Origin: Clostridia bacterium
Lineage (GTDB): Bacteria > Bacillota > Clostridia > Oscillospirales > Acutalibacteraceae
DNA: 64,000 nucleotides
Reading direction: 5' to 3'
NCBI GenBank assembly: GCA_017410325.1
Contig: JAFQRA010000034.1
Location: 64,188-128,187, forward strand
How positions within the stretch are numbered: the first letter of the stretch is position 1; each line of letters starts with the position of its first letter. The position numbers and the translations under genes are program-made. The notes beneath the pieces are model-generated. The model saw only the letters and a list, made by a program, of their open reading frames with translations, had not been told where the DNA came from and searched no databases. Shown here piece after piece: positions 1-64,000 of the stretch.

Positions 1-1
1 T

Positions 2-2638
2 ATGGAGTACACCTTCTCCACAGCCTATGTCTGGGTTGCGGACGAGGCCTGCGAGGGCTACTGGTACGACCTTGAGGTTGCCTTCCAGGCACTTGAATTT
101 ATCAAGGATGAGCATATTTATTCCCTCGTTTATTCCGCAATTGACGACAGCTTGCACATTGTCGATTACGATTTTGACGAGCCTCAGGTCAGAAAATCCA
201 TTGCCGAGGCACGCAGGGTTTACCTCGAAAAGCTCGCAAAAATTCCGTGGTCGGCAACCTCGAAGGTTATCTTCACGGGTCACAGCCACATTGACGTTGC
301 GTGGCTTTGGAGAATTCAGGAGAGTATCCGCAAGAGTGCACGTACCTTCTCCAACGTTGTAACTCTTATGGATAAGTACCCTGAAATGACCTTCGGTCAG
401 AGCCAGGCCGTGCTTTACGATATGGTCAAGAAGCACTACCCCGAGCTTTACGAAATGATTAAGGAAAAGGTTGCCAATAACCAGTGGGATATCTGCGGCA
501 ACGTCTGGGTCGAGGCTGACACAAACGTTGCTTCGGGTGAAGCGCTCATCCGTCAGGTGCTCTACGGCACGGAGTTCTTCAAGAACGAATTCGGCAAGGT
601 TTCCAAGACCTACTGGCTGCCCGACTGCTTCGGCTTTACCTGGGCACTTCCGCAGATTATCAAGCGCTGCGGTATGACAAACTTCATCACATCAAAGCTT
701 TCGTATAATGATACAAACAAGTTCCCGTTCAATATGTTCCGCTGGCAGGGTAACGACGGCACGCAGGTTATGGCTCATATGATGCAACCCGGCTACAACG
801 GCGTTTTCAGCGTTTCCGAGCTTATGACCTCCGACCGTGAGTGCAACAACAAGGAACAGCTTGACACCGCTATGCAGATGTACGGCTACGGTGACGGCGG
901 CGGCGGCCCCACAAACTGGATGCTTGAAAGAGGCAAGCGTCTGCAGAACTTCCCCGGTCTGCCTCAGGCACACATCGGCCACGTTGACGATTTCTTTGCA
1001 ATCACGGCAGAGAAGAAGGAAGAGCTTCCCGTATGGAACGGCGAAATGTACTATGAAAATCACAGAGGTACGTTTACAAGCCAGCACTTTGTAAAGAAAA
1101 ACAACCGCCGCGGCGAATACGCAATTGAGCGCAACGAAATGCTTAATGTAATTGCAGAAAAGCTCTGCGGTGTCGCATATCAGAAGGAAAAAATCGAAAC
1201 CGCCTGGAAGTGCCTTCTCACAAACCAGTTCCACGACATTCTCCCCGGCACTTCAATTCACGAGGTATTTGAGGATTGCAAGAAGGAATATGCACTCCTT
1301 CGCAAGATGAACAGAGAGCTTAAAAACGAGCTCCTGAACGCTCTTAACGCTACGGTAAAGACCGAGGGCGACAGCATTATCTGCTGGAACCTTGTAAGTG
1401 TTGAAAACGCTATGCCCGTCAAGCTCAACGTTGAAAGTGATAAGCTCGTTCCCCTGGGCAAGGACGGCAAGGCTCTGCCCTGCGTATTCGAGAAGAGAGA
1501 AAACGGCTTCCTGCTCACCTTTACTCCCGACGAGCCTCTGCCCGCATTCGGCTGCAAGGTATTTGCACTCGGCGAAAATACGGCAGATTACGATGCAGTA
1601 ACAGCAACCGAAACTGTGCTTGAAAACAGCAAAATCAAGGCTGTATTCGACGAAAACGGCGTGATTACAAGCATTTACGACAAGGTTAACGACAGAGAGT
1701 CACTTGACGGCAAGGGTAACCTCCTCACAGTTTCTCTTGACAAGTGTATTCACGAAACTGCATGGAACCTTGAAATCAACTACAAGAAAAAGGTGTGGAC
1801 TCTTGACGAGGCAGAGAGCATTAAGGTGCTCGAATCCAACGCACAGCGCGGTGTAATTGAAATAGTGCGCAAGTTCCACAAATCCACAATCACGCAGAAG
1901 ATTATCCTCAACCGCGGCAGCGATATGCTCCTGTTCGACACAACCGTTGACTGGCACGAGAGCGACAAGGTGCTTAAGGCAGAGTTCAACGTTGCAATTA
2001 TTGACACGGAGGCCACCTATAACATCGCTCACGGTGCAATCAAACGCCCGACACACTGGAATACGAGCTTCGATTACACCCGTTTTGAGGTTGCCGCACA
2101 CAAGTGGGCAGATCTTTCCGAGGGCGGCTACGGCGTCAGCCTTCTCAACGACTGTAAGTACGGCTACGACATTCACAATTCCCGTATGAGGCTTACTCTT
2201 ATGCGTGCGCCTACCTGCCCCGACAGAACGGGCGACCACGGCATCAGCACCTTTGTTTATGCTTATTACCCGCATAAGAACGGCTGGCAGGATGCCGAAA
2301 CCGTCAGGAACGGTCTTTGCCTAAACGTGCCCGCAGTTGCAAGAGTTGCAGGCAAGCAGGACGGCAAAATCGAAAGCGGCAGCAGCTTCCTCACAGTTGA
2401 GGGCGGCAGCTTCACCGTTGACTGTATCAAGAACGCTCAGGACGGCAGAGGTATCATCATCCGTATTGCCGAGGAAGAACGCCGCAGAGGCAAGGGTAAG
2501 GTTACCTGGAAGCTTGGTGGTAAAACCGTTACCGAGTGTAATATGATTGAAGAGGACGAAACTCTCGTAGCCTTCGACGGCGAAACCTTCGAGTTTACAT
2601 ATAAACCGTTTGAAGTAAAGACGTTCAGGATTTATTAA
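2..2638 (+). CDS. GH38 alpha-mannosidase (5' end outside window)
   Basis: Track ORF 2-2638 has no start within the window. It carries GH38-type signatures HSHIDVAWLW and WLPDCFG, and its length fits a class II alpha-mannosidase. The family was recognised from memory. Confidence 0.85.
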   Translation: MEYTFSTAYVWVADEACEGYWYDLEVAFQALEFIKDEHIYSLVYSAIDDSLHIVDYDFDEPQVRKSIAEARRVYLEKLAKIPWSATSKVIFTGHSHIDVAWLWRIQESIRKSARTFSNVVTLMDKYPEMTFGQSQAVLYDMVKKHYPELYEMIKEKVANNQWDICGNVWVEADTNVASGEALIRQVLYGTEFFKNEFGKVSKTYWLPDCFGFTWALPQIIKRCGMTNFITSKLSYNDTNKFPFNMFRWQGNDGTQVMAHMMQPGYNGVFSVSELMTSDRECNNKEQLDTAMQMYGYGDGGGGPTNWMLERGKRLQNFPGLPQAHIGHVDDFFAITAEKKEELPVWNGEMYYENHRGTFTSQHFVKKNNRRGEYAIERNEMLNVIAEKLCGVAYQKEKIETAWKCLLTNQFHDILPGTSIHEVFEDCKKEYALLRKMNRELKNELLNALNATVKTEGDSIICWNLVSVENAMPVKLNVESDKLVPLGKDGKALPCVFEKRENGFLLTFTPDEPLPAFGCKVFALGENTADYDAVTATETVLENSKIKAVFDENGVITSIYDKVNDRESLDGKGNLLTVSLDKCIHETAWNLEINYKKKVWTLDEAESIKVLESNAQRGVIEIVRKFHKSTITQKIILNRGSDMLLFDTTVDWHESDKVLKAEFNVAIIDTEATYNIAHGAIKRPTHWNTSFDYTRFEVAAHKWADLSEGGYGVSLLNDCKYGYDIHNSRMRLTLMRAPTCPDRTGDHGISTFVYAYYPHKNGWQDAETVRNGLCLNVPAVARVAGKQDGKIESGSSFLTVEGGSFTVDCIKNAQDGRGIIIRIAEEERRRGKGKVTWKLGGKTVTECNMIEEDETLVAFDGETFEFTYKPFEVKTFRIY

Positions 2639-2759
2639 GCGATAAATGCCATTCGTAAAAAGGGAACGGCTTCGGCTGGAGAATTACAGTTACAGCTGTC
2701 CGGGCGCATATTTTATAACGATATGTACCAAGAATAAGCAATGTATATTTTCAGATGTA

Positions 2760-2785
2760 GTAGGGGACGGCGTCCACGACGTCCC
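2760..2785 (+). repeat. GTAG-headed palindrome, family A, inside the RAYT ORF
   Basis: GTAGGGGACGGCGTCCACGACGTCCC has stem GGGACG/CGTCCC. It matches the intergenic copy at 40525-40550 at 23/26 positions, including one compensatory stem pair. In frame it reads VGDGVHDVP. Confidence 0.8.
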
Positions 2786-2929
2786 GAAGCTTATATTGAC
2801 AGAATATGGAAAATTGTTGCACGGCAACTCGAAACAATGAATTCATTATATGAAAATATTGATGTAGAAAAATTTATTGTAATGCCGAATCACGTTCATC
2901 TTCTGGTACGTGTGCTTGAATCTTCGTCA

Positions 2930-2955
2930 GGGTCGTCGGGGACGCCGACCCCTAC
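2930..2955 (-). repeat. GTAG-headed palindrome, family A, inverted copy inside the RAYT ORF
   Basis: GGGTCGTCGGGGACGCCGACCCCTAC; its reverse complement is 25/26 identical to 40525-40550. In frame it reads GSSGTPTPT. It lies 144 nt from the 2760-2785 copy, with heads pointing outward. Confidence 0.8.
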
Positions 2956-3149
2956 GAATGATGTAATTCCAAGGTTTGTTTCAACGCTGAAACGGTACTG
3001 CAATAAAAGCTTTGGCGAAAACGTGTGGCAGCGTTCATATTACGACCATATTATAAGAGATGATAAGGATTATCTTAATATATGGCAGTACATTGACTGT
3101 AATTATATGAAATGGAAAATCGACCGCTTTTATAAACCTAAATAAATCA

Positions 3150-3189
3150 AACCCCTTGACTTTCAACATTAACTGTCAGTCAAGGGGTT
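3150..3189. terminator. hairpin between convergent RAYT and XRE genes
   Basis: Perfect 12-bp stem AACCCCTTGACT / AGTCAAGGGGTT with a 16-nt loop, followed by GTTTTGTTGTT. The 3' arm overlaps the XRE stop codon. Confidence 0.55.
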
Positions 3190-3413
3190 GTTTTGTTGTT
3201 ACGGGGGTACGGAGAATCTGTTTCGGTTATGCCGAGGATATAGTCAACGCTTGTGTTATAAAAGTATGCAAGCTTGATTAAAACATCTGTCGGTATATCT
3301 CTTGTGCCAAGCTCATAGCGTGAATAGCACACCTGTGAACAGTTCAGGTATTTTGCAAGGTCCTTTTGAAGCAGGTCGTGGTCTTCGCGCAGATTGCGTA
3401 TTTGTTCGTACAT
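3180..3413 (-). CDS. XRE-family HTH transcriptional regulator
   Basis: Track ORF 3180-3470. An HTH_3-like core is present (LLQKDLAKYLNCSQVCYSRYELGTRDIPTDVLIKLAYFYNTSVDYILG). I place the start at the internal ATG (MYEQIRNL), because the upstream extension looks like promoter DNA. Confidence 0.8.
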   Translation of the reverse strand: MYEQIRNLREDHDLLQKDLAKYLNCSQVCYSRYELGTRDIPTDVLIKLAYFYNTSVDYILGITETDSPYPRNNKTTP

Positions 3414-3486
3414 AAAATCACCGAGATTTATTATATACAAACCGTTTTGGTATATTGACATATAAACCATTTTGGTTTACAATGGC

Positions 3487-3517
3487 GTTGAAACTATACT
3501 TTTCAGTTTGTTTCAAC
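3487..3517. promoter_or_regulatory. inverted repeat in a divergent promoter region (candidate XRE operator)
   Basis: GTTGAAAC (3487-3494) and GTTTCAAC (3510-3517) form an 8-bp inverted repeat 15 nt apart. It lies between the divergent XRE gene and the 3546 gene. Confidence 0.3.
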
Positions 3518-3545
3518 TATTTTATTTAATAAAGGAAGTGTCTTT

Positions 3546-4055
3546 ATGCCGCAGAGAAAGGATTATGACGTTTATGCAGGTAATCAGAAGGTAGGTGAAA
3601 TTTGGAGCGAACACCCGACAAAGACTGATTATGAAGTTGATTTGAATATACAAAAGCAAGTTGCCGATTTGTATTTTGAGAAAGCTAAAGAGGATAAACT
3701 AACATCAACAGAGTGGTACAAGGCTAAAGAAGCTAAAATGGAAAAACACTATAAAATAAGACAGGTTATAGGTGTGCTTATAGCAGTAGGGTCTGTAATA
3801 ATGGCAATACTGACTTTTATTAATCGTAAAGAAATGGAATCATTCGTTTCCATTTTTGTAACACCGTCGGTTGGTTTTGGATTGGGCAGGGGCTTGTTCT
3901 ATACGGACATAGTACCTAATATGAGAAGCGGAAAACCCAGAATAGATTGGGGAGTAGCTTTAGGTATGTTTGCAGGCTCCACAGTAATATTCTTTATCGT
4001 TTATTTTTTATTATTTATTATTGCTGCATTTGTTGTTTCAAAGTTCTTTGAATAA
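3546..4055 (+). CDS. hypothetical membrane protein
   Basis: 169-aa ORF preceded by AAAGGAAG, 8 nt upstream of the ATG. It has a charged N-terminal region of about 70 aa, then 2-4 hydrophobic segments. I recognise no family. The region is AT-rich. Confidence 0.6.
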   Translation: MPQRKDYDVYAGNQKVGEIWSEHPTKTDYEVDLNIQKQVADLYFEKAKEDKLTSTEWYKAKEAKMEKHYKIRQVIGVLIAVGSVIMAILTFINRKEMESFVSIFVTPSVGFGLGRGLFYTDIVPNMRSGKPRIDWGVALGMFAGSTVIFFIVYFLLFIIAAFVVSKFFE

Positions 4056-4084
4056 TTTTTTTAAAATGATTTTTAGAAAACAGC

Positions 4085-4116
4085 AACCCCCGATGATTTT
4101 AAAATCATCGGGGGTT
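4085..4116. terminator. bidirectional intrinsic terminator
   Basis: Perfect 32-nt palindrome AACCCCCGATGATTTT/AAAATCATCGGGGGTT with A/T runs on both sides, between convergent genes. Confidence 0.75.
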
Positions 4117-4133
4117 TTATCATTTATATGGCT

Positions 4134-5504
4134 TTATTTAACGCCTTTCTTTTCCTTCGAGAATATCATACCTACTGCCATAATCACGGTGAAGATGATG
4201 AGGTAGCCGATGACGAATTTGTGGTGGGAAACGACGGTTGCCGCCATCATAAAGCAGCAGCCTATAATAGCAACTGCGGGTGCAAGGAAGCGCTTTGCAA
4301 AGCCTGCATCCTTGATTTTAAAGAGCATCATAAAGAAAATCGGCATATATAGCGCGTAGCTTGTGACGATGGGAAGCTCCGTCGGGTCAAAGGCGAAGAT
4401 GCCCCAGCTTGAGCCGAAGGAGGAAAACTGTGAGCAGTAGAAGAATACCATCCACAAAATGCACATAAACAGACCGATTGTAGCGGAGCTGGGAGCCATA
4501 TTCGTTGCCTTGTCAACCTGGCTGAAAACATAGGGCTTGGGGCCTTCGTTTCGGGCTGCAAGGGCGTACATACCTCTTGAACAGCCAAGTGTCAGACCGT
4601 TGAGTGTGCCGAAGCAGGAAATGATGACAAACACGAAAACCGCCGTGCCGCCGAGCTTGCCGAAAACAGCCTCAAAAGCGAGCCTTGCGCCTGTTTCGCC
4701 GCCCTGCATCATTTCAGCGTTGGTAATGCCGCCTGCAAGACCTACGTAGTATAGAATATAAACGATAATAACGGCAAGCGAGCCGAAAACAAGTGCACGG
4801 GGAAGGTTTTTCTTTGCGTCCTTAAGCTCTGCGTTGATTGTTGTTGCGATAATCCAGCCGTCGTAAGCAAAGGCCGTTGCACAGATTGCTGTGAAAAGGG
4901 CAGGGCCCGTCTCTACTTCGTGAACAATTGTCGTGAAGTTTTCAACGGTGTAGCCCTTGGTCAGGCCGTAAATCGTGCCGACGATTGCCATAAGGAAAAG
5001 GGGAATGAGCTTGATGATTGTTGCCGAAACCTGTACCTTACCTGCAATAATGGGAGAAAGCAGGTTGATTGCAAAGCTGAGTATCAGGTAGAATGCGGCA
5101 ATGGTCATACAAAGGCCGCCGGTAATGTCTGCTTGGTCGTGGAAGAGCAGTACGCAGGTGTAGCGTGCGGTTACCCAGGCAAGTGCCATTGTCAGGCAGG
5201 GGTAGTAGATAACCGAGGTAAACCAGCCGATAAAGTAGGCGTACTTCTTGCCGACGAGTGCTTCCGCGTAGTCAACAAGACCGTTGACCTTTTCAATTCT
5301 GTTTGCAAGAATTGAAAAAGCGTAGGCGCAGGCGAGCATAATCAGACCGCCTGCAATCCAGGCAAGAATACCGAGCTTAAGGTCGCCGCCCGTTGCGGAA
5401 AGAATTTTTTCCGCCTTGAAGAAAACACCGCTGCCGATTACGACACCCGTAACCATAGCAATAGCGGTCATAAGACCGTACTTTTTTTTCATTGTTGTTG
5501 CCAT
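4134..5504 (-). CDS. APC-family amino acid permease
   Basis: 456-aa polytopic protein whose N-terminus (YGLMTAIAMVTGVVIGSGVFF) is typical of APC permeases. GGAGTG lies 6 nt upstream of the ATG. Confidence 0.8.
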   Translation of the reverse strand: MATTMKKKYGLMTAIAMVTGVVIGSGVFFKAEKILSATGGDLKLGILAWIAGGLIMLACAYAFSILANRIEKVNGLVDYAEALVGKKYAYFIGWFTSVIYYPCLTMALAWVTARYTCVLLFHDQADITGGLCMTIAAFYLILSFAINLLSPIIAGKVQVSATIIKLIPLFLMAIVGTIYGLTKGYTVENFTTIVHEVETGPALFTAICATAFAYDGWIIATTINAELKDAKKNLPRALVFGSLAVIIVYILYYVGLAGGITNAEMMQGGETGARLAFEAVFGKLGGTAVFVFVIISCFGTLNGLTLGCSRGMYALAARNEGPKPYVFSQVDKATNMAPSSATIGLFMCILWMVFFYCSQFSSFGSSWGIFAFDPTELPIVTSYALYMPIFFMMLFKIKDAGFAKRFLAPAVAIIGCCFMMAATVVSHHKFVIGYLIIFTVIMAVGMIFSKEKKGVK

Positions 5505-5534
5505 ATAATCACTCCGTTTTATTTGGTTTGGAGA

Positions 5535-6392
5535 TTATGCTTTGTCTTTGCTCAATTGCTCTTTGAGCTCGTCAAGCGAGGAAAATTTTCTTTCGCCTCT
5601 TTTGTAGGAAAGAAGTCTGACTTCAATAGTCTTGCCGTACAAGTTACCGTTGTAGCCGATGATGTGTGTTTCACTGCGCTGCTCGTCGTTTTCAAAGGAC
5701 GGGCGGCGGCCGATATTTGTAACCGAGCGCAGCCATTTTCCGTCAATTTCAGCTTCGGACGAGTAAACGCCGTATTTCGGGACTATGAGCTCTTCGGGGA
5801 AAAGCTGATTAATCGTAGGACAGTCAAGCAGTCTGCCGATTTTGTCGCCGTGCACAACCCGGAGCGTATAGCCGAAGGCTCTGCCGAGCATGGCGTTTGC
5901 TTTTTCAATTTCGCCGTTTTCGAGTGCGCTTCTGATTCTTGTCGAGCTTATGGGTAAGCCCTCGTATTCCACCGCCTCACTTGCGCAAAAGGCAATGCCT
6001 TCTGCTTTGCAAAGGCTTTCAAGCAGGGTGCTGTCGCCTCTGCCGTCCTTGCCGAAACGGTAGTTGAAGCCGCAGCTTAAGGCGCCTGCGTTGAGCTTTT
6101 TAATTATTATATCCTCAAAAAAGCGCTCAGGCTCATAATCTTTAATTTTAAGAAAATCAATTTTAACAACCTCGACGCCCATTTCACTGAGCAGCTTTTC
6201 CTTTTCGCTGTCGGTGATAAGTGCCTTGTGCGGTGTAAAGCCCTCCACATTGCAGGGCAAGGGGTCAAGCAGCAGCACGCAGGGCTTAAACCCGTGCCGT
6301 GACATTGCGGCCGCATTTTCGATTACGGCGGTGTGTCCCTTGTGAAGGCCGTCAAAATTGCCTAAGGCAACAGCCCTTTTAATTTCAGCCAT
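5535..6392 (-). CDS. ribF: bifunctional riboflavin kinase / FMN adenylyltransferase
   Basis: 285 aa. GNFDGLHKGH nucleotidyltransferase motif at the N-terminus, a riboflavin kinase C-terminal half, and the canonical position after truB. Confidence 0.9.
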   Translation of the reverse strand: MAEIKRAVALGNFDGLHKGHTAVIENAAAMSRHGFKPCVLLLDPLPCNVEGFTPHKALITDSEKEKLLSEMGVEVVKIDFLKIKDYEPERFFEDIIIKKLNAGALSCGFNYRFGKDGRGDSTLLESLCKAEGIAFCASEAVEYEGLPISSTRIRSALENGEIEKANAMLGRAFGYTLRVVHGDKIGRLLDCPTINQLFPEELIVPKYGVYSSEAEIDGKWLRSVTNIGRRPSFENDEQRSETHIIGYNGNLYGKTIEVRLLSYKRGERKFSSLDELKEQLSKDKA

Positions 6393-6447
6393 ATTTTATA
6401 CCTTAAAAGAATAATAGTATAAGTCAGTTAGGATTATTTTTGCCATC

Positions 6448-7308
6448 CTATATATAAAGCCGTTTTACCCAGAGCATACCGTCTTCTTTGACTTCGCCGA
6501 GTCCGAGAAAGGTGCTGTCGGGTGAATATACCTTGTAAAGACCTGCTTCGGTTTTGGGCTTTAGCCGCTTGGTGTCAAGCTCGCCGCCGTTGCGAAAACG
6601 CTTTGCCTGGGCCTCGCTTACCGTAACAGCGGGGTAGGGCAGAAGCGTGTCAAGCTTTACAACGTCGCTTTCCGTAAGCTCCTCAAGCGTTTTGCATCGG
6701 CTTATTTCAACACCGTGCGCCATAATTCTGCGCAGTGAGCAGAGTGCCGCACCGCAGCCTAAGCTTTCGCCGATGTCGCTTGCCAGGGTGCGCACGTAAG
6801 TGCCTGCGGAGCACTTTACCTCAAAGGAAAATTCCTGCTTTTCCTCGTCTGCCCCCGTCATTTCAAGTGAATAAATGTTAACTTTTCTGCCTTCGCGCTC
6901 AACCTCAATACCCTGGCGGGCAAGCTCGTAGAGCTTTTTACCGTCTTTTTTTATTGCCGAGTACATAGGCGGAATCTGCTCGGTTTCGCCGAGGAAGGAA
7001 AGCATAGCCGCCTTGAATTCTTCGGCGGTAACGTGACTTTCTTTTTCGGTGAGCACCTCACCGTCTGTATCAAGCGTGTCGGTTGTGATTCCGAGCCTTA
7101 CAGTTGCGCTGTACGCCTTGTCGTGCGAGGGGAGAAAGTCGATGAATCTCGTTGCTCCGCCCAGCATAACCACAAGCACACCCGTTGCCATGGGGTCAAG
7201 CGTGCCCGTGTGACCGGACTTTTTGGTGCCCAGCACTCTTTTTACTCTGTTAGCCGCAACAAAGGAGGTAAGTCCCTGCGGCTTGTCGAGAAAAACTACG
7301 CCCGTCAT
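6448..7308 (-). CDS. truB: tRNA pseudouridine(55) synthase
   Basis: 286 aa. It has the GxxxxDKPxGxTS and HxGTLDPxAxG motifs (FLDKPQGLTSF, GHTGTLDPMATGVL). Its start overlaps the nrnA stop (ATGA). Confidence 0.92.
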   Translation of the reverse strand: MTGVVFLDKPQGLTSFVAANRVKRVLGTKKSGHTGTLDPMATGVLVVMLGGATRFIDFLPSHDKAYSATVRLGITTDTLDTDGEVLTEKESHVTAEEFKAAMLSFLGETEQIPPMYSAIKKDGKKLYELARQGIEVEREGRKVNIYSLEMTGADEEKQEFSFEVKCSAGTYVRTLASDIGESLGCGAALCSLRRIMAHGVEISRCKTLEELTESDVVKLDTLLPYPAVTVSEAQAKRFRNGGELDTKRLKPKTEAGLYKVYSPDSTFLGLGEVKEDGMLWVKRLYI

Positions 7309-8246
7309 AAGGCCTCACCGATAACCTTAAGAAGCTTGCTCTTTGCCTCTTTAAGCGTGAAGGGGAGTGAGCAGCCGGAAGCGTTGCGGTGGCCGCCGCC
7401 GCCGAGCTTTGAGCAGATAGCCGAAGCGTCAACGGGGTCGTGAGTGCGCACGGAGGCCTTGTATTCGCCGTTTCTGCGCTCGCGGATTGTAACGCCTACC
7501 TTGACGCCCTCAACCTGTCTCGGCAGTGCGGCAATGCCCTCGCACTCGTTTTCGCTTGAGCCGCTTTTGTCAAACATATCCTGCGTTATTGTGATTATCG
7601 CGCACCTGCCGTCAAAATGAAACTCCATTGATTCAAGAGCCATTTTTTCAAGTACGGCATAGGTTTTTGACTTGGTCTCAAACATAGCCACGTTGATTTT
7701 TGCCGCATTTGCGCCGTAGCCCATAAGCTGTGCCGCTATTAAGTGCGTTTTGGGTGTAACGTTAGCGTAGCGGAAACAGCCTGTGTCGGTTGAAATGCCG
7801 GTAAAAAGCCTGTCTGCAATATCGGCGTTCATTTCTATGCCGAGCAGCTCAACAAGCTCCGCAACTATTTCAGCCGCCGCGGCTGCGCCGGAATCGACAT
7901 AGCTGAGCTTAGCAAAAAGTCTGTTTGCACCGTGGTGGTCTATGCACAAATCCACACGCTCGCCGTACCTTGCCTTCATATCCTCGCCCATAAGCGTTAC
8001 ATCGGCAATGTCAACGGCAACAACCGTCTGCTCTTCAAAATCCTGCTTTTCCACGTCAAGAAAACGGAATTTTGCAGGAAGCTCCTCGTTGTTGATTACG
8101 TTTGCCTTTTTGCCCATTGAGCGCAGTGCAAGGCAAAGCCCGAAGCCCGAGCCGAGAGTATCGCCGTCGGGGTGAGCGTGAGTGATGATTGTGTAATTGT
8201 CGTGTTCTTTTAAGAAAGATGCAGCATCGTTAAGATTTATAATCAT
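7305..8246 (-). CDS. nrnA: DHH/DHHA1 phosphoesterase (NrnA-type oligoribonuclease/pAp phosphatase)
   Basis: Motifs HAHPDGDTLGSG, DHH (CIDHHG) and GGGH (GGGGHRNASG). I place the start at MIINLND (AAGGAGAC RBS upstream), not at the longer track ORF start 8306. Confidence 0.85.
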   Translation of the reverse strand: MIINLNDAASFLKEHDNYTIITHAHPDGDTLGSGFGLCLALRSMGKKANVINNEELPAKFRFLDVEKQDFEEQTVVAVDIADVTLMGEDMKARYGERVDLCIDHHGANRLFAKLSYVDSGAAAAAEIVAELVELLGIEMNADIADRLFTGISTDTGCFRYANVTPKTHLIAAQLMGYGANAAKINVAMFETKSKTYAVLEKMALESMEFHFDGRCAIITITQDMFDKSGSSENECEGIAALPRQVEGVKVGVTIRERRNGEYKASVRTHDPVDASAICSKLGGGGHRNASGCSLPFTLKEAKSKLLKVIGEAL

Positions 8247-8271
8247 CGGAAGCTGTCTCCTTTGCTTATTA

Positions 8272-8622
8272 TTATTCCGTGCCGAGGTCTTTAAGCATTT
8301 TTGCAATGCTCATACCGTGTTCGATTGAGTCATCGGCAAGGAAGCGGATTTCGGGAGTCTTTCTCAGGCGGAGTGCCTGACCTACCTCGCGGCGGATATA
8401 GCCTGCCGCATTTTTAAGTCCTTTTACCGCTTCCTGTGCGGCTTCGAGACCTTCCATTGCGCTGATGTAAGCCTTGGCATAGGAAAGGTCGCCCGAAACC
8501 TCAACCCTCACCACGGTGAGAAGCTTACCCTGTACACGGGGATCCTTGATTTCGTCACGGATGATGGCAATTATTTCACGCTTTATATCTTCCGCAACTC
8601 TGTCCGTTTTATAACCTGCCAT
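8272..8622 (-). CDS. rbfA: ribosome-binding factor A
   Basis: 116 aa. RbfA-like sequence (RVAEDIKREIIAII...DPRV...VEVSGDLSYAKAYIS), positioned after infB. Confidence 0.92.
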   Translation of the reverse strand: MAGYKTDRVAEDIKREIIAIIRDEIKDPRVQGKLLTVVRVEVSGDLSYAKAYISAMEGLEAAQEAVKGLKNAAGYIRREVGQALRLRKTPEIRFLADDSIEHGMSIAKMLKDLGTE

Positions 8623-8676
8623 TATTTTTTCAGGCTTAAGGACTGCCTTATACAGTCCCTAAGCTTAACCTTTCAA

Positions 8677-11091
8677 TCAGTCTCTGTATTCTTCAATGAT
8701 GAAGGACTCAAAGATATCGCCGAGCTTGATATCGTTGAACTTTGTCAGCACGATACCGCATTCGTAGCCCTGAACAACTTCCTTGACGTCGTCCTTGAAT
8801 CTCTTGAGTGAGCCCATCTCGTCCTCGGCGATAACGATACCGTCACGCACGACGCGGATTTTGGAGGCTCTTGTAACCTTACCGTCAAGCACGTAACAGC
8901 CTGCAACGTTACCAACGGAGGAAATTGAAATAACGTTACGCACCTCAACTCTGCCCTGTACAACCTCACGGGTCTTGGGTGCGAGCATACCCTTCATAGC
9001 TGCCTCGATTTCCTCGATACAGTCATAAATGATGCGGTACATTCTCATCTCAACGCCGTCACGCTCTGCGTATGCCTGAGCTGCGGGGTCGGGGCGGACG
9101 TTGAAGCCGACGATGATGGCGTTGGAAGCGTTTGCAAGCATAACGTCGCTCTCGCTGACTGCGCCGACACCGTTGTGAATAACTCTTACACGAACCTCAT
9201 CGTTGGAGAGCTTTTCAAGGTTCTGCTTGACTGCCTCTGCGGAGCCCTGAACGTCTGCCTTGACGACAACGTTAAGGTCCTTGACCTCGCCTGCCTGAAG
9301 TGAGGAGAAGAGGTTGTCAAGTGTGACCTTCTGTACGGAGTTGAACTGTTCGTCCTTGATTTTCTGCTTGCGCTGTTCAACAAGCTCACGTGCAAGACGC
9401 TCGTCTGAAACTGCGTCGAATACGTCGCCTGCCTGCGGTGCCTCGGCAAGACCCATAATCTCAACGGGGCAGGAGGGGCCTGCCTCCTTGACGTTCTTGC
9501 CGTGCTCGTCAACCATTGCTCTTACGCGGCCGACCGCCGTACCTGCAACGATAATGTCGCCCGAGCGCAGTGTACCGTTCTGAACAAGGAGGGTTGCAAT
9601 CGGGCCGCGGCCCTTGTCGAGTCTTGCTTCAATGACGATACCCTTTGCGGCTCTGTTGGGGTTAGCCTTGAGCTCCTTCATCTCTGCAACGAGAAGTATG
9701 GATTCAAGAAGATTGTCAATACCCATTTTGGTGTGTGCGGAAACGGGAACGCAGATTGTGTCACCGCCCCACTCTTCGGGAATGAGCTCGTACTCTGTGA
9801 GCTGCTGCTTGATTCTGTCGGGATAAACATCGGGCTTATCCATTTTGTTGATAGCTACGATGATTGTAACGCCTGCGGCCTTTGCGTGGTTGATAGCCTC
9901 GATAGTCTGGGGCATAATACCGTCATCAGCGGCAACAACGAGCACGGCAATATCCGTAGCCTGTGCGCCGCGTGCACGCATTGATGTGAAGGCAGCGTGG
10001 CCGGGAGTATCAAGGAAGGTGATAAGCTCGCCGTTTGCCTTTACTCTGTAAGCACCGATGTGCTGTGTGATACCGCCTGCCTCTGTTGAAGTAACGGAGG
10101 TGTGACGGATAGCGTCAAGAAGTGAGGTCTTACCGTGGTCAACGTGACCCATAACGACAACAACGGGGTTTCTGGGCTGAAGGTCTGCATCATCGTCCTC
10201 TGTGGCGTCGATGATTCTGTCTTCGATTGTGACAACGACTTCCTTCGTGACCTTTGCACCCAGCTCGCTTGCTACGATTTCTGCGGTATCGTAGTCGAGA
10301 ATGTCGTTGATTGTTGCCATCTGGCCGAGTGCAAAGAGCTTCTTGATTACCTCTGCGGCAGTCATCTTCAGCTTCATTGCAAGGTCGCCGACCGTAATTT
10401 CGTCGGGAACCGTAATGGAAATCTGTCTGCTTGCACGCTCTGCGGCAATTCTCTTGAGTCTTTCTGCCTCTGTTTCGCGGCGGCGCTGGTTGCCGCCCTG
10501 CTTGCGGTACTGCTTGGATTTCTGGTTGAGCTTCTGCTTTCTGACAGAAGAATCCTGAATACCCTCGGACTTGTTGACGGGAACAATGTTCTCGTAACGC
10601 TCGTTGTATTTTTCGAGCTGAACGTTGTCTGCTCTTGTGTCAATCGTTCTCTTTTCGCCCTTGGTTCTTGCCTGAAGCGGGCCTGTTTTATCCTTCTTCT
10701 TGGGCTGCTGCTGTTCAGGCTGCTTTGCCTGCCGAGGCTGCTGTGCAGGTTTTTTCTCCTGCTGTCTGCCTTCCGGCTTCTTCTGCGCGGGAGCGGCAGG
10801 CTTTCCGGGCTTCTTTTCAGCCTCTGCCTTGGGTGCGGCTTCCTGCTTCTTCTCGGGCTTCTTCTCCTCCTCAGCCTTGGGCTGTGAAGCGGTTGCGAAA
10901 TACTCGTCAAAGCTGCTTACTGCCGACTCCTGGGTGAAGGTTTCAAAAATGATGTCAAGCTCTTTGTCTTCAAGAGCTGTCATATGGTTTTTAGTGTCGT
11001 CAAAATACTTTGCAAGCAGCTCGAGCACAACCTTGCTCGACTTGCCGAAATCCTTGCCGACTTCGTGAATTCTGTATTTGATTGCTGCCAT
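8677..11091 (-). CDS. infB: translation initiation factor IF-2
   Basis: 804 aa. The GTPase G-domain reads [16 protein letters not shown]...DTPGH...NKMD. The N-terminal region is low-complexity and K/P/E/Q-rich. Confidence 0.97.
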
Positions 11092-11103
11092 GCGTTATCC
11101 TCC

Positions 11104-11382
11104 TTAATTCTGCTCGTCGGAGTCAAGCTCCGAAAGCATACTGTCATATACGGGCTGTTCGATTTTACAGCCGAAGGCTCTTTCAAACCGCTTTGCCTTT
11201 ATTGCGGCGGTGAGGCACTTGCTGTCACGGCAGATATATGCGCCTCTGCCGTTTTTCTTTCCCGTGAGGTCAAGCGAAATCTCACCCTCGGGTGAGCGTA
11301 CCGCACGGATAAGCTCCCGCTTGGGCTTCATTTCACCGCAGCCCAGGCACTTGCGAAGCGGAACCTTTTTCGGTTTATTCAT
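11104..11382 (-). CDS. ylxR: YlxR/DUF448 family RNA-binding protein
   Basis: 92 aa. RKCLGCGEMKPKRELIR...GRGAYIC motif, in the canonical position between nusA and infB. Confidence 0.9.
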   Translation of the reverse strand: MNKPKKVPLRKCLGCGEMKPKRELIRAVRSPEGEISLDLTGKKNGRGAYICRDSKCLTAAIKAKRFERAFGCKIEQPVYDSMLSELDSDEQN

Positions 11383-11412
11383 ATTGTTACCGCCTTCGTA
11401 TTATTATCATTA

Positions 11413-12471
11413 TTATTCTTTAATCTCAAAAAATCCGCTTTCGGGATTGATGTCGATTTTCCAGCCTGTAAGTCTTGCGGCAAGTCGTGCATTCTGGCCC
11501 TTGTTGCCGATTGCAAGTGAAAGCTGGTTGTCGGGAACCGTTACACAGCAGGAGTTGGGAGCATCGTCGAGCACTTCAACGCTGATAACGTCTGCCGGAG
11601 CAAGAGAAGCGGCAATGAACTCGGCCGGATTTTCACTGTACTTTACAATGTCAATCTTCTCTCCGCCGAGCAGGTCAACAACCTTGCCTACACGGGCGCC
11701 TCTTGCGCCTATGCAGGAGCCGACAGCGTCAACGTTTTCGTCTGCGCTGTAAACGGCAACCTTTGTTCTGGAGCCTGCCTCACGGGAGATAGCCTTGATT
11801 TCAACCGTGCCGTCAAAAATTTCGGGAACCTCTTCCTCAAACAGTCTGCGGACAAGGCCGGGATGTGTGCGGGAAATCATAGCCTTTACGCCGCTCTTTT
11901 CACCCTCACGGATGTCAACAACGTAAACCTTGACAAGGTCACCGACCTTGAGTATTTCGCCGGGCACCTGTTCCGTTTTGGGAAGCACGGATTCGCCTTT
12001 GCCCAGCTCAACCGTTGCGTTGCCTGTTTCAGCGTCAATGTTAACTACGCGGACTGTAACAAGCTCCTGGTGCTTGGACTGGAATTCCTGCTTGATCTGG
12101 CTGCGCTCAGCCTCGCGGATGCCCTGGCGGATAACGTTCTTCGTAGTGCTTGCGGCAATACGGCTGAAATCCTTTGTTTCAAGCTGGATTTCAACAATAT
12201 CACCGGGAACGGCACCCTTCTTGTAACGCTGTGCTTCTTCGGGAAGAAGGTCCGTAATCGGGTCGGAAATTTCAGAAACTACGTTTTTGCGAAGGTAAAC
12301 GGCCATTGAGCCTTCCTCAAGGTCGATATCGCAGTAGCCGATATCTCTGCCGTATTCACCCTTGATTGCGGAAACAATAGCCGCCTGAATGCGTTCGCAA
12401 AGAATATCTGCAGGGATATTCTTTTCCTTTTCGAGCATTTTCACTGCTGCAAAAAATTCTTTCGTATCCAT
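11413..12471 (-). CDS. nusA: transcription termination/antitermination factor NusA
   Basis: 352 aa with S1 and KH domains (IGNKGQNARLAARLTGWKIDI), located downstream of rimP. Confidence 0.95.
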   Translation of the reverse strand: MDTKEFFAAVKMLEKEKNIPADILCERIQAAIVSAIKGEYGRDIGYCDIDLEEGSMAVYLRKNVVSEISDPITDLLPEEAQRYKKGAVPGDIVEIQLETKDFSRIAASTTKNVIRQGIREAERSQIKQEFQSKHQELVTVRVVNIDAETGNATVELGKGESVLPKTEQVPGEILKVGDLVKVYVVDIREGEKSGVKAMISRTHPGLVRRLFEEEVPEIFDGTVEIKAISREAGSRTKVAVYSADENVDAVGSCIGARGARVGKVVDLLGGEKIDIVKYSENPAEFIAASLAPADVISVEVLDDAPNSCCVTVPDNQLSLAIGNKGQNARLAARLTGWKIDINPESGFFEIKE

Positions 12472-12510
12472 TTTTTATTAATCAATCCTTTCGGTAAATT
12501 TACAAATTAA

Positions 12511-12993
12511 TTATATGATTGCACTGTCGTCAAGGCGTACCCAGGAAACTTCCTTGCGTGTGATGAAAAGCTGTCTTTCATCCGTTTCTACGGTGAAGCC
12601 CTCGCTGTCGTGTGCCAGAAGCTTGCAGTGAAGCTCTCTTTCGCCCGTTTCAAGCGGACGGATAAGCCTTACTATAATGCTTGCACCGAGGTAAGCCTCA
12701 AAATGTGCGGGGCGTGAAAGCTCTCTGTCCGTGCCGGGTGAGCTGACCTCAAGGCAGTAGGCCTGCTCAATCGGGTCTGCTTCGTCCAGCGGCTTGTCGA
12801 TAGCGTGGCTCATATCCACACAGTCATCAATGCTTACTCCGCCTTCCTTGTCGATGAATATGCGAAGATACCACTGTGCGCCCTCTTTAACAAAACGCAC
12901 GTCCCACAGCTTTAAACCGAGCTGAGCTGCAATGGACTCGGCTATGGCCGTGACTGCGGCTACGGTGTTGCCGCCTTTTTTCTTGCCTGCCAT
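12511..12993 (-). CDS. rimP: ribosome maturation factor RimP
   Basis: RimP-like sequence in the position upstream of nusA. I place the start at the ATG 7 nt after AAGGAG; the track ORF starts 6 nt earlier at GTG. Confidence 0.88.
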   Translation of the reverse strand: MAGKKKGGNTVAAVTAIAESIAAQLGLKLWDVRFVKEGAQWYLRIFIDKEGGVSIDDCVDMSHAIDKPLDEADPIEQAYCLEVSSPGTDRELSRPAHFEAYLGASIIVRLIRPLETGERELHCKLLAHDSEGFTVETDERQLFITRKEVSWVRLDDSAII

Positions 12994-13196
12994 AAACACA
13001 CTCCTTTGTGGCGGGTACGGATTGCACTCACCGCCTTACAAAAACAAGAGAGCGGACTCGTCAAGCCCACTCTCAGTTCAATGTTCGTACAATGCTAGTG
13101 TAACACAATTGTTTGTGAATAGCAATAGTTATTTTAAATATTTATTATATATTCTTTAAGCAATATATAAGTGCAACTTTGCCAAAATATCCCTGA

Positions 13197-14264
13197 TTAT
13201 CCAACGGGAATAAAGCTTTTGACGAACTTTATGATTATCTTAATGATTTCCATAATCATATCAAAGAGCTCCTCAAGCTCAAAGGAAATGGGAATATCGG
13301 TGTTTACTGCATCCTCAAGGTTGCCCATGCCGTCGGGAAGCGGCTTGCCGTCGTACTTGGATTTGTGAGAAACGAGCCAGGAAATCATACCCTTGGGATA
13401 TGTAAGCTTTACGTTTTCACCCTTGGCATTGACGGTGGTCATGTGCGGGTAGTCGCCGTTTTCCGTTGAGAACATATCGTTGTTTACTGCGTACCATGCG
13501 TGGTGGCTGCTGGGTGTCTTTGAGCCGTCGGCATAGCAGACGGTGGAAAGCGTGGAGAAGCGGCACTTTTCGGGAACGTTGGTTACTTGGCAAAGCTTTT
13601 CCCAGGTGGGAGCAACGCTCATGCCGTAGTTTACAATCGGGTCACCCGAAGCGGAGGTTATCCAGACGGGCATATCGGCAATCTTCTCAAGCGATGTTGT
13701 GGAAGGAGCCCATGCGGGGCAAATCGGGAAAGCGGCCGCAAACATTTCGGGGTAGGCGATAGCCATTTTAAGGGTCATCTTGCCGCCCATGGAATAGCCG
13801 CCGATATAAATTCTCGTTGTGTCGATGTTATTTTTATTTTTTGCAATGAAATCTTCAATTGCGGCACGGAGAGGCTCAACCATTGAGTTGTCCCAGCAAA
13901 TGCCCTTTTCTTCTCTTGAACGGGGAGCAAGAATGAAAGCACCCTTGCCGAAGCGCTGCTGGTATTCGTCACTTGCCCAGAGTGCCATGTGGCTCTTGGT
14001 TACCTGGTTGCCTTCCTTGTTACCGTCGCCCAGACCGTGGAGCCAGACAACGAGGGGGTATTTAGTGCTGTCGTTTTTCTTTACGGGTGAAAAATAGCGG
14101 TAGTCAATGCTGTATCCGGCTTTGACAGGGCCTTCACCGGCTACGAACTTTTCTCTCAGCTCGCCTATGCCGTCGGGAGTGTAGGCAGATGCAATTATAC
14201 CTGAGCCGAATACACAGCAAAGCGCAAGCACAAGAGCAATAATTTTTGAAAACGTTTTGTTCAT
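13197..14264 (-). CDS. secreted alpha/beta-hydrolase (esterase/peptidase S9-like)
   Basis: Signal peptide, WLHGLGDG, and nucleophile elbow GGYSMGG. I place the start at the ATG (MNKTFSK). Confidence 0.7.
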   Translation of the reverse strand: MNKTFSKIIALVLALCCVFGSGIIASAYTPDGIGELREKFVAGEGPVKAGYSIDYRYFSPVKKNDSTKYPLVVWLHGLGDGNKEGNQVTKSHMALWASDEYQQRFGKGAFILAPRSREEKGICWDNSMVEPLRAAIEDFIAKNKNNIDTTRIYIGGYSMGGKMTLKMAIAYPEMFAAAFPICPAWAPSTTSLEKIADMPVWITSASGDPIVNYGMSVAPTWEKLCQVTNVPEKCRFSTLSTVCYADGSKTPSSHHAWYAVNNDMFSTENGDYPHMTTVNAKGENVKLTYPKGMISWLVSHKSKYDGKPLPDGMGNLEDAVNTDIPISFELEELFDMIMEIIKIIIKFVKSFIPVG

Positions 14265-14379
14265 TACGTACACCTCTGAATAACAATTTTTTACATTATA
14301 TCAAATTTAATCCGATAAGTAAACAAATTTTACTTTTAATATTTATTTTTGTCATACAAACAATAGAAAAGAAGGTGAT

Positions 14380-15399
14380 ATGATGAACAAAAAAACGGGA
14401 AGACAGACAATAATTCTTGAAAACCGGCCGAGAATAATTGCTTCGGCAGGCGTTGTCGGCAAGAAGGAAGGCGAAGGACCGTTAAGAGAAGAATTTGACA
14501 GAATTTTCACCGACGGACGAATGAACGAGGACTCGTGGGAAAAGGCGGAAAGCGCCCTGCAAAAGGCGGCAATCGAAACCGTAATTGAAAAATCGGGCAG
14601 AAAAAACGAAGATATAGACCTGCTTTTTGCGGGCGATTTGCTGGGCCAGTGCATAGGCACAACCTTCGGAATAAGGGATTTCGGAATACCCTTTGCGGGG
14701 CTGTACGGAGCGTGCTCGACTATGGCTCTGTCCCTTGCAATGGCAGGTGTCTTCGTCAATTCCGGTGCGGCTCAAACGGCAATAGCCGCAACCTCGTCAC
14801 ATTTCTGTTCGGCGGAAAAGCAGTTCCGTCTGCCGCTCGAATACGGTGGTCAGCGTCCGCCGCAGGCACAGTGGACGGCAACTGCCGCAGGTGCGGCGGT
14901 GGTTGAAAACGCCGTGCGCGGCATAGCTATCGAAGCGGTTACCTTCGGAAAAATATGCGATATGGGTGTAACGGACGCAAATAATATGGGCGCGGCAATG
15001 GCCCCCGCTGCGGCGGATACCATAGCGGCGCATTTTCGTGAGAGCGGTACAAAGCCGGCGGATTATGACGTGATTGTAACGGGTGACCTGGGGGCTATCG
15101 GCTCAAAGCTTGCCGTAGAATTGCTGAAAAGTGAACACGGCATTGATATTTCGGGCATACACAAGGACTGCGGCACGATGCTTTTTGATATTGATGCGCA
15201 GGACGTCAACTCCGGCGCATCGGGCTGCGGCTGCAGTGCCGCTGTGATGTGTACGCACTTTATGCGTCGGCTTCGTGAGGGCGAAATCAAAAAGCTGCTC
15301 TTTGTCGGCACGGGTGCGCTGATGTCAACCGTTTCAAGCCAGCAGGGTGAAAGCATACCCACAATCGCACACGCCGTCGTGCTGAAAGGGGGAGAGTAA
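14380..15399 (+). CDS. spoVAD: stage V sporulation protein AD
   Basis: 339 aa with a thiolase-like SpoVAD sequence (VVGKKEGEGPL...FAGDLLGQ...GLYGACST). No spoVAC or spoVAE is adjacent. Confidence 0.88.
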   Translation: MMNKKTGRQTIILENRPRIIASAGVVGKKEGEGPLREEFDRIFTDGRMNEDSWEKAESALQKAAIETVIEKSGRKNEDIDLLFAGDLLGQCIGTTFGIRDFGIPFAGLYGACSTMALSLAMAGVFVNSGAAQTAIAATSSHFCSAEKQFRLPLEYGGQRPPQAQWTATAAGAAVVENAVRGIAIEAVTFGKICDMGVTDANNMGAAMAPAAADTIAAHFRESGTKPADYDVIVTGDLGAIGSKLAVELLKSEHGIDISGIHKDCGTMLFDIDAQDVNSGASGCGCSAAVMCTHFMRRLREGEIKKLLFVGTGALMSTVSSQQGESIPTIAHAVVLKGGE

Positions 15400-15557
15400 A
15401 TTGCTGAAAAAACTTTGCTGTGACCTTAAAATAATCAACTGTGCAAGCAAGGTAATAATCTGCCTTGACGCGATGAAAAAATTCCTCTGCGCAACACTTA
15501 TCATTTTTGTTTTAATCAAAGGCTTGATGCTGTGTGTAGCGGTGAAGGACTGAAAAA

Positions 15558-15594
15558 ACAGCGTACAGATTTTGCTCTGTACGCTGTCGGTTTT
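15558..15594. terminator. intrinsic terminator between convergent genes
   Basis: Stem ACAGCGTACAG / CTGTACGCTGT (11 bp) followed by CGGTTTT, with an A-run on the other side. Confidence 0.7.
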
Positions 15595-15603
15595 ACATAG
15601 CCG

Positions 15604-17559
15604 TTATTCGGGTATAACCGTAATTCTCGTTTCGCCGTTGGTGTAGGCGGTAAGGGTGAGCGTTTTCGTTTCCTCGTCCCATTCCATTTTGCCTTTGGCG
15701 TTGTTGGAGGCGGTTGCATCTACCGACGGGCAGGTGTCAAAGCCCGTAAGAGTGATGACGGTTACTCTGAAATCGTTGGGGTTGCCCATTTTACCGCCTG
15801 CGGCATAGGCTTGCATAAATTGGTCTTCGCCTTCAAGCCCTGCGCAGACCGCGTCGGTGTCAAGGCGCAGGTTGCAAAGGTCAATTTCAATGCGGTCTTC
15901 CCGTTCGTCAATTATTGCATAGGTGTGTGCTTCAAGCTCGGCGTAAAGCTGTACCTTGTTTTCGGGCAGGGTGCAGCTTACCGTCTGCTTGGCGTTAACC
16001 GTTTTGTTTTCGTTGCTGTTGAAAATATAGATGTAGTCGTTTATGTCAAACAGCACGCCGTCACCCGTGTAGGTTTCCTCATAACGCTTGTTGAAGAATT
16101 TCTGCTTTATCGGGTTGATGAAAAGCAGGTTGAGGAAATAGGTGAAATCGTTGAGAATCTCGGCTTCGGGCAGCACCTCTTTGGGGTCGGAATAAATCGG
16201 CAGAATGGGAATGAGGTAGTATCTGCCCGTGGAGGGTACCCAGGTTTTGGTGCAGTCGAAATACGGGGAAATATCAAAGTTTTCATCAATAAAACTGAAC
16301 ACGTCACAGTACAGACCCTGGAGCAGGTGTGCATCGTTGCCGCTTAAGGCATACGAACGGGGAAGAGTCATTTTGTAGGCAACCTTTATGTTCTCTTTTA
16401 CTTCTTCCTTGTCCGGCACTGCACCGTTTAAAACAAGCTGATAAATCGGGTAAAGCACGTCGTAGAAGGTGGGGGTCAGAATAACCTCACCGTCAACAAA
16501 GTGGTAAAGACCGCCACGGCTGAACGTTCCTTCAATGGCGTAAACGGTTGCACCGCCGACAAGGTCGGCTATCATATCAATGCCGTAAAGTGCAGGCGGA
16601 TATTTCGCCGTTGTAATCGGGTCGGGCTCGTTGGGGGCAACGCCGACATCATCGTACTCAATAAAGCCCTCCTCATACCAGAGGAAGTTTTCAAGGTTTA
16701 CTCCCCAGTTGCCGCAAACATCGTCCAGCCAGCAGCCCAGAATGTTGGACTGGCTTGCAAAGTGCCTGCCGTGGCCGTTGTGCTTGTCCATAATAATTAC
16801 GTTTTCGGTGTTGGCCTTGAGCAGGTCGTAAAGCTCTCTGTCTTTGAGAATCTGGTTTATGTAGTTTGCTTTTTTGTAGTAGATGTATTCCATATCCTGC
16901 CAGATGAAAAGGCCGCCGTTTTCGGCACAGGCCTTGATACAGGATTTGAGTCGGGCGAGAATGTTTTTGTTAACGCCGTTGTCCTCGGTAACCTCGTCAT
17001 AGGCGAGCTTCTCGTTAGTAACGCCGTTTGTTGAAAGCTCAACCTGAACGAAGCCGATAAGCGAGGGATGCTCTTTGAATACGGCGGAAAGCTCCTCTTG
17101 TGTAAAGGGGTCACGGGTTTTGTTTGTGCAGAAGCACTCGGACTGGCAGACTATCGGCACGTTTGCCGCATCGGTAATTGTCAGAAGCTCGTCCCAGAAT
17201 TCAAGCTGTCTTGCAGGGGTCATATCCGTTGTGCCCTCGTCAATGTAAATAACCGCAAAGCTTCTGATGTCCTCGGGCAGGGCGTTGTATGTTTTAATTG
17301 CATATTCTGCAAACGCTTCACCCGTCTGCGGGCCGCCCCATACAGGGCAGTTTCTAATCATAAACAGCGGGTTTTCCTCGTCAACGTACATACGCAGTCC
17401 GTCAACCTTTTTACGTGTGCGGATTTCGGCAGGCTCGTTTGATTTCGGCGCCAGCGGCAAAAGGTCCGTCGGAATTTCCGCCGTATCAACGGCAACAGCT
17501 TCAAAAGGAATAACAAGCAGCATTGCCGCAATGAGAAGTATGCTGATGATTTTTTTCAT
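15604..17559 (-). CDS. secreted hypothetical protein, possibly a glycoside hydrolase
   Basis: 651 aa with a signal peptide (MKKIISILLIAAMLLVIPFEAVA) and a C-terminal beta-rich tail. I cannot assign a family from sequence alone. Confidence 0.5.
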   Translation of the reverse strand: MKKIISILLIAAMLLVIPFEAVAVDTAEIPTDLLPLAPKSNEPAEIRTRKKVDGLRMYVDEENPLFMIRNCPVWGGPQTGEAFAEYAIKTYNALPEDIRSFAVIYIDEGTTDMTPARQLEFWDELLTITDAANVPIVCQSECFCTNKTRDPFTQEELSAVFKEHPSLIGFVQVELSTNGVTNEKLAYDEVTEDNGVNKNILARLKSCIKACAENGGLFIWQDMEYIYYKKANYINQILKDRELYDLLKANTENVIIMDKHNGHGRHFASQSNILGCWLDDVCGNWGVNLENFLWYEEGFIEYDDVGVAPNEPDPITTAKYPPALYGIDMIADLVGGATVYAIEGTFSRGGLYHFVDGEVILTPTFYDVLYPIYQLVLNGAVPDKEEVKENIKVAYKMTLPRSYALSGNDAHLLQGLYCDVFSFIDENFDISPYFDCTKTWVPSTGRYYLIPILPIYSDPKEVLPEAEILNDFTYFLNLLFINPIKQKFFNKRYEETYTGDGVLFDINDYIYIFNSNENKTVNAKQTVSCTLPENKVQLYAELEAHTYAIIDEREDRIEIDLCNLRLDTDAVCAGLEGEDQFMQAYAAGGKMGNPNDFRVTVITLTGFDTCPSVDATASNNAKGKMEWDEETKTLTLTAYTNGETRITVIPE

Positions 17560-17695
17560 TTTTTTCAGCTCCGTGGTTTGTTTTGGTTGAGTAATATATT
17601 ACAGCCTGATACCGGAATTGTCAAACCCACCGACGAGGTTTTTGGCCGATATATCCGTTTGTGCGTTGAGACAAACATCAGTAGTGTCCGGTTTT

Positions 17696-17790
17696 ATCTT
17701 AAAGTTGACTTTTTGTAGGGGCGGATATTATCCGCCCGTGTTGATATTGCTCGGTTTGCGGGCGGCTGATAGCCGCCCCTACTGTGAAGC
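17696..17790 (+). repeat. REPIN-like doublet, family B
   Basis: ATCTTAAAGTTGAC...GTAGGGGCGGATATTATCCGCCC...GGGCGGCTGATAGCCGCCCCTAC...GTGAAG: two hairpins with GTAGGGG heads pointing outward. A near-identical copy lies in inverse orientation at 43551-43640. Confidence 0.85.
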
Positions 17791-18007
17791 TTTAAGTGAA
17801 ACAAGGTGGTAGGGGCAATTCACTTGCTTGTCCGCCGTTTAAGCGATATGGTGATAAAGCTTACCAATCAGGGGACGGTTCTATGATTGGTCTCCTGATT
17901 GATTAATATTTCTTATCAAAAGGTATGTAAATCCATTCAAACCATTGGAATCGCCGCCTTTTATTTCTTTGCAAACACATTATAACACATATTTTCCCCA
18001 AAAAGAA

Positions 18008-18036
18008 GTTACAAAGTGGTTACAAATGGTTACAAA
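18008..18036 (+). promoter_or_regulatory. three phased GTTACAAA direct repeats upstream of the glycan locus
   Basis: GTTACAAA occurs at 18008, 18019 and 18029, spaced 11 and 10 bp, about 200 nt upstream of the priming transferase gene. Confidence 0.3.
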
Positions 18037-18237
18037 CTCCGACACCGTGTTGCGAAACGGCAACGCGGCCGATTTTCGCTTTGGTTGTTACCCGCTGTTT
18101 ACCTTTGCCGAATATACGCGTTTATTTTTCTTTAAAAGTAGTTGTATTTTGACAGATAAAGTGTTAAAATCGACAATAGGTGTATTATTTTTATATAAAC
18201 TTATTTATTTTACTTTTCAGAATGGAGGTATGTGTTG

Positions 18238-19632
18238 ATGGGAGAAAAAAGAGAGTTCAGCGAATACGCCAAAAGTTCGCTTATCCGAATCAGCAAATTT
18301 GCTCACATTCTGCTGAATGTATTTTTGCAGGCCGTGTGTCTGTATTACTATAACACCGAGCACAATAACAGCGATGTCGGTTCAAGGCGCTTTGCGCTGT
18401 TCGTGGTGCTTTATACGGCTGTGCTGTGCTTTTCGCTGCGTACCTACCGCGCCTACAGCTTCGGTATGAGCCGCGTTACGATGCTGGTTTATTCCCAGTC
18501 GCTTTCCGTGCTGATTGCGGGAGCCTCGTTCTACATTGTGTTCGTCATTGCCAATTCAACGGTGTTTACGCCCGTTCCGCTCATTATTCTGCTGGCCGTG
18601 CAGTTTCTGTGCAATATGGCGTGCACCGTGCTTATCAACAAGCTCTATTTTGCGCTTAACAAGCCCCGTAAGGCCACCGTGTTTTATACGGGTCAGGCTG
18701 AGCTTATAAGGCTTAGCGACATTGCCGAAAGAAGAAAGAACTTTGATCTGAGCGGCATTTACGAGGTGGGGCAGGACAGCTTTGAGGACATTCTTCCCAA
18801 GCTTGCGGGCAGTGAGGTTGTGCTTGTTGCAGGGCTTTCCTCCGAGCTTCGCAATGCAATTCTCCAGTACTGCCTCGAAAGCGGCAAACAGTGCTACGCT
18901 CTGCCGTGTACGGGCGATATAATTATGATGGGCGCAAGGCATATGGATATGTTCAGCGTACCCGTTTTCTCGGTTTCAAGGGCAACGCTCAAAATTGAGT
19001 ATGCCGTAATAAAGCGTGCGCTCGATATATTCTGCTCGCTTGCCGGAATAATTGTGCTCAGCCCCGTAATGCTCGTTACCGCACTTGCAATAGCGCTTTA
19101 CGACAGGGGCCCCGTGCTTTACCGTCAGACCCGTCTGACCCGCGGCGGCAAGGAATTCGAAATACTCAAATTCCGCAGTATGCGTGTTGACGCGGAAAAC
19201 GACGGCGTAGCCCGTCTGGCAACGGATAACGATGACCGTATAACACCTGTCGGCAAGGTTATAAGGGCCTGCCGTGTGGACGAGCTTCCGCAGCTTTTCA
19301 ACATTCTCAAGGGCGATATGACTGTTGTCGGCCCCAGGCCCGAACGCCCGGAAATTGCCCGGCAGTACGAACAGGTGCTGCCCGAATTCAACCTGAGGCT
19401 TCAGGTAAAGGCAGGTCTTACCGGATTTGCACAGGTTTACGGCAGGTATAACACCGAGCCGCGTGACAAGCTGCAAATGGATCTTATGTATATAAACCGT
19501 ATGTCCCTCGCGCAGGATTTGAAGCTGATTTTTGCAACCGTGAAAATCCTTTTCTTAAAGGAAAGCACGCACGGCACAGCCGAGGGTCAGACAACCGCAA
19601 TGGCGGAAAATAAAGATACCACTACGGTATAA
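18238..19632 (+). CDS. polyprenyl-phosphate sugar phosphotransferase (WbaP/EpsL-type priming enzyme)
   Basis: Bacterial sugar transferase domain (KRALDIFCSLAGIIVLSPV...LYRQTRLTRGGKEFEILKFRSM...DELPQLFNILKGDMTVVGPRPE). The start is ambiguous between GTG 18232, TTG 18235 and ATG 18238; ATG is chosen here. Confidence 0.88.
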   Translation: MGEKREFSEYAKSSLIRISKFAHILLNVFLQAVCLYYYNTEHNNSDVGSRRFALFVVLYTAVLCFSLRTYRAYSFGMSRVTMLVYSQSLSVLIAGASFYIVFVIANSTVFTPVPLIILLAVQFLCNMACTVLINKLYFALNKPRKATVFYTGQAELIRLSDIAERRKNFDLSGIYEVGQDSFEDILPKLAGSEVVLVAGLSSELRNAILQYCLESGKQCYALPCTGDIIMMGARHMDMFSVPVFSVSRATLKIEYAVIKRALDIFCSLAGIIVLSPVMLVTALAIALYDRGPVLYRQTRLTRGGKEFEILKFRSMRVDAENDGVARLATDNDDRITPVGKVIRACRVDELPQLFNILKGDMTVVGPRPERPEIARQYEQVLPEFNLRLQVKAGLTGFAQVYGRYNTEPRDKLQMDLMYINRMSLAQDLKLIFATVKILFLKESTHGTAEGQTTAMAENKDTTTV

Positions 19633-19645
19633 GAGGTAAAACGCA

Positions 19646-20959
19646 ATGAATCTCTATGAAAGAATAGTCAGCGGCGAAGAAAAAATATCCGTTATAGGTC
19701 TGGGCTACGTCGGTATGCCCATTGCCGTTGCTTTTGCCAAAAAGGCAAAGGTAATCGGCTATGACCTGAACGATAAAAAAATAGAGCTTTACAAAAGCGG
19801 CGTTGACCCGACCTGCGAGGTGGGTGATGAGGCCATACGTACGACAAGCGTTGAATTTACCGCAGACGAAACAAAGCTGCGCGAGGCGAAATTTCACATT
19901 GTCGCCGTGCCGACACCCGTCAATGCCGAGCACCTGCCCGACCTTTCACCTGTTGAGGGTGCTGCCCGTATTCTCGGCAGAAATCTCACGAGGGGCAGTG
20001 TGGTTGTGTTTGAGTCAACGGTATACCCCGGTGTGACGGAGGATGTCTGCGTGCCGATTCTCGAAAAGGAATCGGGACTTAAGTGCGGAGAAGATTTTAA
20101 AATCGGCTATTCGCCCGAAAGAATTAACCCGGGCGACAAGGTGCACCGCCTTGAAACCATAGTAAAAATCGTTTCGGGTATGGATGAGGAAACGCTTGAC
20201 ACCGTTGCCAAGGTATACGAGCTCGTCGTTGAAGCAGGGGTGCACCGTGCGGAAAGCATCAAGGTTGCCGAGGCCGCAAAGGTTATCGAAAACAGCCAGC
20301 GCGACATAAATATTGCCTTTATGAACGAGCTTTCCATTATCTTCAACGGTATGGGCATCGACACGAAGGCCGTGCTTGAGGCAGCAGGCACGAAGTGGAA
20401 TTTCCTCAAATTTTCGCCCGGACTTGTAGGCGGACACTGCATAGGCGTTGACCCGTATTACCTCACCTATAAAGCAGAGCAGACGGGCTACCGCAGTCAG
20501 GTAATTCTGGCAGGCCGAAGAATAAACAACGGTATGGGCAAATACGTTGCCGAAAACGCCGTTAAAAAGCTGATTTCCTCGGGTGTCAGCGTGGAGGGCG
20601 CAAGGGTTGCCGTGCTCGGTTTCACCTTCAAGGAAAACTGTCCCGACACACGCAACACGCGCATTATCGATATTATACACGAGCTTAACGAATTCGGTAT
20701 CAAGCCGCTTGTTTCGGACTGCGTTGCCGATGCCGACGAGGCAAAGCAACACTACGGAATTGATTTCGTTGACATTGCCGATATCAGGGATATGGACGTT
20801 GTGATTATCGCCGTAGGCCACGATGCTTTCAAAAGCTTTACACGCAAGGACGTGGATGCTTTGTTCAGGGCTGACGGCAAAAAGGTGCTCATTGACGTCA
20901 AGGGTATATTCGACAAAAAGGAATACACTCAGGCCGGCTATATCTATTGGAGGCTGTAA
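19646..20959 (+). CDS. NDP-N-acetylhexosamine 6-dehydrogenase (TviB/WbpO/CapL-like)
   Basis: 437 aa with Rossmann fold ISVIGLGYVGMPIA and catalytic-Cys region LVGGHCIGVDPYYL. UDP-glucose/GDP-mannose dehydrogenase family. Confidence 0.8.
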   Translation: MNLYERIVSGEEKISVIGLGYVGMPIAVAFAKKAKVIGYDLNDKKIELYKSGVDPTCEVGDEAIRTTSVEFTADETKLREAKFHIVAVPTPVNAEHLPDLSPVEGAARILGRNLTRGSVVVFESTVYPGVTEDVCVPILEKESGLKCGEDFKIGYSPERINPGDKVHRLETIVKIVSGMDEETLDTVAKVYELVVEAGVHRAESIKVAEAAKVIENSQRDINIAFMNELSIIFNGMGIDTKAVLEAAGTKWNFLKFSPGLVGGHCIGVDPYYLTYKAEQTGYRSQVILAGRRINNGMGKYVAENAVKKLISSGVSVEGARVAVLGFTFKENCPDTRNTRIIDIIHELNEFGIKPLVSDCVADADEAKQHYGIDFVDIADIRDMDVVIIAVGHDAFKSFTRKDVDALFRADGKKVLIDVKGIFDKKEYTQAGYIYWRL

Positions 20960-20972
20960 AAAAACAGCCCTG

Positions 20973-21905
20973 TCAAACAGAGCTGTCGTTTTTGTGGGCT
21001 TTAAGCTTTTTGAAAATTTTAAGTGCTTCTTTAACGAAATCAACGGGTGAGGTAAGCACGGTTTTTATCGCCTCGGCAAGCATATTGCCGTATTTGCCCG
21101 TGCGCTTATAGCCTGCGGCAAGCACGGCGTGGTATCGGAAGCGGACGAAGCGCTGTTCAGCCTTTGAAAGCTTCGGGAAAAACTGTTGCTTGAACGCGAA
21201 AAGCTCTTTTTCGCCCGCAATTTTGTTTTCTCCGCCCGAAATACCTCCATCGGGGTGACGGTAGGCTTTAACGTGGCATTCGGGCATATATCTGATTTTC
21301 AGCCCCGCAAGAATTGCCTTGAGCATAAGGTGAAATTCCTGTCCTACCTTGACTGAATTAAAGCCGCCGATTTCTCTGAGCTTATCTGCCTTGAACATAA
21401 AGGTCGGTGTGCCCGTAAGGTGGCGTGTCAGGTGGTAGCGCAGCAGGTAACTGTTGCCAAAGCTTTCTATTGCGGTATATTCCCTGTAATCTACCATAGT
21501 GCCTTCCGCAGAATAGAGTGCAAGGTCGGTAAAGCTTACGTCACAGTCGTTCTCAAGCATAAATGCGAGCTGCTTTTCAATCTTTGCGGGCAGGTATTCG
21601 TCATCGTCGTCAAGGAAGGTTATGTATTCGCCCGAGGCAATATCTATACCGCGGTTTCTCGTAAGAGCGCCGTTCAGATTTTTCTCGTTTTGAAGATATA
21701 TCACGTTATCTCTGCCAAGGCTGTCAAAATACGCTTTCGTTTCGTGCTGCTTTTCGTAGGCAGAGGTGCTGTCATCAATTACTATTATTTCCACATTGGG
21801 GTAGGTCTGGCTTAAAACGGAATCTACCGCCCGTGAAAGGTATTCAACCGTGCGCCTGTAGGTCGGTATTACAACAGAAACCAAAGGCAGGTCGTTGGTT
21901 TGCAT
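20973..21905 (-). CDS. family 2 glycosyltransferase
   Basis: VSVVIPTYRR...VEIIVIDDST...FLDDDD, GT-A fold motifs. Confidence 0.85.
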   Translation of the reverse strand: MQTNDLPLVSVVIPTYRRTVEYLSRAVDSVLSQTYPNVEIIVIDDSTSAYEKQHETKAYFDSLGRDNVIYLQNEKNLNGALTRNRGIDIASGEYITFLDDDDEYLPAKIEKQLAFMLENDCDVSFTDLALYSAEGTMVDYREYTAIESFGNSYLLRYHLTRHLTGTPTFMFKADKLREIGGFNSVKVGQEFHLMLKAILAGLKIRYMPECHVKAYRHPDGGISGGENKIAGEKELFAFKQQFFPKLSKAEQRFVRFRYHAVLAAGYKRTGKYGNMLAEAIKTVLTSPVDFVKEALKIFKKLKAHKNDSSV

Positions 21906-22008
21906 ATAAACACTCCCGTTGCAGAATTTATAAATTAGGCTTATAAATTATTATATCACAGTTTGTCCTTGTTGACAAGTGAACAAAAATGTTAGGTGGT
22001 CTTTGAAT

Positions 22009-23253
22009 ATGGTCAGAATTAAAGGAACCGATTCAATATTCGGCGAGATAACGCTCAGCGGTGCCAAAAATGCGGCACTGCCGCTGGTTGTCGGCGCCTG
22101 CCTTTGCAGTGAACCCGTAACGCTTCACAATATGCCCGTTGAGCTCAACGACCTTAAGGTTATGATGGGCGTGCTTCGGGATATCGGCTTTAATATTGAA
22201 ATCAACGGCCACTCCGTAACCGTTTCACGGGGCGGAGAAATAAAGAGCGAGGTGCCGCAAGAGGCCTCGGAAATACGCTATTCGCTTCTTCTTCTGCCGC
22301 TTCTGCTCACGCTTACGGGCAGGGTCAGCAATCCTATGCCGGGCGGCTGTAACCTCGGCGACAGAAAGTATGACATCCACCTTGAAACCCTGCGCAGGCT
22401 CGGCGCCGATATTGTTGAGGAGGAATACTGCATTTCGGGTCAGGCCGATAAAAGGCTTTCGGGTGCGGATTTGCTTTTCCGTATTGCCACTACGAGCGGA
22501 AGCGAGGGCGCAATTATTGCCGCTGCCCTTGCCGAGGGTAAAACGTCAATCCGTAACGCCAACACACGCCCCGAGGTAATAGACCTTATAGATTTCCTCA
22601 ACGCAATGGGGGCGGACATTACCTACAGCACCCGTTATATTGAAATCAACGGCGTAAGCTCTCTTCACGGCGGCGAATACACCGTGCTCAAGGACAGCCA
22701 CGAGGCAGTTTCGTATATGATTCTGGCAACGCTTATGCGTTCCGAAATTGTGATAAAGGATTTTGATACAAGGTTTATACGTGAGGACGTTGCCCTTCTT
22801 AAAGCGATAGGTGCAGACGTTTTTGAGTGGGGCGGTAACGTTTACCTTTCCGCAAAGGGTAAAAGCTTAAAGCCCTTTTCAATGGCAACTTCGCCTTATC
22901 CCGGAATAAATTCCGATATGCAGCCCCTGCTTGCGGCTCTTGCCTGCACGATTGAAGGCGAGTCGATTATTACCGACACGAGGTTTACCGAGCGCTTCCA
23001 GTATGTTGACGAATTCAAGAAGTTCGGTGCCGATATCGTGAATTATCAGAACTGCGCCATAATCCACGGCGGCAAAAGGTTAAACGGTACCGACGTGTGG
23101 GCAACGGATCTGCGTGCGGGTGCGGCGCTTACTTTTCTGGGCGTATGGGCTCAGGGCGAAACAAGAATTGACAACTACTACCAGACCCGGAGAGGTTATG
23201 TGAATATTATAGAAAAGCTCCGCGGTTTAGGTGCCGAAATATCTGAGATATAA
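22009..23253 (+). CDS. divergent MurA-family enolpyruvyl transferase paralog
   Basis: SGAKNAALP, PGGCNLGDRKYDIH (Cys loop), SPYPGINSDMQP and DLRAGAAL correspond to MurA K22, C115/R120, D305 and R397 regions, but the rest is divergent. I place the start at the ATG 9 nt after AGGTGG. Confidence 0.75.
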   Translation: MVRIKGTDSIFGEITLSGAKNAALPLVVGACLCSEPVTLHNMPVELNDLKVMMGVLRDIGFNIEINGHSVTVSRGGEIKSEVPQEASEIRYSLLLLPLLLTLTGRVSNPMPGGCNLGDRKYDIHLETLRRLGADIVEEEYCISGQADKRLSGADLLFRIATTSGSEGAIIAAALAEGKTSIRNANTRPEVIDLIDFLNAMGADITYSTRYIEINGVSSLHGGEYTVLKDSHEAVSYMILATLMRSEIVIKDFDTRFIREDVALLKAIGADVFEWGGNVYLSAKGKSLKPFSMATSPYPGINSDMQPLLAALACTIEGESIITDTRFTERFQYVDEFKKFGADIVNYQNCAIIHGGKRLNGTDVWATDLRAGAALTFLGVWAQGETRIDNYYQTRRGYVNIIEKLRGLGAEISEI

Positions 23254-23274
23254 AGTACAAAGGAGATTTGTGCA

Positions 23275-24489
23275 ATGAAAATTGCTGTTGCAGGTACAGG
23301 CTATGTGGGCTTGTCCGTTGCTACGCTTCTGGCACAGTACAATGATGTGACTGCGGTTGATATAATACCCGAAAGGGTGGAGATGATTAACAGCCGCCGT
23401 TCACCTATTCAGGACGAGTATATAGAAAAATTCTTTGCCGAAAAGCCGCTCAGGCTTACGGCTACGCTTGATGCGGATAAGGCGTACAAAGATGCCCAAA
23501 TGGTTATAATTGCCGCACCGACAAATTACGACGATGAGCTCAATCATTTTGATACCTCTGCGGTGGAGAGCGTAATAAGCCGGATTATTGCTGTAAATCC
23601 CGATGCGATAACGGTAATCAAATCCACGGTTCCCGTGGGCTTTACCCAAAGCATAAGAGAAAAAACGGGCTGTAAGAATATCCTGTTCAGCCCCGAATTC
23701 CTTCGCGAGTCGAAGGCTCTTTACGACAACCTTTACCCCAGCCGCATTATAGTCGGCACGGATACGAAGGACGAAGCCCTGCTTTCTGCCGCCGAAGTCT
23801 TTGCGGGCCTTTTACAGCAGGCGGCGCTAAAGTCCGATATTGATACTCTCTTTATGGGCTTTGCCGAGGCAGAGGCGGTCAAGCTTTTTGCCAACACCTA
23901 CCTTGCGCTAAGGGTCAGCTATTTCAACGAGCTGGACACCTATTCCGAAATCAAGGGCCTTGACACACGCCAGATTATTGAGGGTGTCTGCCTTGACCCC
24001 AGAATAGGCAGTCACTACAATAACCCCTCCTTCGGCTACGGCGGCTACTGTCTGCCCAAGGACACAAAGCAGCTGCTTGCCAACTATGAGAACGTACCCG
24101 AAAATATGATAACCGCCATTGTAGAGGCGAACAAAACCCGAAAGAGCTTCATTGCCCGCCAGGTGCTCAAAACGGCAGGCTACTCTTCCTCGCCCGATGC
24201 ACGGTTACCCGTTATAGGCGTATACAGGCTGACTATGAAGGCTGGCAGCGACAATTTCAGGGAGTCCTCCGTGCAGGGCGTTATCCGCAACATCAGGAGC
24301 CGCGGTGCAGAGGTTATAATTTATGAGCCGACACTCAAGGAAGGCTCGCTTTTCAACGGCTGTACCGTTGTAAACGATTTTGAAAAATTTGCTGAGCAAA
24401 GCGATGCCATACTTGCCAACCGCTACGACAGCCGCCTTGACTGCTGTGCGGACAAAGTATATACACGCGATTTGTTCAGAAGAGACTGA
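23275..24489 (+). CDS. ugd: UDP-glucose 6-dehydrogenase
   Basis: 404 aa. [24 protein letters not shown] catalytic Cys motif. Confidence 0.88.
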
Positions 24490-24504
24490 CAGAGGCTTTG
24501 ACTT

Positions 24505-25440
24505 ATGGGTAATATTAAAGATTATATAAGAATTGCAAGAATTGACCACTGGATAAAACAGCTTTTTATTTTCCCCGGTATGGTTTTTGCATTCTTCCTC
24601 GTGGACGGTATATCCGTAAAGGAAAGGCTGATTGAAATAATTCTTGCCTTTGTTGCAACCTCGTTTATTGCTTCGGCAAACTACGTTATAAACGAGTGGC
24701 TTGATGCAAAGTTCGACAAATTCCACCCCACCAAAAAATCACGACCCGTGGTTTCGGGCAACGTAAAGCTTGCAGGCGTGATTATTGAATACGCGGTTTT
24801 CACCGTCATCGGTCTGCTTGCGGCATGGTTTGTTTCAAAGCTTGCTTTTCTTATGGAGCTGTGGCTGTGGGTTATGGGCATACTCTACAACGTAAAGCCC
24901 TTCAGAACAAAGGAAATCCCGTACATAGACGTGCTTTCCGAATCGCTCAACAACGCAATACGCCTGCTCATAGGCTGGTTTACCGTTACAAGCAGCTTTA
25001 TGCCGCCCGTCAGTATCGTTTTCGGCTACTGGATGGCAGGCGCCTTCCTTATGGCTACAAAGCGCTACTCCGAATACCGTATGATAGCCGACAAAACTAT
25101 AGCCTCGGACTACAGAAAGTCGTTTAAGTATTACACTGAAAAATCGTTGCTGATTTCCTCCTTCTTTTATGCTCTGCTTTCCGTTTTCTTCTGCGGCGTG
25201 TTTATGGTCAAGTACCGTGCGGAGCTTATTGTGGATATTCCGCTTATCTGCGGCCTTTTCTGTCTGTATTTCAGCATTTCCTTCAAGGAAAATTCAAGTG
25301 CACAGAAGCCCGAAAAGCTTTTCAAGGAAAAAACGCTTGTGCTTTATCTGCTTGTGCTTTTCGTCATTACCTGCGTACTTCTGGTTGTCGATATACCTGC
25401 ACTTCACTTTATTATGAACAATGAGATTATAAGCATTTGA
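24505..25440 (+). CDS. UbiA-family prenyltransferase, decaprenyl-phosphate phosphoribosyltransferase-like
   Basis: 311-aa polytopic protein. Its first Asp-rich motif NEWLDAKFDKFHPTKKSRPVVSG resembles the ND..D...D..HP.K..RP motif of DPPR synthase (recalled from memory). Confidence 0.7.
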   Translation: MGNIKDYIRIARIDHWIKQLFIFPGMVFAFFLVDGISVKERLIEIILAFVATSFIASANYVINEWLDAKFDKFHPTKKSRPVVSGNVKLAGVIIEYAVFTVIGLLAAWFVSKLAFLMELWLWVMGILYNVKPFRTKEIPYIDVLSESLNNAIRLLIGWFTVTSSFMPPVSIVFGYWMAGAFLMATKRYSEYRMIADKTIASDYRKSFKYYTEKSLLISSFFYALLSVFFCGVFMVKYRAELIVDIPLICGLFCLYFSISFKENSSAQKPEKLFKEKTLVLYLLVLFVITCVLLVVDIPALHFIMNNEIISI

Positions 25441-25454
25441 CAAAGGTGATTAAT

Positions 25455-26669
25455 TTGAAAAAGAACACCCTTGAAAATAAAAGCCCCGTACTGCTTATTG
25501 CAGCTATGCTGCTTTGTGCGGCCGTGTGCGCGGTTTTGTTTGTGTACCTGGACGGCTACACGGCTTATGACGTAAAGGGGCACTGGAAAATATGCCGTTA
25601 CACCCTTGAGGGCTTGAACCCCTATCCGCTTATCGGTCAGCCTGCGGCAATTGAAAGCATCGGCGCAATTCCTGCGGCGTTTTCAACTGTGCCGTGGAGC
25701 TGTGTTTTCGGCAGCGCTTTTTATGCGGGCTTTCTGCCGCTTGAGGCTGCAAGAGCTTATGTGTTTGTTATGCACTTCGTTGCCGTTGCGGTATTACTGC
25801 TTGTAATTTACAACAAATACAAGGGCGTTTTATCAAAAAAACAGCTTGCCGTGCTGCTGCTTGTACCTCCCGTGCATTTCAGCTTTATGTATTCGCTTCA
25901 TTTCGGCAATGCCGGCGGAATTATCTGCTGTATGCTGATGACAGCTTTTTTAATCGGCAAAAAGCACTCTTATATTGCGGGCGTGCTTCTCGGCTTTGCA
26001 ATGATGAAGCCGCAGATAGCAGCAATTATTTGCCTGGTTTTCCTGTTCGAAAAGCGCTTTAAAACGCTGTTTACTGCGGCGGGTATCGTTATTGCGGGCT
26101 GGGCGGCAACAAGTCTCGCAACAGCCGTAAACCCGATTGACCTATTAAAGTACACTCTTGAGAGTGGCACTGCCGCAAGCACGCAGTACCTCGGCCTGCT
26201 CAATAACCTGAAATATTTCGGTGTCAGCTCCACGCTCATTCTGCTGATGAATGTTGCAATCGGCTGTGTATACACACTGGGCTTGTATATTTATTTAAAG
26301 AAAAGGGCAAGAGTGGATTCGGTTTTCATTTTTGTGCCTGCCTGTATAGCCTCCGTTTTCTGGATTTACAAAAACGGTACGGACTATATGATTCTCGCCT
26401 TTGCGGCGGCGTTTTTCTGCCTGCTTTGTATGAGCAAAAAGCTGACCGCGGCGGATTTTTTTGCTTCGCTTTTCTCGGTTGCGTGGCTGCAGATGAGCCG
26501 TTGCGCAGTATATCTCGGCGTAACGTTTTTTGAGGATAATTATTTTGCAAGAGATCTGTTCAAGAGTGCTGACGGACTTATAATTGCAATTGTCGGCATT
26601 TATCTTTGCAGGCTGTGGGTAAAATACGGCGGCGAAGAGCTTGTAATTAAACTTAAACAGGGGAAATAA
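25455..26669 (+). CDS. polytopic membrane protein, possible GT-C-fold (GT87/DUF2029-like) glycosyltransferase
   Basis: About 400 aa with 10 or more hydrophobic segments and an early loop with an acidic residue (LDGYTAYDVKGHW...GLNPYP). The start is uncertain: TTG 25437 overlaps the ubiA stop, while TTG 25455 follows AAAGGTG. Confidence 0.45.
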   Translation: MKKNTLENKSPVLLIAAMLLCAAVCAVLFVYLDGYTAYDVKGHWKICRYTLEGLNPYPLIGQPAAIESIGAIPAAFSTVPWSCVFGSAFYAGFLPLEAARAYVFVMHFVAVAVLLLVIYNKYKGVLSKKQLAVLLLVPPVHFSFMYSLHFGNAGGIICCMLMTAFLIGKKHSYIAGVLLGFAMMKPQIAAIICLVFLFEKRFKTLFTAAGIVIAGWAATSLATAVNPIDLLKYTLESGTAASTQYLGLLNNLKYFGVSSTLILLMNVAIGCVYTLGLYIYLKKRARVDSVFIFVPACIASVFWIYKNGTDYMILAFAAAFFCLLCMSKKLTAADFFASLFSVAWLQMSRCAVYLGVTFFEDNYFARDLFKSADGLIIAIVGIYLCRLWVKYGGEELVIKLKQGK

Positions 26670-26672
26670 AAA

Positions 26673-27833
26673 ATGAAAAAGATTGACTGGAAAACCTGCT
26701 TTCGGGTAGGCGTGAGCGCGTTCGTGCTGTTTTTGTGCATACATTACTGGCCCAATATTTCTGGCTTTATCGGCAAGTGCTTTACTGCCGCCGCACCTGT
26801 TTTTACGGGCTTTGTAATGGCTTATATCATAAATATTCTTATGAGCTTTTACGAACGCCACTTTTTCCCGAATTCGAAAAAGAAGTCGGTTGCAAAAAGC
26901 CGCCGTCCCGTTTCGCTGACGGGTGCCATTCTTACGGTTATCGGCGTTATTGCTCTCGTAATTGTTCTTATTGCACCTCAGCTTGTCAACTGTATCGAAA
27001 TGCTTGTTAACCAGCTGCCCGGAGCGATTGAAAAGCTCATTGCCAAGCTCAACGGGCTGAGCTTTGTTTCCGACGAGCTTATTGCAAGCCTTGCCTCAAT
27101 CGACTGGAAGTCAAGAATAGGCGACATTGCGCAGACTCTTTTTTCCGGTGTCGGTGACGTTATGAACGTTGCGGTTTCCGCAGTTTCAAGCATTTTTACG
27201 GGCATTATGGCTTTCGTTATCGGCTTCATTGTTGCTCTTTATCTGCTTATGGATAAGGACAAGCTCGGCGGTCAGTGCAAGCGTGTTATGAACAGCTGGG
27301 TACCGGGGCGTTTCCTTGAAAAGGTTATGCACGTTGTCTGTGTTGCGGATGACTGCTTCCGCCGCTTCATAGTCGGTCAGTGTACCGAGGCGGTAATTCT
27401 CGGCTCGCTTTGTATGGTGGGTATGCTTATTCTCAGGCTGCCCTATGCGCCTATGGTCGGTGCGCTGATTGCCTTTACCGCGCTTATTCCCATTGTCGGC
27501 GGCCTCATCGGTGCGGGTGTCGGTGCCTTCCTCATACTTATGGTGTCACCAGTAAAGGCGCTCATTTTTATAATTTTCATAATTGTACTTCAGCAGATTG
27601 AAGGCAACCTCATTTACCCGAAGGTTGTCGGCTCGTCAATGGGCCTGCCTGCGCTCTGGGTGCTTGCCGCTGTAACCGTAGGCGGCGGTGTGCTGGGCAT
27701 AGGCGGTATGCTGATAGGCGTGCCCATGGCGGCTGTTGTTTACCGACTGATTAAAGAAAGCCTTAACGAAAAAGAAAGCGCCGTTGCGGCGCAGGCTGAA
27801 CAGGAAGTTGTTTGCAGTGAACAGACTGAGTGA
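26673..27833 (+). CDS. AI-2E (PerM/UPF0118) family transporter
   Basis: 386-aa polytopic protein with the characteristic QQIEGNLIYPKVVGSSMGLP motif. Confidence 0.8.
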   Translation: MKKIDWKTCFRVGVSAFVLFLCIHYWPNISGFIGKCFTAAAPVFTGFVMAYIINILMSFYERHFFPNSKKKSVAKSRRPVSLTGAILTVIGVIALVIVLIAPQLVNCIEMLVNQLPGAIEKLIAKLNGLSFVSDELIASLASIDWKSRIGDIAQTLFSGVGDVMNVAVSAVSSIFTGIMAFVIGFIVALYLLMDKDKLGGQCKRVMNSWVPGRFLEKVMHVVCVADDCFRRFIVGQCTEAVILGSLCMVGMLILRLPYAPMVGALIAFTALIPIVGGLIGAGVGAFLILMVSPVKALIFIIFIIVLQQIEGNLIYPKVVGSSMGLPALWVLAAVTVGGGVLGIGGMLIGVPMAAVVYRLIKESLNEKESAVAAQAEQEVVCSEQTE

Positions 27834-29448
27834 GATTTTTCTCAATGCCCAAAGCAATGAGAATATAGTCCTTGAAAAGAATACGGTTTACCACGCAAGG
27901 CAGGACGATTCGTTTTTGCTCACGGGTTATTATTGCTCGAACACAGCCAAAAAGCACGAAAACCCCGACGGCACTCGGAAAACGGCTGTATATTTAAAGA
28001 ATAAAAAGAATATCGAAATTGACGGCAACGGTGCAACCCTGCTTGTACACGGCAAAATGACACCTTTGCTGTTTGACGGCTGCGAAAACATAACGCTTAA
28101 AAATCTCACGGTGGATTATGCCTGCCCGACGATGGCGGAATTCACCGTGCTTTCAAACGAAAACGGTGTGTGCACGGTTAAAATCAACCCCGAATGCCTT
28201 TACCGTGTGGAAAACGGTGAGCTTATCTGGCAGGGCGAAACGGGGCTTGACGGCAAGCCCTACTGGGAGGACAGCTACATAGGCAGCCGCCGCCACGTAA
28301 AATACTTTGACCCCGTGCAGAGAATGTGCTTTGATTTCGGCAGGAACAATCTTGAATGTGAGAAAATCGAGGAAATCGGAGAAAATACAGTTCGCCTCAC
28401 TCTGAAAAACAGGGAGGCTTATCTGCCGCAGGGAAGTATAATTCAGACACGCAACATAGTCCGTGACCAGACGGGCAGCTTGTTTCAGCGTTGCAAAAAT
28501 CTTACCTTCGAAAACCTGCGCGTAAAATTTATGCACGGTCTGGGTATGGTTTCACAGTTCTGCGAAAACGTGAGCTTCATAAACTGCGACCTTACACCCG
28601 CTCGGGGCAGAACGGTTGCAAGCACGGCGGATTTCTTTCAGTTTTCGGGCTGTAAAGGAAAGCTCAGAATAGAAAACTGCCTTGCAAACGGAGCGCACGA
28701 TGACTACGTGAACGTTCACGGCACACACTTGCGTATAGTGGAAAAGGATGACGGCGAAAACAGCCTGCTTGTCCGCTTTATGCACGCCGAATCCTGGGGC
28801 TTTCAGGCGTTTGAAAAGGGTGATGAGCTTGAATTTATCAGGTGGGATACGCTTCAGCCTTACGCCCGGACAAAGGTTGTTGCTTACGAAAGAATCAACG
28901 ATACGGATATAAGGCTTTTCCTTGACAATGCCCTGCCCGACATAATTCTTGAAAAGGATGTTGTAGAAAACGTTACGTGGACACCCGATTTGTGCGTGCG
29001 CAGCTGCAGCTTCGGCCCGACGGCAGGCAGAGGAATTCTTTGCACCACAAGGGGAGAGGTTGTAGTTGAAAACAACCGCTTTGAAAACCTGTGGGGGCCT
29101 GCGCTTCTGCTGGAGGATGACTGCAACTTCTGGTTTGAATCGGGCTATACAACGAATGTTGTTTTTCGGAACAACCTCATAATCGGCTGTGATTACGGAA
29201 TTACCTGGGAGGGTGCACCCGTAATACGCTATACGCCCAAGGTTATGGACGAAAGCTTTGGAGGCTTTGTTCACGGCAGTCTCACCGTGGAGAATAACCG
29301 CTTTGAGAACGCAAGGGACGGCAAGCACTGCCTTCACCTGGAATACCTGCGTGAAGCGCGAATTGCCAACAACAGCTTTGATGCGCCGTATAAAATTGAC
29401 AGCCGCAACGTTGGCAGTATTAAAGAAGAAAATAATATAACTCAATAA
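27817..29448 (+). CDS. right-handed parallel beta-helix protein (candidate glycanase/lyase)
   Basis: Repeated ...N..I.N... beta-helix-like segments (ITLKNLTVDY, VSFINCDL, RIENCLANGAHD, VVVENNRFEN, VFRNNLI, TVENNRFEN). No signal peptide. There is no in-frame ATG near the 5' end; GTG 27817 was chosen, 10 nt after AGGAAG, overlapping the upstream stop. Confidence 0.6.
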   Translation: MNRLSEIFLNAQSNENIVLEKNTVYHARQDDSFLLTGYYCSNTAKKHENPDGTRKTAVYLKNKKNIEIDGNGATLLVHGKMTPLLFDGCENITLKNLTVDYACPTMAEFTVLSNENGVCTVKINPECLYRVENGELIWQGETGLDGKPYWEDSYIGSRRHVKYFDPVQRMCFDFGRNNLECEKIEEIGENTVRLTLKNREAYLPQGSIIQTRNIVRDQTGSLFQRCKNLTFENLRVKFMHGLGMVSQFCENVSFINCDLTPARGRTVASTADFFQFSGCKGKLRIENCLANGAHDDYVNVHGTHLRIVEKDDGENSLLVRFMHAESWGFQAFEKGDELEFIRWDTLQPYARTKVVAYERINDTDIRLFLDNALPDIILEKDVVENVTWTPDLCVRSCSFGPTAGRGILCTTRGEVVVENNRFENLWGPALLLEDDCNFWFESGYTTNVVFRNNLIIGCDYGITWEGAPVIRYTPKVMDESFGGFVHGSLTVENNRFENARDGKHCLHLEYLREARIANNSFDAPYKIDSRNVGSIKEENNITQ

Positions 29449-29452
29449 AACA

Positions 29453-29492
29453 AACCTCAACTCCAAGACAAATGAGTTGAGGTTTTGCTTTT
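29453..29492. terminator. intrinsic terminator
   Basis: Stem AACCTCAACTC / GAGTTGAGGTT followed by TTGCTTTT. Confidence 0.75.
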
Positions 29493-30037
29493 ATAAGGAT
29501 AGGGTGTCGCCCGATTTCACGCAGAAATATCTGTCGCCTGCAACGAAATGCACGTCAGTCAGCGTGGGGTTGAAAACCCGTTTGCCGTCGGCACTCCATA
29601 TAAGCGAATTATAGGCGTTTATGTAATTGTGAATTTCAATGTTTGTGGCGTACCATATATCCTCTTTGCCGCCCAGGGCGGAGCAGATTTCTTCGAGCAA
29701 ATTCCAGTTGCCGTTATGCTCAAACTCGTATGAATGTCCCCATACGAAAAACAGCCTTGCGTTACGGTCTGCCCAGTAGTTTTCATCGGGTCTGAGTGCA
29801 ACGAATTTTTCGATGTAATCCATTATTTTCGTGTCCGCGAAGTATGAGCTCTTCGGCATCCTGCACGGTAAGCTGAGTGCCCTCAAGCAGACGTGAGCTG
29901 TTGAGGTTGAAGGTGCATTTTATGCCGTACCTGTCAAGTGTCTGCGCAAGCCTTTTGTCCTGCTTACTGCCGTCATCGTAGCTGAAGGTTACTGCCTTGC
30001 TTCTGCCGCCGGGGAAACGGATAAATCTGTATGACAT
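29491..30037 (-). pseudogene. polysaccharide deacetylase (CE4-like) remnant with internal deletion and frameshift
   Basis: ORF 29783-30037 reads MSYRFIRFPGGRSKAVTFSYDDG...ELILRGHE and then goes out of frame. ORF 29491-29886 resumes at ...IMDYIEKFV...LFFVWGHSYEFEHNGNW...IWYATNIEI. Roughly 80-90 codons of the middle of the family architecture, as I recall it, are missing. Confidence 0.7.
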
Positions 30038-30124
30038 AGTGCTTTGCCTCCAAGCAGATTATTTATGATTATAATTATACACAACTGAAAAATATTTGCA
30101 ATTCAAAATTATATATTGAGGGGC

Positions 30125-30153
30125 TTGACAGTAATAAGCCTGCCTGCTATAAT
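30125..30153 (+). promoter_or_regulatory. sigma-A-type promoter of the sdpR-like operon
   Basis: TTGACA (30125-30130), a 17-nt spacer, then TATAAT (30148-30153). Confidence 0.7.
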
Positions 30154-30185
30154 ATATTTAACACTTTGGCTAAATGTTAAATATA
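30153..30185. promoter_or_regulatory. 11-bp perfect inverted repeat (candidate ArsR/SdpR operator)
   Basis: TATATTTAACA (30153-30163) and TGTTAAATATA (30175-30185), directly after the -10 box and before the RBS. Confidence 0.5.
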
Positions 30186-30209
30186 ATGTGATGAAAGGGA
30201 GCGATAAAT

Positions 30210-30485
30210 ATGGGCTTACAGCAAACACTAAAGGCGCTGGCAGACCCTATCCGCCGTGAAATACTCAATATGCTCAAAAACGGCAGAATGTCCGCGGGCG
30301 AAATCTGCGAAAAATTTTCCGTTACCGGTGCTTCGATTTCAAGGCATCTGTCCGTTTTGAAGGAAGCCGACCTTGTCCGTGACACAAGAGAGGGACAGTT
30401 CATTTTTTACGAGCTCAACGCCTCTGTTTTAGAGGAAACCCTGCTCTGGCTTACAGATTTGAAAGGAGAGAAAAACAATGATTAA
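30210..30485 (+). CDS. ArsR-family autorepressor, SdpR-like
   Basis: 91 aa. LADPIRREILNML...SAGEICEKFSVTGASISRHLSVLKEADLV. Confidence 0.85.
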   Translation: MGLQQTLKALADPIRREILNMLKNGRMSAGEICEKFSVTGASISRHLSVLKEADLVRDTREGQFIFYELNASVLEETLLWLTDLKGEKNND

Positions 30486-31125
30486 GCAAAACAAAAAAAC
30501 ACTTATAATTACTTCACTGCTCATACTTGTGCCGATTATTTTCGGCTTGATTATGTGGAGCGACCTGCCCGAAAAAATTCCGACCCATTGGGGCTTGGAC
30601 GGTACACCTGACCGCTGGGGCAGTAAGGGCTTTGCGGTTTTCGGCTTTCCGCTTGTCGTACTGGCGTTGCAGTGGCTTTGCGTTGTAATCACGGAAAAGG
30701 ACCCGAAGAATAAAAATCAAAGCAAAAAAGCACTTTCCTTGATGCTCTGGATTTTCCCTGCGGTTTCATTGGCCGTGAGTGCACTGATGTATTCCTATAC
30801 GCTCGGAAGCGAGCCCGACATTAAAGCGGTTATGTGCGTTCTGTTGGGTACAATTTACGTTGCAATCGGCAATTACCTGCCCAAATGCAGGCAGAGCCAT
30901 ACGGTAGGCATAAAAATCAAGTGGACACTGAGCGATGAGGAAAACTGGAACGCAACCCACCGTTTCGGCGGCAAAATTGCGGTTGCGTGCGGCGTGCTTG
31001 TTATACTGTGTGCCTTCCTGCCGAATACCGCGGCGTTTGCGGCGCTGATGTGCCTGACGCTCGTAATGGCAGTTGTTCCCACGGTTTATTCATACCTCCT
31101 GTTTAAGAAAAAGAACGGTAAATAA
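30478..31125 (+). CDS. SdpI/YhfL-family immunity membrane protein (DUF1648 + SdpI)
   Basis: 215 aa. LPEKIPTHWGLDGTPDRWGSK is the DUF1648 signature, and GIKIKWTLSDEENW is the SdpI motif. It overlaps the regulator gene by 8 nt. Confidence 0.85.
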   Translation: MIKQNKKTLIITSLLILVPIIFGLIMWSDLPEKIPTHWGLDGTPDRWGSKGFAVFGFPLVVLALQWLCVVITEKDPKNKNQSKKALSLMLWIFPAVSLAVSALMYSYTLGSEPDIKAVMCVLLGTIYVAIGNYLPKCRQSHTVGIKIKWTLSDEENWNATHRFGGKIAVACGVLVILCAFLPNTAAFAALMCLTLVMAVVPTVYSYLLFKKKNGK

Positions 31126-31168
31126 CACATCGGCCGACAGAACGGAATGCTCTGCCGGCTGAAATTTT

Positions 31169-31996
31169 TTATTTAAAGCGCTGTGCATAGCCGCATCTTT
31201 TGCAAAGGGCTTCGGTTGCCTCACGGCAGTCAAAGCCTTTTTTCATTGCTGCTGCACGCGGTGAAGAAAGTATGCCTTCAATATTGCTTTCAAAAACGTT
31301 GCCTAAATTAATCATACCGTCACTGTCCAGACAGCAGGGGACTACCGTACCGTCACACAGAATCCCGAAATGGTCACGCAGGCCGTAGCAGAAAACGTCA
31401 CTGTCCTGTACGGGAGCCTCCTTGTCAGGCCACTCAAAGCGGTCGCCCCATTCAAGGTGAAGCTTGTCGTGAATGCGTATTCCCTTGGTGTTGGGTGTCC
31501 ATTCGCCGTCAATGCGCGAACGCAGAAAATCGAGCACGGCACCGTTGAGCTTGTCGTCAGCACCCGAGTTCCACAGGCGAAGCACAACGATTATGCCAGA
31601 AACGCTTGCTTCTTCGGCAAAATCCGCAACCTCGGCAAGATATTTTTCGTGTGCCCTTTTGTTTCCGCCCTCAAAGCTGTGAAGAGATATGCTCACCTTG
31701 TGAACGCCCGAGGCAATTAGTTCATTCTTCCTTTTTTGCACAAGCGTGCCGTTCGTGGTGATAACGGGCAGAAGACCCTGCTCTGCGGCTTGCTTAATAA
31801 ACAGCGGCAAATCAGGGTGTAACAGCGGCTCGCCCATAAGATGAAAATAGATATAACTGCATAAGCCCCGTACCTTTCGGAGCACAAGAGCAAATTCATC
31901 TCTGCTCATTTGCCGCGGTGCACGGGAATGTCCGTGGCAGAAGGAACAGCTCATATTGCATATATTGGTAATTTCAACGTAGACCCGTGAATACAT
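31169..31996 (-). CDS. radical SAM protein with C-terminal Cys-rich (SPASM/twitch-like) region
   Basis: 275 aa. CNMSCSFC (CxxxCxxC) near the N-terminus and C-terminal CYG...CDGTVVPCCLD...CKRCGY. Apparently monocistronic. Confidence 0.75.
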   Translation of the reverse strand: MYSRVYVEITNICNMSCSFCHGHSRAPRQMSRDEFALVLRKVRGLCSYIYFHLMGEPLLHPDLPLFIKQAAEQGLLPVITTNGTLVQKRKNELIASGVHKVSISLHSFEGGNKRAHEKYLAEVADFAEEASVSGIIVVLRLWNSGADDKLNGAVLDFLRSRIDGEWTPNTKGIRIHDKLHLEWGDRFEWPDKEAPVQDSDVFCYGLRDHFGILCDGTVVPCCLDSDGMINLGNVFESNIEGILSSPRAAAMKKGFDCREATEALCKRCGYAQRFK

Positions 31997-32065
31997 AGCC
32001 CTTCTCCAAAAAAGTTTACATTATATGAATAATAACATAAATCAACAGCAAAAGCTACAAAAACA

Positions 32066-32084
32066 GCCCCGAAATTTTCGGGGC
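32066..32084 (-). terminator. terminator hairpin after the serpin gene
   Basis: GCCCCGAAATTTTCGGGGC palindrome, followed on the minus strand by TGTTTTTG. Confidence 0.65.
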
Positions 32085-32107
32085 CGTCATAATCCTTACT
32101 CCTTGCG

Positions 32108-33367
32108 TCAGCTTTCAATATCCGTCATCGTTCCGATGAAGAACGGAATATTGTTTTCGGTGTCTATGAGCATATACACAAACGGTCTGTCAAGGTAAAT
32201 TTCCTTGGGCTCAAGCGTTTCCATTCCCGCTTCGTCAGCCATTTCAACAGCCGTTGCCGCACCTGCCTTCGTGCCCTTTTCGCCAACGGATATATAGGTT
32301 CTGTGGAGCACACGGTTAATATAAATATTGCCTCTTGTTGAAGTGCCTAGCGCTGTGAAATCGGCTTCGTCAGAGCTGAAAGCCGTGGACATTCCCATAC
32401 TCTTCAGAACATCGTTCATTTCAACGGAATACTCCGTTTCAAACTTCGGCAAAGCGGTGGAAACCGTTGTGTAGCCGGGGTCAGAGAGCATTGCTCTGAG
32501 CTTTTCGCCGTCAAGCGAGGCAACGTACTCGGACACGCTCACACCCTCGTCGGGAAGCATAGCAACAAAGGCATACTTGCCGCCCTTGTAGTATTTTACA
32601 AAGCCGCTTGCCTTTTTGTCTTCGAGGTAAGTGCCTTCCATGCCGTACATAAATTCAGCAGTCTGCTTTGTGCCGTCCTCCTTGGTGAATTCGCCGTCAC
32701 GCACCTGATCCTTCTCGTAAACCTTGCGCCACTGCGCCTCAAAGGCAAGCGCATTAACCAGGTACATAACCGCATCGGTCGGAATTTCGTCGACAATCTC
32801 GGGTATCATAGAGTCGGTTTTGTGCTTGACCCATTTGTTGATTTCACGGCAGGTTTTGTCGTTGAAGGGTGCTTTGTAAATATCTGCGCCGTGGTAATCT
32901 GCGTTGGCCTGCAGAAACTCTCGGCTTACGGTAAAGCGCTCATCCTCGGTAAACCATATCGAATTGGCAAGGCTGAGCTTGTATTCGTTGCTGTCGGGCA
33001 GGCTGTTCATATAGCTGTAAATGTAAAGGTTGAGCTCGTCCTTGCTCATCCCCAGAACAGCTTCCGTTTCTTCAAGCGTTTCATTCTCTGCGCCGTTTGC
33101 CGTCATTGCCAGCGCGCAAAGTACAGACAACGGAGAAATCAGCGTGTTTTTGCCGTCTTCCGCGCTCGCTTTGAAAAGGCGCACGGCAAAATCCGTAACC
33201 GCCGAATTGTATCCGTCGAGACTGTCAAGCGAGGTAACGCTGTTAGGGGACACGCCTTTCATCAAATCCTTTGCCTGCGCCTGCAATGTACAGCCGGTAA
33301 GGTTCAGGGCAATTGCACACACGAGAATAAGGCTTGTTAAAACTGAAAACATACGTAATTTTTTCAT
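32108..33367 (-). CDS. serpin-family protease inhibitor, lipoprotein
   Basis: 419 aa with lipobox LTGC. A serpin hinge/reactive-centre loop (EKGTKAGAATAVEMADEAG) is followed by DRPFVYMLID. Confidence 0.88.
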   Translation of the reverse strand: MKKLRMFSVLTSLILVCAIALNLTGCTLQAQAKDLMKGVSPNSVTSLDSLDGYNSAVTDFAVRLFKASAEDGKNTLISPLSVLCALAMTANGAENETLEETEAVLGMSKDELNLYIYSYMNSLPDSNEYKLSLANSIWFTEDERFTVSREFLQANADYHGADIYKAPFNDKTCREINKWVKHKTDSMIPEIVDEIPTDAVMYLVNALAFEAQWRKVYEKDQVRDGEFTKEDGTKQTAEFMYGMEGTYLEDKKASGFVKYYKGGKYAFVAMLPDEGVSVSEYVASLDGEKLRAMLSDPGYTTVSTALPKFETEYSVEMNDVLKSMGMSTAFSSDEADFTALGTSTRGNIYINRVLHRTYISVGEKGTKAGAATAVEMADEAGMETLEPKEIYLDRPFVYMLIDTENNIPFFIGTMTDIES

Positions 33368-33379
33368 ATCCGCTCCTCC

Positions 33380-34081
33380 TTAATCGTAGAAGAATTCGTA
33401 TTCGGGCAAGGCTTTCCATTCCTGCGTTGCGGTCAGAATATCCTCAATCGCCTTGCAGACATCAAGGAATTTCTGTCCCTTTCTGTTGTTGGCGTCGTAG
33501 GAAAGTGCCGTTTCGGGAACGGTTACCGTTTTTTCAATACCGTTGGCTTTAACGGATAAAATCAAGGTCATATAGGGTGTCGATACCGCGTTTTTGTGGG
33601 GGTTATACTCATCGGGATATTTTTCAATATCAAGCCCGACAATCAGATTATAGATTTCCTGCTTCTGTTCGTCTGTAAGATAATACGTGGTAACGTAATC
33701 CTCGGGATGCGTAGCGTCCGAAGTCTTCACAAGTCTGCCCGTAGCGCTGTCGTAAGAGCTGATGCCGTAGCAGCCCCAAGTGAGTGAGAACGAAAAGCCG
33801 TCGTTTTCGGGCGCAGCCTCAATTCCGTCAAAGCCGTCCTCATCGTTGACAATATAATCAAGCTTATCGCCGCTCTCGTCCTTGATTTCAAAGCTGTTTT
33901 CCTGCTCAACGCGGTCATCGCCTACGGGTATCAGCCGGGGCAGTGCTGCCGAGCCGACAATCAGAATTACGCAAAGCGGAATGCATACGGAAAGTATGCG
34001 TCTGCGGTTTTTCCTTCGCTGTTTTATTCTGTTTTCGCTGCGGAGAAATATTTCCGCTTTTCTTTCTTCAAAAGTTCTCAT
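33380..34081 (-). CDS. membrane-anchored protein, putative anti-sigma factor
   Basis: 233 aa: a short basic N-terminus, one TM segment (ILSVCIPLCVILIVGSAAL), and an extracytoplasmic domain of about 170 aa. There is a 4-nt overlap with the sigma factor gene. I recognise no family. Confidence 0.45.
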   Translation of the reverse strand: MRTFEERKAEIFLRSENRIKQRRKNRRRILSVCIPLCVILIVGSAALPRLIPVGDDRVEQENSFEIKDESGDKLDYIVNDEDGFDGIEAAPENDGFSFSLTWGCYGISSYDSATGRLVKTSDATHPEDYVTTYYLTDEQKQEIYNLIVGLDIEKYPDEYNPHKNAVSTPYMTLILSVKANGIEKTVTVPETALSYDANNRKGQKFLDVCKAIEDILTATQEWKALPEYEFFYD

Positions 34082-34629
34082 AATAACTGCTCACCATCCT
34101 TCCCAAGAATGATGCGAAGCTTGTGCTTGGCACGGTATAAAAGGTTGTCAATCTGCTTGCGGTTTTTCTTCATAACCCTTGCCGCCTCTTCATACGACAA
34201 TTCTTCAAAATAAATCAGGTGTATAACGACACGCATATCCTCGGGCAGAGAATTGAGCGCACAGTTTACGGCTTGCTTTCTCTCGTCAGCCAGAACGGCT
34301 TTTTCAAGTGTTTCCTGCTCGGCCGAAATACCGCTTGCCTGCTCAAGAGATGTAAACTCAATAATTTTGCGGTGCTTTATGTAATTGAGTGCACGGCTGC
34401 GCCCGAGCATAAACAAATAGGTTTTAAGCGTCACCTTGAAATTGTACCGATGCTTGTTTACCACCAGATCCGAAAAGACGTCAATGGCAATATCCTCGGC
34501 TGCGTGAATGTCGTTGACATAACGGTCAATAAAGAAAACAAGCTTGTCAAACAGCTCCTTCATTACCTCGTCAAAAGCACTTTCGTCACCATCAAGGAAA
34601 CGGCGGTAGCTACTTGCGCCGTTGTCCAT
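34078..34629 (-). CDS. ECF-type sigma-70 family sigma factor
   Basis: 183 aa. Region 2 (AAEDIAIDVFSDLV) and region 4 (LPEDMRVVIHLIYFEELSYEEAARVM). Confidence 0.88.
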   Translation of the reverse strand: MDNGASSYRRFLDGDESAFDEVMKELFDKLVFFIDRYVNDIHAAEDIAIDVFSDLVVNKHRYNFKVTLKTYLFMLGRSRALNYIKHRKIIEFTSLEQASGISAEQETLEKAVLADERKQAVNCALNSLPEDMRVVIHLIYFEELSYEEAARVMKKNRKQIDNLLYRAKHKLRIILGKDGEQLL

Positions 34630-34724
34630 AAGCTCTCCTCCTGTCTTAAGGGCTCACGTCTGACCCCTTCACCTATTATACAACCAAACAGCACAAAATT
34701 CCTTATGTTTTTTTAAGAAAATAT

Positions 34725-34764
34725 AAAAAACCCCGAAATCCTTGATAAATCAAGGCTTCGGGGT
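34725..34764 (-). terminator. intrinsic terminator after guaA-like gene
   Basis: CCCCGAA...TTCGGGG stem (34731-34763) followed on the minus strand by a T-run. Confidence 0.7.
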
Positions 34765-34773
34765 TTGTTGCTA

Positions 34774-35757
34774 TTATTCCCACTCGATTGTGCCGACGGG
34801 CTTGGGAGTGAGGTCGTAGAGGACGCGGTTGATGCCTTCTACCTCGGCTGTGATTCTTGCCGTGATTGTGTTGAGCACGGTATAGGGGATTTCCTCGATT
34901 GTTGCAGTCATAGCATCCGTTGTGTTTACGGCGCGGATGATTGCGGGCCAGCCCTCGTAACGCTTGCCGTCTCTTACGCCGACGCTCTTCATATCGGGTA
35001 CTGCGATGAAGTACTGCCATACGTGGCTTGCAAGGCCGGACTTGTCAAACTCTTCACGAAGGATGGCATCTGCTTCGCGGAGTGCGTGGAGTCTGTCGCG
35101 TGTGATTGCGCCCAGGCAGCGTACACCAAGGCCGGGGCCGGGGAAGGGCTGACGGTCAACCATCTCTGCGGGAAGGCCGAGTGCTCTGCCGACTACGCGG
35201 ACTTCGTCTTTATAAAGGAGCTTGATGGGCTCGACAAGGCCGAAGTGAAGGTCTTCGGGGAGACCGCCTACATTGTGGTGAGCCTTTACGCCCTTGCTTT
35301 CGATGATGTCGGGGTAAATCGTGCCCTGTGCAAGGAAATCAACATCGTCAGCGAGCTTGCGTGCTTCCTCTGCAAAGAGGTAAACGAATTCGTTGCCGAT
35401 AATTTTTCTCTTTGTTTCGGGGTCTGCAACGTCAACAAGCTTGTCGAGGAAACGGTCTGTTGCATCAACGTAAATAAGGTTAGCGTCGAGTCCGTTTTTG
35501 AAAACCTCGATTACGTTTTCGCTTTCGCCCTTGCGCATAAGGCCGTGGTTAACGTGAACGCAGACGAGCTGCTTGCCGATAGCCTTGATAAGAAGTGCGG
35601 CAACAACGGAGCTGTCAACACCGCCGGAGAGAGCGAGGAGAACCTTTTTGTCGCCTACCTGCTCACGCACGAGAGCAACCTGCTCGTCGATAAATGTGTT
35701 TGCAAGTTCAACAGTTGTAATTCGTGCCATTGATTCGGGTCTTTTGTTTGAATCCAT
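34774..35757 (-). CDS. guaA: GMP synthase ATP-pyrophosphatase/dimerisation subunit (no GATase domain)
   Basis: 327 aa. PP-loop LALSGGVDSSV, the GMP synthase C-terminal domain ending PVGTIEWE, and its own RBS GGAGGAAACAATATATG. There is no glutamine amidotransferase domain in the ORF or in the 200 nt upstream. Confidence 0.88.
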   Translation of the reverse strand: MDSNKRPESMARITTVELANTFIDEQVALVREQVGDKKVLLALSGGVDSSVVAALLIKAIGKQLVCVHVNHGLMRKGESENVIEVFKNGLDANLIYVDATDRFLDKLVDVADPETKRKIIGNEFVYLFAEEARKLADDVDFLAQGTIYPDIIESKGVKAHHNVGGLPEDLHFGLVEPIKLLYKDEVRVVGRALGLPAEMVDRQPFPGPGLGVRCLGAITRDRLHALREADAILREEFDKSGLASHVWQYFIAVPDMKSVGVRDGKRYEGWPAIIRAVNTTDAMTATIEEIPYTVLNTITARITAEVEGINRVLYDLTPKPVGTIEWE

Positions 35758-35963
35758 ATATTGTTTCCTCCTTGAGAAAAATTAACGCTGTTAAAAGTGA
35801 TGATTTATTATAAAATATCTGAAAACAAAAATCAACAGTATTTTTACCGCTATTTGAGTGTTTAAAACAAATTTTTTTGTGCAATTGTATTTTTCTTTTC
35901 TGATTGACAAGCGGTTGCTAAAATGCTAATTTATCATTATAAACATATAAGGGGGATTTCCGA

Positions 35964-37085
35964 ATGACAATTTTCTCTTTGCTTTACGCTATGTTTCTGG
36001 CGCTGTTTTCTACAATAGGTGCCTACCTTCCCATTGATTTCAATATTACGGTTGAGCCCTGCGTTTTCGACTGCGGCGGCGAATACTATTCCGTTGTCTG
36101 GGCTACTTCGGGCAAGGGCAGCGGCTATGTTGAGTATACATACAACGGCGAAGAAAAAATTATATGGGACGCTTCGGGCGGCCTTATCAGAACGGACGAT
36201 ACCGTTCACAGCGTTCAGGTGCCCAAGGCAGAGCTGCAGGGCAACACTTACAAGGTCGGCTCGCAGCAGGTCGGTTACAAATTCGGCTATAACGCTTTCA
36301 AGCGCAGGAGCGTTGAAAGCAAGGAATACAGTTTCAACGGCGTACCCAAGCAGGACGATATAAAAATACTCTGCATTTCCGATATTCACGAGATGAAAAA
36401 GGAAATGTCAAATGCAGTTTCGTATTTCACCGATAAGCCCGATGTGATAATGCTCCTCGGCGATGTTAAGAGTGCAATGGTATATAAGAGCGATTTCGTC
36501 AACCACGTGCTTGAAAATGCGTTTACCTTGAGCGGCGGTGAAATTCCCGTTGTATACACAAGGGGCAACCACGAAACACGCGGCGAATTCGGCGCACAGG
36601 CTATCAAGTATCTGCCGAGTGAAACGGGCGAATATTACTTCACCTTCGATTTCGGTTCGCTTTCGGCAATAGTTATCGACTCGGGCGAGGATAAGGAAGA
36701 CGACCACGAGGAATACAGCGGCCTTGTCGATTTTGCGGCCTACCGTGAGCAGGAATACGGCTGGCTCTGCTCGCTTGAAGCTGACCGCTTCGAAAACGCA
36801 ACCTACAAAATCGCCTTCAGCCATGACCCGACGCTTACCGACCATTTCGGCAAGGACTGGACAGCGCCTATGATTGACCTTGGCATGGACCTTCTTGTCG
36901 GCGGCCACCACCACACCAACGAGTTTATTGACGGTGCTCTGCCCGTATTTGTTGACGGCGGCAAGCAGAACGACGGCTCGGGTGCGTGGATAGCTTCAAT
37001 GCTTACACTTAAGGATGGCACAATCCGTATGCTTTCGATTGACGACAGCGGCAACGTCAAGCTCGACAAAACAATTGCCGCATAA
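35964..37085 (+). CDS. calcineurin-like metallophosphoesterase
   Basis: 373 aa. ILCISDIHE, LLGDV and RGNHE motifs, with an N-terminal hydrophobic segment. Confidence 0.75.
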   Translation: MTIFSLLYAMFLALFSTIGAYLPIDFNITVEPCVFDCGGEYYSVVWATSGKGSGYVEYTYNGEEKIIWDASGGLIRTDDTVHSVQVPKAELQGNTYKVGSQQVGYKFGYNAFKRRSVESKEYSFNGVPKQDDIKILCISDIHEMKKEMSNAVSYFTDKPDVIMLLGDVKSAMVYKSDFVNHVLENAFTLSGGEIPVVYTRGNHETRGEFGAQAIKYLPSETGEYYFTFDFGSLSAIVIDSGEDKEDDHEEYSGLVDFAAYREQEYGWLCSLEADRFENATYKIAFSHDPTLTDHFGKDWTAPMIDLGMDLLVGGHHHTNEFIDGALPVFVDGGKQNDGSGAWIASMLTLKDGTIRMLSIDDSGNVKLDKTIAA

Positions 37086-37090
37086 AACAC

Positions 37091-37119
37091 TTGCATATTT
37101 TGTCGCAATGTGTTATAAT
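37091..37119 (+). promoter_or_regulatory. promoter of the Mn riboswitch-mntP unit
   Basis: TTGCAT, a 17-nt spacer, then TGTTATAAT (extended -10). Confidence 0.65.
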
Positions 37120-37126
37120 CCCGTTT

Positions 37127-37299
37127 GTTCGTGAGGGAGTAGCAAGCGCAGTACCTCTGCGCAGCAAGTCAACATACTGGTTTTAAACCTGGCTTGCTTT
37201 AATTTGCGAGACTCATGCCTAACTGTTTCAGCTATGCATGAAGTCTGTCCTTTTATAAAAAGCTGCAGGGCATAGCTGAGTGCTGTGCCCTTGTTTTTT
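37127..37299 (+). promoter_or_regulatory. yybP-ykoY (manganese) riboswitch with terminator expression platform
   Basis: GAGGGAGTAGC and TTGCGAGACTCATG resemble the two conserved cores of the motif. It ends in hairpin GGGCATAGC/GCTGTGCCC + TTGTTTTTT (37268-37299), directly upstream of mntP, the classical genomic context. Confidence 0.75.
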
Positions 37300-37318
37300 A
37301 TTGCGGAGGATTGTTAAA

Positions 37319-37900
37319 ATGAATTGTGACGCTTCTTTCTTTTGTACAAGCGTAATGCTCGGCGCAGGCCTTGCGATGGATGCTTTTTCCGTGTCGCTTG
37401 CAAACGGTCTTAACGAGCCGAAAATGAAAAAAGGCAGGCTGTGCGGTATAGCCGGCGTGTTTGCTCTGTTTCAGTTTGCAATGCCGATTATCGGTTGGGT
37501 GTGCGTACATACGGTAATGCAGTGCTTCACCGCCTGCGGAAAGCTTATTCCGTGGATTGCCTTCGGTCTGCTTCTGTTTATCGGCGGTAAGATGCTCGTT
37601 GAGGGCATAAAAGGCGGCGAAGAGGACGAAAAGCCCGCCGTAGGTCTTGCCGGGCTTCTGGTGCAGGGTGTTGCAACCTCGATTGACGCACTTTCCGTCG
37701 GCTTTACGATTGCCGATTACGACGGTCTGAGAGCCTTCGTGTGCTGTCTGATAATTGCCGTCGTAACCTTTTTGCTTTGTGTGGGCGGCCTTATACTCGG
37801 CAAAAAGTTCGGCACAAAATTTGCAGGCAAGGCTTCAATTCTCGGCGGCGTTATACTTATAGCCATAGGTCTTAAAATTTTTATTGAGGGAATATTTTAA
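37319..37900 (+). CDS. mntP: manganese efflux pump MntP
   Basis: Two DUF204 repeats (MDAFSVSLANG, SIDALSVGF). I place the start at the ATG 8 nt after GGAGGA; the track ORF begins earlier, inside the terminator. Confidence 0.88.
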   Translation: MNCDASFFCTSVMLGAGLAMDAFSVSLANGLNEPKMKKGRLCGIAGVFALFQFAMPIIGWVCVHTVMQCFTACGKLIPWIAFGLLLFIGGKMLVEGIKGGEEDEKPAVGLAGLLVQGVATSIDALSVGFTIADYDGLRAFVCCLIIAVVTFLLCVGGLILGKKFGTKFAGKASILGGVILIAIGLKIFIEGIF

Positions 37901-37995
37901 TATTCCAAAACATAATTAACACTCTGTTAATTGACAGCAGCCTTTCCGTGCGTATATACTTGAATTAAAGTATATCGGAAAGGTTGTGTTTTTTT

Positions 37996-39906
37996 ATGAA
38001 AAAACTCATTTCGCTTATTCTTTGTATCAGCCTTTGCTGCGGCTTTGCCTTTGCATCTGCCGCACAGGAGGAGGGGACTTCAGTGAAAGACGTTACAATT
38101 ATAATCGGCGCAGACGCTTGTGAAACGGATGCTTACGCCGCACAAAAGCTCGAATATTATCTTGAAAAGGTAACGGGTGCGGATATTGCAGTTGCAACAG
38201 ACGATACCGCCAAAAGCGGTGCTGAAATCGTTGTGGGCGCAACCGCAAGAAAGCAGTTTGACCTGAGCGGCTACGACAACGGCGGCTATATCATCAAGTC
38301 CGAGGGCGACACCGTTTATATCTGCGGTGCAGGCACGAGAGGCACCGTCTACGGCGTTTACGGCTTCCTTGAAAAATACTGCAACTGCCGCTGGTACAGA
38401 TACGACGTTATCTCTACGCCCGAAAACGCAGACCTTGCTCTGCCGACGGATGCGGATTACAGCTACAAGCCTTTCTTTGAATACACACAGACCGATACCA
38501 ACAGCTCCCGTGACACGGAGTTTTCCGTTGCAAACGGTCACAACGGCGGCGTTTACGTTACACTCAGCGCTGAGCAGGGCGGCAACGTAAGCTACATAGG
38601 CTCTTTTGCGCACACACTTACTACGCAGTACTGCAAATCCTCGCAGTATTTTGAAACCAACCCCGAGTATTTTGCACTTCACGACGGCAAGCGTACGCCC
38701 AATCAGCTCTGCCTAACAAACCCGAAAACCCTTGAAATCGTAACTGCCGAGGCGCTTGCCGTGGTTGCCGCAAACCACGACCCGTCGGCAAGCGTGCAGA
38801 TTCTTTCGCTCACACAGCACGACAATCAGGACTACTGCGAGTGTGAAAACTGCAAGGCTCTTGACAACGAAAACGGCTCACATTCGGGCACTATGATTAC
38901 CTTTGTCAACGCCGTTGCAAAGGCAATTGAGGACGCAGGCTACACCAATATTGCGGTTGATACCTTTGCCTATCAGTACACCCGTCAGGCACCGACAAAA
39001 GTTGTACCCCGTGACAACGTTATAGTCCGCCTTTGCTCAATTGAGTGCTGCTTCGGCCACACGCTTGACGATGCAAGCTGTCAGGAAAACGCCGCATTTA
39101 TGGCAGACCTTAAGGCCTGGGGCGAAATCTGCAACAGAATTTATATATGGGACTACGTAAATAACTACCGTGAATCCGTCTGTATTTTCCCGAACTTCGG
39201 TGTAATGCAGAGAAACGTTCAGATTTTCTACGAAAACAACGCAAAAGGTGTTTACGAGGAGGGCAACTACTACGTTGCCGAGTGTGACGGCGAATTTGAC
39301 GACCTGCGCACCTACCTGCTCCAGAAGCTGATGCAGAACCCGTACGTTGACATTGAAAAAGAGCTTGACGGCTACCTTGAAGCCGTTTATGGTGCAGGCT
39401 GGAAGAACATAAAAGAGTTCCTTGAAATAATGACCGACCACGCCGTAACGGACAAAAAGCACCTTTCCATTTACCAGCACTCAAACGAGACGCTTTACGG
39501 TATGACGAAAGCGGATATTGCCCGTTGTGACGAATTATGGCAGGCGGCAATGGACGAGGCAACAACCTCGGCTCATTTCCGCAACATTCTGCAGTCAAGG
39601 CTCAGCTGGAGATACTGGAAATGCGCCAACAAAAAGGGCGAGTTCTCCCGCCTGCAGTTCCCGTACGTCTGGATGAAGGCACAGGACGACCTTTACAACG
39701 ATATGAAGGCGTTCGGAATAGTGCGCCTCGGCGAGGGCAACAACCGTGCTCTTTCCGACTGTGATATTCTCCACCTTATAAGAGAGCCCTTCAAGTGGAC
39801 CGAGCTTTACGACGAGCCGTACTGGGAAGCACTCAACCCCTATATGCTCAAGCTCTACGATTTGCTCGGAAAAATCTATAACGCATTTTTCAATAAAGCG
39901 GTATGA
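37996..39906 (+). CDS. secreted DUF4838-family protein (putative glycoside hydrolase)
   Basis: Signal peptide MKKLISLILCISLCCGFAFASA. The central region with CLTNP...LSLTQHDNQDYCECENC is typical of DUF4838 as I recall it. Confidence 0.65.
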   Translation: MKKLISLILCISLCCGFAFASAAQEEGTSVKDVTIIIGADACETDAYAAQKLEYYLEKVTGADIAVATDDTAKSGAEIVVGATARKQFDLSGYDNGGYIIKSEGDTVYICGAGTRGTVYGVYGFLEKYCNCRWYRYDVISTPENADLALPTDADYSYKPFFEYTQTDTNSSRDTEFSVANGHNGGVYVTLSAEQGGNVSYIGSFAHTLTTQYCKSSQYFETNPEYFALHDGKRTPNQLCLTNPKTLEIVTAEALAVVAANHDPSASVQILSLTQHDNQDYCECENCKALDNENGSHSGTMITFVNAVAKAIEDAGYTNIAVDTFAYQYTRQAPTKVVPRDNVIVRLCSIECCFGHTLDDASCQENAAFMADLKAWGEICNRIYIWDYVNNYRESVCIFPNFGVMQRNVQIFYENNAKGVYEEGNYYVAECDGEFDDLRTYLLQKLMQNPYVDIEKELDGYLEAVYGAGWKNIKEFLEIMTDHAVTDKKHLSIYQHSNETLYGMTKADIARCDELWQAAMDEATTSAHFRNILQSRLSWRYWKCANKKGEFSRLQFPYVWMKAQDDLYNDMKAFGIVRLGEGNNRALSDCDILHLIREPFKWTELYDEPYWEALNPYMLKLYDLLGKIYNAFFNKAV

Positions 39907-40427
39907 TTATTCTGATTTCGGGCGCAAGCCACACGGGCAAAACCCTGCTTGCACAGCGGCTGTTAGAGCGGTTTAAGTTTCCCTACCTTTCGATAGACCA
40001 CCTTAAAATGGGGCTCATCCGAAGCGGTCAGACAAAGCTGACACCGGAGGATGACGATTTGCTCACGCCATACCTTTGGAGTATCGTAAAGGAAATTGTA
40101 AAAACTGCCATTGAAAACGGACAGAATTTAATAGTCGAGGGCTGCTACATACCCTTTGATTGGCAAAAGGATTTCACGCCCGAATATTTACGGCACATCA
40201 GATACGTCTGCCTTGTTTTCAGCGAAAATTATATTGAAAAGCACTTTGCGGATATCAGGAACAACGCAAACGCGATCGAGCAAAGGCTTGACGATTCGGG
40301 TTTCACAAAGGCTCTTGCAACCCGGGAAAACGCAAGGTACCTGCAAGGGTGCCGTGAAAACGGCTGCAGCTATGTGATGATAGACGAGCAGTACGATGTT
40401 GACGAGGTTTACAAAAGCATAATATAA
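39903..40427 (+). CDS. P-loop NTPase/kinase-like protein
   Basis: 174 aa with Walker A GASHTGKT. Its ATG overlaps the upstream stop (ATGA). Confidence 0.6.
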   Translation: MIILISGASHTGKTLLAQRLLERFKFPYLSIDHLKMGLIRSGQTKLTPEDDDLLTPYLWSIVKEIVKTAIENGQNLIVEGCYIPFDWQKDFTPEYLRHIRYVCLVFSENYIEKHFADIRNNANAIEQRLDDSGFTKALATRENARYLQGCRENGCSYVMIDEQYDVDEVYKSII

Positions 40428-40431
40428 AAAA

Positions 40432-40467
40432 ACAAGGCTTGTGCATTTTTGCATAAGCCTTGTTTTG
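40432..40467 (+). terminator. intrinsic terminator
   Basis: ACAAGGCTTGTGCA / TGCATAAGCCTTGT stem with one mismatch, followed by TTTT. Confidence 0.7.
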
Positions 40468-40524
40468 ATAAGAGAGCAGAGCGGTTTGTCAAGTTGTTTG
40501 TTATACGTAAATTGAATGCAATCC

Positions 40525-40717
40525 GTAGGGGTCGGCGTCCTCGACGACCCAAAAAAGTTTATTAATATATCAATGTACGATAGAACTGTAGGGAACGCTC
40601 TTGAGCGTTCCGCAAGGTCTGATGTAACTTAACGGAACGGTCAAGACCCTTCCCTACAACTCGCCGTAAAATGGATATAACATTTTACAAAGGGTCGTCG
40701 AGGACGCCGACCCCTAC
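40525..40717. repeat. nested REPIN-like composite (family A outer pair, family C inner pair)
   Basis: The outer pair is a perfect inverted 26-mer: GTAGGGGTCGGCGTCCTCGACGACCC (40525-40550) and its reverse complement (40692-40717). The inner pair is GTAGGGAACGCTCTTGAGCGTTCC (from 40588) and GGAACGGTCAAGACCCTTCCCTAC (to 40657). Confidence 0.88.
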
Positions 40718-40735
40718 GATAGCGCTTTCGTTAAG

Positions 40736-41329
40736 TTAATCCGGCATTTGTTCCTTTGCAAGGTTTTTGATTACATACGCTTTGCTGGTAATGCAATCGT
40801 AAGGATTACCATTTGTCCAGTTTCGTTCTTCGTCCTCATAAACACCGTCGTAAAACTGCCAAAGCATAGCAGTTTCGTAAGAAATTCTGTCACTGATTTT
40901 TTGAGATATACTACAAGCCTTCTCAAAGCTATGTATTTCAGAAACTTGATGTATTGCAAACGGGTAGGCAAAATCTATGCTTGAATCATCGTGTGTTGAA
41001 TTAATGTTGGCACATATACCGTATTGAAATACTCTTATATGACAGATAGTTATAATATTAAGGTCATCGCTATTGCTGTAAGGATTCTGACAGATATCCC
41101 ACAGCTTTTTTATGAGCTTTGGCGATAATTCTTTAACAACTAAATTAATCAAATCTTCTTCTGCTGAACTGATTTTTATGTCAGCTTTTGTTGGCTGTGC
41201 ATTAACCTGAGCTTCTGTAGGAGCGATTTCAGGCTCGATATAATCTGTATCGTTGGAAGTGCTATTGTGGTTACTATAGATCGCTAAGCCAACCATTACA
41301 ACAATTACAACAAAAATTGTAAACCACAT
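40736..41329 (-). CDS. hypothetical membrane-anchored protein
   Basis: 197 aa: N-terminal TM segment (MWFTIFVVIVVMVGLAIY), a polar linker, then a domain of about 130 aa. I recognise no family. AT-rich. Confidence 0.55.
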   Translation of the reverse strand: MWFTIFVVIVVMVGLAIYSNHNSTSNDTDYIEPEIAPTEAQVNAQPTKADIKISSAEEDLINLVVKELSPKLIKKLWDICQNPYSNSDDLNIITICHIRVFQYGICANINSTHDDSSIDFAYPFAIHQVSEIHSFEKACSISQKISDRISYETAMLWQFYDGVYEDEERNWTNGNPYDCITSKAYVIKNLAKEQMPD

Positions 41330-41338
41330 ATTGTCACC

Positions 41339-41530
41339 TCAAAGTCTGTTTTCTCGTGCTCTTTCTATCATATCGTTTGTTTTGTTCGGGTCGCTTCTGA
41401 AACGTGAACAGGCTTTTTCGTTTGCAAGTACCCATCTTCCGCTTACCTCGGTGCATTTGAAATGTGAGCCGTTTTTTTGATATAAATCACAATAGATACA
41501 CATTCCGCACTTGCCGTAATAGCTTTCCAT
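41339..41530 (-). CDS. small Cys-rich hypothetical protein
   Basis: 63 aa from the ATG preceded by GAGGAG. MESYYGKCGMCIYCDLYQKNGSHFKCTE...KACSRF contains 6 Cys, including CxxCxxC. The stop lies 9 nt upstream of the next gene. Confidence 0.5.
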   Translation of the reverse strand: MESYYGKCGMCIYCDLYQKNGSHFKCTEVSGRWVLANEKACSRFRSDPNKTNDMIERARENRL

Positions 41531-41595
41531 AAAAAAATCTCCTCTCACTTATACGCTAATGTGACGTAATTATAACATTGTGTTATGTTAAAGTC

Positions 41596-41616
41596 AATAC
41601 GTTAGAATAACGTATT
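41596..41616. promoter_or_regulatory. 9-bp perfect inverted repeat (candidate XRE operator)
   Basis: AATACGTTA-GAA-TAACGTATT, ending 12 nt upstream of the XRE ATG in the divergent promoter region. Confidence 0.4.
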
Positions 41617-41628
41617 TGTGAGAGATAT

Positions 41629-41886
41629 ATGAAAAAAATTACATTTAACAGCAACAAAAATATCATTTCCAAGGCTTTGGTTGAATACAGGCAGAAACGT
41701 AACTTGTCACAAGGGGAGCTTGCGGCAAAAATGCAGACAATGAATGTCAATATCGACCAGCAAATGATAAGCAAAATTGAAAAGAATCAAAGGCAGGTAA
41801 CTGACTACGAATTTGCCTGTTTTTGCAGATGCTTAAATATATCACCCGATGAAATGATGAAATATTTTGATGAATATCTTGAATAA
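41629..41886 (+). CDS. XRE-family HTH regulator
   Basis: 85 aa. HTH core RNLSQGELAAKMQTMNVNIDQQMISKIEKNQRQVTDYEF. Confidence 0.75.
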   Translation: MKKITFNSNKNIISKALVEYRQKRNLSQGELAAKMQTMNVNIDQQMISKIEKNQRQVTDYEFACFCRCLNISPDEMMKYFDEYLE

Positions 41887-41891
41887 CAAAC

Positions 41892-41926
41892 AAGGCTTGC
41901 ACGGTTTTGTGCAAGCCTTAATTTTT
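41892..41926. terminator. intrinsic terminator between convergent genes
   Basis: AAGGCTTGCAC / GTGCAAGCCTT stem followed by AATTTTT. Confidence 0.7.
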
Positions 41927-41932
41927 GCAGTT

Positions 41933-42790
41933 TCAATCCTTATAATCTCTTACGAAATTTGCGATGAGGTTGCTGTTTGCGCCGTATGCCTGCAACGCAA
42001 CAACTCTGTTCTGTGCGGGGGCAACAATCAGCTTCTGTCCGCACATACCGCCCTTGAAATAAATTGTGCGGCTTTCGTCCCACTCGAAGGCGTAGCCTCT
42101 TTCAACGGCGATGTTGCACCATTCCTCGCTGAGCACTCTTTCGCCGCCGTAAATGCCCTTGTTCAGGTAAACGAGGCCGAGCTTTGCCATATCTGCGCTG
42201 TGAATGTAAAGCCCCGTTGCGCCCATTGCGTGTCCCTTCGGGCAATGGCTCCACGCCATTTCCTGAAAGTCAAGCTTGTGAAGCAGTTCCTTCCACATAA
42301 AGTCATCAAGTGAAAGTCCGCTTTTCTTTTCAACAATGCAGGAAAGCAGGTAATATGCGCCGTCGGAATACCGTTCCTCGGTGTCGGGCGTGTAGGCAAG
42401 GGGATAGGTGAGGGTGTATTTTAAATAATCCTCGGTAAATTCGCTTGATTTGTGCGTGTCAATGTCCAGGAAGCCTCCCGGCAGACCTGCACGGTGGCGC
42501 AAAAGCAAATCCACGGTTACGTTCTGCCAGCGCTCGTCCATACCGCTTTCCGGCAGCTCGTCTGCAAGAATATCGCACAGCTTTTCGTCCGTGCGGAGAA
42601 GCCCCTTGTCGTAAAGCAGACCGATTGCAGTCATCGTGAATGCCTTTGCAACGGAATAGGCGTTCTGGCAGGGGTTGCCCTGCACGTCCTCATCGGTTTC
42701 GGACACGCCGTTGTGAATTTCCGTCAGGCGGATGATTCTGAACGGCAGGGTTTCGATGTATTCCATACATTCTTCAAGAAATCTGCTCAT
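41933..42790 (-). CDS. serine hydrolase, beta-lactamase/transpeptidase-like
   Basis: 285 aa. It has an SxxK motif (YSVAKAF) near the N-terminus. Confidence 0.65.
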   Translation of the reverse strand: MSRFLEECMEYIETLPFRIIRLTEIHNGVSETDEDVQGNPCQNAYSVAKAFTMTAIGLLYDKGLLRTDEKLCDILADELPESGMDERWQNVTVDLLLRHRAGLPGGFLDIDTHKSSEFTEDYLKYTLTYPLAYTPDTEERYSDGAYYLLSCIVEKKSGLSLDDFMWKELLHKLDFQEMAWSHCPKGHAMGATGLYIHSADMAKLGLVYLNKGIYGGERVLSEEWCNIAVERGYAFEWDESRTIYFKGGMCGQKLIVAPAQNRVVALQAYGANSNLIANFVRDYKD

Positions 42791-42792
42791 AA

Positions 42793-43482
42793 TCAGCCTC
42801 CGAAAACGTCGGACTCTATGTAGTCAACGCCCAGTGCGCTGATTCGTGCCAGCTCGTCAGCCGTGTTGACCGTCCACACGCCGACCTCAAGGCCGTGTGC
42901 GTGGAATTCGTCAACCATTTCCTGCGTGATGACAACCCTGTCCGCATCAATTGCAATGCCGTAATCAAAGCAGCGCTCGTAGTTATTCTGCGCCGTGCCG
43001 TAGGTGAACATCAGCGGCAGGTCGGGGAACATTTCGCGCGCCTTTATAAGGTTGTCAAAGTCAAAGGACTGCAGTATGCATTTTGAAAGGTCGTAAACCT
43101 CGGCGGCAAGGTCGAAAACAGCCTTCACCTGCTCGTCGGTGTAGCTGCCCTTGAGCTCGATAAAGCAGACCATACCGTTTTCCTTCATAATTTCAAGGTA
43201 TTCCTTAAAGGTGCAAAGGTAAACCACGTCGTCGCTTTTTTCGTTGAGCAGGGGCTTTGCGGTCAGCTCCTCAAAGGTGTGCTCGCTCACAAGCATCTCC
43301 GTGCCGTCAAAAAAGGTTGCTTCCTCGTTGTGGTTGGTTACAAGAACGACGTCCTTGGTGAGCCGTACGTCCGTTTCGGCACCGCCCGAACGGTTTTCGG
43401 CCGCCTTTTTAAAGGCAACCGCCGTGTTGTCGGGGTATTTTGAGCTGTAGCCGCGGTGGGCAATCATACAGATATTGGACAT
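42793..43482 (-). CDS. glycerophosphodiester phosphodiesterase family protein
   Basis: 229 aa. IAHRGYS...PDNT...ETDVRLTKD, GDPD motifs. Confidence 0.85.
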   Translation of the reverse strand: MSNICMIAHRGYSSKYPDNTAVAFKKAAENRSGGAETDVRLTKDVVLVTNHNEEATFFDGTEMLVSEHTFEELTAKPLLNEKSDDVVYLCTFKEYLEIMKENGMVCFIELKGSYTDEQVKAVFDLAAEVYDLSKCILQSFDFDNLIKAREMFPDLPLMFTYGTAQNNYERCFDYGIAIDADRVVITQEMVDEFHAHGLEVGVWTVNTADELARISALGVDYIESDVFGG

Positions 43483-43526
43483 AGTTTTTTCCTTTCGTTG
43501 AATTACAGTTTGTTGAGATTTTAATT

Positions 43527-43657
43527 GTAGTACGCTGTAACAACTAAAACTTCACTGTAGGGGCGGCTATCAGCCGCCAGCAAACCGAGCAATATCAGCA
43601 CGGGCGGATAATATCCGCCCCTACAAAAGTCAACTTTAAGATGTTACAATGTACTAC
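43527..43657. repeat. nested palindromic element: family B REPIN inside a GTAGTAC..TGTAAC inverted pair
   Basis: The outer arms are GTAGTACGCTGTAAC (43527-43541) and GTTACAATGTACTAC (43643-43657). The inner part (43551-43640) is the inverse copy of 17696-17790. Confidence 0.85.
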
Positions 43658-43722
43658 GGTGTGTTCTCTTTCTAAACAGTTGGACAAACTATAATTTATT
43701 CTATCATCTATCTTTTTTCAAG

Positions 43723-45231
43723 TCAATCATACAATACGTTTTCCGTACCCATAATTAGGTTGAAATCCTCGTCGTAGATATAGATATAGTCTGTATAAAC
43801 AACGGTCATAAACTGCTTGCCGCCGTATTCGCTGATTTCTATATCCTCGCAGTTTTCAAGGAACACTTCGCCTGTTTTGTAGTTGATAAGCTTGCTTATA
43901 CCTTTTATAACAGGCCATTCGACAAGACGTATATGGTTAATGATTGCAAGATTTGGAAAACCCTTGTAATCAAGATACTCGGTTTCGTAATCTTCATACT
44001 CGTGTGAGTTTACGGCTGAGTCAGATTCTTCATTATGATCGGCGTCTGTATCCGCACCCTTTGGATTTTCAATTTTATCCGTAACGTTGCCGTCAACGTC
44101 GAAATACCAGTCTGTTCCGTTTTCGTCAGTCAGGGAGAAAGTGCCGTCTTCTTCGCTATAGCGTGTTGCAGGCAGACCGTTTTCCTTGCAGGTAATAATT
44201 TCATCCGTGTACATATCACGGTAGTAATCGTCCTTTGCATCAATGTGTCCGCAGTAGTAAAGCAGTCTGTCGCCGATAGCTTCGTAGTATCTGGTCTGTC
44301 CGTCATAGTCAAACGTTGTGAATGAGTGCAGAAGATTGAGCGAATTGTCGTAAACTTCAACGTCTGCGTTGTCACGCACGGCAACGAAATATTTGTCCTC
44401 GGCTACGCTGTCGATGTCGCTGTAAACGGGCTCAAGCAGCCATTCGCCACTGTCTGTAATTATTCCGTAAAGCTGGGTTTCGGTGACTTTAACAACGGAT
44501 TTACCGCTTTCAAAGCTGACGAAAAAGTCGAACTCGTCAAACACGATGTTTCCGTCCATATCAAAAACAAGCAGGGGTGTTCTTTCTTCGTCCCAGTCAT
44601 AAGCACCCATCAGCTTCGTGTGCGAGCTTGTACCGTAATTCCAAGCATAGGAGAGGTTTTCTCCGCCCTCGAAGACTATGTTTCCGTCATAGTCGTAGCA
44701 TTTGAAATATTCATCGTACTTGCTCGTGAAAATCCTTTCGGGCGTGATGTGGTCGATATCACCGTCAAGCGTAACGGCCCACGAGCCGTCGGAAGCAACA
44801 AGCAAAGAGGTGCATTTGTATTCTCCGCCCTCGTAAAGCTCATTTTCTGTTATCTTCATATTGTAATATTTTTTGTCGTCAAGCTCGTACGTGCGGTATC
44901 TGTTAAAAACAGGGTCAACCACAATTTTGCCGTCAAGGGTCATAAGCCCGAAAAGCTCTTCGCTTAAATATCCGTTGCTCTCATCGTGGCAGTAACCGCC
45001 CGTGAAAATCACAAGTTCGCCGTAATCATCACGGGGAATGAGTGTGTCTGTAAATTCCTCGTACCAACGTGAAGCCTTAACTTCCTTTTTGATTTCGGGC
45101 ATAACGGATGCTTGCGCTGTTGTGCTTTCCGTTGTGTTTTCTTCGCCGTTTTGTACCGTGTTACAGCCGCAGAGCAGTAAGGCGAGAACGAGCGGAATGC
45201 AGATGAATTTTTTAATAAAAGTTGTTTTCAT
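43723..45231 (-). CDS. WG-repeat-like lipoprotein
   Basis: 502 aa with lipobox LLCGC. It has repeated ...DG(K/N)IV(V/F)(D/E)P.F... and LYGIITDSGEWLLEPVY units. Confidence 0.6.
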   Translation of the reverse strand: MKTTFIKKFICIPLVLALLLCGCNTVQNGEENTTESTTAQASVMPEIKKEVKASRWYEEFTDTLIPRDDYGELVIFTGGYCHDESNGYLSEELFGLMTLDGKIVVDPVFNRYRTYELDDKKYYNMKITENELYEGGEYKCTSLLVASDGSWAVTLDGDIDHITPERIFTSKYDEYFKCYDYDGNIVFEGGENLSYAWNYGTSSHTKLMGAYDWDEERTPLLVFDMDGNIVFDEFDFFVSFESGKSVVKVTETQLYGIITDSGEWLLEPVYSDIDSVAEDKYFVAVRDNADVEVYDNSLNLLHSFTTFDYDGQTRYYEAIGDRLLYYCGHIDAKDDYYRDMYTDEIITCKENGLPATRYSEEDGTFSLTDENGTDWYFDVDGNVTDKIENPKGADTDADHNEESDSAVNSHEYEDYETEYLDYKGFPNLAIINHIRLVEWPVIKGISKLINYKTGEVFLENCEDIEISEYGGKQFMTVVYTDYIYIYDEDFNLIMGTENVLYD

Positions 45232-45252
45232 AAAGCAACCCTCCCTGATTGC

Positions 45253-45281
45253 AATATAGCAACAGGGAGGGTAAAAGTCAA
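45253..45281 (-). promoter_or_regulatory. candidate promoter of the lipoprotein gene
   Basis: On the minus strand: TTGACT, a 17-nt spacer, then TATATT. Confidence 0.5.
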
Positions 45282-45333
45282 TATGAATTACAACATTGTA
45301 ACTATTTGTAATCTTTTATTAAAAGTTTGTTAA

Positions 45334-46776
45334 TCAATCAAAGAAATAGAGATTCTGTGCGTCATCACAGTATTGGAACTGCGGGTATTTTTCGTTGGAT
45401 TTTACTGTCGGCTGACCGTCGAATTCGCTTAACCAGAACAGCATATCTGCAACGTCCGAGCCGTAGTTACAGCAAACGTGAGATGCCCCCTTGATAAACC
45501 AGGTGTTGTCGGGGAAAAGGCAGGTTGAAGCGTCGATTACTCTGTCGGGTGAGAGCTTTGTCGGGTCGGCAGCAACGTAGTCGTCACCGAGGGTTTTGCC
45601 GTAGGGTGCAACCGTTGCACCGGCAGACATAAGCTCTGTTTCGAGCACTGCATCACTCTGTACGTAGGAGTGCTCGAAGGCAGGAATATGGGGCTTGCCG
45701 TAGGATGTGACAAGCATAACGCCTACGCCGTCAGCCTGCATCTTCGTGAGGAATTCATCGCGCTGAAGTCTGTACTGCTGGTACTTGTCGAGCTTGGCGA
45801 TAAGGCCTGCGTATTCTTCCTCAACGCCGCTGAACATCAGCTGCTTTGCGGCTTCAAAATCAGCCGTCTGCTGCATACCCCAAAGTCCGGGCCAGGTTGC
45901 AAAGGTTGAACGCATAAGCTCGGCGTAAACCTTTTCCTTGTGTTCGTCCATAAGGTTGTTTGCAAAGTCCGAAACGGCGTTGACAAGGCTGAGCGCCTTG
46001 AGCACGGTCCAGAGAGGCTTGAGGTCGGAAAGCGAGTCGTTGAGGAAGGTCATAAGTATATCAACGTCAATGCCTACCTTGCCTGCGTACGGGTCGGACG
46101 AGCAGTACGAGCCGTAAATTGCGGAGGAGAGGAAAATGCAGTTTTCAACCTTTTCATAGCCGTATTCGTCCAGATAAGCCTGGGTCATAACACCGCCGAG
46201 GCTGCAGCAGATAATGCGCACCTTGTCAGCACCGCTGTCGGCAAGCGCACGGTTGACTGCGGCATCAATCCTCTTTGCGGTGTCGTAGGGGTCAAGGCGC
46301 CAGTCGTACGTTACAAAGTAAACGTTTTCTGCGCCGTAACGCTCAATTGCCTCGCGCACAACTGCACCCTCTGCACCGGTTTCGTGGTTGAATTGGGCTT
46401 CCAGCGCCTCGGGGTAGTTGCTCATTGCAAGGGGATATTCCTTCACGGAAATATTGCCTATGCTTTCGCCGTTTTTATCGCACGCAAGGGGAGCAAAAAT
46501 GCCGCCTGCAATTTCAATTGCCATATCGGCAAAGGCCTCGTTGCCCTTGAAAATGCTAAGAAACAGTCCCTTGAAAACGGAAGCGACAATCGGGCCCGCC
46601 TCAACGCTCATTGCGGGGCGTTCGCTTTCCGTGCCCTGGTCAAGAATAAGGCCGCCGAAATCCATACCGCGGACTATTACAATCGGGTTTTCGGGCTGTG
46701 AGCCCTGAGCAAAGGTGCTCACCGAGCAGGAAAGACCAAGCACAAGCGCAAGGATAATACAAACTACTTTTTTCAT
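45334..46776 (-). CDS. secreted lipase/esterase (alpha/beta hydrolase, LCAT/PGAP1-like)
   Basis: Signal peptide MKKVVCIILALVLGLSCSVSTFA and nucleophile elbow-like CCSLGG. I place the start at the internal ATG. Confidence 0.6.
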   Translation of the reverse strand: MKKVVCIILALVLGLSCSVSTFAQGSQPENPIVIVRGMDFGGLILDQGTESERPAMSVEAGPIVASVFKGLFLSIFKGNEAFADMAIEIAGGIFAPLACDKNGESIGNISVKEYPLAMSNYPEALEAQFNHETGAEGAVVREAIERYGAENVYFVTYDWRLDPYDTAKRIDAAVNRALADSGADKVRIICCSLGGVMTQAYLDEYGYEKVENCIFLSSAIYGSYCSSDPYAGKVGIDVDILMTFLNDSLSDLKPLWTVLKALSLVNAVSDFANNLMDEHKEKVYAELMRSTFATWPGLWGMQQTADFEAAKQLMFSGVEEEYAGLIAKLDKYQQYRLQRDEFLTKMQADGVGVMLVTSYGKPHIPAFEHSYVQSDAVLETELMSAGATVAPYGKTLGDDYVAADPTKLSPDRVIDASTCLFPDNTWFIKGASHVCCNYGSDVADMLFWLSEFDGQPTVKSNEKYPQFQYCDDAQNLYFFD

Positions 46777-46906
46777 AAAATCTACCTCCAAACGGTTTTG
46801 GAAATTGCTGATGTAAAAATTATACATTGTTTTTGGGGGTAAATCAATAAAAATTTCGATATCCCAAATATAAAAATATATTTTTCGAAAAAATTAAATT
46901 TTTCTC

Positions 46907-46935
46907 TTGACAAACGACAAAGCGCTGTGTATAAT
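46907..46935 (+). promoter_or_regulatory. consensus promoter of tRNA-Gly
   Basis: TTGACA (46907-46912), a 17-nt spacer, then TATAAT (46930-46935). The tRNA 5' end lies 17 nt downstream. Confidence 0.8.
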
Positions 46936-46951
46936 AGCAACTGTTGTTTGT

Positions 46952-47027
46952 GCGGATGTAGCTCATCTGGTAGAGCGCCACCTTGCCAAGGTGGAGGTAG
47001 CGAGTTCGAGCCTCGTCATCCGCTCCA
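46952..47027 (+). tRNA. tRNA-Gly (anticodon GCC)
   Basis: Hand-folded cloverleaf: acceptor GCGGATG/CATCCGC, D stem GCTC/GAGC, anticodon stem CCACC/GGTGG with loop TTGCCAA, T arm GCGAG-TTCGAGC-CTCGT, and an encoded CCA. Confidence 0.93.
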
Positions 47028-47030
47028 AAA

Positions 47031-47070
47031 AAGAAGTAACTTTTGTTTACCAAAAGTTACTTCTTTTTTT
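47031..47070 (+). terminator. intrinsic terminator after tRNA-Gly
   Basis: 15-bp stem AAGAAGTAACTTTTG / CAAAAGTTACTTCTT followed by TTTTT. Confidence 0.85.
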
Positions 47071-47280
47071 ATCCATTGCGAAAGCAATGGCATATCATCA
47101 CGCTTTAGCGTGTATATCATTGCCGCAGGCGTATATCATCAACCGCAGGTTGTATCGCTTTCGCAATGATGATATACAACACTTCGTTTTGATGATATGC
47201 AATTTCTTGCGAAATTGATGATATACAAGGCTTCGCCTTGATTTTGTAAACGCTTAATATTGTGTCAGCGATATATCATT
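47071..47280. repeat. array of short hairpin units with TATATCATC / GATGATATA heads
   Basis: ATATCAT occurs at 47092, 47114, 47133 and 47273, and ATGATAT at 47169, 47192 and 47218. Each is joined to a different 4-6-bp tetraloop-type hairpin. GTATATCATC (47131-47140) and GATGATATAC (47168-47177) are perfect inverted 10-mers. Confidence 0.7.
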
Positions 47281-47293
47281 TCAAAACTTCCCC

Positions 47294-47322
47294 TTGACAA
47301 ACCGTAAATTCCGCAGTATAAT
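47294..47322 (+). promoter_or_regulatory. consensus promoter of the TPP riboswitch-thiT unit
   Basis: TTGACA (47294-47299), a 17-nt spacer, then TATAAT (47317-47322). Confidence 0.8.
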
Positions 47323-47336
47323 CCACTCAACAATTG

Positions 47337-47434
47337 AAAATGCCAAATGGGGTGCTGATGTTATCGGCTGAGAGTCGGGCTATTAAGTCCGTGACCCTTG
47401 AACCTGATCCGGGTAATGCCGGCGTAGGAATTTT
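47337..47434 (+). promoter_or_regulatory. TPP (THI-box) riboswitch
   Basis: GGGGTGC...CTGAGA...ACCCTTGAACCTGATCCGGGTAATGCCGGCGTAGGAA matches the THI element core, upstream of a ThiT gene. Confidence 0.92.
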
Positions 47435-47453
47435 AACGGTTGTAAAAACACTG

Positions 47454-47493
47454 AACACCAACGGGAAAATTCCTCTTGGTGTTTTCTTTTTTT
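47454..47493 (+). terminator. riboswitch expression-platform terminator
   Basis: AACACCAA / TTGGTGTT stem followed by TTCTTTTTTT. Confidence 0.75.
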
Positions 47494-47511
47494 ACTAAAG
47501 GAGTGTTTTCA

Positions 47512-48168
47512 ATGCAAAAAACCGTACTGACACGAACAGAAAAAACAAAACGCTTGGCCCTTAGCGGAATACTAATCGCAATGGCAACGGTGCTCTCATT
47601 CATCAAGGTGTTCGAGTGGCCGTTTGGCGGAAGCATTACCGCCGCATCAATGCTGCCGCTTGCAATGCTCGGCTACACCTACGGCGTGAGGTGGGGACTT
47701 GCCGTGGGACTTGTACACGGCGTTATTCAGGCAATCACGGGCGCCACAATGTCCTCGGCATTTGCAGGGCAGAGCGCAGGTGCAGTTGCCGCAATATGTC
47801 TGATTGACTATTTTATCGCCTTTTCCGTAACAGGTCTTTCGGGTATGTTCAAGGGTAAAATCAATAACCATACGGTCGGGTTTGCGCTTGGCACGGCGGC
47901 TGCCGTTTTCCTGCGTTACCTTTGCCACGTCACGTCGGGCTATATTTTTTACAAATCCTATGCCGACTGGTTTTTCGGCGAGGTTATGGTGAATGATTTT
48001 TCCGCAATGCTGATGCAAAAGTGTTCGCCCGATTTGCTCGGCCTGATTTATTCAATTATTTACAATGCCGCATATATGCTGCCCGAGCTCGTGATAACAA
48101 CCGTCTGTGCCGTGCTTGTGATTACTCTCATTCCTCCCGTCAGGCGTGAAATGATAAAATCAAAATAA
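47512..48168 (+). CDS. thiT: thiamine transporter ThiT (ECF S-component)
   Basis: The start ATG follows AAGGAG. It is a six-TM protein with ThiT-like sequence (FIKVFEWPFGGSIT...) and TPP riboswitch control. Confidence 0.85.
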   Translation: MQKTVLTRTEKTKRLALSGILIAMATVLSFIKVFEWPFGGSITAASMLPLAMLGYTYGVRWGLAVGLVHGVIQAITGATMSSAFAGQSAGAVAAICLIDYFIAFSVTGLSGMFKGKINNHTVGFALGTAAAVFLRYLCHVTSGYIFYKSYADWFFGEVMVNDFSAMLMQKCSPDLLGLIYSIIYNAAYMLPELVITTVCAVLVITLIPPVRREMIKSK

Positions 48169-48226
48169 ATTGTATAGACAAAACGGCTTTGTTGTGGTAT
48201 ACTCATAATGTTTGATTATAACTATT

Positions 48227-49186
48227 ATGAAAAGGAGTGCGGCGTATAAAAAGCCGCAGACAGACAGTATGCTTGATATCAAAGAAGCTCTTGCTAAAAT
48301 ACATTCTTCACTTGCTCTCACGATGAAGGAGGCAGGCTTTACCGCCGTTATTCCCGAAGGCATTGAAAAGGGCGAAGCACCTGTTGCTTCGGGTGACAAC
48401 GGCATAGGCTACAGGCTCGAATACAAGTCCGAGGCCGCCGGCCTCAGAATTGACTATTTCGACACAAAGCTCAATTTCTCAATTTCAACCGAGGTTGACG
48501 GTGACGGTCAGTTTATTAATTACGACCTTGTTTCCGTTTCTCTTCTCGACCCCGAAACTACAGACCAGAGCGATGTCAACTACATCTCGGGCGAGATTTC
48601 GGACACCGTTATGGCAAAGTTCTGCAAGCCCGACCCTGCAACGCAGAAGGTCAAGGCACCCAAGACGGTTTCCAAGGCTGCCGCAAGAAGCGGTTCCGTT
48701 TACTACGACTCCAACACGCTTGCAAGCCGCCTTACATCATCTCTCTATCCCGAATACAGAGCACAGTATAACGACAACATCAACCGCTACGGTGAGTTTC
48801 TTCCCGAAGAATTCTTCGCGGCGGGGTGTGCAGATGCAATCATTGCTACAATCAGGCAGAATGACCCTGCAAAGATGAAGAAGCTTTTCAATCTCCTCAA
48901 TGAGATTTATCTTGATGCAACCAACGAAACACAAAGCCTTATCGTTGTTTCTATTCTCGGTAAGATGGATAACGACCAGACTCTGCTTGCAAACTGTGTT
49001 GACTATATGTGTGACGATTTGCTCAAGCCCACAATCCGCGTAAATAAATTCTTCGCAACGGGTGCAGGCAAAACGGCAAAGGAAAAGCTTGCAAATCCCC
49101 CTGCATACAAGCCCAAAAAGGCAAAGCGTCCGAGCATAACGGAGCGCATGCTCAGCGGCGCACAGAACCAGCAGGGAAGGAAATAA
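48227..49186 (+). CDS. hypothetical protein
   Basis: About 320-aa soluble protein with a basic C-terminal tail (PPAYKPKKAKRPS). I recognise no family. The start is uncertain (ATG 48227 or 48269) and no strong RBS is present. Confidence 0.5.
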   Translation: MKRSAAYKKPQTDSMLDIKEALAKIHSSLALTMKEAGFTAVIPEGIEKGEAPVASGDNGIGYRLEYKSEAAGLRIDYFDTKLNFSISTEVDGDGQFINYDLVSVSLLDPETTDQSDVNYISGEISDTVMAKFCKPDPATQKVKAPKTVSKAAARSGSVYYDSNTLASRLTSSLYPEYRAQYNDNINRYGEFLPEEFFAAGCADAIIATIRQNDPAKMKKLFNLLNEIYLDATNETQSLIVVSILGKMDNDQTLLANCVDYMCDDLLKPTIRVNKFFATGAGKTAKEKLANPPAYKPKKAKRPSITERMLSGAQNQQGRK

Positions 49187-49189
49187 CAA

Positions 49190-49226
49190 AAAAGCTTATG
49201 AGTTCAAAAAACTCATAAGCTTTTTT
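49190..49226 (+). terminator. intrinsic terminator
   Basis: 15-bp stem AAAAGCTTATGAGTT / AACTCATAAGCTTTT followed by TT. Confidence 0.85.
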
Positions 49227-49346
49227 AATGCAAAATGCAAAGTTGAAAATGCAAAATTAAGGGTCACTTCGCTCCGATTATAATAAAATCGGGTGAGGGC
49301 GAAGCCCTCCCACAATTTTGCACTTTGCACTTTGCATTCTGCACTT
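49227..49346. repeat. long imperfect palindrome with heptamer-periodic arms
   Basis: The left arm is (AATGCAA)n at 49227-49258. The right arm is (CACTTTG/CATTCTG)n at 49314-49346 and is roughly complementary to the left arm. The centre contains hairpin GAGGGC-GAA-GCCCTC. Confidence 0.7.
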
Positions 49347-49349
49347 AAT

Positions 49350-50723
49350 TTATTTCCAGATAAACCAGATAAGCAGGTAGCCTGTTGTTACTGCGGCGAG
49401 AGTAAAGGGTACGCCGAACTTCATAAAGGTCGTGCTCCTGACCTCGTGCCCCTCCTTGCGCAGTATACCGATACCTGCAATGTTTGCGCTTGCACCGATG
49501 GGTGTAAGGTTACCGCCGAGGGTTGCACCGCACAGCAGACCGTAGTAGAGAATCTTGGGCTCAATGCCTATATCAGCCGCGATAACGGGCATAATTGAAA
49601 GCATTGTAGCCGTGTAGGGAATGTTGTCGATAAATGCGGAAAGGATAACCGACATCCAGACGATGATTGTATAGATAAGGAAGGGAGAGCCTGAACCGAG
49701 CGAGGAAATCGCGTTGCCTATAACGTCGATAACGCCTGCGTTCTTGATACCGCCGATAACCACGAACAGGCCTGCGAGAAGGACTATCGTGTAGTAGTCA
49801 ATTTCCTTGATTGCGTTCTTGACGATATCTTTGTTTTTCTTAACGAGAAGCTCGCGAAGAATTCCGATTACAAAGAAGCCGATGCATAGAACGCCGTTCG
49901 TGATGTCGGGCTTGTAGAACTGACCGGGTGCCGCGGCATCCTTATAAGGGATGAACGAAACCGCAATAAGGGAAACAACCGTGCCGAGCAGAAGGTAGGT
50001 GGGGAACTTGTCCTCAACAACCGTTCTGGAATTGAACTCGATCTTCGTCTTTTCCTTGCGGAACATTACCATAATTATAAGTGCGCTGACTAATGCACCC
50101 GCCTCGACAACCCAGAACATACCGGCTTTACCGTCGTCAACAAAGAAATCGGAGAAGTCGAGATTAGCCTGCTTTGCAAGCAGAATAGAGGTCGTGTCGC
50201 CGACGAGAGTTGCCGCACCCTGAAGGTTGGAGGAAACGGCAATACAGATAATTGACGGAACGGGGGAGATGTTGAGCTTTTTGCAGAAGGCAAGGGCAAC
50301 GGGGGCTATCATAAGCACGGTTGCAACGTTGTCAACAAAGGCTGAAACAATGCCTGCGAAAAGCGAAAGCGCAACGACCGTCCACATTATATTGGGCATA
50401 CGGGAAATGAGTATGTCGGACATCAATTGAGGCATTTTGCTCTCGATAAACAGATAAACGGTACCCATTGTACCGGCTATCATCATAATAACGTTCCAGT
50501 CAATTTCGCCGAGTGCTTCGGCAAAACCGTAGGAATAGCTGCCGCCGGCAAGGGTGAAAAAGCCTTCGCCGAACAAATCGGGTGAAACGGATGCGATAAT
50601 GCCAAGCGCAACAAAAATAATTGCCGAGCAGACGGTGATATAGGGCCTGATTTTCTGGAATGCCAGCATAAGCACGTAGGTGATGGCAAAGAGAATCAGA
50701 GCGGCGGTGGTAACAGGACTCAT
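49350..50723 (-). CDS. ArsB/NhaD-superfamily anion permease (CitMHS/SLC13-like)
   Basis: 457-aa polytopic protein. Family assigned from overall sequence style only. Confidence 0.6.
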   Translation of the reverse strand: MSPVTTAALILFAITYVLMLAFQKIRPYITVCSAIIFVALGIIASVSPDLFGEGFFTLAGGSYSYGFAEALGEIDWNVIMMIAGTMGTVYLFIESKMPQLMSDILISRMPNIMWTVVALSLFAGIVSAFVDNVATVLMIAPVALAFCKKLNISPVPSIICIAVSSNLQGAATLVGDTTSILLAKQANLDFSDFFVDDGKAGMFWVVEAGALVSALIIMVMFRKEKTKIEFNSRTVVEDKFPTYLLLGTVVSLIAVSFIPYKDAAAPGQFYKPDITNGVLCIGFFVIGILRELLVKKNKDIVKNAIKEIDYYTIVLLAGLFVVIGGIKNAGVIDVIGNAISSLGSGSPFLIYTIIVWMSVILSAFIDNIPYTATMLSIMPVIAADIGIEPKILYYGLLCGATLGGNLTPIGASANIAGIGILRKEGHEVRSTTFMKFGVPFTLAAVTTGYLLIWFIWK

Positions 50724-50927
50724 AAAAATCTCTCCCTGAAAAAATATTGCGGCGGAATAAAAAAGCAGAACCCACTTTGACAGCGGATTCTGCCGAAATA
50801 CAGATTAAACAGCGGTGCTTCATAAAGCGTGTACCGCAAAAATATATCCGGATTCCACAACCCACAACAAATAGAATAAACGCTTATTCTATGACAGACT
50901 CCACCACTTATTTTGGGTTGCGCTCAG
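50724..50927 (-). promoter_or_regulatory. structured 5' leader with intrinsic terminator (candidate riboswitch/attenuator, class unknown)
   Basis: On the minus strand the leader has helix CAACCCA...TGGGTTG enclosing hairpin ATAGAATAA-GCGT-TTATTCTAT, then GCGGTAC...GCACCGC. It ends in terminator GCAGAATCC...GGGTTCTGC + TTTTTT (50755-50794), about 35 nt before the ATG. Confidence 0.45.
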
Positions 50928-50956
50928 ATTATACCCCAATATATTTGCTTTGTCAA
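50928..50956 (-). promoter_or_regulatory. consensus promoter of the permease leader
   Basis: On the minus strand: TTGACA, a 17-nt spacer, then TATAAT, immediately after the degV stop. Confidence 0.75.
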
Positions 50957-50959
50957 TAT

Positions 50960-51802
50960 TTACTTTTTCAGTGCAATAAACGCCGCACAGTTAGGGCCGC
51001 AGTGTGAAACGATAGTACAGCCTGCCTTCATTTTGAGCACTTGGCTGAATTTGCCGCTGCTTCTTACAATGTCGGCAAGTGCTTCTGCCTGTGCTTCGTC
51101 CATAGGGGAGTATGTGAAAATTGCAAGCTCATCGTCATATTCTGCCGAAGCCATACGCTCTTCTATATACTGCGCCTGCACCTTGTCAATCTTTCCTCTG
51201 TACTTTTTGCACATTGAAAGCGTGCCGTCACGCATTTCAAGGCTCGGACGTATGCCGAGAATATTTGCGCCGAGCGCGCTTACCGCGGAGCAGCGGCCGC
51301 CCTTGGCAAGAAACTCAAGGTTATCTAGCACAAAGCTTGTGTCAGCCTTTTCCGTAAGGGTTTCAACGCCCTTGGCAATCTCCCGGGCGGACATACCGCT
51401 GGCCGCCATTTTAACCGCCTTGTTGATGAGCAGAACAATACCCGTTGTAAGGTGCTTGCTGTCAACGACGTAAACGCCGTCAAAATCGTCTGCAGCTATC
51501 ATAGCGTTGCGGCAGCTTGAGGAAATACCGGAGCTGAGCGCAATGTGAACAACGCTGTCGCCGTTTTTTGTAAGGTCTGCAAAGAAATCCTCGTACTCGC
51601 CTACGGGGATTGCTGAGGTTGAGGGCAGAGCCTTTGTTGCCCTGTAGTTTTCTACAATTTCCTCGGGCGTTACGTCAACGCCGTCAAGCCTGTCCTCGCC
51701 GTTTAAGATAACGTGAAGCGGAATAACCGCAACTCCCCACTTTTCTGCAAGCGCAGTGCCGATATCCGCAGGGCTGTCTGTTGAAATAATTACTTTACTC
51801 AT
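50960..51802 (-). CDS. degV: DegV family fatty-acid-binding protein
   Basis: 280 aa with a DegV-like sequence (IISTDSPADI...HIALSSGISSS...). Confidence 0.85.
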   Translation of the reverse strand: MSKVIISTDSPADIGTALAEKWGVAVIPLHVILNGEDRLDGVDVTPEEIVENYRATKALPSTSAIPVGEYEDFFADLTKNGDSVVHIALSSGISSSCRNAMIAADDFDGVYVVDSKHLTTGIVLLINKAVKMAASGMSAREIAKGVETLTEKADTSFVLDNLEFLAKGGRCSAVSALGANILGIRPSLEMRDGTLSMCKKYRGKIDKVQAQYIEERMASAEYDDELAIFTYSPMDEAQAEALADIVRSSGKFSQVLKMKAGCTIVSHCGPNCAAFIALKK

Positions 51803-51982
51803 TTTACTTTTCCTTTTTTAGTTGTAAATTTAGAATATTATACAATAAACAGTTTGCAGTGTCAACGGAAAGAATATTCGCCGCCGCTGCAAATGAAATT
51901 GTAAAAACGGAATAATCAAGTTGATTATATTGCGTTTTAATGCTATAATCGTGAAAATGAAAAGAATAAGGAGACTTAGGTT

Positions 51983-53245
51983 ATGAACATAGCATCGTTT
52001 TTCATGTCGGTCCTCATTGCTTACGGAACGCTTGTTTCATTTGTCGTTCATCCGCAGGCACCCGAGGATACGGGCGAATTTACTCCCGTTGTGCGCTTTT
52101 TGATTACAAGTGACTCCCATATCACCACCATCGGCGACGTGCAGACGACACGCCTTGAAAAAATGATAAAGATGGGCAACAAAATTGCCGCCAAGGACGC
52201 GGAATACAACAAGCTTGATGCAGTGCTTATCGCAGGTGATGTAACCGATATGGGCACAACGATTGCCTTCGGCAGCATCAAAGCCGCCGTAAAGCCCGTG
52301 CTTAAAAAGGACACGCAGTTCCTTGCCACGATTTCCACCTCTCACGATGACCGCAACCTCGGCAAAGCCTCGCTTGAGCTTTACAGTAACATAATGGGTC
52401 AGGAAACCGACTTCCACCGCGTAATAAACGGCTTCCACTTCATCGGTGTTTCCGCTTCGCTTACTGAGGGCGAGCACTACAGCGAGTATCAGAAGCAGTG
52501 GCTTGTTCAGCAGCTTGATGCCGCTGTTGCTGACGACCCGACAAAGCCGATTTTCGTTCTTCAGCACGAGCATATTCAGAACACCGTTTACGGCAGCTCG
52601 GATTTCGAGGGCTGGGGTATGCCCGACTTTGCCGAAATTCTCAAGAATTATCCGCAGGTTGTCGATTTTTCGGGCCACTCACATTACCCGATTAACGACC
52701 CCCGCTCAATCTGGCAGGGCGAATACACCGCAGTCGGCACGGGCGGCCTGTATTACACCGAGCTTACGGTTGACGACGTAAAAACCGTTCACCCCAAGGG
52801 CTACCGCTTTGTTTCCACCTTCTGGGTCGTTGAGGTTGACGCAAACAACCGCATCCGCCTGAGAGCTGTTGACCTTCTTTCGCAGGAATATCTTTGCGAA
52901 TACACGCTTGAAGGGCCGCTTGACAGAAGCTACACGCCCGACAGCAGAATTGCCTCTGCCAAAGCACCCGTGTTTGCCGAGGGAACGAAGCTTAACAACA
53001 TCAACGGCAAGCTGAAGTTTGCCGCCGCTGAGAGTGCAGACGGTATGCCGATATTCATTTACCGTGCCTTTGCCGTAGACAGTCAGGGCAACAGAACACC
53101 CGTGGGCAAAACCGTGGCACAGTATTACAGGTACAAAGTACCGGAAAACGTTACCATAAAGCTTGAAAATCTGCCCGAGGGCGAATACACGCTTGAGGTC
53201 GTTGCGGAAAACTGCTACGGTATGCAGTCTGCACCGCTTAAATAA
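51983..53245 (+). CDS. metallophosphoesterase
   Basis: 420 aa. ITSDSH, AGDVTDMG, QHEH and GHSHYP motifs, with an N-terminal hydrophobic segment. Confidence 0.75.
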   Translation: MNIASFFMSVLIAYGTLVSFVVHPQAPEDTGEFTPVVRFLITSDSHITTIGDVQTTRLEKMIKMGNKIAAKDAEYNKLDAVLIAGDVTDMGTTIAFGSIKAAVKPVLKKDTQFLATISTSHDDRNLGKASLELYSNIMGQETDFHRVINGFHFIGVSASLTEGEHYSEYQKQWLVQQLDAAVADDPTKPIFVLQHEHIQNTVYGSSDFEGWGMPDFAEILKNYPQVVDFSGHSHYPINDPRSIWQGEYTAVGTGGLYYTELTVDDVKTVHPKGYRFVSTFWVVEVDANNRIRLRAVDLLSQEYLCEYTLEGPLDRSYTPDSRIASAKAPVFAEGTKLNNINGKLKFAAAESADGMPIFIYRAFAVDSQGNRTPVGKTVAQYYRYKVPENVTIKLENLPEGEYTLEVVAENCYGMQSAPLK

Positions 53246-53281
53246 TCCGTATATAATTTTTTCACATAAGGAGAAATTAAT

Positions 53282-54142
53282 ATGTCAGCAATTTTTGCAA
53301 AGATTACCGCTTTTATCTGTTCAATCATTATTTCAGTCTGTGTGTGGCTTGATATTCCCATGTACCCCATGGGAGAGAAGCTGGATATGGACAAATTCGT
53401 TATCCAATTTGAAGACGAGTTTGAAGGTGAGCTTGACCGCACCGTATGGTCGGGTCACTACCAGTGGGGCTCAACAACCGAGCCCAGAAGAGGCTGTTAC
53501 TGGAACAAGTACCTTGCCTATACGGAAAACGGCAACCTTGTAATTCCCGTAACCTACCTTGAAGAGGGCATGGGCGGCAAAGGTGCAGGCTGGTATACAG
53601 CGGGTATCGATACCGATTCCGATTCTCCCAACGGCTTCAGCCAGAAATTCGGCTACTTTGAGTGCCGCTGTATTCTGCCCAAGGGTGCTGATATCTGGAG
53701 TGCCTTCTGGCTTATGAACGACGGTGTTTATAACGAGGACGGCAACGGCAGAGACGGCACGGAAATCGACGTTTACGAAAGCCTCTGCGGTGGCGATTTC
53801 TTGCCCAACGCAGTTTCAAGCAACCTGCATTACGACGGCTACAACGACGCACACGAGGCTATGGGCGACGTGAAAATCCTGCTTAAAAACAACCCCTATG
53901 AGGAATTCAATACCTACGGCCTTGAGTGGAACGAAAACGAGTATATCTTCTATATCAACGGTGTTGAAACCTTCCGTACCGATTTCGGCGGCGTAAGTCA
54001 GAACGAGGAATACGTAATTCTTTCCGTAGAAATGAAGGGCGAAAACGGTATCCCCTCCGAGCGTGAGAACGCCCCTGCAGAAGACGCTGAATTTATCGTT
54101 GACTACGTAAAGGTTTATCAGTATAAGGAACTGGCAGGTTAA
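53282..54142 (+). CDS. GH16 family beta-glucanase
   Basis: 286 aa. Catalytic EIDVYE motif, WSAFWLM, and an N-terminal membrane/signal anchor. Confidence 0.85.
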   Translation: MSAIFAKITAFICSIIISVCVWLDIPMYPMGEKLDMDKFVIQFEDEFEGELDRTVWSGHYQWGSTTEPRRGCYWNKYLAYTENGNLVIPVTYLEEGMGGKGAGWYTAGIDTDSDSPNGFSQKFGYFECRCILPKGADIWSAFWLMNDGVYNEDGNGRDGTEIDVYESLCGGDFLPNAVSSNLHYDGYNDAHEAMGDVKILLKNNPYEEFNTYGLEWNENEYIFYINGVETFRTDFGGVSQNEEYVILSVEMKGENGIPSERENAPAEDAEFIVDYVKVYQYKELAG

Positions 54143-54201
54143 TTACGTATTGCTATTTGTCGGAAAATGCGTTATAATGTTCATGAAAGGTGGTATAAAC
54201 T

Positions 54202-54432
54202 ATGAAAAAATTATACAGAAGCGAAACGGATAAAAAGCTTTTCGGTGTCCTTGGCGGAATTGCCAAGTATTTTGATATTGATGCGACGGTTTTGCGTGTT
54301 ATATACGTTCTTCTGTCGTTCTTCGTGCTTGGCTGCCCCGTGATTATATACCTCGTCGCGGCGCTGATTATCCCGAAGGAGCCTCAGGCCCCGCAGGACG
54401 GACAGAACAACTACTATAACAGCGCAGAATAA
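54202..54432 (+). CDS. PspC domain protein
   Basis: 76 aa. KLYRSETDKKLFGVLGGIAKYFDIDATVLRVIYVLL is a PspC-domain signature. Confidence 0.85.
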   Translation: MKKLYRSETDKKLFGVLGGIAKYFDIDATVLRVIYVLLSFFVLGCPVIIYLVAALIIPKEPQAPQDGQNNYYNSAE

Positions 54433-54463
54433 AAGACTGATACCAAAAATCTGTTCAGCACGT

Positions 54464-54505
54464 AATGAATAATGAATGATGAATAATGAAAAATGAATAA
54501 TAAAA
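54464..54505. repeat. heptanucleotide tandem repeat (AATGAAT)n
   Basis: AATGAAT AATGAAT GATGAAT AATGAAA AATGAAT AATAAAA: six consecutive 7-nt units. Confidence 0.8.
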
Positions 54506-54507
54506 CG

Positions 54508-54541
54508 AAAATCCGTCCTCGTAAGAGAACGGATTTTTGTT
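54508..54541. terminator. bidirectional terminator (pspC / tRNA-Leu)
   Basis: AAAATCCGTCCTC-GTAA-GAGAACGGATTTT, with T-runs on both strands. Confidence 0.75.
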
Positions 54542-54628
54542 TGGTGCCGGTGGCGGGGGTCGAACCCGCACGGTATCGCTACCAACGGATTTTGAGTCCG
54601 TCACGTCTGCCAATTCCATCACACCGGC
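54542..54628 (-). tRNA. tRNA-Leu (anticodon CAA)
   Basis: On the minus strand: acceptor GCCGGTG/CACCGGC, anticodon arm ACGGA-CTCAAAA-TCCGT, a long variable arm, T loop GGTTCGA, and an encoded CCA. Confidence 0.9.
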
Positions 54629-54746
54629 TTGATTAAGTGTTATTTATTGTATAACAAAATAACAAAAAAATCAATAGCAAAGAGTAATTTATTTTGCAAA
54701 TGAAAAAGGTCTGTTTTGCGGCGAGCAAAGCAGACCTTTAAAACTT

Positions 54747-57593
54747 TTATTCTTTGTTGATAAGCGAAACGCCTGCGCCGATTGCTGTCCAGACGAGCTG
54801 GCAGATGCATATCTGCAGTGCGGAAACGTTGAACGCACCGCTGAAAACCGTGATAATCGCCATAAGCAGTAAGCCTGCCGCCGTGCAGAAGGTTTGCTGT
54901 GTGGTGACAATGCCTGCCGAAGCGCAAAGCGAGCTTGCCTTGCTTACGCAGTGCAGGAAGGCGGCGGCGCTTCCGTTGTGGAGAAGCTTTGCATCCGATT
55001 TAGGTGCAACGGAATCGGCGTAGCTTTTGAGCACGTCTCCTGCAGGGGTGCTGACAATCTTTACGGAGTTGAGGGGCAGTCCGAAGGTGTTTGCCACGAA
55101 TTCTTCGGTTATGTTGGAGTCGGTTGTACGGATGAGTATGTTAATGCCGTTGTTTTCGATTTTTCTCAGGTGCTCGGCAATTCTCGGCTCGGAGCCGTAG
55201 CTGACAACGAAAATTGCGGCGATTTTGCCTGCGTCGGCAAGGTAGACAACTCTTCTGCCGTCGTGGCGGTATTTTGCCTCATCCACGCTCATCGGAATTT
55301 CAATGTTGTGGTTTTCAAGCAGCTTTCTGTTGCCGACGAAAACACGTCTGCCTCTTACCCAGCCCGAAAGTCCGAGCCTGTCCTCGTAAACCAGGTCTTC
55401 AACGTTCATCAGCAGTTCTTTTCTGCCCATAACAACCTCGTTGAAAAGGCTGCTTATCGGGCCTCCCGCATCAATGAGCATTGATGCGGCTGTGAGTATT
55501 GCATCGTCAATTCTCACGCCGTAGAAGGTCTTCATACCGTGTATGTTACAGCTGCTGCCGGGGAATATGTCTGCCGCATCAACCGCAACGGCGTTTGTGG
55601 ATTCGTATTCAAATGCACCTGCGTAGCCCGTGATTATACCGCCGTCCTCACGCAGGGCTTTGTTTGCCTTTGAAAGGGGAAGATTGGCCGCAAGCACGGC
55701 AGAGGCGGGTGCGCCCATACACATTGCGCCTGCAAAAATGCTCACACCGCAAAGCACGCTTTTTGAAGCAATACCTGCGATAAGGCCGATTACTACGCTT
55801 GCCGCCGCAGTGAGTGGCACGAGCTTTATGCAAAGGTCGTCTGCCGCATCGCTTGCAAGCGAGTAAGCAAGGAAGTTGGTTGCGAATTTTGTTCTTGCGC
55901 TGTAGCGTATGTCCGCGTCGCCCATAACGACGTTTCTGCCGATTCTGTTGGCATCGGCAATGTTGTCGATTGTGCGCACGGTGTAAAGACCGTCCTTGCT
56001 TCGGGAAGAAAGGAAAGCGAAATTCTTTTCGACCCTGCTGTATGCAAGCAGACTGCCTGCCGCACCGATACAAAGCACAAGTGCCGCTGCAGGAGCAAAA
56101 ACGGGCATTTCGCCGTGAAGGTCGAAAATTATCAGCAGAAGCGACTGAATAAGAGTGACCGCAGCCGCTATAAAGATGGGTGTGCGTGCGTTGGGCTTGC
56201 CCGAGCCGTTGAAGAAGCAGGTGATACCCGATGACCACTGGGGAAGCGTTGCGGAGAATGCAACGGTCAGAAGCGCGAGTGAAATAACGGCAACCGTGCT
56301 CACGGAGGGGGACGCCTCGTTAATTTTTTCGGAAAGCCCCGGGACAGCCGTCATTATAAGCAACGCAAGAGCGCATACACCGCTTATAACCGTGCCGATA
56401 AGGGCTGTTAATCTCTTCTTTGAAACAAAGTCACTGATTTTTGCTTTGTCGGAGGGCTTGCGGTATTCAACGCCCTGTCTGTTGAGGCGTGTTCTGGTTT
56501 TTGTTGCGGAGAAGCGCTTGCGTCTTTCCTTGATTTCGCCGCCGAGCTCTTCGGCAATGTCCTCGTCAATGTGAGGCTCTTCGGGCTCTATGCCCTCAAG
56601 GCGGAAGCTATTGACCTTTTTGCTTCGGTTGCGGCGAAGCTCGTCCTCTACAACGTCCTCATCAACCTGCGCAACGGGCTCTTCGGGCTCGCCGAAGCCG
56701 GGAAGCACCATCTGGCCGTCATCGTGGTGAACGCTTTGCGGCTTGGCGGGTGCCACGATCGGAATTGCGCCCGTGCGCACAAAGGTCTTTTCGTTGTCAT
56801 CCTGCTTTTCTTTGAGCATATCGTCTGCGGAAAGAATTGCAGGTACGGCGTGAAGGTCTGCTGTCTTTTCAAAAAGGTTTTTGCCCGTAATAATGCCGGG
56901 GCGTTCAAAAATAACCGTTTTGTCGGGCAAATCCCCCACAACAACCGTCTTTTGGGTAGCTTCCTGCTCCTCTTCACGGATTTCGGGGAACATTGCGCTG
57001 ATATCGGACTCAATATCTATATTGCCGAAAATTTCAAATTTCTCAACGGGCTTTTCCGCCGTCTTTTCTTCTGCTTTTTCCTCTTTTTCTTCGGCGGGTA
57101 CGGCAGGCTCGTAAATAACTGCTTCCGGCTGTGCCGTTTCTTCCTCGTCGATTATTTCAAGCGGAGCAGGAGGCGCAGGGGGATTGTATATTAAAGTTTC
57201 GGGCTCGAAAAGCGAAACAGTTTCCTCTGCCTGCTCTTCAATAATCTCTATAGGCTGTTCGGAGAAATAAACGGGAGCTTCCTCAATCTCTTCTGCTGTT
57301 TCAACAGCTTCTTCAGCCTCTTCACCATCAACTGAAAGGAAGCCTTCGGGCTCGTAGGCTTCGACAACCTGCTCTTCCTCGGGTTCTTCGGCTGTTTCAA
57401 TATTTTCAGGCTCTTCGGTTACTTCGGTTTCTTCAATTATCTCAATAACCTCGGGCTCTTCAATAATTTCAACTGCCTCAACCGTTTCTTCCTTTACGGG
57501 TGCAGGCTGTTCTTGCTTTTCGGGCTCTTTATATCCGCTGTCGGCCCTGATTTGCGCCAGCAGCTCATCCAAAGTAAGGTTAGTCAAATCCAT
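54747..57593 (-). CDS. P1B-type ATPase homolog with degenerate catalytic motifs and a long acidic N-terminal extension
   Basis: 948 aa. The C-terminal ~600 aa are collinear with CopA-type pumps, but with CPC -> CMG, DKTGT -> DAADI, TGDN -> TTDS and GDGINDAP -> HNGSAAAF. The N-terminal ~330 aa are E/P-rich low complexity. Confidence 0.7.
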   Translation of the reverse strand: MDLTNLTLDELLAQIRADSGYKEPEKQEQPAPVKEETVEAVEIIEEPEVIEIIEETEVTEEPENIETAEEPEEEQVVEAYEPEGFLSVDGEEAEEAVETAEEIEEAPVYFSEQPIEIIEEQAEETVSLFEPETLIYNPPAPPAPLEIIDEEETAQPEAVIYEPAVPAEEKEEKAEEKTAEKPVEKFEIFGNIDIESDISAMFPEIREEEQEATQKTVVVGDLPDKTVIFERPGIITGKNLFEKTADLHAVPAILSADDMLKEKQDDNEKTFVRTGAIPIVAPAKPQSVHHDDGQMVLPGFGEPEEPVAQVDEDVVEDELRRNRSKKVNSFRLEGIEPEEPHIDEDIAEELGGEIKERRKRFSATKTRTRLNRQGVEYRKPSDKAKISDFVSKKRLTALIGTVISGVCALALLIMTAVPGLSEKINEASPSVSTVAVISLALLTVAFSATLPQWSSGITCFFNGSGKPNARTPIFIAAAVTLIQSLLLIIFDLHGEMPVFAPAAALVLCIGAAGSLLAYSRVEKNFAFLSSRSKDGLYTVRTIDNIADANRIGRNVVMGDADIRYSARTKFATNFLAYSLASDAADDLCIKLVPLTAAASVVIGLIAGIASKSVLCGVSIFAGAMCMGAPASAVLAANLPLSKANKALREDGGIITGYAGAFEYESTNAVAVDAADIFPGSSCNIHGMKTFYGVRIDDAILTAASMLIDAGGPISSLFNEVVMGRKELLMNVEDLVYEDRLGLSGWVRGRRVFVGNRKLLENHNIEIPMSVDEAKYRHDGRRVVYLADAGKIAAIFVVSYGSEPRIAEHLRKIENNGINILIRTTDSNITEEFVANTFGLPLNSVKIVSTPAGDVLKSYADSVAPKSDAKLLHNGSAAAFLHCVSKASSLCASAGIVTTQQTFCTAAGLLLMAIITVFSGAFNVSALQICICQLVWTAIGAGVSLINKE

Positions 57594-57616
57594 TGCTTAA
57601 ATCCTCTTACAAAAAC

Positions 57617-58354
57617 TTATCTCTGTCTGGAAACCTCAAACATCAGTATTCCTGCGGCAACCGATGCGTTGAGGGAGTTTACTCTGCCCTTCATCGGAAG
57701 CGAAACAATAAAGTCACATTTTTCTTTTACAAGTCTGCCCAGGCCCTTGCCCTCCGAGCCGATAACCAGGGCAACGCCGCCCGTAAAATCGGTTTCGCAC
57801 CAGCTTTGACCGTCCATATCCGCGCCGTAAATCCACACGCCTCTTTCCTTTAATTCGTCAAGCAGAGAGGGGAGGTTGGGCACCCTTGCAACGGGCACGT
57901 ACTCAACGGCACCCGCCGAGGTCTTTCCGACAACATAGCTTAAGCTAGCGTTGCGGCGCTTGGGAATAATTACACCGTGTGCACCTGCGGCATCCGCGCT
58001 TCGGATGATGGCACCGAGGTTATGCGGGTCTTCAACCTCGTCGCACACGATGATAAACGGCTTTTCGCCTTTAGCTTGGGCCGCGGCGAAAATATCGTCA
58101 ACGTCGGCGTATTCGTGTGCCGCCGCATAAGCCGCAACGCCCTGATGGCTGCTGCCGCCGCACATAAAGTCGAGCTTCTTGCGGTCAACCTCTTTTACGA
58201 CTATGCCCTTTTCACGGCATTCGCCGATGATTTTGCCCATACTTCCGCTTCTGTCACCCTTTGCAACAAGAAGCGTATCTATTGCACGCTCGCTTCGGAG
58301 TGCTTCCGAAACGGCGTTTCTGCCGATTATAAGGTCGTTTTTCTTTTCTTCCAT
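57617..58354 (-). CDS. rlmB: 23S rRNA (guanosine-2'-O)-methyltransferase RlmB (SpoU/TrmH family)
   Basis: 245 aa. An N-terminal SpoU_sub_bind-like region precedes SpoU motifs (DPHNLGAIIRSADAAG, LVIGSEGKGL, SLNASVAAGI). Confidence 0.88.
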   Translation of the reverse strand: MEEKKNDLIIGRNAVSEALRSERAIDTLLVAKGDRSGSMGKIIGECREKGIVVKEVDRKKLDFMCGGSSHQGVAAYAAAHEYADVDDIFAAAQAKGEKPFIIVCDEVEDPHNLGAIIRSADAAGAHGVIIPKRRNASLSYVVGKTSAGAVEYVPVARVPNLPSLLDELKERGVWIYGADMDGQSWCETDFTGGVALVIGSEGKGLGRLVKEKCDFIVSLPMKGRVNSLNASVAAGILMFEVSRQR

Positions 58355-58565
58355 AACGAAAAACCTCTTAAACTAATTAATATCGATTTATTATACCATA
58401 TATATTGTAAAAAACCAACGGTTTTTCAAAAAAAGACACAAGATAATGACATTTTTTTCTTGGAGGCGGATGTAGTATTTGTTTTGTGTAAGATGCTTTT
58501 GTAATTGCAGTTTATTAAGTGCATTCTGCGTTCGGCTAAAACACATTACAGAAAGGACAAGCTAT

Positions 58566-60617
58566 ATGAACAAGCGACTCAGGCTGAAATCCGCTCTTGT
58601 GCCTGCGGATATACACGTCTTTATAAAGCAGGTCTCAGCCCTTGCGGCAGGACTTATTCTTTCGGCGGCACGGCTCTTCGGCGGTGCGTCACCCTTTGCT
58701 GCTGCTCTTGCCGCCGCTTGTCCGAACAGCGTGAGCTTTACCGTGCTTGCAGGCTGTGTTTCGGGCTATCTTTTACAGTATGACGGTGCGTGGACGGCAA
58801 GAATGTTAGCTGCCGTAATCGGTGCGGGAACGATAAATTTAATCACGCGAAAAAGCAGATTTATTAAACACACCGCCCGTGTTGCCCCCGTAAACGCGGC
58901 TGTGTGTATGCTTCTCACGGGGCTTACCGTACTGCTTGCGCAGGGCTTTGATATAAACGGACTCGTGCTTTACATAAGTGAAAGCGTTGTTGCCGCGGGT
59001 ACGGCCGCAATGCTTGAAACAGCCTTTACCGCAGTGCCGCTTTTCAGCCGCAAGGAGCCCTTGCCGCAAAAGCAGCTGGTCAGCGTTACGGTTTCACTCT
59101 GCATTGTTTTGATGTCGCTTGAAAAAATACAGCTTGAGGGGATATCTCTTGCCCGTGCGGCTGCGGTTTTTGCCGTGCTTTGCGCTTCGAAATGGCTCGG
59201 CGCAACGGGCGGCTGTGTGTGCGGCGGTGCAATGGGCTTTGCAATGAGTATAGGCAGCAGTCTGCCTTTCCTCGGCGGTGCATATACCTTCGGCGGACTT
59301 GTTTCGGGGCTTTTTGCGCCTGCGGGCAGGTTTATGCAGGCCTTTGCCTATGCGGTTTGCAGTGCAATTACCGTGCTGATGAATACGGGCACTGCTGACC
59401 TTATGCCTCCGCTTTATGAAACGGCAATAGCTACGGTGGCCTTCGTGCTCATACCCGAAAAGTTTTTTACGGCCGCTTCGGTTTATTTTGCGGGCAGACA
59501 GACTCTTCCCGAATTTGAAACAATGAAAAAAGCTATGCTTCTGAGGCTCGGAAGCGTTAAATCGGGGCTTGAAGAGGTGTCCGATGCGCTTGAGCAGATT
59601 GCGCGGAATATGGTGCGGCTTGACAAAAGCGGCGAAAACCCGTTGAGTGAGGAAATCAAACAGCTCGTGCGTGACCAGTTTTCAACGCTTGCGCTTGCGG
59701 TGGGGGATATATCCGACCGCTTCTGCGGCGAAACACGCTTTGACACGGTTACCGCCTCAAAAATAGCCTTCGTGCTTGAAAGCTACGGCATAAAGCCCAT
59801 TGAAATTATTTGCAGTGAAACGTCGGGAATATCACGTATTGAGATAAGTGCACAAAGGCTTAAAGGAAAATTCAGCCGCAGTGCACTGATGAGCGATATG
59901 GAAAATGCCTGCGGCTACAAGCTGAGCAACCCTACGGTAAGAGAGGAGGGGGACGAAACGATGCTGACTTTTGTAAAAAAACCGAAAATGAATATTCTGG
60001 TCGGCAAGGCGCAGTTTTCTGCCGATGAGAGCGCAATGTGCGGCGATACCTGTGACTGCTTTGCCGATAAAGACTCAAATCAGATTATAGTTATCAGTGA
60101 CGGTATGGGCACGGGCCCGCGTGCGGCGGTTGACGGAGCGGTGGCGGCGTGGCTGTTTGCAAAGCTGCTTGCGGCGGGCTTGAATTTTGACAGCTCACTG
60201 AGGCTTGCAAATTCCGCACTCATAGTAAAATCGCATGAGGAAACCGTGGCGACAATTGATGCCGCAAAAATAAACCTGCACACGGGTGAGGCACAGCTTT
60301 TCAAGGCGGGTGCGGGAGTGAGCCTTGTGTGCAGAGGGCGCAAGGTTTACCAATACGGAAAGCCGTCAATGCCGCTGGGAATACTGCGTGAAATTGAATT
60401 CGACAAGGAAACGGTTAATCTTTCAAAGGGTGATATACTGCTTATGATGAGTGACGGAGTCAGCTCTGCGTGCTACGGTCTGATTGCCGAAGAGCTTCGC
60501 AAATCCAACAGAAAAGACCCCTCCGCCTTGGCAGAAAGGGTCGTTGAAATTGCTAAAAATTCGTGCTCGGGCAGACATCCTGACGATATTACCGCCGTTG
60601 CCGTTATTGTTTCGTGA
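58566..60617 (+). CDS. spoIIE: stage II sporulation protein E (PP2C phosphatase)
   Basis: A multi-TM N-terminal half precedes a PP2C C-terminus (CGDTCD...ISDGMGTGPRAA...LLMMSDGV...DDITAVAVIV). I place the start at the ATG (MNKRLRL). Confidence 0.9.
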   Translation: MNKRLRLKSALVPADIHVFIKQVSALAAGLILSAARLFGGASPFAAALAAACPNSVSFTVLAGCVSGYLLQYDGAWTARMLAAVIGAGTINLITRKSRFIKHTARVAPVNAAVCMLLTGLTVLLAQGFDINGLVLYISESVVAAGTAAMLETAFTAVPLFSRKEPLPQKQLVSVTVSLCIVLMSLEKIQLEGISLARAAAVFAVLCASKWLGATGGCVCGGAMGFAMSIGSSLPFLGGAYTFGGLVSGLFAPAGRFMQAFAYAVCSAITVLMNTGTADLMPPLYETAIATVAFVLIPEKFFTAASVYFAGRQTLPEFETMKKAMLLRLGSVKSGLEEVSDALEQIARNMVRLDKSGENPLSEEIKQLVRDQFSTLALAVGDISDRFCGETRFDTVTASKIAFVLESYGIKPIEIICSETSGISRIEISAQRLKGKFSRSALMSDMENACGYKLSNPTVREEGDETMLTFVKKPKMNILVGKAQFSADESAMCGDTCDCFADKDSNQIIVISDGMGTGPRAAVDGAVAAWLFAKLLAAGLNFDSSLRLANSALIVKSHEETVATIDAAKINLHTGEAQLFKAGAGVSLVCRGRKVYQYGKPSMPLGILREIEFDKETVNLSKGDILLMMSDGVSSACYGLIAEELRKSNRKDPSALAERVVEIAKNSCSGRHPDDITAVAVIVS

Positions 60618-61470
60618 TATTGTATATTGCGTTGGCAAGCAGGGCTAATTCTTCCATTGTAAAGCTCTCTGCGCGTACGGTTTCGGTGTAGCCTGCCTGA
60701 GCGATTGCGGCGTAAACGGTTTCCTTGGGCAGGGACATACCTGCGCTGATTGAGTTTGCCGCCGTCTTTCTGCGCTGGGCAAACACGGCCTTGACCATTC
60801 TGAAAAACAGCTTCTCGTCCTTTAATTCTACGGGGGGCTGTTTTCTTATGCCGAGCTTTATTACGCTGCTGTCAACCTTGGGCGCAGGCATAAACGAGCC
60901 TGCCGAAACGTCAAACGCCTTATTGGCATCGGAATAGTAGTCAACCGCAACGGTGACTGCGCCTGCCTCGCGGCTGCCTACGGGGGCGCAAAGCCGCTGT
61001 GCCGCTTCCTTCTGTACCATAACGGTCAGGTTTTCAATCGGCAGTCTGCTTTCAAGCAGGTGCATAATAACGGGTGAGGTGATGTAGTAGGGCAGGTTTG
61101 CACACACGGCAACCTTCATCCCTGCGAATTCTTCCTCTATTATCTTTTTCAAATCAACCTTGAGCACGTCGGCGTTTATGATTTTTACGTTGTCAAATTC
61201 GGAAAGCGTTTCGTCAAGCACGGGCAAAAGGCGTTCGTCAAGCTCAATTGAAACAACCTTTTTCGCCTTTTTTGCAAGCTCTGCCGTAAGCACGCCGAAG
61301 CCGGGGCCGACCTCGATAACACCCGTGTTTTCGTCAGCACCGCAGACCTGAGCCATTCTCGGGCAGACGGTGGGATTAATCAGGAAATTCTGACCCAGTG
61401 CCTTTGAAAACTTGAAGCCGTGGCGGCTGAGTAAATCCTTTACAACCGAAGCATCGGATAAATTCTGCAT
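60604..61470 (-). CDS. rsmA: 16S rRNA (adenine1518/1519-N6)-dimethyltransferase
   Basis: 288 aa. KALGQNFL and VIEVGPGFGVLT SAM-binding motifs. Confidence 0.92.
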   Translation of the reverse strand: MQNLSDASVVKDLLSRHGFKFSKALGQNFLINPTVCPRMAQVCGADENTGVIEVGPGFGVLTAELAKKAKKVVSIELDERLLPVLDETLSEFDNVKIINADVLKVDLKKIIEEEFAGMKVAVCANLPYYITSPVIMHLLESRLPIENLTVMVQKEAAQRLCAPVGSREAGAVTVAVDYYSDANKAFDVSAGSFMPAPKVDSSVIKLGIRKQPPVELKDEKLFFRMVKAVFAQRRKTAANSISAGMSLPKETVYAAIAQAGYTETVRAESFTMEELALLANAIYNITKQ

Positions 61471-61589
61471 AATGTAACCTCAATTTTGTAGAAAATAATA
61501 TTTGAAATTCTCTTTACTAAAATATAAATTAGTTATATAATATAAGCTCAATAAGAATTAATTACCATATTAAAGCGGAGGTAATATTT

Positions 61590-62600
61590 ATGGCAATTCT
61601 TGTAACGGGCGGTGCAGGCTATATCGGCTCGCACACCTCAATTGAGCTTATCAAAGAGGGCTATGACGTTATTATACTCGATAACTTCTATAACAGCAAG
61701 CCCGAAGCGCTGAATAGAATCAAAAAAATTTCGGGCGGCGATTTTAAATTCTACGAATGTGACATCCGCGACAAGGCAGGGCTTGACAAGGTCTTTGCCG
61801 AAAACGATATTGAAGCGGTTATTCACTTTGCGGGTCTGAAGGCTGTAGGCGAAAGCTGCCGCAAGCCCCTTGAGTATTACGAAAACAACATCGGCGGCAC
61901 GGTAACGCTTTGTCAGGCTATGCGTGACGCAGGCTGTAAGAAAATCGTTTTCAGCTCGTCCGCTACCGTTTACGGCAGCAATAATCCTTCGCCCCTTCGC
62001 GAGGATATGCCCGCAGGCGGCACGACTAACCCCTACGGCACGACAAAGCTCTATATCGAAACCGTGCTTTCCGACCTTTATAAGTCCGATAACGAGTGGA
62101 GCGTTGTAATTCTCCGTTACTTCAACCCCATCGGCGCACACAAGTCGGGCCTTATAGGCGAAGACCCCAACGGAATTCCGAATAACCTTATGCCCTATAT
62201 CACGCAGGTTGCTATCGGCAAGCTTGACCACCTCGGCGTATTCGGCAACGATTATCCGACACACGACGGTACGGGTGTTCGTGATTATATTCATGTTGTT
62301 GACCTTGCGTTGGGTCACCTTTGCGCAGTCAAAAAGGCTTGCTCGGGCACGGGCTGTAACGTTTACAACCTCGGCACGGGCAACGGCTACAGCGTGCTTG
62401 ACGTTGTAAAGGCTTTCGAGAAAGCAAGCGGCGTTGAGATTAAGTACGTCATCGGTCCGAGAAGAGACGGCGATATTGCAACCTGCTATTCCGACCCGTC
62501 AAAGGCGAAGGCAGAGCTTGGCTGGGAAGCAAAGTTCGGTATTGACGAAATGTGTGCCGACTCCTGGAACTGGCAGAAAAACAATCCGCAGGGACTGTAA
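61590..62600 (+). CDS. galE: UDP-glucose 4-epimerase
   Basis: 336 aa. [13 protein letters not shown], the YGTTK catalytic motif, and a GalE C-terminus. Confidence 0.93.
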
Positions 62601-62623
62601 TATAAAGAGAAAGGGTAAACAAT

Positions 62624-64000
62624 ATGGCTAAACGAGAAGGATATGTAGTTCCTAAAAAAGAACTGAATATGTTCGCTATAGGCGCAATGGGTCAGGGTAT
62701 GATTTACGCTATGATGTCAAGCTATATCAGCGACTATTACGTAAACGTTTTACAGCTTCCGCTTGTGTTCGTGCTTGTGCTTATGCTTGCCGCAAGAATA
62801 TGGGACGCTATCAACGACCCGCTTATGGGTATGATTGCTGACCGCAGACAGCCCACGAAGCTCGGCAAAATGAAGAAGTATATTCTTTACGCAGTGCCTC
62901 CCATTGCCGTGCTTACCTTGCTCATGTACTATGCGCCGGATATGAGCACAACCTCGCTTATGATTTACGCCGCAGTAACCTACATTCTGTGGGGTATGGC
63001 GTATACAATGGCGGACGTTCCGTTCTGGGGCCTGCCCAACCTTATGACCCCAAGCGCAGAGGAAAGAGGCTACGTTATTTCCTACACCAAAAACCTCAAC
63101 GGTATCGGTTCGGCACTGCCGGAGGTGCTGTTCCTCGTTGCAGGCTTCACCCTTCCCGCGCTTTTGGGCACAACGGGTCTTGAATACGAAAAACAGCGCT
63201 ATTTCATAATTGCACTTGTTGCCGTCGTAATCGGAACCGTAATGTACGGCAACTGCTACCGCCACATAAACGAGCGCGTTATTCCGCCCGTAAAGCAGCG
63301 TCAGCCCGGCGAGCCCTCAAGCCTTAAGAGAATCTTTACCTGCAAGCCGCTTATGCTCGTTGTTGCAATGGGTGTTCTCTCCAGCGGCAGATATATGGTG
63401 CAGGCTGCCGCCGTTCACGTTGCAAGATACGCTTTCTACATCGGCCCTGAGCTCACGCCCGATATGAGCCTTGCCGACAGAACGAAGTATATTTCGCAGA
63501 GCGTTTCGTCCGTAAAGACGATTTTCCAGGTTTGCGCCATCGTCGGTATGTTCGGCGCAATGCTTCTTATGCCCAAGCTTATGAGAAAATTCGATTACAA
63601 AAAAATCGTTATCACAACCTGTCTTGCGGGCTTTGTTGCAAGCATTTTCACAACGCTTATCGGCTGGTTTACCGCTAACCTTTACATCTGTATTCCGTTT
63701 ATTCTTATTTCCTGCATTCCTCTCGGTGTTCTCAACGTTGTTTCCAACGCTATGATTGGCGACTGCCTTGACTATCTTGAGCTTAAAACGGGCTTCCGTG
63801 ACAACGGTCTGGGCTCAGCCTGCCAGGGTTTTGTAAATAAGCTGGGCAACGCACTTGCCACAAGCGGAATTATTCTGATGTATATGTTTATCGACATTGA
63901 CCCCTCAATGATGCTCAGCAGTGAGGTCGTAGTTGCCGCAACGGAGCTTACGAGAACGCAGAACTTTGCAATGTTCTCGCTCGTTTCAATCGTTCCCGGT
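62624..64000 (+). CDS. GPH-family glycoside/pentoside/hexuronide:cation symporter (3' end outside window)
   Basis: This ORF is absent from the ORF track because no stop lies in the window. My own translation from ATG 62624 (after AAGGG) gives MAKREGYVVPKKELNMFAIGAMGQG...ARIWDAINDPLMGMIADR, the MelB/GPH signature. The frame stays open to 64000. Confidence 0.8.
   Translation, partial: MAKREGYVVPKKELNMFAIGAMGQGMIYAMMSSYISDYYVNVLQLPLVFVLVLMLAARIWDAINDPLMGMIADRRQPTKLGKMKKYILYAVPPIAVLTLLMYYAPDMSTTSLMIYAAVTYILWGMAYTMADVPFWGLPNLMTPSAEERGYVISYTKNLNGIGSALPEVLFLVAGFTLPALLGTTGLEYEKQRYFIIALVAVVIGTVMYGNCYRHINERVIPPVKQRQPGEPSSLKRIFTCKPLMLVVAMGVLSSGRYMVQAAAVHVARYAFYIGPELTPDMSLADRTKYISQSVSSVKTIFQVCAIVGMFGAMLLMPKLMRKFDYKKIVITTCLAGFVASIFTTLIGWFTANLYICIPFILISCIPLGVLNVVSNAMIGDCLDYLELKTGFRDNGLGSACQGFVNKLGNALATSGIILMYMFIDIDPSMMLSSEVVVAATELTRTQNFAMFSLVSIVPG

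Follow-up and report, generated by a model that had tools for sequence, protein, structure and literature searches.

Among the closest described systems are the canonical REPtron or REPIN-RAYT systems of E. coli, Pseudomonas, and Stenotrophomonas, described by Nunvar (2010), Bertels and Rainey (2011), Ton-Hoang (2012), Messing (2012), and Corneloup (2021). These combine a Y1 HUH enzyme, with a Y---N(P) motif and GTAG-contact residues, with GTAG-footed hairpins that often contain an internal mismatch and occur as heads-out inverted doublets; further, the enzyme and the REP co-vary. The same features recur in a gene found in a 64,000-nucleotide stretch of DNA from a Clostridia bacterium (hereafter the window) and in its homologs. 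However, the REPs of the REPtrons flank the gene and lie outside it, whereas those described here are inside the ORF and are translated. The Clostridial systems also differ in their low REP copy density and in having REP types that are common to many species.

In-frame REPs within tnpA_REP genes have been described for subclass 2.4, or RAYT Group 4 (Quentin et al. 2018, BMC Genomics 19:475, PMC6006769). The kind has therefore been known since 2018, and the statement in an earlier note on this DNA that RAYT genes are flanked, but never interrupted, by REPs is out of date. As judged from its published description, subclass 2.4 shares with the Clostridial genes the presence of REPs in the coding sequence with the reading frame intact, canonical GTAG REPs with G-C pairs at the base of the stem, the absence of a C-terminal extension, and a variable insert length with short repeats in some members; in our set of 146 representatives, HUH and WQ lie 39-128 apart, with a median of 51. 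The insertion in subclass 2.4 lies between the HuH strand and helix C, which is also the site of the second arm of the Clostridial pair, and its REPs GTAGGGGCGACCCGGTGGGTCGCCC and GTAGGGGCAATTCATGAATTGCCCCTAC (Table S1, PMC6006769) resemble the Clostridial ones; we found no Clostridial REP types in that table. In contrast, the first arm of the pair lies before HUH, between β1 and helix A, a site not described for subclass 2.4, and in the Clostridia the two arms form a heads-out pair that is conserved on either side of the catalytic motif. From HuH to the tyrosine (H85 to Y149), the window protein spans 64 aa, as against a subclass median of 88. The REPs of subclass 2.4 also flank the gene, whereas the window gene is without flanking REPs and 18 of the 88 family genes have them; the hosts here are gut Clostridia. 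Finally, the inserts were treated as tolerated in the subclass 2.4 paper, in which compensatory evolution and locus-level covariation are not reported. Hence, the novelty that the earlier note tentatively attached to in-frame REPs in a RAYT of Firmicutes does not extend to the kind. What is new is the evidence for selection on the hairpins, together with the finding that a large clade of Clostridia conserves an inverted pair on either side of HUH.

The IS200/IS605 elements share with the window gene the transposase fold, the defined orientation of left and right hairpins, and the use of imperfect hairpins with a 5′ guide tetranucleotide on ssDNA. However, in those elements the hairpins are subterminal and outside tnpA, the catalytic motif is Y---Q, and the element is multicopy. 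The window gene has Y---N and its hairpins are inside the ORF, such that excision between them would delete the HUH-coding segment. Palindromic elements of Rickettsia are short palindromes that occur in-frame and are translated as surface loops of normal proteins. In-frame palindromic repeats translated as surface loops are likewise seen among the GTAG/CGTC REPs (Di Nocera 2013, PMC3733652). In both these cases the repeats are sporadic and occur in genes unrelated to the mobilizing enzyme, whereas here the host gene is that of the cognate enzyme and the sites are conserved family-wide.

The RAYT-like gene and its internal hairpin pair

The window contains a single RAYT copy, a TnpA_REP/RAYT-like Y1 HUH transposase gene at 2646..3145 (+), with the upstream ORF ending 7 nt before its start. 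Its RAYT-like identity, initially read from the letters alone, is borne out by profile matches, alignment, and fold. The protein matches Pfam Y1_Tnp (PF01797; E = 7e-6, 26.6 bits against a cutoff of 23) and scores 59.2 bits against the NCBIfam REP_Tyr_transpos equivalog NF047646, under its cutoff of 80; it is a divergent relative of this curated equivalog. In terms of both TM (0.62) and rmsd (2.7 Å), the best fold match of its AF2 model (pLDDT 82.9) is E. coli TnpA_REP bound to the REP hairpin (4er8). The HUH motif is encoded at 2891-2899, within the MPNHVHLLV codons at 2882..2908 (+), and neither H83 nor H85 varies in the family alignment. The WQRSYYDHIIR codons at 3026..3058 (+) align in phmmer to WQPRFWEHAIR of 4er8, a segment that includes the GTAG contacts of E. 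coli TnpA_REP, namely, W94, Q95, E100, H101, and R104 (PMC6006769). A D stands in place of E100, a replacement known for subclasses 2.5 and 2.7 (PMC6006769); across the family, this residue (D134) does not vary, and near-invariance is seen at Q129, H135, and R138. The catalytic-tyrosine motif Y---N, for which the class 2 signature is Y---NP, is encoded by the YIDCNYMKW codons at 3089..3115 (+). N153 does not vary in the family alignment and Y149 scarcely does, and the window protein has N-Y where the family consensus, YIDxNPxKW, has N-P.

The window gene is inactivated. One A is missing from an A5 run, leaving an A4 run at 2810..2813 (+) and splitting the gene into ORFs 2646-2840 and 2741-3145; it is because of this loss that the two arms lie in different frames in the window. 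Alignment of the window to six intact alleles with the same synteny (L081-L086) shows that these have A5 and one uninterrupted ORF of 166 aa, in which both arms are in-frame and have the same sequence as in the window, and the frame-repaired window protein matches P0001 at 100% identity. The A5 run and continuous ORF of these six assemblies make programmed frameshifting improbable at this site, and it is also opposed by a second, different frameshift allele (P0039).

Arm 1 of the internal pair is a GTAG-footed REP hairpin, GTAGGGGACGGCGTCCACGACGTCCC, at 2760..2785 (+), read GTA GGG ... as VGDGVHDVP in the frame of ORF 2646-2840. Arm 2, at 2930..2955 (−), is the same REP with its GTAG foot antisense; its reverse complement is GTAGGGGTCGGCGTCCCCGACGACCC, and the sense strand reads GSSGTPTPT in the frame of ORF 2741-3145. 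The arms are oriented heads outward, 144 nt apart, and enclose the HUH codons. Extragenic copies of this REP form a heads-out doublet between convergent ORFs, with the left arm at 40525..40550 (+) and the right arm at 40692..40717 (−); the former and the reverse complement of the latter are both GTAGGGGTCGGCGTCCTCGACGACCC, and the gap between them is 141 nt. With respect to this 26-mer, the 2930 copy has a single difference, at position 17, and the 2760 copy has three, namely, at position 17, at position 8 (A in place of T), and at position 23 (T in place of A), the last two of which pair with each other in the predicted ssDNA hairpin. The sequence thus agrees in full with the earlier note as regards the arm coordinates, their orientation and gap, the peptide readings and the enclosed MPNHVHLLV, the perfect intergenic pair, the 25/26 identity of the 2930 copy, and the three differences, two of them compensatory, of the 2760 copy. 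The predicted ssDNA hairpin does not change in shape among the four copies, with folding energies of −9 to −9.9 kcal/mol and z values of −2.8 to −3.7, and at up to 3 mismatches the 26-mer has 4 matches in the window versus 0.00 expected over 100 shuffles. The REP comprises a GTAG foot and a stem of ~9 bp, often with one internal mismatch. No GTAGG hairpin adjoins the gene in the window sequence.

In the AF2 model, the arm 1 peptide (residues 39-47) is a β-hairpin turn between β1 and helix A. The arm 2 peptide (residues 96-104) is a loop with a pLDDT of <50 between the HUH strand and the next helix, and it aligns to a 10-residue gap in 4er8. The encoded peptides are wholly different between REP types (e.g., VGEGLCALP, VGAIHESP, VGDDAHIVP, and VGQGLAPA), and the only fixed residues in them are V-G, from GTAGGG, and P-T/L/Y, from CCCCTAC. 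The arm-encoded peptides are passengers at two permissive surface sites.

Family-wide occurrence and extragenic copies

The family is large, with ~35,000 clusters at 50% identity. The earlier note took palindromes at both positions in homologous RAYTs to be crucial to its reading; such a pair, with one GTAGG-headed arm before HUH and an inverted arm after it (no more than 6 mismatches in 26), is present in 75 of 88 homologous genes from 80 Clostridia genome loci, and 52 distinct arm sequences occur among these pairs. A strict hairpin test on both sides is passed by 72 of 87 genes. The signature is also apparent in the proteins: 83 of 146 representatives, each from a separate 50%-identity cluster, have reverse-complement-compatible peptides around HUH as against 1-5 of 146 in shuffled controls, the count of forced mismatches being calibrated on shuffles. 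Under the stricter measure of exact 7-mer reverse-complement compatibility, 25 of 120 pass. Relatives of the window gene occupy different neighborhoods, and some family loci hold 2-3 tandem paralogs. REP type follows protein phylogeny only loosely (Mantel r = −0.31): tandem paralogs that are 62% identical bear unrelated arms, and proteins that are 41-44% identical bear identical arms. In several members (L053, L062, L063, L048, L055, and L071), one or both arms have been lost and the catalytic motifs kept; the protein therefore does not require the arms. A few members (P0152, P0130, and L024) have tandem REP arrays and mixed REP types in the same loops, and such arrays of REP-encoded peptides resemble selfish accumulation.

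Outside the genes, REPs are sparse, with ~1 GTAGG hairpin per 10 kb. The window contains two further REP families. One is represented by a 70-nt heads-out doublet at 40588..40657, consisting of GTAGGGAACGCTCTTGAGCGTTCC and a diverged inverted copy with AACT on both sides, and it is nested within the 40525-40717 doublet. The other is a 68-nt heads-out doublet, GTAGGGGCGGATATTATCCGCCC / GTAGGGGCGGCTATCAGCCGCCC, which has compensated stem changes between its arms and occurs at 17715..17782 and, in the opposite orientation, at 43557..43624. The recurrence of the window 26-mer, which the earlier note considered decisive, is extensive: it is carried by at least 120 contigs from metagenomes, which represent at least 60 distinct contexts, and 126 of 128 metagenome copies, sorted by an HMM search of six-frame ORFs, are outside RAYT genes. 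These copies are mostly singletons, with a partner present for 5 of the 128. We also considered whether the 40525-40717 doublet might be a decayed copy of the internal segment of the gene, given that the two spacers are close in length (141 and 144 nt). This was rejected, as no similarity was seen between the spacers, whether the nested doublet was included or left out (local score of 10 for the coding 144-nt spacer against the extragenic spacer; shuffle mean, 11.6). Because the coding spacer is unlike the extragenic one and the 26-mer is mostly a singleton, the in-gene pair, despite its inverted-REP geometry, is not a REPIN in the sense of a unit of two inverted REPs and spacer replicated together.

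Constraint on the hairpins and its possible causes

Several lines of evidence point to constraint on the nucleic acid. When arm 1 is compared with arm 2 in each gene, 28 double changes stay Watson-Crick, 5 became G-T, and 3 broke the pair; the null for compensated double changes has a mean of 2.1 and a maximum of 8 in 2000 trials, these being counts that take no account of shared ancestry. In an alignment of 75 distinct arms, restricted beforehand to those with 7 or more of 9 pairs, covariation scores 0.48, compared with 0.13 in shuffles (none of the 500 reached the observed value) and no more than 0.13 in slid controls, and the 8-23 pair uses all four Watson-Crick types. The compensatory change that first drew attention in the window gene is one instance of this family-wide compensation within the hairpin, and the earlier suggestion of selection on nucleic-acid structure is therefore supported. 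Codon use presents a similar picture. At sites where two genes have the same amino acid, the codon is identical in 73% of cases in the arms versus 45% elsewhere, and the V-G codons in the arms are always GTA GGG. The closest relatives of the window gene (57-86% amino acid identity, some in different neighborhoods) have 14-17 of 16-17 arm codons identical, versus 44-79% in the rest of the gene, and retain its arm 1/arm 2 asymmetry. In one of them (P0003), a new compensatory pair was acquired at the cost of a V-to-I change. The hairpins inside and outside the genes also co-vary by locus, a dependence that the earlier note had singled out: 35 of 105 extragenic GTAGG hairpins match the in-gene arm of their own locus (at most 2 mismatches), which is about six times chance (null, 5.6 ± 2.7; maximum, 18). 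In-gene and extragenic copies alike have G at +1 and a pyrimidine at both −2 and −1. The idea that the in-gene arms might be bind-only sites that lack a CT cleavage dinucleotide was rejected, as all classes are alike: CT at −2, −1 is rare (5-7%) in all three copy classes, all of which have YY and G at +1. Taken together, the family-wide pairs, compensation, codon reuse, and own-locus matches indicate that the hairpins are cognate REPs under nucleic-acid-level constraint.

We accordingly regard it as probable, if short of certain, that the window gene encodes a REP-associated Y1 HUH endonuclease whose palindromes are in-frame copies of its cognate REP under DNA-level constraint. The DNA of the arms evolves under the same nucleic-acid-level constraint as the extragenic REPs, with each arm keeping its own hairpin, foot, and flanking bases. 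The stem sequence shifts via compensatory substitution or head-anchored replacement, and additional REPs can accumulate at the two in-gene sites. Under this proposal, the constraint would arise because the enzyme binds, and possibly processes, the hairpins as ssDNA, presumably that of the sense strand in the case of arm 1 and of the antisense strand in the case of arm 2. Such binding or cleavage of the in-gene arms is suggested by analogy to the E. coli and Marinomonas enzymes (PMC8266576), and the earlier proposal that the enzyme ORF and its probable ssDNA substrate are superimposed is supported. If the hairpins are so bound, the gene carries resident cis sites that link enzyme and substrate in inheritance. 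A role in autoregulation or as a source copy for new REPs is speculative, and hairpin integrity could also stem from repeated conversion from extragenic copies instead of selection in place.

As to what the hairpins do, the sequences present two candidates, a cis-binding site and a tolerated selfish insertion. We only tentatively advance the stronger form of the first, in which, across a very large clade of RAYTs from gut Clostridia, the in-frame REP pair is a selected functional cis element and the enzyme binds hairpins extruded from its own gene. If true, enzyme and substrate would be physically coupled, with autoregulation, protection of specificity, or the seeding of new REP copies after transfer as possible roles. 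The gene would then hold a dual code for protein and DNA structure, with amino acid changes accepted to keep the DNA hairpin.

The second candidate, essentially the published reading for subclass 2.4 (PMC6006769), seems to us unlikely for the Clostridial pair. It holds that a RAYT acts preferentially near its own gene and that REPs landing in-frame survive in two permissive loops, the intact hairpins reflecting recent insertion or gene conversion from functional extragenic copies with no selection in place. This is in keeping with a variable insertion that is remote from the sites of DNA binding and catalysis (Quentin 2018, PMC6006769), with the tandem arrays and mixed REP types, with the members that have lost arms, and with the unrelated arm types of close or tandem paralogs noted above. 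Arm 2, moreover, is read in three frames (60/19/1). However, the position and orientation of the arms are fixed in ~85% of genes at 36-57% identity, and arm 1 is read as GTA GGG in 77 of 77 in-gene cases even though a second frame is open, which argues against repeated independent insertion. Likewise difficult to reconcile with mere tolerance are the inheritance of the arm asymmetry with near-identical codons in the closest relatives, the non-synonymous change in the new compensatory pair, and the scarcity of disruptive stem changes (3 versus 28).

Quite improbable, in our assessment, is an RNA-level cis element, in which the arms restrict translation or set mRNA stability independently of RAYT binding, either as two local hairpins or as a long arm 1-arm 2 duplex closing the HUH-coding segment. 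The rationale for such an element would be that the encoded nuclease is potentially harmful. The predicted RNA fold of 2750-2965 does pair arm 1 with arm 2 (−72.6 kcal/mol; z, −4.6), and a precedent exists in the repression of IS200 tnpA by mRNA structure. REPs can also act as RNA elements (PMC3733652). However, compensation within each arm costs two arm-arm mismatches per event, and the long-range duplex is therefore rejected as the conserved feature. Moreover, the GTAG foot of arm 2 is conserved on the antisense strand, where the RNA would read CUAC; the flanking bases are the same as those of the extragenic DNA copies; and hairpins of −9 to −13 kcal/mol would melt under a translating ribosome. 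Least credible of all is the view that the peptides are what counts and that two conserved protein motifs give rise to the palindromy incidentally. In its favor, the alignment of close homologs has VG..V.D.P and G.S.TP.PT among its best-conserved stretches, but the view is already contradicted by the family data, in which peptides are swapped wholesale while the arms stay reverse complements, arm codon usage is fixed, the arm 2 peptide is predicted to be disordered, and the same 26-mers are present outside genes.

More generally, these genes bear on how RAYTs and REPs stay matched over the long term and on what RAYTs actually do. They amount to a natural experiment in which the substrate sits inside the gene of its enzyme at two fixed sites, with more than 50 stem variants and compensatory upkeep that is sometimes non-synonymous. 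This offers a read-out of the constrained features of a REP, namely, the foot, the stem shape, the internal mismatch, and the flanking YY and G, and the clade supplies ready matches of enzyme and cognate REP for biochemical work in Firmicutes. There is also a consequence for annotation, in that VG....P and G....PT/PL/PY are translated REPs, as are many short spurious ORFs in gut metagenomes.

A frameshifted RAYT gene and its two in-frame hairpins

The overlapping ORFs at 2646-2840 and 2741-3145 are a single gene split by an absent A: the window has A4 at 2810-2813, where six further assemblies carrying this locus (a GH38 alpha-mannosidase gene upstream, an HTH gene downstream) have A5. With the frame repaired, the product has 166 aa and 100% identity to the intact database protein P0001. 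It matches Pfam Y1_Tnp (E 7e-6) and NCBIfam REP_Tyr_transpos (59 bits, under the equivalog cutoff of 80), and its nearest solved structure by sequence is the E. coli TnpA_REP (4er8), on which its AlphaFold model (pLDDT 82.9) superimposes with a TM of 0.62 and an rmsd of 2.7 A. The HUH and tyrosine (Y---N) motifs are conserved, and the residues whose role in contacting GTAG is described for the E. coli enzyme (W, Q, D/E, H, R; PMC6006769) are kept in WQRSYYDHIIR. Therefore, the product is a RAYT/TnpA_REP-type enzyme of a divergent subfamily, of which the window copy is a frameshifted allele. This allele (P0004) is also present in other assemblies, as is a second, independent one (P0039) shifted just 5' of the second hairpin, suggesting that the gene has been inactivated recurrently within the species. 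Just past its stop, at 3150-3190, an inverted repeat with a perfect 10-bp match (CCCCTTGACT...AGTCAAGGGG) precedes a T-rich tract; the structure resembles a bidirectional terminator common to the RAYT gene and the convergent HTH gene, and is absent from a simple terminator scan because of its long loop.

Within the gene lie two GTAG-footed hairpins, identical in sequence across all alleles: arm 1 at 2760-2785 on the plus strand (GTAGGGGACGGCGTCCACGACGTCCC, read VGDGVHDVP) and arm 2 at 2930-2955 on the minus strand (reverse complement GTAGGGGTCGGCGTCCCCGACGACCC, read GSSGTPTPT). They are 144 nt apart and enclose the MPNHVHLLV codons (2882-2908). An extragenic doublet of the same REP lies between convergent ORFs: its two copies, 141 nt apart, are 40525-40550 and, as reverse complement, 40692-40717, and each reads GTAGGGGTCGGCGTCCTCGACGACCC. 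At up to three mismatches, the 26-mer has exactly these four matches across the 64 kb; shuffles give an expectation of 0.00. A common ssDNA fold is predicted for all four (six pairs, an unpaired position per side forming a G-A mismatch, then two more pairs closing a loop of four bases), with energies of -9 to -9.9 kcal/mol and z of -2.8 to -3.7. The coordinates, gaps, reading of the arms, and 26-mer copies reported in the earlier note all hold, and the predicted hairpin bears out its view that the changes at positions 8 and 23 of the 2760 copy compensate each other within one base pair.

A family-wide pair under constraint as hairpins

A pattern-and-tblastn scan, with one genome per species and loci chosen by catalytic motifs, not arms, yielded 80 loci, nearly all from Clostridia (Acutalibacteraceae, Oscillospiraceae, Ruminococcaceae, Christensenella, Gemmiger; 36-57% identity). 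In 75 of the 88 RAYT genes from these loci and the window, a GTAGG-headed palindrome of 22-26 nt lies 5' of the HUH codons and an inverted copy 3' of them, the arrangement that the earlier note proposed to look for in homologs. The two arms of these 75 genes differ at no more than 6 of 26 positions, with gaps mostly of 133-157 nt, and a strict hairpin test was passed at both sides in 72/87 genes. Stems are radically different from gene to gene (52 distinct arm-1 22-mers, e.g., GTAGGGGAGGGTCTCCGTGCCCTCCC, GTAGGGGCGATTCACGAATCGCCC, GTAGGGGACGATGCCCACATCGTCCC, and GTAGGGCAGGGGCTTGCTCCTGCC), and within any one gene arm 1 and arm 2 agree, so that the encoded peptides covary as pairs (VGDGVLDVP/GTSRTPSPT, VGTGVLDCP/GQSGTPVPT, VGGGVLDAP/GASGTPPPT). 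A profile search of 1.84 billion representatives returned 35,321 clusters at E <= 1e-3, of which 1,843 reach E <= 1e-30; in 83 of the 146 best HUH-bearing representatives, the peptides flanking HUH could be encoded by reverse-complementary DNA (at most two forced mismatches in 22 nt), versus 1-5 in shuffled controls. The arm pair characterizes the family as a whole and is not peculiar to the window gene.

The arms are cognate REPs that lie in frame at two permissive loops and evolve under hairpin-level constraint. The E. coli and Marinomonas enzymes recognize GTAG plus the hairpin on ssDNA (PMC8266576, PMC3479197), and the enzyme described here would bind its arms when single stranded, the sense strand presenting arm 1 and the antisense strand arm 2. 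If bound in this way, the arms would provide the gene with resident cis sites joining the inheritance of enzyme and substrate; a role in autoregulation or seeding is speculative. We consider this account, from cognate in-frame REPs under hairpin constraint to predicted binding and enzyme-substrate coupling, the probable one. Its main rival, which is the published view of subclass 2.4 (the TnpA_REP class with in-gene REPs), holds that the inserts are merely tolerated; we regard it as unlikely, for reasons that emerge from the pattern of substitution and from the sites themselves.

Among stem differences between arms of one gene, 28 pairs were changed on both sides and still Watson-Crick, 5 were G-T, and 3 were broken (raw counts, kinship ignored); the same number of differences placed randomly gave on average 2.1 compensated pairs and never more than 8 over 2000 trials. 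In a set of 75 distinct in-gene arms of 26-nt geometry, prefiltered at >=7/9 pairs and uncorrected for shared ancestry, 91% of cells pair versus 73% when shuffled, both sides are changed in 124 cells versus 28, and covariation scores 0.48 versus 0.13 in shuffles (0/500 as high) and <=0.13 with slid partners. All four Watson-Crick types are used at pair 8-23 in this set, and 11-20 is a conserved non-pair (G-A) in 42/75 arms, reminiscent of the irregular stem that the E. coli enzyme needs (PMC8266576). The constraint acts on nucleic-acid structure, as the earlier note had supposed from one gene. Mere tolerance is also at odds with codon identity in the arms: where two genes have the same amino acid at an aligned position, the codon is the same in 73% of cases in arms versus 45% elsewhere, and the V-G codons are always GTA GGG. 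In P0002, P0003, and P0005, the window's nearest relatives (57-86% identity; two of them in different neighborhoods), 14-17 of 16-17 arm codons are identical, versus 44-79% in the remaining gene. The arm 1 (A..T)/arm 2 (T..A) asymmetry is inherited in all three, and P0003 has an additional compensated pair (GAC to GAT, GTC to ATC) at the price of a V-to-I replacement; inherited asymmetry and nonsynonymous compensation both argue against tolerance. RNA folding of 2750-2965 predicts an arm 1-arm 2 duplex; however, the compensated changes reduce arm-to-arm complementarity and hence preserve local hairpins, not a long duplex. We regard a role of the arms in RNA as highly improbable.

Arm sites, REP turnover, and extragenic copies

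In the AlphaFold model, arm 1 corresponds to residues 39-47, in the turn of the beta-hairpin between beta1 and helix A, and arm 2 to residues 96-104, the sole segment with pLDDT < 50, which follows the HUH strand (83-90), precedes the next helix (107-123), and lies opposite a 10-residue gap of E. coli TnpA_REP in the alignment. The only conserved arm residues are those set by the foot (V-G, P-T/L/Y); the arm-encoded peptides look like passengers, and a peptide-level role can practically be dismissed. Numerous members of the family carry additional REP-encoded units at precisely these sites, where HMM matches are interrupted (profile positions ~40-47 and ~95-107): P0152 has six tandem VGTG[VI]PD[CD]P units, P0130, P0129, P0180, P0257, and P0261 also have extra ones, and the locus L024 (10124-10215) has REPs of two other types inside the arm-1 loop. 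The two sites are landing pads for REPs. Such tandem arrays and the occasional loss of arms are what tolerated insertion would lead one to expect, as is the loose coupling of REP type to phylogeny: REP type correlates weakly with arm-masked protein identity (Mantel r -0.31, 0/2000), proteins at 41-44% identity have identical arms, and tandem paralogues at about 62% identity have unrelated in-frame REPs in L002 (9130, 10237), L041 (10234, 11804), and L060 (4331, 6416, 8864). Against it, sites and orientation are fixed. All 77 in-gene cases of arm 1 are read in the GTA GGG frame, even though xGT AGG would be open to them as well, and arm 2 occurs in three frames (60/19/1). Fresh insertion would thus be a less frequent route of REP-type turnover than compensatory change in place or replacement anchored at the foot.

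The in-gene arms are the same element as the extragenic REPs. Of 300 GTAGG-footed hairpins in 1.235 Mb of loci, 176 are in RAYT genes and 124 elsewhere; 35/105 extragenic hairpins differ at <=2/22 positions from an arm inside a RAYT gene of the same locus, against 5.6 +/- 2.7 (maximum 18) in 2000 locus permutations, which bears out the covariation anticipated in the earlier note. Classical flanking copies also occur at 18/88 genes (e.g., on both sides in L032), and the arm-less genes of L053 and L063 show the classical REPtron layout, with REP doublets just 3' (10867-10981 and 5997-6134, respectively). Across loci L001-L206 and the window, in-gene and extragenic copies share bases beyond the palindrome (pyrimidines at -2/-1 and G at +1 in 84-89%). 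CT directly 5' of the foot, the cleavage site of the E. coli enzyme, is rare (5-7%) in the L001-L080 loci and the window; in A-type 26-mer copies on metagenome contigs, the preference is for C at position -2 (47%) and for T at position -1 (63%). An exact scan found the window REP on at least 120 metagenome contigs, so that the 26-mer is indeed repeated elsewhere; among the matches listed, 126/128 copies are external to RAYT ORFs, the flank contexts number at least 60, and most copies are singletons. These REP counts cover locus sequences and metagenome contigs.

The premise that RAYT genes are flanked but not interrupted by REPs was wrong, because in-frame REPs inside tnpA_REP genes of subclass 2.4, and likewise of some 2.8 members, had been published (Quentin et al. 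2018, PMC6006769); the kind is thus already known. In-frame REPs have also been reported within unrelated genes (Di Nocera et al. 2013, PMC3733652). A full-text literature search found no further description, and none of the Clostridial REP types is in the REP table of Quentin et al. 2018. New relative to the literature are a conserved heads-out pair that brackets HUH and has one of its arms ahead of the motif; the near-universal presence of this pair in a very large Clostridial clade whose HuH-Y distance is normal and whose genes mostly lack flanking REPs; and the quantitative evidence of selection on hairpins and of locus-level covariation.

Other REP families in the window

Three further heads-out doublets (17715-17782, 43557-43624, and 40588-40657) represent two other REP families, whose cognate RAYTs were not found within the 64-kb window. 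The 70-nt doublet at 40588-40657, of the second family, is nested in the 40525-40717 doublet, as if one REP doublet had landed within another; the AACT flanks on both sides (40584-40661) are possibly a target-site signature. The other two are copies, in opposite orientation, of a 68-nt doublet (GTAGGGGCGGATATTATCCGCCC...GGGCGGCTGATAGCCGCCCCTAC), whose arms differ through compensated stem changes. Their homology runs ~17 nt left and ~12 nt right past the GTAG feet, giving a repeated unit of ~100 nt (17697-17795 and 43545-43642). Adjoining the 17715-17782 copy, GTAGGGGCAATTCACTTGCTTGTCC at 17809-17833 resembles a degraded REP of the GTAGGGGCAATTCA... (VGAIHE) type. Finally, single GTAGGG-footed perfect 7-bp hairpins lie within two long ORFs, at 45601-45621 on the plus strand (GTAGGGTGCAACCGTTGCACC; ORF 45334-46827) and at 28243-28263 on the minus strand (GTAGGGCTTGCCGTCAAGCCC; ORF 27784-29448), and could be either chance occurrences or in-frame REPs of other genes.
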